From the UHGV virus genome UHGV-0126502: a stretch of 37,604 nt of DNA. One strand, written 5' to 3'. Numbering within the stretch: the first letter of the stretch is position 1; every line of letters starts with the position of its first letter. Below, piece by piece: positions 1 through 37,604 of the stretch. Made by a program: the position numbers and the translations under genes. The stretch comes from a virus. Below the pieces are notes generated by a model. It was not told where the DNA came from and ran no database searches. It was given only the letters and a program-made list of their open reading frames with translations.

Positions 1-53
1 AATTTAGGTTTGGTGGCGTGGTAGTTCGTGATTAGTTCGGTGTATTTGCTCAT
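1..53 (-). CDS. Partial gene, 5' end only: probable next baseplate/tail protein (gpI-like position), running off the left edge
   Basis: ATG at 51-53 (minus) overlaps the stop of the J-like gene as ATGA; reads MSKYTELITNYHATKPK to the window edge. Function assigned from position only. Confidence 0.35.
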   Translation of the reverse strand, partial: MSKYTELITNYHATKPK

Positions 54-1249
54 GACTCCACCGTTATAACGATATTTTCCGGGGTACAGGACGCAGATTC
101 GTTGTATCTGATATCAATGTTTGATGACGACAAAGCCCCCGGGGATTTCCCAATCGTCAGTTCCTGAATATCGTAATAGCGTGCATTCCCGCCACTCACC
201 ACGCCAAGATTCGCCGGTGAGTAAATGCGACTTAAAAGGACCGAATCACCAATCATCAGACTATTGATATAGTCGGAAATAGCCTGCTGGATCTGCTGCC
301 CTATCTGTGAGGTATAACCCGTAAAAACTTTTAATTTAATCCGGGCATAAACAGGCACATCACTGGAACGCGAGAATTTGATTACATGGGGATTGCCGTA
401 TTTATCCGGAACCGTAACGGATGTTGTACCGTGAGTGGCTGTCCCCTGGCCTTTATTTCCTCTGATAGCCTGAGCAATATCCGTCACATCACCGCCATCC
501 ACAATTACAGCAACAGAGTGTGGCGGTAACCCGTTACCGTCCTCCGAACCAGTATCGTTTTCATAGAGTTTGTGGCGGGTTACACCGGTAACATTAGAAA
601 CAGCACCATCCAGTGCTTCAAATGGGGTTATTGATGGCAACGCAACACTTTGCGACTGGCGGATACGTAACTCCGCATCAGTTTCTGCCGGAGTGCCCAC
701 AGTAGCCGCAGCAGGATTGGTTACCGAAACCCAGCCACGGGTTGGCGTATTTATTTCAGTGATAGTTCCAGCCAGCGCCGCCACTGCACCACTGACGGAA
801 CATATTGCGGTCGCCATCACTGTACCATCCACGCCGACCACTACTGAAGCAGGCAAACGCCATATCACATTATTACTGTCTTTCACGCTGCCATTAATGA
901 TGGTTGTTCCGGCAGTTCCTGTAAGAAGCAAATCAACCGTAGAGTTCGTCGCGCCTTTACGTGAAATACCATTTATTTTCACGTTACTGGTCAGTGCAGC
1001 CCCATAGCCGGTTGCTGGTGAAAAACAGTTGTAGACAGTTATAGCCATATTATTGGCATCATGAATCGCCAGCGCCATCAGAGCCACCATCTGACCGTCT
1101 TTACTGTCCGGTTCGAGGTAGGCATCACTACCATAAATCTGCTGAAAATAGCTAATCAGGGTGCTGAGTATCGTCTGATAATCAGGCGCACTGATCCCCT
1201 CCGCGGTTACCTTTGCAGATAAACCGAGAGAATCAAGGTTCAGAGCCAT
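50..1249 (-). CDS. Baseplate J-like protein (Mu gp47 / P2 gpJ family)
   Basis: 399-aa ORF; position after W- and V-like genes in a Mu-type baseplate order; sequence character typical of the baseplate J family. Confidence 0.75.
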   Translation of the reverse strand: MALNLDSLGLSAKVTAEGISAPDYQTILSTLISYFQQIYGSDAYLEPDSKDGQMVALMALAIHDANNMAITVYNCFSPATGYGAALTSNVKINGISRKGATNSTVDLLLTGTAGTTIINGSVKDSNNVIWRLPASVVVGVDGTVMATAICSVSGAVAALAGTITEINTPTRGWVSVTNPAAATVGTPAETDAELRIRQSQSVALPSITPFEALDGAVSNVTGVTRHKLYENDTGSEDGNGLPPHSVAVIVDGGDVTDIAQAIRGNKGQGTATHGTTSVTVPDKYGNPHVIKFSRSSDVPVYARIKLKVFTGYTSQIGQQIQQAISDYINSLMIGDSVLLSRIYSPANLGVVSGGNARYYDIQELTIGKSPGALSSSNIDIRYNESASCTPENIVITVES

Positions 1250-1602
1250 TACGCCTCCGATGTAACAGTCGTTATTCCATAAAGAGTGTCGATTTCAGCG
1301 GAAAACATGACACGTCGGGTCGTGGTATCCACCGTCGTATTGAAAGAGAGGATTGATTTAACGCCCCGCGTTTCGAGGATGCGCTTACGGATCGCCAGGT
1401 TGTAGGTTTCAGGCTTCTGCTTACCGAGTACGGACTGGATCCACGGAGTTCCCTCGGTGGTGTCGAGAAACCATTGCCCATACCACAATTCGAATCGCGT
1501 TTTTACCGCCTGCGCCACGGCCTCCGGTGAGTTAATCAGCCAGGTGTCATCACCGCTGCCAAAGGTGTAATCGCCATCGGCGTCTTCACGTCTGTATCGC
1601 AT
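1249..1602 (-). CDS. Baseplate assembly protein W-like (gp25-like wedge)
   Basis: 117-aa ORF whose start overlaps the stop of the V-like gene; size and position match gpW/Mu gp46. Confidence 0.6.
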   Translation of the reverse strand: MRYRREDADGDYTFGSGDDTWLINSPEAVAQAVKTRFELWYGQWFLDTTEGTPWIQSVLGKQKPETYNLAIRKRILETRGVKSILSFNTTVDTTTRRVMFSAEIDTLYGITTVTSEA

Positions 1603-2354
1603 CAGTTTACTCCGTCGGTATTGCTTCCACCGCGCTGAACACCACCATGAGTGTGCGTATCATCGATTGGCTTGCCGTTAGCCTTCACGCTACCCAAAAA
1701 CTCAACAGCACCAGTGATTTTTGAAGCCACACCAGAAACAACAGCCCCCACCATGCCACCCATCCAGGTTAACAGTCCATGAATGGTTACTTTCTCAGAA
1801 AAATCAGCCAGAGGGGCAACCACATCAAGACCACCCGGAGCGACAATTTTAATTTTCCTGGTATCAGGATTAAGCTCAAAATAGGTGCTGCCGTCATCAC
1901 TACGCAACTGTGTGGCACTGGTATTAATACCGCTAATCTTCCTTGCCTGCGACTGGGGACCGACAATACAAAACGCATCCGATAAATCATGCATTCTGTC
2001 ATCGACCGGCTCCTGTATCCCGCCGCTCTGCCACCAGAAATCAATACAACGATCGGCAAAAATCACCAAACATTCATCACCGGCTTTAACTGGGAACGTT
2101 AGCGTGCATCCTCCGCCGCGCGGGAATACCACTGGCACATCCACCAGCAATGGGTAATTTTTGGTAATGCGCTTGCCGTCATTATCCTTTTCAACCGAAC
2201 GGATAGCAGGCTGCACAACTGCCGTCACCGCATCAGGATCGAATGACTGAATAATGCCAGGCAAGGCGACACGGATCTGGTTCTTTGTTGTTTCCCTTTC
2301 AGATTTGAATGTTTCGGCAAGGTCGCCGCTGCGGGTCTGGTCAGATACTGCCAT
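1602..2354 (-). CDS. Baseplate spike / assembly protein V-like
   Basis: 250-aa ORF with Gly-rich C-terminus, GGAG RBS upstream; position in baseplate module. Confidence 0.65.
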   Translation of the reverse strand: MAVSDQTRSGDLAETFKSERETTKNQIRVALPGIIQSFDPDAVTAVVQPAIRSVEKDNDGKRITKNYPLLVDVPVVFPRGGGCTLTFPVKAGDECLVIFADRCIDFWWQSGGIQEPVDDRMHDLSDAFCIVGPQSQARKISGINTSATQLRSDDGSTYFELNPDTRKIKIVAPGGLDVVAPLADFSEKVTIHGLLTWMGGMVGAVVSGVASKITGAVEFLGSVKANGKPIDDTHTHGGVQRGGSNTDGVN

Positions 2355-2372
2355 TTAGTAGGCTCCAGAAAG

Positions 2373-2396
2373 CAAAAAACCCGCCATCCGGCGGGT
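2373..2396 (-). terminator. Intrinsic terminator downstream of the lipoprotein moron
   Basis: Plus strand reads caaaaaa-CCCGCC-atcc-GGCGGG; on the minus-strand RNA this is a GC stem followed by UUUUUUG. Confidence 0.7.
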
Positions 2397-2419
2397 TTTA
2401 TGTGACTAATTTGATCTTT

Positions 2420-3145
2420 TCAGTTTATAAGCCCCATCTTACCGGCGCTTCGATAGTTAATTACATCGCCTGAAGAGCCGCAAGGCACAGCTACAGTCGA
2501 CATTTTGACAAATCCTTTACCGCCCTGCTTTTGGCATAAAGTGGCATGCATTTTTGCTAAACGCGCAGCATGACCAAAATCAATTTTGGTTCCGTAAGTT
2601 GAATCTCGTAGAGCTGCTTTTTTTGCAATTCCGGTAATATTTTTGTCTTTAATTACAGATGCAAACAAACTCAAATCATTTCCAATTTGATTGAAGCAAG
2701 TACGATTAATATCAACATCGGCATACGCTGAAATGCGTTTGCAATCTGCGATCTGAGAAAGCACAGATGTGTTAACCAGTTGCAAATTTAATTTGTAGTC
2801 ACCGACATAGGTATAAACTTTGTTAGGGTCCGTGGTTCCCGGATAACGAGTTACGAATGGAATGCTGTTGTACGCATCTCGCAAAGATTCTGCACCCTTA
2901 CTTGTAAGCTCGTTCCCAACACCATCAACGATAACCTCTGGATGTGAAACTTCAAATTGAGACTTTTCTTCGCGCTGTATTTGAAGCCTGCTTTTCTGGC
3001 TCTCCTCAACTTGCTTATCGTACGCTTGTTTTTCTTCATTTTTTTGGGATAGCCATTTTTCCTGAGCTTTAGCACCATTAGGATCCCAACTACATGAAGT
3101 TAAAAAAAGAGAAAATACGATTGTGGTTATCGCAAGCCTGCTCAC
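2420..3145 (-). CDS. Lipoprotein of unknown function (moron inside the baseplate module)
   Basis: GTG start 2 nt after the upstream stop, GAGGTG RBS; N-terminus MSRLAITTIVFSLFLTSC is a signal peptide with lipobox L-T-S-C; Lys/Glu/Gln-rich probable coiled coil follows; visibly AT-richer than neighbours. Confidence 0.7.
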   Translation of the reverse strand: MSRLAITTIVFSLFLTSCSWDPNGAKAQEKWLSQKNEEKQAYDKQVEESQKSRLQIQREEKSQFEVSHPEVIVDGVGNELTSKGAESLRDAYNSIPFVTRYPGTTDPNKVYTYVGDYKLNLQLVNTSVLSQIADCKRISAYADVDINRTCFNQIGNDLSLFASVIKDKNITGIAKKAALRDSTYGTKIDFGHAARLAKMHATLCQKQGGKGFVKMSTVAVPCGSSGDVINYRSAGKMGLIN

Positions 3146-3147
3146 TA

Positions 3148-4212
3148 TTATGCACCTCGATTCATCGCTGACTGGCTAGGAATATCACTAGCACCTCGAG
3201 CAAAGCACATCATATCCATGTACCACGCCTGGCCCCTTGTGTCGCCAGTGTACATAATCCCGCGCACAATATAAACGCCATCCGTTGCGATGCTGGCAGG
3301 CTGCGATGTGGTGCCGCTTAGCGTGATATTTCCATCCGTGTTCTGGTCGGTGATCTGACCACCAGCCATCGCAATATCGTTGTTCGACAAGGCGGTACGA
3401 TACACGGAAGCCTGATCCAGCTGAATAAGTCCGTTAACCCGGATGTTCGGACTAATAAGCGCGCGGACGTTTACGCCGTTACCGATAGTCTGCTGCGGCA
3501 TGCCAATAAGCCCGGTAGCGCTGTTGAGCACAATCGCTTCATGAACATATTTGTTATTCGCCACCATCTGGCGCTGACCGTCCACGAATTGCCATGTTGC
3601 GCCACATTGCCCGGCTACGTTATCCATTAGATGCCGCGTCATGCCAAAGAGTACCCGCCCCCGGGGGAATACAGTAGCAGGCATTTCAGGCGTCAGGCCT
3701 TCGGTCGCGCCTTTGGCTTCGAAGTCTTTCATCAGCGCACGGTTTACATCAGCGACCGTGTAACCGGCAGCCAGCGTCTGTGAGGTTATACTGGTGGCAA
3801 AAGCCAGATCAGTATCTGCTGCCTGAATCAGGACGTAGGTATCAACCGGACTGTCTTTTCCTGTGACCGAGTAGCGAATTTCACCGCTGAAAATCAGTCC
3901 GTAGTTGCGGCCATCTCTCTGGCCCACGTCCGCCGCGTCAACTTCCCGCACGGTCCCTACGTCGCTTGCTGACACCTCCGGCGCGATACCGTCGTAACCG
4001 GCAATCAGACGCACTTTCGAAAACTCCTGCCCGGTAATTCGGTTCACAGTATCTGCCGAGAGGTTATAAATTTTGATAGTCCCTACCCGGGACGCGCTGC
4101 TGATGTTGAACCAGTCGATCGTAAAGGTGACTTTGAAATCACTTAGCTCAATTCCCTGACCGTTCCCGTCCACAAGCTGCAGCTCGAAATGTCTCATCCA
4201 GTTCTGTGACAT
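3148..4212 (-). CDS. Baseplate hub-like tail protein
   Basis: 354-aa ORF between the tape-measure region and the spike; in the late operon. Confidence 0.55.
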   Translation of the reverse strand: MSQNWMRHFELQLVDGNGQGIELSDFKVTFTIDWFNISSASRVGTIKIYNLSADTVNRITGQEFSKVRLIAGYDGIAPEVSASDVGTVREVDAADVGQRDGRNYGLIFSGEIRYSVTGKDSPVDTYVLIQAADTDLAFATSITSQTLAAGYTVADVNRALMKDFEAKGATEGLTPEMPATVFPRGRVLFGMTRHLMDNVAGQCGATWQFVDGQRQMVANNKYVHEAIVLNSATGLIGMPQQTIGNGVNVRALISPNIRVNGLIQLDQASVYRTALSNNDIAMAGGQITDQNTDGNITLSGTTSQPASIATDGVYIVRGIMYTGDTRGQAWYMDMMCFARGASDIPSQSAMNRGA

Positions 4213-4214
4213 GC

Positions 4215-4517
4215 TTACTCCGTTGATACCAGTAAATGGCTGCGACCGCCCAGGTCAGTTTTTGTGGGGTAATCCTGTGTGTTGTCATCACAGACCACCA
4301 CCAGCTTAAAACCAAGCCCCATACAGGCGTACTGCGCCAGCAGGTCAGCACCAGTGACGAGAGGAATACCGGAGATTACCGGCTCCCCTCTGTCGTTCTG
4401 CAGGTCCATAATCCAGTACAGATCGCGCCATATGATGCTAATCCGCCAGGTGACACCACCCAGGACGATGCTGAACTGCTGATTGTCCGCTGTCAGCGGA
4501 ATTTCCTGAATTGTCAT
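4215..4517 (-). CDS. Small tail/baseplate protein (hypothetical)
   Basis: 100-aa ORF tightly packed (start/stop overlaps) between tail genes. Confidence 0.5.
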   Translation of the reverse strand: MTIQEIPLTADNQQFSIVLGGVTWRISIIWRDLYWIMDLQNDRGEPVISGIPLVTGADLLAQYACMGLGFKLVVVCDDNTQDYPTKTDLGGRSHLLVSTE

Positions 4518-5104
4518 TAGCCGCCCCCCAGTAATGACGCCACGTTACCCGTGATGCTTTTCAGCAGTGAAGTATCTGGAGGCTTTATGGTTTTGTTGCC
4601 GCTGTTCTGTACCGCCGACGTGCTGGCCCCTTCCTTCATGTTGGTTTTATCCGCGACGGTAATCTGCTGTGTCCGGGAGATAATGACCTCCCTCAGGGTG
4701 AGGACGGCGGACAGGACGTTTTCGGTTGTCTTGTCCGTCGTCACTTCCAGCGCCCGGATCAACATGTTGCTGTACAGCCGTTTACCGGTTACCACATCGA
4801 AGGGGATACGGCTTTCCTGCAGACCCAGTAGCTCCTGATACGTCTGCTGAGGACTCAGGCCGAGCAGGCTGGTAGCCGTCAGGTTACTGGCAAAATCCAG
4901 CAATGCGCCGCCACCGGCGAAACCAACCTCCATCACCACTTCTGACGGTTTTTTATAGGCATGATCAGCGACAGCGGCCCCGACCTCTACCGGATGCTCT
5001 GTTATTTCAAGCATATCTGTATGCTTCTCTGAAATAACAACACTGGGAACAATCATTCCTATTTTTCTGCTCTGCTGATGAAAAAGTGTAGAGAGAATAT
5101 CCAC
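4517..5104 (-). CDS. Tail protein just after the tape measure (hypothetical; possibly DNA-circulation/baseplate assembly-like)
   Basis: 195-aa ORF, start overlaps the tape-measure stop. Confidence 0.5.
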   Translation of the reverse strand: MDILSTLFHQQSRKIGMIVPSVVISEKHTDMLEITEHPVEVGAAVADHAYKKPSEVVMEVGFAGGGALLDFASNLTATSLLGLSPQQTYQELLGLQESRIPFDVVTGKRLYSNMLIRALEVTTDKTTENVLSAVLTLREVIISRTQQITVADKTNMKEGASTSAVQNSGNKTIKPPDTSLLKSITGNVASLLGGG

Positions 5105-7092
5105 TAACCCACCCTCACCTGATTACTTCGCATGACCTGAGCATTTGCAGACTGTTGCCGACGTGCAACCTCATTACCGACAGCGTGCGGATCTCCGCCA
5201 CCGTAAATGTGGTAGGTATTTTGCTGGTTAACCTCTGTCACTTTGCCACTAATTCCCGCCACGGCAGCCTTATTAATCAGCTCCCGAGAATAGATATTTC
5301 TTCCATTCTCATGCTGGATAATGCTGCTCATCAATGCTGACATGGTTTGCGGATCGCTCATATTCAGGGCAGCCCGGGGAGCCACTCCCAGTCGTTGCGA
5401 TACAGCCCTGATATACGCAGTTGTGTTGTTATTATCAGACGCAGGTGCCCAGGTAGAGATAATTTTCTCCACACTGTTTATTCCCCGTCCGGCGTACAGC
5501 ATTAACTGACGAGCAAGAGCCCGTAATCCATCAAAGGCAGTTTCAAATCTGGCAAATCGCCCGCCCGGGCGTTCAAGAGAAGCCCCTGCCTGACCAGCAA
5601 AATTAAGGTTTCCCGGATTGTTATTCCGTTCTCCTCGTTTCGTAGCCTGTGCATGTTGTTCCGGCTCATCATCACCAAACCAGCCGCGTACCGTCCGGCC
5701 CACACTGCGGGGATCGAATCCCCAGTGCTCTTTAATCCAGTCGGCAGTACTGTTAGCGCTGTCTGTAACCATCGGCATCGCTGACGGATTTTCGCTGCCC
5801 TGATTAAGTATCTGTTTGCCGATGCTGACGGCATCAGCCCAGCGGCCATCTTTGATAGCGTTGAGCAGGTCAGCGATCATGTTCAGCATTTTGCTGAATT
5901 CGCCCATCTGGTCGATGAAGTTGCTGAAATCCCACTTCAGGGACCATGATTTGGGGTCAATATTGAGCAGTTTCGCCAGCGCTTTCACCAGGTCGTTAAC
6001 GGTCGTTTTAAGGTCACGAACCATCTTCAGCGCGGCATCGACCTCCGGTTTCCACTTGCCCCAGTCAATCAGGCTGTCGCCGCCTTCCTTCCAGGTCTGA
6101 TAGTCCTCCCACAGGAGGGCAATACCCGCCGCCAGCGCGGTAATGAGGCCAATCGGCGACATCCAGAACGTACTGTTCAGAATGCGCAGCGCAATCGTCA
6201 GTGCGCCAAACAGCGAGATCAACTCCCGCGTTTGCTTATCCAGCGATTGCCACCAGGTGATAAGGCCTGATGTCCCCTCAATCAGTCTGAAGAACAGCCG
6301 CCCAATAATATCCCCGAGCGCCAGAATGCCTTTTATGGCTTTCGTCAGGGTCTGCTCGATACGAGGGAAGTTGTCCAGGATATGGCGGCGCAGGGTGTCC
6401 AGCGAACCCGCAAGCCCCCACGCAAGATTAGAGCCGATTTTGTCACGGGCCATGCCTGCCATCGCGCCAAACTCACGCAGGGAGGTCATAAATTTGTTGG
6501 AGCTTCTGGCCGCCTCGTCAGCATTGAAGCCGATAGCTTTCGCCATTGCGCTGTACTGCCCGGAGAAGCCACCCACACCCCGGCGCATCGCCATAAGGGT
6601 ATTTTCGTCAATGCCCAGCATCTGCGCATACTGGTTAGCCCGGTAATACGGCATGCTGCTGAGTTTCTGTCCAACGCCCGTAAAAATAGCGGCCATGTCA
6701 CGCATGTTACCGCTGGCATCACGGGTCTGTACGCCCAGGCGATTCAGAAAGCCTTCTGCACCGGGATTGTTACGAATAAACCGGGAGAGGCTTTCCAGAG
6801 AAGATCGCGCAGCGTCCACGCTGCCGCCAACCTGCGAAACCGCATAGCCAATAGACTGAATTCCCTGGACTGTCGCGCCGGTGCGCTGTGACGCCCAGTA
6901 AAGATTATCCAGGCCGGAGGCGATCTTAGCCGTGAAGGCCACCACGGACAGCGCAGCTCCTTCAACAGCCAGCCCCATTTTGATGACATTTGCAGTTGTA
7001 CCGGCGAGGACAGAACCGAACTTTTTCGCTCCTGCATCATCCACACTGAAGCCAAGCGAGACGAGGAAATCTTTAATAGTTTCAGCGTTCAT
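5104..7092 (-). CDS. Tail tape measure protein
   Basis: Largest ORF of the tail module, Ala/Gly-rich with internal hydrophobic helices, directly after the chaperone pair. ORF track starts at TTG 7113; ATG at 7090-7092 with GGAGAGAGG RBS is the more likely start. Confidence 0.85.
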   Translation of the reverse strand: MNAETIKDFLVSLGFSVDDAGAKKFGSVLAGTTANVIKMGLAVEGAALSVVAFTAKIASGLDNLYWASQRTGATVQGIQSIGYAVSQVGGSVDAARSSLESLSRFIRNNPGAEGFLNRLGVQTRDASGNMRDMAAIFTGVGQKLSSMPYYRANQYAQMLGIDENTLMAMRRGVGGFSGQYSAMAKAIGFNADEAARSSNKFMTSLREFGAMAGMARDKIGSNLAWGLAGSLDTLRRHILDNFPRIEQTLTKAIKGILALGDIIGRLFFRLIEGTSGLITWWQSLDKQTRELISLFGALTIALRILNSTFWMSPIGLITALAAGIALLWEDYQTWKEGGDSLIDWGKWKPEVDAALKMVRDLKTTVNDLVKALAKLLNIDPKSWSLKWDFSNFIDQMGEFSKMLNMIADLLNAIKDGRWADAVSIGKQILNQGSENPSAMPMVTDSANSTADWIKEHWGFDPRSVGRTVRGWFGDDEPEQHAQATKRGERNNNPGNLNFAGQAGASLERPGGRFARFETAFDGLRALARQLMLYAGRGINSVEKIISTWAPASDNNNTTAYIRAVSQRLGVAPRAALNMSDPQTMSALMSSIIQHENGRNIYSRELINKAAVAGISGKVTEVNQQNTYHIYGGGDPHAVGNEVARRQQSANAQVMRSNQVRVG

Positions 7093-7722
7093 TATCCTCT
7101 CTCCATTTCTCAATGCGCCGCTGGTTATCCGCTTTTACCGCCAGATGGTCATTCAAAAGAGCAATATCGTACAAATCGACAGAGCCATCTTTAAGTGCTG
7201 TATAAGGAATTAACCCGGCGTCAACCGGATTGAGAAGGTAGGACAGCCCGTCCGGCAGGCTGTTAAACGTCAGCCCTGTTGCAGGCTCTGCGTCGTGCTG
7301 GTAAGGGGTGTAGGCAAAAAATTTCCCAGCGAATCGGCGACCACCCGCGCCACCAGCTGCAGCATGACCAGCAAGTCAATATCATCAAACATCAGTTCGC
7401 CCTGGGTAAATACCGGAACCCATCCGTCCATATGACGCCGCGATACCACCGCAAGACAGGGATGAATAATCGCACTGGTGTCATCTTCGGTCAGGGAAGA
7501 CAGTTCCTCAGCGATACGCGGGAGCATGGTTTCAAACACCGGTTTTAACTGCTCGAATTTCACGGTGTCGATTTTGCCATCAGCAGGCAAACGGGAGCGA
7601 ATGCTCCCGAAATCTGACATCATTCCTGCCAGCACCGGCAGAAGTTTGCGGGTCACTTTCAGTTGGTCAAAAACGCTGAGTTTTGCCACGCGATATTTCA
7701 CGCCTTTGATTTCGAACTCCAT
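7082..7722 (-). CDS. Predicted -1 frameshift fusion product of the tail assembly chaperone (GT-like)
   Basis: On the minus strand, codons GGA AAT TTT TTG contain T_TTT_TTG (plus 7315-7321); the -1 frame is open for about 76 more codons (FFAYTPYQHDAEPATGLTFNSLPDGL...EKWREDNER) to TGA at 7082-7084, filling the otherwise non-coding gap before the tape measure. Confidence 0.55.
7270..7722 (-). CDS. Tail assembly chaperone (G-like, zero-frame product)
   Basis: 150-aa ORF immediately upstream of the tape measure; slippery heptamer near its 3' end. Confidence 0.7.
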   Translation of the reverse strand: MEFEIKGVKYRVAKLSVFDQLKVTRKLLPVLAGMMSDFGSIRSRLPADGKIDTVKFEQLKPVFETMLPRIAEELSSLTEDDTSAIIHPCLAVVSRRHMDGWVPVFTQGELMFDDIDLLVMLQLVARVVADSLGNFLPTPLTSTTQSLQQG

Positions 7723-7725
7723 GTA

Positions 7726-8166
7726 TTAAAACTCCCCGAGAACCTGGTCAATCTTGCCGCAGTCAAACACCCACGGCATCGTATTACCGGTTTTAGCGTT
7801 GGCGTTATCCGGTTGTTTCTGGAACGCAACACTGCGTGCCGTGATGATGTCGCCGCTGACCTTGTTGCGGATCACGATAACGTTATTCCCCCATGTGGCA
7901 GAAGACTGGCTCTGTGCGTTATACGCCAGCGACAATTTTTTATTTGTCGGTGATGTCTTCAGAAGGTTAACGGTAATCGTCCCGCTTTTATCTGCATGGA
8001 GACTGTGCATCACTTCGCCATCAGCACCGATGGTCATGGTGTTTTTAGGACCGCCCATCGCAACCACAATCCCCTCTTCAGAACTTGCCGAACCGTACCC
8101 GAGGTCAATCGAACCTGTCGGCCCGGTCAGCGTCGCAGTGACATCCATAAAAGAATAGGTAGACAT
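7726..8166 (-). CDS. Tail tube protein
   Basis: 146-aa ORF directly downstream of the sheath gene. Confidence 0.7.
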   Translation of the reverse strand: MSTYSFMDVTATLTGPTGSIDLGYGSASSEEGIVVAMGGPKNTMTIGADGEVMHSLHADKSGTITVNLLKTSPTNKKLSLAYNAQSQSSATWGNNVIVIRNKVSGDIITARSVAFQKQPDNANAKTGNTMPWVFDCGKIDQVLGEF

Positions 8167-8176
8167 TCACTTCCCC

Positions 8177-9322
8177 TTAGCGAACAACGTTAATCTGTAC
8201 GTCAGCGTAATGAACCGCGCCTGCAAGTTTTATTGCAGCCTGAATCACCGGAGCCTTACGGGCTTCACGTTCTGATTGAGCCTGTTCATCCAGCGGCTGA
8301 GCGTATACGTAATAACCTTTGGGCAGTGTGTCACCTGATGACAACTGACCAAGGTCGCCCCCGTTCCATACGCCCGGAGCAATCAGTCCATTCTGAACGG
8401 CCTGATCCAGTGATTTTTCAACATTTGATAACAGTCGGGTAATACCGGCTTCAGTCTGGGGAACTTTCGTGGTGCTGGTATAAAGCAGGTTATAGAGGCT
8501 GGTCTGCACATAATTCTGTAACCAGTCCAGGCCGTGGCGTTCATCAAAGAAATCGCCGTTAGCCATCACTCCCTGCTGGAGGATAGCTGTATCATTCTGG
8601 TAGTACACGAACACATTGCAGTTTTTTGCATCAAGTGCCGATGCCTGGCTGACTGTCAGTGTTTCATACCCGACCCCCGGCTCCTGCTTAAACTTGAGCG
8701 TAATCGCGGTATTACTGCCATTGAAATTAACCGTGAATGCCCGGCCAAATGCAGATAACGCAGCGTATTTATTACCCGATGAATACTGAATAAAACTGCG
8801 TGAATATCCGGCGGTTTTCAGTTTTGATGCCAAATCATCGCTGGATGCAGTCTGCAGGCATTTATCATCGCTTGTCGTAATCGCCAGAATACGGCTTACA
8901 GAAGAGGATTCGATCGCCGCAGCCACTTTCAGCCAGTCTGCATCCGGAATATCTTCATCGTCTGCAATCCCCAGCCCATACCATGAAGTATAATCGAGCA
9001 TGGCATTCACAGCCTGCTCCAGCGTCTCAGGCGTGGCCTGTTCGCTGTCACCCTTCGTTTTCACCCAACGACCAACAAAAACCTCCTGAGGTTTCGGTGA
9101 TTGTGAGAAAAACACCTGCGCAGCTTTATATTCTGGTGATTCCACGCCAAAATCTTTTCCAATATCTTCCGCGGCAGAATAACGACGAATGCGCTCACTT
9201 ACCGGAATGATTGTGGACGGGCCGAGAATGAGTAATGCACCAAAATTTCGCCCTGATGCTGCACGCGGCGACATGATCACATCAACATTAACAACGTTTG
9301 ATACAGGCAAGCCCTGTGCCAT
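8177..9322 (-). CDS. Contractile tail sheath protein
   Basis: 381-aa ORF upstream of tube and chaperone genes; size and position match sheath. Confidence 0.75.
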
Positions 9323-9325
9323 AGC

Positions 9326-9934
9326 TTAATCTCCGAAAAAGATGACTGGTGCTTCCACCAGCGATTTAATACCGTACTCGCGCACAACCTTCCGGCGCAG
9401 GCACACCGTCATATCGTAGCGGCGGACCCATTGCTGATTAATAAGTTCAGGGAAGGGAGTCAGACCTGTGTAATCGCCAAGAGACAGCCCCAGCGCATTC
9501 AGTGCTGCATTGTTCTGCGGCACAGATATACCGTCACGAAACCGGGACGCATACACCATCCCCGCCGGTCCATAAAACGAAGCCATACACTCAATCGTTT
9601 CATGCCGCCAGAGCTGAGAGCCATCATCGGTCTGTCTGGTGAATGCCGGACTGTCATCACCTGACCATCCGATAACCCCAAACGCACACCAGTTCGTTTC
9701 AACCGGTAGCAGTGGCGGCTGCTCTTTCTGCCAGCGCGGGCGAACCATCCCGGCAGACAGGCCGGAAACGTTACGCATCCACTGGCTTAACAGCCTGTCG
9801 AGCGCTTCGTCATAATCCGGATCGCCACTGGTTGGTATCAGCCATCCGCGCTCTGTGCTGGTGTTATTGCTCAACCGGAATTCCCCCATCAAACGGCAGC
9901 AACTCACAATGCGCCTGAACGAATCCGGCACCAT
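9326..9934 (-). CDS. Hypothetical virion protein (neck/tail completion region)
   Basis: ORF between head-completion genes and sheath; alternative start at Met16 (9889) would reduce the overlap with the upstream gene. Confidence 0.45.
   Translation of the reverse strand: MVPDSFRRIVSCCRLMGEFRLSNNTSTERGWLIPTSGDPDYDEALDRLLSQWMRNVSGLSAGMVRPRWQKEQPPLLPVETNWCAFGVIGWSGDDSPAFTRQTDDGSQLWRHETIECMASFYGPAGMVYASRFRDGISVPQNNAALNALGLSLGDYTGLTPFPELINQQWVRRYDMTVCLRRKVVREYGIKSLVEAPVIFFGD

Positions 9935-37604: not shown

Follow-up and report, generated by a model that had tools for sequence, protein, structure and literature searches.

A SEN34-type temperate myophage of E. coli, with lambdoid regulation and a contractile tail, carries the gene of a predicted lipoprotein between the hub and spike genes of its baseplate, in a variable cargo slot closed by an intrinsic terminator. 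We tentatively propose that this lipoprotein is no part of the virion and acts in the periplasm to exclude phages, with the tail tip as a possible target, a reading that we regard as possible yet short of probable. The window analysed is the whole 37,604-nucleotide stretch of virus genome UHGV-0126502, in which the following features bear on the slot:

21172 to 21594, minus strand: gene of a Q-type antiterminator, heading the late operon (Pfam Phage_antitermQ, E 2.7e-30)
3148 to 4212, minus strand: baseplate hub gene (E217 gp41-like, phrog_196)
3247 to 3275, minus strand: promoter-like site in hub codons (GVYI...MYTGD), from our own PWM scan
3153 to 3158, minus strand: Shine-Dalgarno sequence GAGGTG, read from the sequence, 7 nt upstream of the lipoprotein GTG and within the last codons of the hub
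2420 to 3145, minus strand: lipoprotein coding sequence for a 241-aa prolipoprotein, from the open reading frame list (GTG start at 3145, TAA stop at 2420-2422)
2366 to 2399, minus strand: intrinsic terminator (hairpin 2376-2399) with stem AAAACCCGCC/GGCGGGUUUU, GGAU loop and U-rich tail
1602 to 2354, minus strand: baseplate spike gene with a Gp138-type N-terminal domain (E 1.5e-44) and an apex motif (E 1e-4)

An earlier note on this DNA had placed the gene in a Mu-type module. The tail module is instead of the SEN34/E217/Pam3 type and not strictly Mu-type, with a Dit-like protein, a gp18 plug, a gp41-like hub and a Gp138-like spike, the spike gene being the first one downstream of the slot. 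The C-terminal 200 aa of the tape-measure protein, with the lysin region encoded at 5104-5700, match Endolysin 7q47_A (E 1.2e-13) and Gp29 9vvp_L (E 1.2e-20). The late genes, spread between about 20.8 kb and position 50, are all on the minus strand, and the Q antiterminator would let late transcription pass the slot terminator; we infer this read-through from lambdoid biology. At least four genes separate the lipoprotein gene from the fibre genes. The phage has a lysis cassette of its own, with a holin, a DUF2570 (Rz-like) gene and a LysC/Rz1-like lipoprotein gene at 19405-19749. A role for the slot lipoprotein as an o-spanin, a small outer-membrane lipoprotein encoded within or beside the i-spanin gene, was considered and rejected, as the phage has this Rz1-like gene of its own and the slot lipoprotein is encoded 16 kb from it and is far larger.

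The lipoprotein gene begins 2 nt downstream of the hub stop codon (TAA, 3148-3150), a layout that, with the Shine-Dalgarno sequence inside the hub, indicates translational coupling to the hub gene, as the earlier note had read from the GTG start. It was also described as AT-rich, which its GC content bears out, at 0.409 where the hub has 0.538 and the spike 0.502. A lower GC than the flanks is seen in 14 of 14 lineage copies of the gene. Because the deficit persists in every co-diverged lineage, it reads as a trait of the family and not as a sign of recent import, and we rejected recent foreign import as judged from low GC. Purifying selection (dN/dS 0.11-0.14) and conservation down to 36-41% identity in other genera argue that the gene is real and not a chance reading frame. 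Mean column identity is 62% across the 15 aligned homologues, and the exact sequence is present on 121 contigs in public data; E. coli NCTC9022 and CREC-544 are among the natural lysogens whose locus is 100% identical. A search of the window against Rfam returned no RNA family.

Three parts can be told apart in the protein:

3092 to 3145, minus strand: signal peptide (residues 1-18), closed by the lipobox L-T-S-C at 3092-3103 with an invariant Cys18
2945 to 3082, minus strand: long K/E/Q-rich alpha-helix, residues 22-67 (46 aa; AF2 model, pLDDT 88-95)
2423 to 2944, minus strand: globular alpha/beta C-terminal domain, residues 68-241

The N-terminus, MSRLAITTIVFSLFLTSC, runs from an n-region through an h-region into the lipobox, and MSRLAITTIVFSLF-LTSC has the positive n-region, hydrophobic h-region and [LVI][ASTVI][GAS]C lipobox of a lipoprotein. 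The lipobox named in the earlier note is thus present, its Cys18 unchanged in 15 of 15 aligned homologues, and a lipobox is found in 39 of 42 family members. Cys18 is predicted to carry the lipid and to begin the mature protein. Under the +2 rule of the E. coli Lol pathway, a lipoprotein sorted to the outer membrane has no Asp directly after this cysteine. The +2 residue is Ser here and S, G, A, T, V, R, N, F or M in the family, never D; the Ser implies an outer-membrane location for the protein, as far as the +2 residue can tell.

The AF2 model has an overall pLDDT of 85.9 and consists of the long helix and the globular domain. The helix, about 7 nm long if straight, is variable in sequence among homologues while its charge pattern is kept, and we propose that it serves as a spacer between lipid anchor and globular domain. 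A coiled-coil-like N-terminal half had been suggested; the helix is indeed there, although it covers 46 residues and not half of the protein. For the C-terminal half, where the earlier note had called for structure prediction, the alpha/beta domain has conserved HPE, FVTR, C..R.SAY..C and HAARLAKMH motifs and four conserved cysteines (135, 150, 204 and 222) that probably form two disulfides. Long-form homologues carry an additional domain of about 150 aa N-terminal to the helix. The c7 slot proteins and P0025 have the same domain as the lipoprotein behind a plain signal peptide, with no lipid anchor.

An exhaustive search of 1.84 billion representatives yielded 36 representatives of the lipoprotein family. 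The lipoprotein had no Pfam match at E <= 0.1 and no informative match in NCBIfam or PADLOC; the long-form relatives likewise had none that was informative in Pfam and NCBIfam. Its sole PHROG match, phrog_3727 (function unassigned; E 0.0047), extends over the signal peptide and helix. A tblastn search of 50,697 deposited phage genomes gave no match, nor did a fold search of the PDB, and the best BFVD hit had an E value of 0.66. Kinship with c0, the common slot protein, was examined and rejected (BLASTP E 1.7; hhalign E 0.087). Our literature search found no published description of the family or of the slot between hub and spike.

Every family member with known context adjoins a hub gene. The lipoprotein gene directly follows the hub in 29 of 29 IMG/VR loci and in L004-L007, L025 and L026, and in the most distant member (L161) it stands between plug and hub, followed by an analogous terminator. 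Homologues at 36-47% identity hold the same position where the hub itself is only 46-64% identical. This shared position, together with the shared GC deficit across diverged modules, suggests that the family has long been resident in the slot. The lipoprotein cassette swaps between phage backbones: at one locus (L141) the lipoprotein gene has a dS of 0.09 against 0.48-1.06 in the flanks, and at another (L144) the flanks are about 91% identical and the lipoprotein only 47%. The gene changes more rapidly than its structural neighbours, and the allele that a phage carries is not tied to its spike or tape-measure allele. Hosts range from Escherichia to Serratia, Rouxiella and Limnobaculum, including insect- and plant-associated genera as well as clinical E. 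coli and Salmonella isolates, all with a single tail family.

The slot was compared across 123 related SEN34-type tail modules. Contrary to the earlier view that hub and spike genes are normally adjacent, at least one gene lies between them in 120 of these loci, and three slots are empty. Slot length varies from 52 to 2148 bp, and 36 gene arrangements and 39 clusters of proteins of at least 50 aa were counted. An exported protein is encoded first in 118 loci (c0 in 96, the lipoprotein family in 14 and c7 in 8), and in 118 loci the first slot gene has its start at -10 to +7 nt relative to the hub stop codon. Genes in second position include those of a YafO toxin, T5orf172/MUG113, DUF2335, DUF4282 and a PycTM-like protein; run on the cargo, PADLOC gave a weak PycTM match (E 5e-5) for one cargo family only and recognised none of the main ones. 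SEN34-type prophages occur in 304 of 5,426 complete E. coli genomes, and only 12 of the 304 genomes with the hub-spike junction carry the lipoprotein. Four phages that are 98% identical (vB_EcoM-689R2, 611R5, 606R2 and 683R1) have other genes at the junction, and the last 19 or so codons of the hub (about 3148-3204) differ from theirs and evidently mark the upstream recombination border of the cassette. As a moron the gene fits in being AT-rich, polymorphic among close relatives and bracketed by control-like sites, but it is an old resident of the slot and not the recent foreign insertion that had been supposed.

The downstream border of the slot is the terminator, which ends about 20 nt ahead of the spike start codon (ATG at 2354). 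Its 10-bp stem has six G-C pairs (-19.3 kcal/mol, z = -2.25), and it is the only terminator-like site within 1500-4500. The earlier note had assigned it to the lipoprotein gene. The hairpin does precede the spike gene; ownership by the lipoprotein gene, by contrast, is rejected by comparison with relatives. A slot terminator is found in 117 of 123 loci, kept beside other cargo and in all three empty slots, so it belongs to the slot. For the same reason the terminator alone is no proof of expression in the lysogen.

A candidate promoter for the slot in the lysogen lies within the hub codons. The site consists of a -35 element TTTATA (3275-3270), a 17-nt spacer and a -10 element TACACT (3252-3247), the latter about 100 nt upstream of the slot and conserved as TAYACT in relatives. 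By score it is unexceptional: it has 8 of 12 consensus positions, below the threshold of the promoter tool, which reported no consensus promoter on the minus strand of the window, and in our PWM scan about one site per kb on that strand equals it. It is comparative analysis, not score, that singles it out. The whole site is conserved as T[TG]TATA-17-TA[TC]ACT, and in L004 the tool detects TTTATA-17-TATACT. Of 27 diverged lineages, 22 use ACT as the Thr codon within the hexamer, compared with a hub-wide ACT share of 17.5%, a constraint on synonymous sites with a binomial P of about 7e-13; part of this conservation could be coding constraint on a conserved peptide. TAnnnT is present in all 22 cargo-bearing lineages and missing in 9 of the 10 with c0 only or an empty slot (Fisher P 3.6e-7, phylogeny ignored, where the c0-only and empty lineages may be two or three clades).

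In the model we propose, the slot would be transcribed weakly and alone in the lysogen, with the transcript ending at the terminator. After induction, Q-antiterminated late transcription would read through the slot and the lipoprotein would be made together with the tails, its late-phase synthesis being translationally coupled to that of the hub. The helix would set the disulfide-stabilised globular domain deep in the periplasm. From there the lipoprotein could act within the envelope to exclude phages with this type of tail, among them the progeny that the cell itself has released, so that they neither waste nor complete an injection. The favoured target is the step at which the tail tip penetrates the periplasm, through either the peptidoglycan hydrolase at the tape-measure C-terminus or the spike. 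We favour such a periplasmic target over plugging of an outer-membrane receptor because c7 and P0025 carry the same domain lipid-free and because the gene is linked to hub, tape measure and spike, not to fibres; a lipid-free periplasmic variant argues against any mechanism that needs a seat on an outer-membrane receptor. The linkage to the hub could, however, just reflect a permissive insertion site. As an exported lipoprotein the product is not expected to be part of the virion. A role in superinfection exclusion is plausible on this evidence, although the lipoprotein has no homology to any characterised exclusion protein in Pfam, NCBIfam, PADLOC, PHROGs, the PDB or BFVD.

The exclusion factor foreseen in the earlier note was of another kind, a receptor-masking lipoprotein of the Llp/Cor type that sits under an outer-membrane receptor and blocks adsorption or triggering of phages using that receptor. 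The predicted outer-membrane sorting, the place in a tail operon and the rapid evolution relative to structural neighbours all suit such a protein, and Llp itself binds FhuA from the periplasmic side (PMC9586334; bioRxiv 10.64898/2026.03.26.714494). We consider it unlikely all the same. No family, PHROG or fold match links the lipoprotein to Cor or Llp, so the suggested kinship falls away; the protein is three to four times larger, its 7-nm spacer moves the domain off the membrane, and relatives with that domain do without a lipid anchor. Linkage to the hub and not to fibre or receptor-binding genes, an allele untracked by spike and tape-measure alleles, and the spread of the family from Escherichia to Limnobaculum within one tail family point the same way. 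Another idea is a lysogenic-conversion factor which, like lambda Bor or plasmid TraT, would help the bacterium apart from phages through serum resistance, adhesion or envelope robustness. The moron-like layout, low GC, occurrence in clinical E. coli and Salmonella isolates and the TraT-like size of a predicted outer-membrane lipoprotein are consistent with it, but there is no Bor or TraT match in Pfam, the host genera include insect- and plant-associated ones, and the gene is tightly coupled to a late structural gene. Among 1.84 billion representatives the family is found only beside the hub of one tail type, which is hard to explain for a gene of general host fitness, and we judge this role quite unlikely.

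Coupling to the hub in a Q-dependent late operon would fit a helper made only with the late genes, a periplasmic aid to lysis or egress, or to wall conditioning around lysis, in place of an exclusion factor. An exported protein after the hub in 118 of 123 loci suggests a near-universal need, and c0 is found in six diverged lineages without the -10-like hexamer, three of them also without the terminator. Yet the phage already has its complete lysis cassette, the three lineages with an empty slot indicate that the function is dispensable, and non-homologous proteins freely replace one another; such a helper seems improbable to us. A structural or assembly component of the baseplate is close to refuted. 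The gene does sit between hub and spike and co-diverges with the module, but the Sec/lipoprotein signal sends its product out of the cytoplasm, where tails assemble, functional phages that are 98% identical lack it, and across the related loci unrelated proteins or nothing take its place.

Returning to exclusion at the tail tip, it is tempting to extend the proposal to the slot as a whole. The slot may be a dedicated expression dock, made of the promoter in the hub codons and the fixed terminator, in which the first gene encodes a periplasmic 'immunity' protein matched to the penetration machinery of the tail family, the lipoprotein being a new tail-tip inhibitor. Two unrelated folds would then fill the immunity role, the beta-barrel of c0 and the domain shared by the lipoprotein and the lipid-free c7. 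The rigid helix would hold the lipoprotein at peptidoglycan depth, where it would disarm virions that arrive or return, by acting on the lysin borne by their tape measure or on their spike, in a logic that resembles the effector-immunity pairing of type VI secretion. We think this fuller version rather unlikely. If the simpler model set out above holds, a widespread family of enterobacterial prophages would carry a plug-and-play site inside the baseplate operon, from which envelope proteins, along with further cargo, would be made in lysogeny as well as in lytic growth. The hub would then be a clean example of a structural gene whose synonymous sites are under selection to keep a promoter.

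On that simpler model the slot would also offer a well-bounded site in which to look for new genes of exclusion and defence, its 39 clusters being almost devoid of annotation. The lipoprotein, with a confident model and no detectable fold relative, is a tractable candidate for a new mechanism of post-adsorption exclusion in Gram-negative bacteria, which would bear on forecasts of lysogen resistance to therapeutic or competing phages. Should it have no phage-related phenotype, the gene would be an ordinary orphan moron.

Llp and Cor are roughly 60-80 aa long. The lipoprotein described here resembles Llp of T5 and Cor of phi80, N15 and HK022, all FhuA blockers, in being a phage-encoded, outer-membrane-sorted lipoprotein among tail genes, and their exclusion and progeny protection are the model for the function we propose. 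It differs in its lack of homology or fold match to them, its 241 aa, its long spacer helix, the existence of a lipid-free variant, and a gene that adjoins the hub and not a receptor-binding protein gene. Exclusion proteins have been found to protect progeny (bioRxiv 10.1101/2024.03.05.583538).

Closer to the proposed target are two exported phage proteins that act after adsorption on tail-tip machinery, as we suggest for the lipoprotein: Spackle of T4, which in the periplasm inhibits gp5, the lysozyme of the tail (PMC7677548), and Ltp of S. thermophilus phage TP-J34, an exclusion lipoprotein whose reported target is the tape-measure protein (PMC3952083). The setting is similar in that the tail here has a peptidoglycan hydrolase at the tape-measure C-terminus and the lipoprotein gene adjoins tail-tip genes. 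There is no sequence or structural likeness to either protein, however, and their genes are placed differently from the slot gene: that of Spackle among the early genes of a virulent phage, that of Ltp in a lysogeny module.

With the anti-phage hotspots of P2 and P4 prophages (PMC9122126) the slot shares conserved flanks and highly variable cargo, some of which resembles toxins or defence effectors (YafO, T5orf172, PycTM-like). Unlike those hotspots, the slot is part of a baseplate operon and belongs to another phage family, its main cargo families go unrecognised by PADLOC, and its first position is nearly always taken by an exported protein.

Lambdoid morons, such as HK97 gp15 and lambda bor and lom, are independently transcribed extra genes within late operons. 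The lipoprotein gene is likewise an extra AT-rich gene in a Q-antiterminated late operon. It is preceded by a promoter-like site and followed by a terminator, and phages that are nearly identical differ in whether they have it. In contrast to lambdoid morons, the first cargo gene is also coupled to the hub, and the dock is fixed and reusable, with a promoter-like hexamer written into structural-gene codons and a terminator that persists when the slot is empty.

The lipoprotein gene lies within a tail module ordered tape-measure, Dit-like, Pam3 gp18-type plug, E217 gp41-type hub, lipoprotein, Gp138-type spike with its apex motif, gp25-like wedge and baseplate J. Its immediate surroundings are as follows:

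3148-4212, minus strand: hub gene, TAA stop at 3148-3150
2420-3145, minus strand: lipoprotein ORF, 241 aa, GTG start
2399-2376, minus strand: terminator hairpin, 10-bp stem with 6 G-C pairs, GGAU loop and U-run

Only 2 nt separate the hub TAA from the lipoprotein GTG, a Shine-Dalgarno sequence (GAGGTG) lies 7 nt 5' of that start, and the N-terminus, MSRLAITTIVFSLFLTSC, reads as a classic lipoprotein signal. The gene has a GC content of 0.41, compared to 0.54 in the hub and 0.50 in the spike. The hairpin (-19.3 kcal/mol) is the sole terminator-like site within 1500-4500, with the spike starting at 2354, about 20 nt past it. The features listed in the earlier note, a lipobox ORF of low GC, a GTG coupled to the hub and a terminator ahead of the spike, are all present.

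The window also encodes a Q antiterminator, holin, Rz1-like LysC, CI-type repressor and integrase, and every late gene is encoded on its minus strand. Its nearest deposited phages are vB_EcoM-689R2, 611R5, 606R2 and 683R1, with flanks 98% identical, followed by Yersinia phage YP3 and Salmonella phage SEN34; the latter has been described as a myovirus whose regulation is lambdoid (PMC5261728). This gene content and the regulation of SEN34 suggest a Q-dependent late operon, in which, by analogy with lambdoid phages, an internal intrinsic terminator would be passed during lytic growth. The C-terminal ~200 aa of the tape-measure (5104-5700, minus strand) match solved 'Endolysin' (7q47_A, E 1.2e-13) and 'Gp29' (9vvp_L, E 1.2e-20) structures, which points to a tail bearing a peptidoglycan hydrolase; RefSeq labels a tape-measure homologue as lytic transglycosylase.

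The hub-spike gap is a cargo hotspot. The lipoprotein is absent from vB_EcoM-689R2, 611R5, 606R2, 683R1, YP3 and SEN34, each of which has a 111-113-aa secreted protein (cluster c0) followed by a differing second gene. Of 5,426 complete E. coli genomes, 304 have the junction flanks, and just 12 of these 304 have the lipoprotein. Among 123 loci containing the hub as well as the spike, drawn from GTDB genomes, IMG/VR and annotated collections, the gap spans 52 to 2148 bp and holds 36 gene arrangements and 39 clusters of proteins of at least 50 aa. The gene directly after the hub belongs to c0 in 96 loci, to the lipoprotein family in 14 and to c7, a secreted protein of 153-180 aa, in 8, and the first start always falls -10 to +7 nt from the hub stop. 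Second-position cargo includes YafO toxin, T5orf172/MUG113, DUF2335, DUF4282, a secreted OB-fold protein and a PycTM-like membrane protein. Since only three slots are empty and cargo is so varied, the view that such modules normally carry nothing here is wrong for this phage family.

The most frequent occupant of the second position is a gene pair, c1 (243-266 aa) and c2 (123-142 aa), found in 30 loci (L010, L011, L061 and others), and Pfam matches neither protein. Inspected by eye, c2 shows a HEPN-like stretch, 'RAYYGMYHSA', so the pair may be a defence or toxin system of two genes. The Rouxiella aceris slot (L026) holds lipoprotein, c0 and two further genes, so a single slot can contain both first-position families. 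Records from Chryseobacterium sp. 18061 (L016) and Bacillus sp. AFS073361 (L049, a 255-bp contig) contain this enterobacterial prophage hub at 91-96% identity, likely through assembly contamination.

The terminator, which the earlier note assigned to the lipoprotein gene, proves to be a property of the slot. Relatives whose cargo is unrelated share the hairpin AACCCGCC-NNNN-GGCGGGTTTTTT, again some 20 nt ahead of the spike start, and in diverged lineages other hairpins occupy the equivalent place. Of the 123 loci, 117 have a terminator-like site, and the three empty slots are among them. At the other border, the exchanged segment has its upstream limit within the last ~19 hub codons.

A consensus promoter scan found none on the minus strand. 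A looser scan gave TTTATA-17-TACACT (3275-3247), roughly 100 nt ahead of the lipoprotein start, unremarkable in score and embedded in the conserved hub peptide GVYI...YTGD. When 32 distinct hub lineages (<90% identity) were compared, the Thr codon at this site was ACT in 22 of 27, against a hub-wide ACT share of 17.5% (binomial P ~7e-13); the Thr three codons further downstream is ACT in 2/32. The TAnnnT hexamer is present in 22/22 lineages with a slot >450 bp and missing from 6/7 c0-only and 3/3 empty slots (Fisher P 3.6e-7, uncorrected for phylogeny). In locus L004 the scan tool itself gives TTTATA-17-TATACT, the sole plus-strand promoter-like site in 2 kb. We read the hub-embedded site as a putative slot promoter, maintained via selection on synonymous sites.

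A word-indexed search returned 15 lipoprotein-family clusters, and a profile search run exhaustively over 1.84 billion representatives returned 36, with database names throughout none, 'lipoprotein' or 'hypothetical'. PGAP labels the protein 'HMG-box domain-containing' in some genomes (E. coli RefSeq H24, H27, H28), presumably a low-complexity artefact of the K/E/Q-rich helix. A lipobox is found in 39/42 members; P0042 and P0047 have no signal peptide at the start and look N-terminally truncated, and P0025 has a plain signal peptide. Cys18, HPE, FVTR, C135, R137, SAY, C150, HAARLAKMH, C204 and C222 are invariant or nearly so. The confident AlphaFold model (pLDDT 85.9, pTM 0.73) predicts an alpha/beta domain preceded by a 46-residue helix (residues 22-67), with no resembling structure in PDB or BFVD. 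The long forms, 330-379 aa in length, carry an additional N-terminal domain; in the 379-aa Serratia sp. PL17 protein (L025) this Cys-containing domain lies between the lipid anchor and the equivalent of the short form's helix. The family HMM also matches c7 (E 6e-15 to 4e-13), suggesting that the lipoprotein's domain occurs as a soluble periplasmic protein as well.

In known contexts (29 IMG/VR loci, L004-L007, L025, L026) the lipoprotein directly follows the hub, bar the most distant member, P0041 (341 aa; L161:5683-6708, L162:884-1909), which lies one junction earlier, between plug and hub, in a lineage with its own terminator after the lipoprotein and overlapping hub and spike genes. Low GC might indicate recent import, which we reject because lipoprotein and module identities fall together (for example, hub 46-64%, lipoprotein 36-47%) and the GC deficit, 8-21 points, appears in every lineage. 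Swaps do occur: at L144 the flanks are ~91% identical and the lipoprotein 47%, and at L141 dS is 0.09 in the lipoprotein versus 0.48-1.06 in the flanks. The lipoprotein gene has a dN/dS of 0.11-0.14, versus 0.04-0.09 for its neighbours. These comparisons argue that the gene is an old, functional and mobile slot resident.

What might such a resident do? Export of the lipoprotein excludes a virion or assembly role, and the phage has its own spanins, leaving an envelope function as the apparent remaining option. We favor exclusion or progeny protection, because nearly every slot begins with a gene for an exported protein, because the gene would be co-expressed with tails and because known exclusion proteins protect progeny (bioRxiv 10.1101/2024.03.05.583538). 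The target could be an outer-membrane receptor, as the earlier note supposed, but we favor a periplasmic one: the predicted spacer helix would keep the domain at a distance from the membrane, variants lacking a lipid anchor occur, and the gene is linked to those of the hub, tape-measure and spike, not to the fibres. A fourth reason is the endolysin-like C-terminal domain of the tape-measure, which would be a target of the kind that T4 Spackle inhibits (PMC7677548).

Outside the tail module, the early region 22379-36013 is unusual for a lambdoid prophage:

22379-24643: PrimPol/DUF5906
27830-29131: DUF2800 PD-(D/E)XK nuclease
29717-30385: Nmad5, nucleotide-modification-associated domain
30779-32842: family A DNA polymerase
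34520-36013: SNF2 helicase

These domains suggest self-encoded replication, possibly alongside DNA modification. A second strongly AT-rich island, 21600-22800 (GC 0.38-0.39), between the Q antiterminator and primase genes, has a 139-aa ORF (21643-22062, minus strand) that Pfam does not match; the island could be a further accessory cassette. An AT-rich stretch at 18100-19400 (GC 0.43), between small terminase and lysis genes, has a long opposite-strand ORF (18162-19106, plus strand, 314 aa, TTG start), also without a Pfam match, which could be spurious or an antisense moron.

Our literature search found no description of the hub-spike slot, the embedded promoter-like site or the lipoprotein family; the hotspot concept is already known from P2 and P4 (PMC9122126). 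The lipoprotein belongs to none of the Cor, Llp, Ltp, Spackle, Bor, TraT and spanin families. In its working, the gene resembles a moron and its product is perhaps akin to the exclusion lipoproteins.

What the first reader, a model, noticed from the sequence alone, without database searches (positions are those of the whole stretch)
7082..7321. Programmed -1 frameshift in the tail assembly chaperone at T_TTT_TTG
The chaperone zero frame stops at 7270, leaving a 177-nt gap before the tape measure. A T_TTT_TTG heptamer (plus 7315-7321, minus strand) lies 15 codons before that stop, and the -1 frame is open from it to a TGA at 7082-7084, just past the tape-measure start. This is the conserved G/GT arrangement, here with a slippery sequence different from lambda's G_GGA_AAG.
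Basis: partly seen in the sequence, partly recalled or inferred. Interest (0 to 1): 0.45.

Follow-up and report, generated by a model that had tools for sequence, protein, structure and literature searches.

The report
Frameshift in prophage tail chaperone gene
An E. coli prophage tail-assembly chaperone gene very probably makes a second, longer protein when ribosomes slip back one base on a run of T's; this is a well-known phage arrangement, ordinary in kind, that the public annotation of this genome splits into two unrelated genes.

Summary
Every coordinate in the finding is correct. On the minus strand, the chaperone ORF (7722-7270, Pfam Phage_TAC_15) lies between the tail tube gene and the tape measure gene. 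The -1 frame is open from 7375 to the TGA at 7084-7082 and encodes a conserved domain (Pfam DUF6889, E 1e-20) that has no usable start codon. T_TTT_TTG (7321-7315) is the 3' end of a 13-nt run, G_GGA_AAT_TTT_TTG, which contains the only three in-frame slippery heptamers in the gene.

In 52 non-redundant relatives with as little as 48% protein identity:
- The run is frozen at synonymous sites: TTT 52/52, AAT 51/51, GGA 50/52.
- The -1 extension is almost always 62 codons past the zero-frame stop.
- Sequence variation in the extension follows the -1 codon phase.

Distant relatives encode the same G-T junction in one continuous frame and lack the T-run. No downstream RNA structure is conserved. 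The heptamer is the one phage P2 uses for E/E+E', although the proteins show no detectable sequence homology. The GenBank record of Klebsiella phage Mulock already annotates this frameshift in a homologue.

Verdict: interpretation supported; a new member of a known kind; low interest. It remains open whether the slip occurs at T_TTT_TTG, at A_AAT_TTT, or at both.

The parts
7270..7722 (-). Zero-frame tail assembly chaperone ORF ('G'): 150 aa, 16.7 kDa, including the TGA stop at 7272-7270.
   Evidence: ORF list. Pfam Phage_TAC_15 E 4.3e-31. phrog_1688 'tail assembly chaperone' E 3e-65. RefSeq CDS WP_000393963.1. Molecular weight.
7315..7327 (-). Conserved 13-nt slippery run G_GGA_AAT_TTT_TTG. 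It holds three overlapping in-phase heptamers: G_GGA_AAT 7327-7321, A_AAT_TTT 7324-7318 and T_TTT_TTG 7321-7315.
   Evidence: These are the only X_XXY_YYZ heptamers in the ORF. The run is identical in 45 of 55 diverse loci and in 80 of 80 close relatives. Synonymous sites are frozen: GGA 50/52, AAT 51/51, TTT 52/52, TTG 47/48.
7315..7321 (-). T_TTT_TTG heptamer named in the finding. It is the only element present in every intact relative, as T_TTT_TTG, T_TTT_TTA or T_TTT_TTT.
   Evidence: In L106 a -1-frame TAG lies immediately 5' of T_TTT_TTT, so in that relative the shift cannot occur upstream of the T-run. P2 E/E+E' uses the same heptamer.
7273..7375 (-). Overlap window in which the -1 frame is already open while the zero frame is still coding. 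A -1 shift anywhere in this window would give a G-T fusion.
   Evidence: Stop-codon map of the three frames.
7082..7315 (-). -1 frame 'T' segment: 77 codons (7315-7085) plus the TGA at 7084-7082. Joined to G residues 1-136, it gives a 213-aa, 23.9-kDa GT fusion.
   Evidence: Translation. Coding signature in the -1 phase after the G stop: mean entropy 0.69 / 0.63 / 1.34 at codon positions 1 / 2 / 3. Alignment of 52 T segments shows conservation from the first residue after the run. No ATG, GTG or TTG before codon 48 of 77.
7091..7207 (-). DUF6889 domain within the T segment.
   Evidence: Pfam PF21829 E 1.2e-20, residues 39-77 of the 79-aa translation that starts at 7321. phrog_4364 E 1.9e-23. 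Helical in the AlphaFold model, residues 161-212, joined by a low-confidence linker at 144-158.
7336..7356 (-). Upstream patch with suppressed synonymous variation: codons 123-129, CTG GTG GCG CGG GTG GTC GCC. Its role is unknown and it is not universal in the family.
   Evidence: Synonymous entropy scan: L123, R126, V127 and A129 are flagged low, while the rest of the gene is near saturation. The patch differs in the more divergent loci L097, L098, L106, L120 and L134. No significant fold.
5104..7092 (-). Tape measure protein gene (662 aa, with a C-terminal transglycosylase-like region). Its ATG overlaps the GT stop as ATGAACGCTGA.
   Evidence: phrog_2276 'tail length tape measure protein' E 3.6e-282. 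RefSeq start. Sequence.
7726..8166 (-). Tail tube gene immediately upstream (context).
   Evidence: Pfam KPP10_Orf10 / Phage_Tube_PhiTE E 8.8e-61.
8177..9322 (-). Tail sheath gene (context).
   Evidence: Pfam DUF3383 E 7e-101. phrog_205 'tail sheath' E 1.6e-135.

Best explanation
A small fraction of ribosomes translating the chaperone mRNA slip one base backwards on the run G_GGA_AAU_UUU_UUG (7327-7315). They then read the -1 frame to the TGA at 7084-7082. The result is a 213-aa GT protein: G residues 1-136, a flexible linker and the DUF6889 'T' domain. Ribosomes that do not slip make the 150-aa G protein.

By analogy with lambda G/GT and P2 E/E+E', both proteins would coat the tape measure protein, and the T domain would recruit the tube subunit. 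The fixed G:GT ratio set by the slip frequency would be needed for tail assembly.

Shown here:
- the frames, the heptamers and the lack of a start codon;
- protein-level selection on the -1 frame;
- nucleotide-level selection on the run;
- in-frame fused homologues in distant relatives;
- a chaperone-like predicted fold.

Inferred:
- that the recoding is ribosomal rather than transcriptional;
- its efficiency, probably low because no stimulator was found;
- which heptamer is used. T_TTT_TTG is the universal element. A_AAT_TTT is also under selection and has the better A-site codon by the rules measured in E. coli.
- the roles of the two proteins.
For: - Position between tube and tape measure genes, with chaperone family matches.
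- The -1 ORF matches DUF6889 and phrog_4364.
- The -1 ORF has no ATG, GTG or TTG before codon 48 of 77. No start position upstream of the domain is conserved in 52 relatives. RefSeq had to invoke a CTG start.
- In 52 non-redundant loci at 48-86% protein identity, the run sits 13-20 codons (usually 16) before the G stop. The -1 extension is 58-65 codons, and 62 in most.
- Synonymous sites in the run are frozen: TTT 52/52, against TTT 33 / TTC 19 at F112; AAT 51/51; GGA 50/52.
- All 80 close IMG/VR relatives (57 distinct alleles) keep the run, and 76 of the 77 complete loci keep the -1 ORF.
- Third-position-biased variation in the -1 frame. T-segment conservation begins right after the run.
- Distant relatives have single-frame G-T genes whose junction, 'SLARFLAYEP', aligns without a gap to the predicted 'SLGNFLAYTP'. 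They encode it without a T-run, as TTC CTG.
- A Logan contig with T7 in place of T6 encodes exactly the predicted fusion.
- P2 uses TTTTTTG for E/E+E' (PMC3091744; NC_001895 annotation).
- The phage Mulock GenBank record annotates a 'tape measure chaperone frameshift product' on the same run.
Against: - There is no experimental evidence for this element.
- The heptamers are weak in E. coli reporters without a stimulator: UUUUUUG 0.118%, AAAUUUU 0.070% and GGGAAAU 0.069%, against a background of 0.055% (PMC4066793 Table S3).
- No stimulator was found. Downstream folding is no better than shuffled sequence, z -0.47 and -0.42. RNAalifold predicts 0 pairs over 49 sequences. The upstream conserved SD-like patch lies 19-22 nt away, outside the 10-14 nt I recall as the range that stimulates -1 shifts.
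- A T6 run could in principle also give the product by RNA polymerase slippage.
- A few genomic copies are broken: L108, L130, L135 and L043.
Confidence: 0.88

Rival explanations
1. Transcriptional slippage. RNA polymerase adds one extra U while copying the T6 run. A minority of mRNAs then carry the fusion in a single frame, and the ribosome does not shift.
For: - A one-base insertion in the run gives exactly the -1 reading, as the T7 contig L141 and its product P0001 show.
- Homopolymeric U7 and A7 runs are under-represented in E. coli genes in all phases, which Sharma et al. attribute partly to transcriptional slippage (PMC4066793).
- Five relatives carry T7.
Against: - From my knowledge of the field, efficient slippage by bacterial RNA polymerase needs runs of about 8-9 or more. 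Six is short.
- Selection on the A of GGA, and on AAT as a whole, fits tRNA re-pairing on A_AAT_TTT and T_TTT_TTG. It is not expected for polymerase slippage.
- A longer T-run would be favoured under this model, yet G follows T6 in 47 of 52 relatives.
- The P2 precedent is described as a translational frameshift.
Confidence: 0.06
2. Independent gene. The DUF6889 ORF is translated on its own, as RefSeq annotates it (54 aa, CTG start at 7246), and no fusion is made.
For: - RefSeq CDS WP_071819661.1, 'DUF6889 family protein'.
- PHROGs and Pfam treat it as a separate family.
Against: - There is no ATG, GTG or TTG before codon 48 of 77 in the window, and no start position upstream of the domain is conserved across relatives.
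- Protein conservation in the -1 frame begins directly after the T-run, 23 codons upstream of the CTG.
- Independent initiation does not explain the frozen slippery run.
- Distant relatives fuse the two parts in one frame.
Confidence: 0.03
3. Chance or relic. The -1 ORF and the heptamer are fortuitous or a decaying remnant, and only G is functional.
For: - A single in-frame heptamer in a 34-codon window has P about 0.1.
- Some genomic copies are interrupted.
Against: - The -1 frame shows a purifying-selection signature and keeps a constant length across relatives down to 48% identity.
- Active phages such as Mulock, SEN34, YP3 and the vB_EcoM isolates keep the arrangement.
Confidence: 0.01

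Closest known systems
Phage P2 E / E+E' tail assembly chaperone frameshift (Christie et al. 2002 and Xu, Hendrix & Duda 2004, as cited in PMC3091744)
   Same: - Identical heptamer T_TTT_TTG in the same phase.
- Contractile-tail gene order: sheath, tube, chaperone, tape measure.
- The slip occurs a few codons before the zero-frame stop.
- The extended product ends in an overlap with the tape-measure ATG: ATGAGTAA in P2 and ATGAACGCTGA here.
- No downstream stimulatory structure.
   Different: - No detectable sequence homology. P2 E is Phage_TAC_7 and E' is Phage_P2_GpE; here the families are Phage_TAC_15 and DUF6889. BLASTP finds nothing.
- P2 lacks the upstream G_GGA_AAT and A_AAT_TTT heptamers. 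Its context is GTC GGT TTT TTG.
- G is 150 aa here against 91 aa in P2. The slip lies 15 codons before the stop here against 6 in P2.
Phage lambda G / GT (Levin, Hendrix & Casjens 1993; Xu et al. 2004, 2013, 2014, as reviewed in PMC5009743)
   Same: - Same logic: a chaperone gene between the major tail gene and the tape measure gene, a -1 slip near its 3' end, and two products sharing an N-terminus.
- G_GGA_AAT in the run differs from lambda's G_GGA_AAG only at the last base.
   Different: - Siphovirus versus a contractile tail.
- The universally conserved element here is the T-run, not G_GGA_AAN.
- GGGAAAU is a poor shifter in E. coli: 0.069% against 0.277% for GGGAAAG without a stimulator, and 1.05% against 43% with the IS3 pseudoknot.
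Klebsiella phage Mulock 'tape measure chaperone frameshift product' (GenBank MN098327, CPT_Mulock_015)
   Same: A homologous locus at 68% nucleotide identity, with the same GGGAAATTTTTTG run and a 62-codon -1 extension. It is annotated as a two-piece joined CDS.
   Different: It is only a database annotation. The genome announcement does not mention it. No experiment exists. Other relatives (SEN34, YP3, the vB_EcoM isolates and all RefSeq E. coli copies) are not annotated this way.
Poly-T frameshift proposed for Pakpunavirus / Vandenendeviridae and Andersonviridae chaperones (PMC12846349)
   Same: Myoviruses with the same sheath and tube families (KPP10 / DUF3383 type). [quoted passage not shown]
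   Different: Virulent Pseudomonas and Citrobacter phages rather than an enterobacterial prophage. I did not test homology of their chaperones to Phage_TAC_15 / DUF6889.
Two-gene chaperone solution of T4-like phages (Vladimirov, Gautam & Davidson 2022, as summarised in PMC10274946)
   Same: Distant relatives of this same family carry a short Phage_TAC_15 gene followed by a separate long gene. The long gene has a G-like N-terminus and DUF6889 in one frame (L143, L144, L145).
   Different: The window has a single G gene and needs recoding. In the two-gene relatives the T-run is absent.

Membership tests
Tailed-phage G/GT tail assembly chaperone with programmed -1 frameshift (Xu, Hendrix & Duda 2004) | The gene pair lies between the major tail (tube) gene and the tape measure gene. 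| tested here: met
   Tube 8166-7726, chaperone 7722-7270, tape measure 7092-5104.
Tailed-phage G/GT tail assembly chaperone with programmed -1 frameshift (Xu, Hendrix & Duda 2004) | The downstream ORF overlaps the 3' end of the first in the -1 frame and lacks its own start. | tested here: met
   The -1 frame is open from 7375 to 7085. The first ATG, GTG or TTG is at codon 48 of 77, and no start position upstream of the domain is conserved in 52 relatives.
Tailed-phage G/GT tail assembly chaperone with programmed -1 frameshift (Xu, Hendrix & Duda 2004) | A slippery X_XXY_YYZ heptamer lies in zero-frame phase inside the overlap. | tested here: met
   Three overlapping heptamers at 7327-7315, and none elsewhere in the gene.
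Tailed-phage G/GT tail assembly chaperone with programmed -1 frameshift (Xu, Hendrix & Duda 2004) | The frameshift arrangement is conserved in relatives despite sequence divergence. | tested here: met
   52 non-redundant loci at 48-86% identity and 80 close relatives. The -1 frame has a coding signature.
Tailed-phage G/GT tail assembly chaperone with programmed -1 frameshift (Xu, Hendrix & Duda 2004) | Chaperone homology or fold. | tested here: met
Tailed-phage G/GT tail assembly chaperone with programmed -1 frameshift (Xu, Hendrix & Duda 2004) | Both G and GT are made in a fixed ratio, are required for tail assembly and are absent from virions. | not testable with these tools
   This needs protein detection and genetics.
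P2 E/E+E' family (Phage_TAC_7 + Phage_P2_GpE) | Slip on T_TTT_TTG. | tested here: met
   The same heptamer in the same phase.
P2 E/E+E' family (Phage_TAC_7 + Phage_P2_GpE) | Sequence homology to P2 E and E'. | tested here: not met
   BLASTP finds no alignment for T against E' and only E 12 for G against E. The Pfam families differ. This element works like P2 E/E+E' but is not a member of that family.
Lambda-type G_GGA_AAG site | The heptamer G_GGA_AAG. | tested here: not met
   The sequence is G_GGA_AAT. Four relatives lose the first G, and two more (L106, L135) lose GGA, yet all six keep the T-run.
Stimulated -1 frameshift sites (dnaX / IS911 / IS3 type) | A downstream hairpin or pseudoknot 5-9 nt after the heptamer. 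| tested here: not met
   z -0.47 and -0.42 against shuffles. RNAalifold predicts 0 pairs on 49 sequences.
Stimulated -1 frameshift sites (dnaX / IS911 / IS3 type) | An upstream Shine-Dalgarno-like sequence about 10-14 nt before the heptamer. | tested here: inconclusive
   A conserved CGGGUGGUC patch is complementary to the 16S 3' end but lies 19-22 nt upstream. It is absent in the most divergent relatives. The complementarity and the spacing are from my own reading of the sequence.
Two-gene (short + long) chaperone arrangement | Separate genes for the short form and the in-frame long form. | tested here: not met
   The window has one G gene. The arrangement is present only in the distant relatives L143-L145.

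The most novel reading that the evidence does not exclude
The conserved element may be the whole run G_GGA_AAU_UUU_UUG, acting as a tandem slippery 'runway', rather than a single heptamer. Ribosomes would get two or three successive chances to slip, at A_AAU_UUU as well as at U_UUU_UUG. That would produce two GT isoforms, ...GNFFAY... and ...GNFLAY... The cumulative yield could be high enough without any RNA stimulator. The upstream synonymous-constrained patch (7356-7336) might tune it.

Support: the A of GGA is frozen in 50 of 52 relatives, although U_UUU_UUG does not need it. Also, UUU is a much better A-site shifter than UUG in E. coli.
Probability: 0.3. Interest if true: 0.35.

Novelty: new member of a known kind. 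Interest (0 to 1): 0.15.

Why it matters
- **Annotation.** In RefSeq, the 177-nt 'gap' is filled by a 54-aa 'DUF6889 family protein' with a CTG start. About 300 of 5,426 complete E. coli genomes carry this locus, and all 20 listed copies have the DUF6889 CDS. PHROGs lists the same segment as function unknown. The data here indicate that DUF6889 / phrog_4364 is the frameshift-encoded T domain of Phage_TAC_15 chaperones. It should be annotated as a joined CDS.
- **Biology.** This adds a well-sampled family to the G/GT paradigm. The family uses the P2 heptamer without detectable homology to P2. Within one protein family it shows both solutions to the 'two chaperone forms' problem: a frameshift, or two separate genes.
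- **Limits.** It does not open a new question.

Tried and rejected
- **Downstream stimulatory structure.** Folding of 7314-7225 and 7314-7255 is no better than shuffled sequence. A 201-nt fold is not significant either. RNAalifold on 49 relatives gives no pairs. Rejected.
- **Upstream hairpin or SD.** The patch at codons 123-129 has suppressed synonymous variation. It does not fold significantly, lies too far from the run for a dnaX-type SD, and is not kept in the most divergent relatives. Left as unexplained.
- **Homology to P2 E/E'.** None by BLASTP or Pfam.
- **Solved structures and NCBIfam.** No match for the fusion.
- **Literature on DUF6889.** No paper found. The Mulock genome announcement does not mention the frameshift. 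Vladimirov et al. 2022 is not held in the library.
- **Apparent counter-examples.**
  - L108 has an indel that moves the rest of T into another frame.
  - L130 has a deletion within T.
  - L135 (Arsenophonus) has a stop in T.
  - L092, L137 and L138 have a disrupted G or an unreliable start.
  - L043 is truncated.
  - I take these as prophage decay or assembly errors, not as evidence against the frameshift.
- **The heptamer alone as evidence.** Its chance probability is about 0.1, so it is not sufficient by itself.
Full report
**What the window is.** The 37.6-kb window is identical to a prophage in E. coli NCTC9022 (hit H24). The prophage has an integrase, replication genes, a lysis cassette and a contractile-tail morphogenesis module. 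The finding lies in the tail module on the minus strand. In order, the module holds:
- sheath, 9322-8177 (DUF3383; phrog_205 'tail sheath');
- tube, 8166-7726 (KPP10_Orf10);
- a 150-aa ORF, 7722-7270 (Pfam Phage_TAC_15 E 4e-31; phrog_1688 'tail assembly chaperone' E 3e-65);
- the tape measure gene, 7092-5104 (phrog_2276 E 4e-282).

**Checking the observation.**
- The zero frame stops at TGA 7272-7270. The tape-measure ATG is at 7092, leaving 177 nt between them.
- The sequence CTG GGA AAT TTT TTG CCT puts T_TTT_TTG at 7321-7315 in X_XXY_YYZ phase. TTG is codon 136 and the stop is codon 151.
- The -1 frame is open from 7375 to the TGA at 7084-7082, which overlaps the tape-measure start as ATGAACGCTGA.
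The run contains three overlapping in-phase heptamers, the only ones in the whole gene.
- One heptamer on its own is not remarkable. In-frame heptamers occur at 0.30% of codons in this prophage, so P is about 0.10 for at least one in the 34-codon overlap window. The case rests on what follows.

**The -1 frame encodes a real protein segment that cannot start on its own.**
- Its translation matches Pfam DUF6889 (E 1.2e-20) and phrog_4364 (E 1.9e-23).
- In the window, the first ATG, GTG or TTG in this frame after the run is codon 48 of 77, inside the conserved domain. No start position upstream of the domain is shared among 52 relatives.
- RefSeq nevertheless annotates a separate 54-aa 'DUF6889 family protein', which begins at a CTG at 7246.

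**Comparative evidence.**
- A scan of one genome per species returned 55 loci with 37-86% protein identity to the chaperone. A scan of IMG/VR returned 80 close relatives.
- In 52 non-redundant intact loci, the T-run lies 13-20 codons (usually 16) before the zero-frame stop. The -1 frame then continues for 58-65 codons, and for 62 in most. The +1 frame continues for a variable 2-60 codons.
- The run GGGAAATTTTTTG is identical in 45 of 55 loci, and the variants keep T_TTT_TTN.
- Synonymous sites in the run are frozen: TTT 52/52, AAT 51/51, GGA 50/52 and TTG 47/48. Equally conserved residues elsewhere in the gene vary freely, for example F112 with TTT 33 / TTC 19. Across the gene, synonymous entropy is near its expected maximum.
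- After the zero-frame stop, variation follows the -1 codon phase, with mean entropy 0.69 / 0.63 / 1.34 at positions 1 / 2 / 3.
- The aligned T segments are conserved from the first residue after the run, with consensus A-R-T-P-[RY]-Q-R.
- All 80 close relatives (57 distinct alleles) keep the run, and 76 of the 77 complete loci keep the -1 ORF.
- The few broken copies look like decaying prophages or assembly errors: L108 has an indel, L130 a deletion, the Arsenophonus copy L135 a stop, and L043 a truncation.

**A natural control.** An exhaustive profile search found distant relatives (30-41% identity) of 190-210 aa that contain both the G-like part and DUF6889 in one frame.
- Their junction, for example 'SLARFLAYEP' or 'SLARFFTYAP', aligns without a gap to the predicted junction 'SLGNF(L/F)AYTP'. 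It does not align to the zero-frame continuation 'PTPL...'. This fixes the junction to within about a codon of the T-run.
- These genes encode the same residues without a T-run: TTC CTG GCC, TTC TTC TCC, TAC TTC TCG. The run is therefore not dictated by the protein.
- In three contigs the long gene directly follows a separate short Phage_TAC_15 gene (L143, L144, L145). This is the two-gene solution reported for T4-like phages (PMC10274946). It argues that both a short and a long form are needed.
- One Logan contig 98% identical to the window has T7 in place of T6 and encodes exactly the predicted 213-aa fusion.

**Which heptamer?**
- T_TTT_TTN is the only element present in every intact relative. 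In L106 (GGT AGT TTT TTT) a -1-frame TAG lies directly 5' of it, so the shift there must occur on the T-run.
- The A of GGA is conserved in 50 of 52 relatives, yet it is needed only by A_AAT_TTT. The two loci that lose A_AAT_TTT both carry T_TTT_TTT.
- Reporter measurements in E. coli rank UUY as a good A-site shifter and UUG as a poor one. With the IS3 pseudoknot, AAAUUUU gives 11.4% and UUUUUUG 0.77%. Without a stimulator, all three heptamers are near background: 0.070%, 0.118% and 0.069% for GGGAAAU, against a background of 0.055% (PMC4066793).
- I therefore regard the site as the run itself, with T_TTT_TTG certain to be part of it and A_AAT_TTT possibly contributing.
- The products would differ at residue 136: Leu after a slip on T_TTT_TTG, Phe after a slip on the upstream heptamers.

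**Stimulators.**
- None was found. The 60 and 90 nt after the run fold no better than shuffled sequence, z -0.42 and -0.47. RNAalifold predicts no pair in 49 aligned relatives. This matches what is reported for P2 and its Burkholderia relatives (PMC3091744).
- The synonymous-site scan flagged a second constrained patch at codons 123-129 (7356-7336; CTG GTG GCG CGG GTG GTC GCC).
- By my reading, CGGGUGGUC in that patch is complementary to the 3' end of 16S rRNA. It lies 19-22 nt before the heptamers, which is further than the spacing I recall as stimulating -1 shifts. The patch does not fold significantly and differs in the most divergent relatives. Its role is unexplained.

**Structure.**
- An AlphaFold model of the fusion (mean pLDDT 80, pTM 0.73) has three parts: a G domain at residues 1-137, whose last helix (117-137) ends at the slip site; a low-confidence linker at 144-158; and a helical T domain at 161-212.
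- The best viral model hits are tail assembly chaperones, including the Moogle 'tape measure chaperone'.
- No solved structure matches by sequence.

**Mechanism proposed.**
- Most ribosomes terminate at 7270 and make G (16.7 kDa).
- A minority slip -1 on the run, with tRNA-Phe in the P site and tRNA-Leu in the A site, or tRNA-Asn and tRNA-Phe. These read on to 7082 and make GT (23.9 kDa).
- By analogy with lambda, G and the G part of GT would bind the tape measure protein. The T domain would bind the tube subunit and start polymerisation. Neither protein would end up in the virion (PMC5009743). These functional steps are inferred, not shown.

**Rivals.**
- Transcriptional slippage on T6 would give the same protein. 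However, six residues is short for bacterial RNA polymerase (my knowledge of the field), and it would not explain selection on GGA and AAT.
- Independent initiation, as RefSeq annotates, is contradicted by the missing start, by conservation upstream of the CTG and by the fused homologues.
- Chance is excluded by the comparative data.

**Comparison with what is known.**
- The arrangement is the conserved G/GT frameshift of tailed phages.
- The heptamer is the one used by P2 for E/E+E' (PMC3091744; NC_001895 annotation and sequence). P2 has the same gene order and the same stop/ATG overlap with its tape measure gene.
- The proteins are not detectably homologous to P2's. P2 has Phage_TAC_7 and Phage_P2_GpE. 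The element works like P2 E/E+E' but is not a member of that family.
- The GenBank record of Klebsiella phage Mulock, a homologue with 68% nucleotide identity, already carries a joined 'tape measure chaperone frameshift product' on the same run. Its paper does not mention it.
- A 2025 paper proposes a poly-T frameshift (GTTTTT) for chaperones of Pakpunavirus-like and Andersonviridae myoviruses, which share this sheath and tube type (PMC12846349).
- No paper mentions DUF6889.

**Verdict.** This is a new member of a known kind. Its practical value is in annotation: DUF6889 / phrog_4364 is the T domain of Phage_TAC_15 chaperones, and about 300 complete E. coli genomes carry this locus, with the segment annotated as a separate gene in every listed copy. 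Interest is low. The only mildly novel possibility is that the three-heptamer run acts as a tandem slippery site.

Noticed in passing
window 7082-7246 (minus strand): RefSeq/PGAP annotates the distal part of the -1 ORF as a separate 54-aa 'DUF6889 family protein' (WP_071819661.1) starting at a CTG codon. PHROGs lists the same segment (phrog_4364) as unknown function. About 300 of 5,426 complete E. coli genomes carry this locus, and all 20 listed copies have this CDS.
   Followed up: yes
window 7336-7356 (minus strand; codons 123-129 of the chaperone): A second patch of suppressed synonymous variation (CTG GTG GCG CGG GTG GTC GCC) lies 15-40 nt upstream of the slippery run. CGGGUGGUC is complementary to the 16S rRNA 3' end, but 19-22 nt from the heptamers. 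It has no significant fold and is not kept in the most divergent relatives. P2 has GGTGGTCGG directly before its TTTTTTG.
   Followed up: partly
L141 2395-2410 (Logan SRR23924998 contig): A 98%-identical copy has seven T's in place of six, so G and T are fused in one frame (P0001, 213 aa; its cluster has 16 member sequences). This could be a homopolymer sequencing error, a real mutant, or reads from RNA. I could not tell which.
   Followed up: partly
L143 108-1238; L144 2489-3630; L145 577-1718: Distant relatives carry a short Phage_TAC_15 gene followed by a separate in-frame long gene (G-like N-terminus plus DUF6889), with no T-run at the junction. So one protein family uses both the frameshift and the two-gene solution. 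In L146 and L147 only the long gene was seen near the match.
   Followed up: partly
L096 (Chryseobacterium sp. 18061), L139 (Bacillus sp. AFS073361), H21 (Elizabethkingia phage EKP1): Enterobacterial-type copies of this chaperone locus (70-78% protein identity for L096 and L139; 68% nucleotide identity for H21) are recorded under Bacteroidota and Bacillus hosts. This suggests contamination or mis-assignment in those records.
   Followed up: no
L108, L130, L135, L092, L043: These are interrupted copies. L108 has an indel that moves the rest of T into another frame. L130 has a deletion that fuses T to unrelated sequence. L135 (an Arsenophonus MAG) has a stop in T. L092 has a disrupted G. L043 has a truncated -1 ORF. 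They look like prophage decay or assembly errors.
   Followed up: partly
window 5104-7092 (minus strand): RefSeq names the tape measure protein 'lytic transglycosylase'. Its C-terminal third matches endolysin and transglycosylase PHROGs (phrog_873, phrog_7182), so it is a tape measure with a built-in wall-degrading domain.
   Followed up: no
window 37356-37362 (minus strand; integrase codons 81-83): An in-frame A_AAA_AAG heptamer, the strongest bacterial -1 shifter, lies in the integrase gene. It is one of 35 in-frame heptamers in the prophage. I did not examine whether the -1 frame is open there.
   Followed up: no
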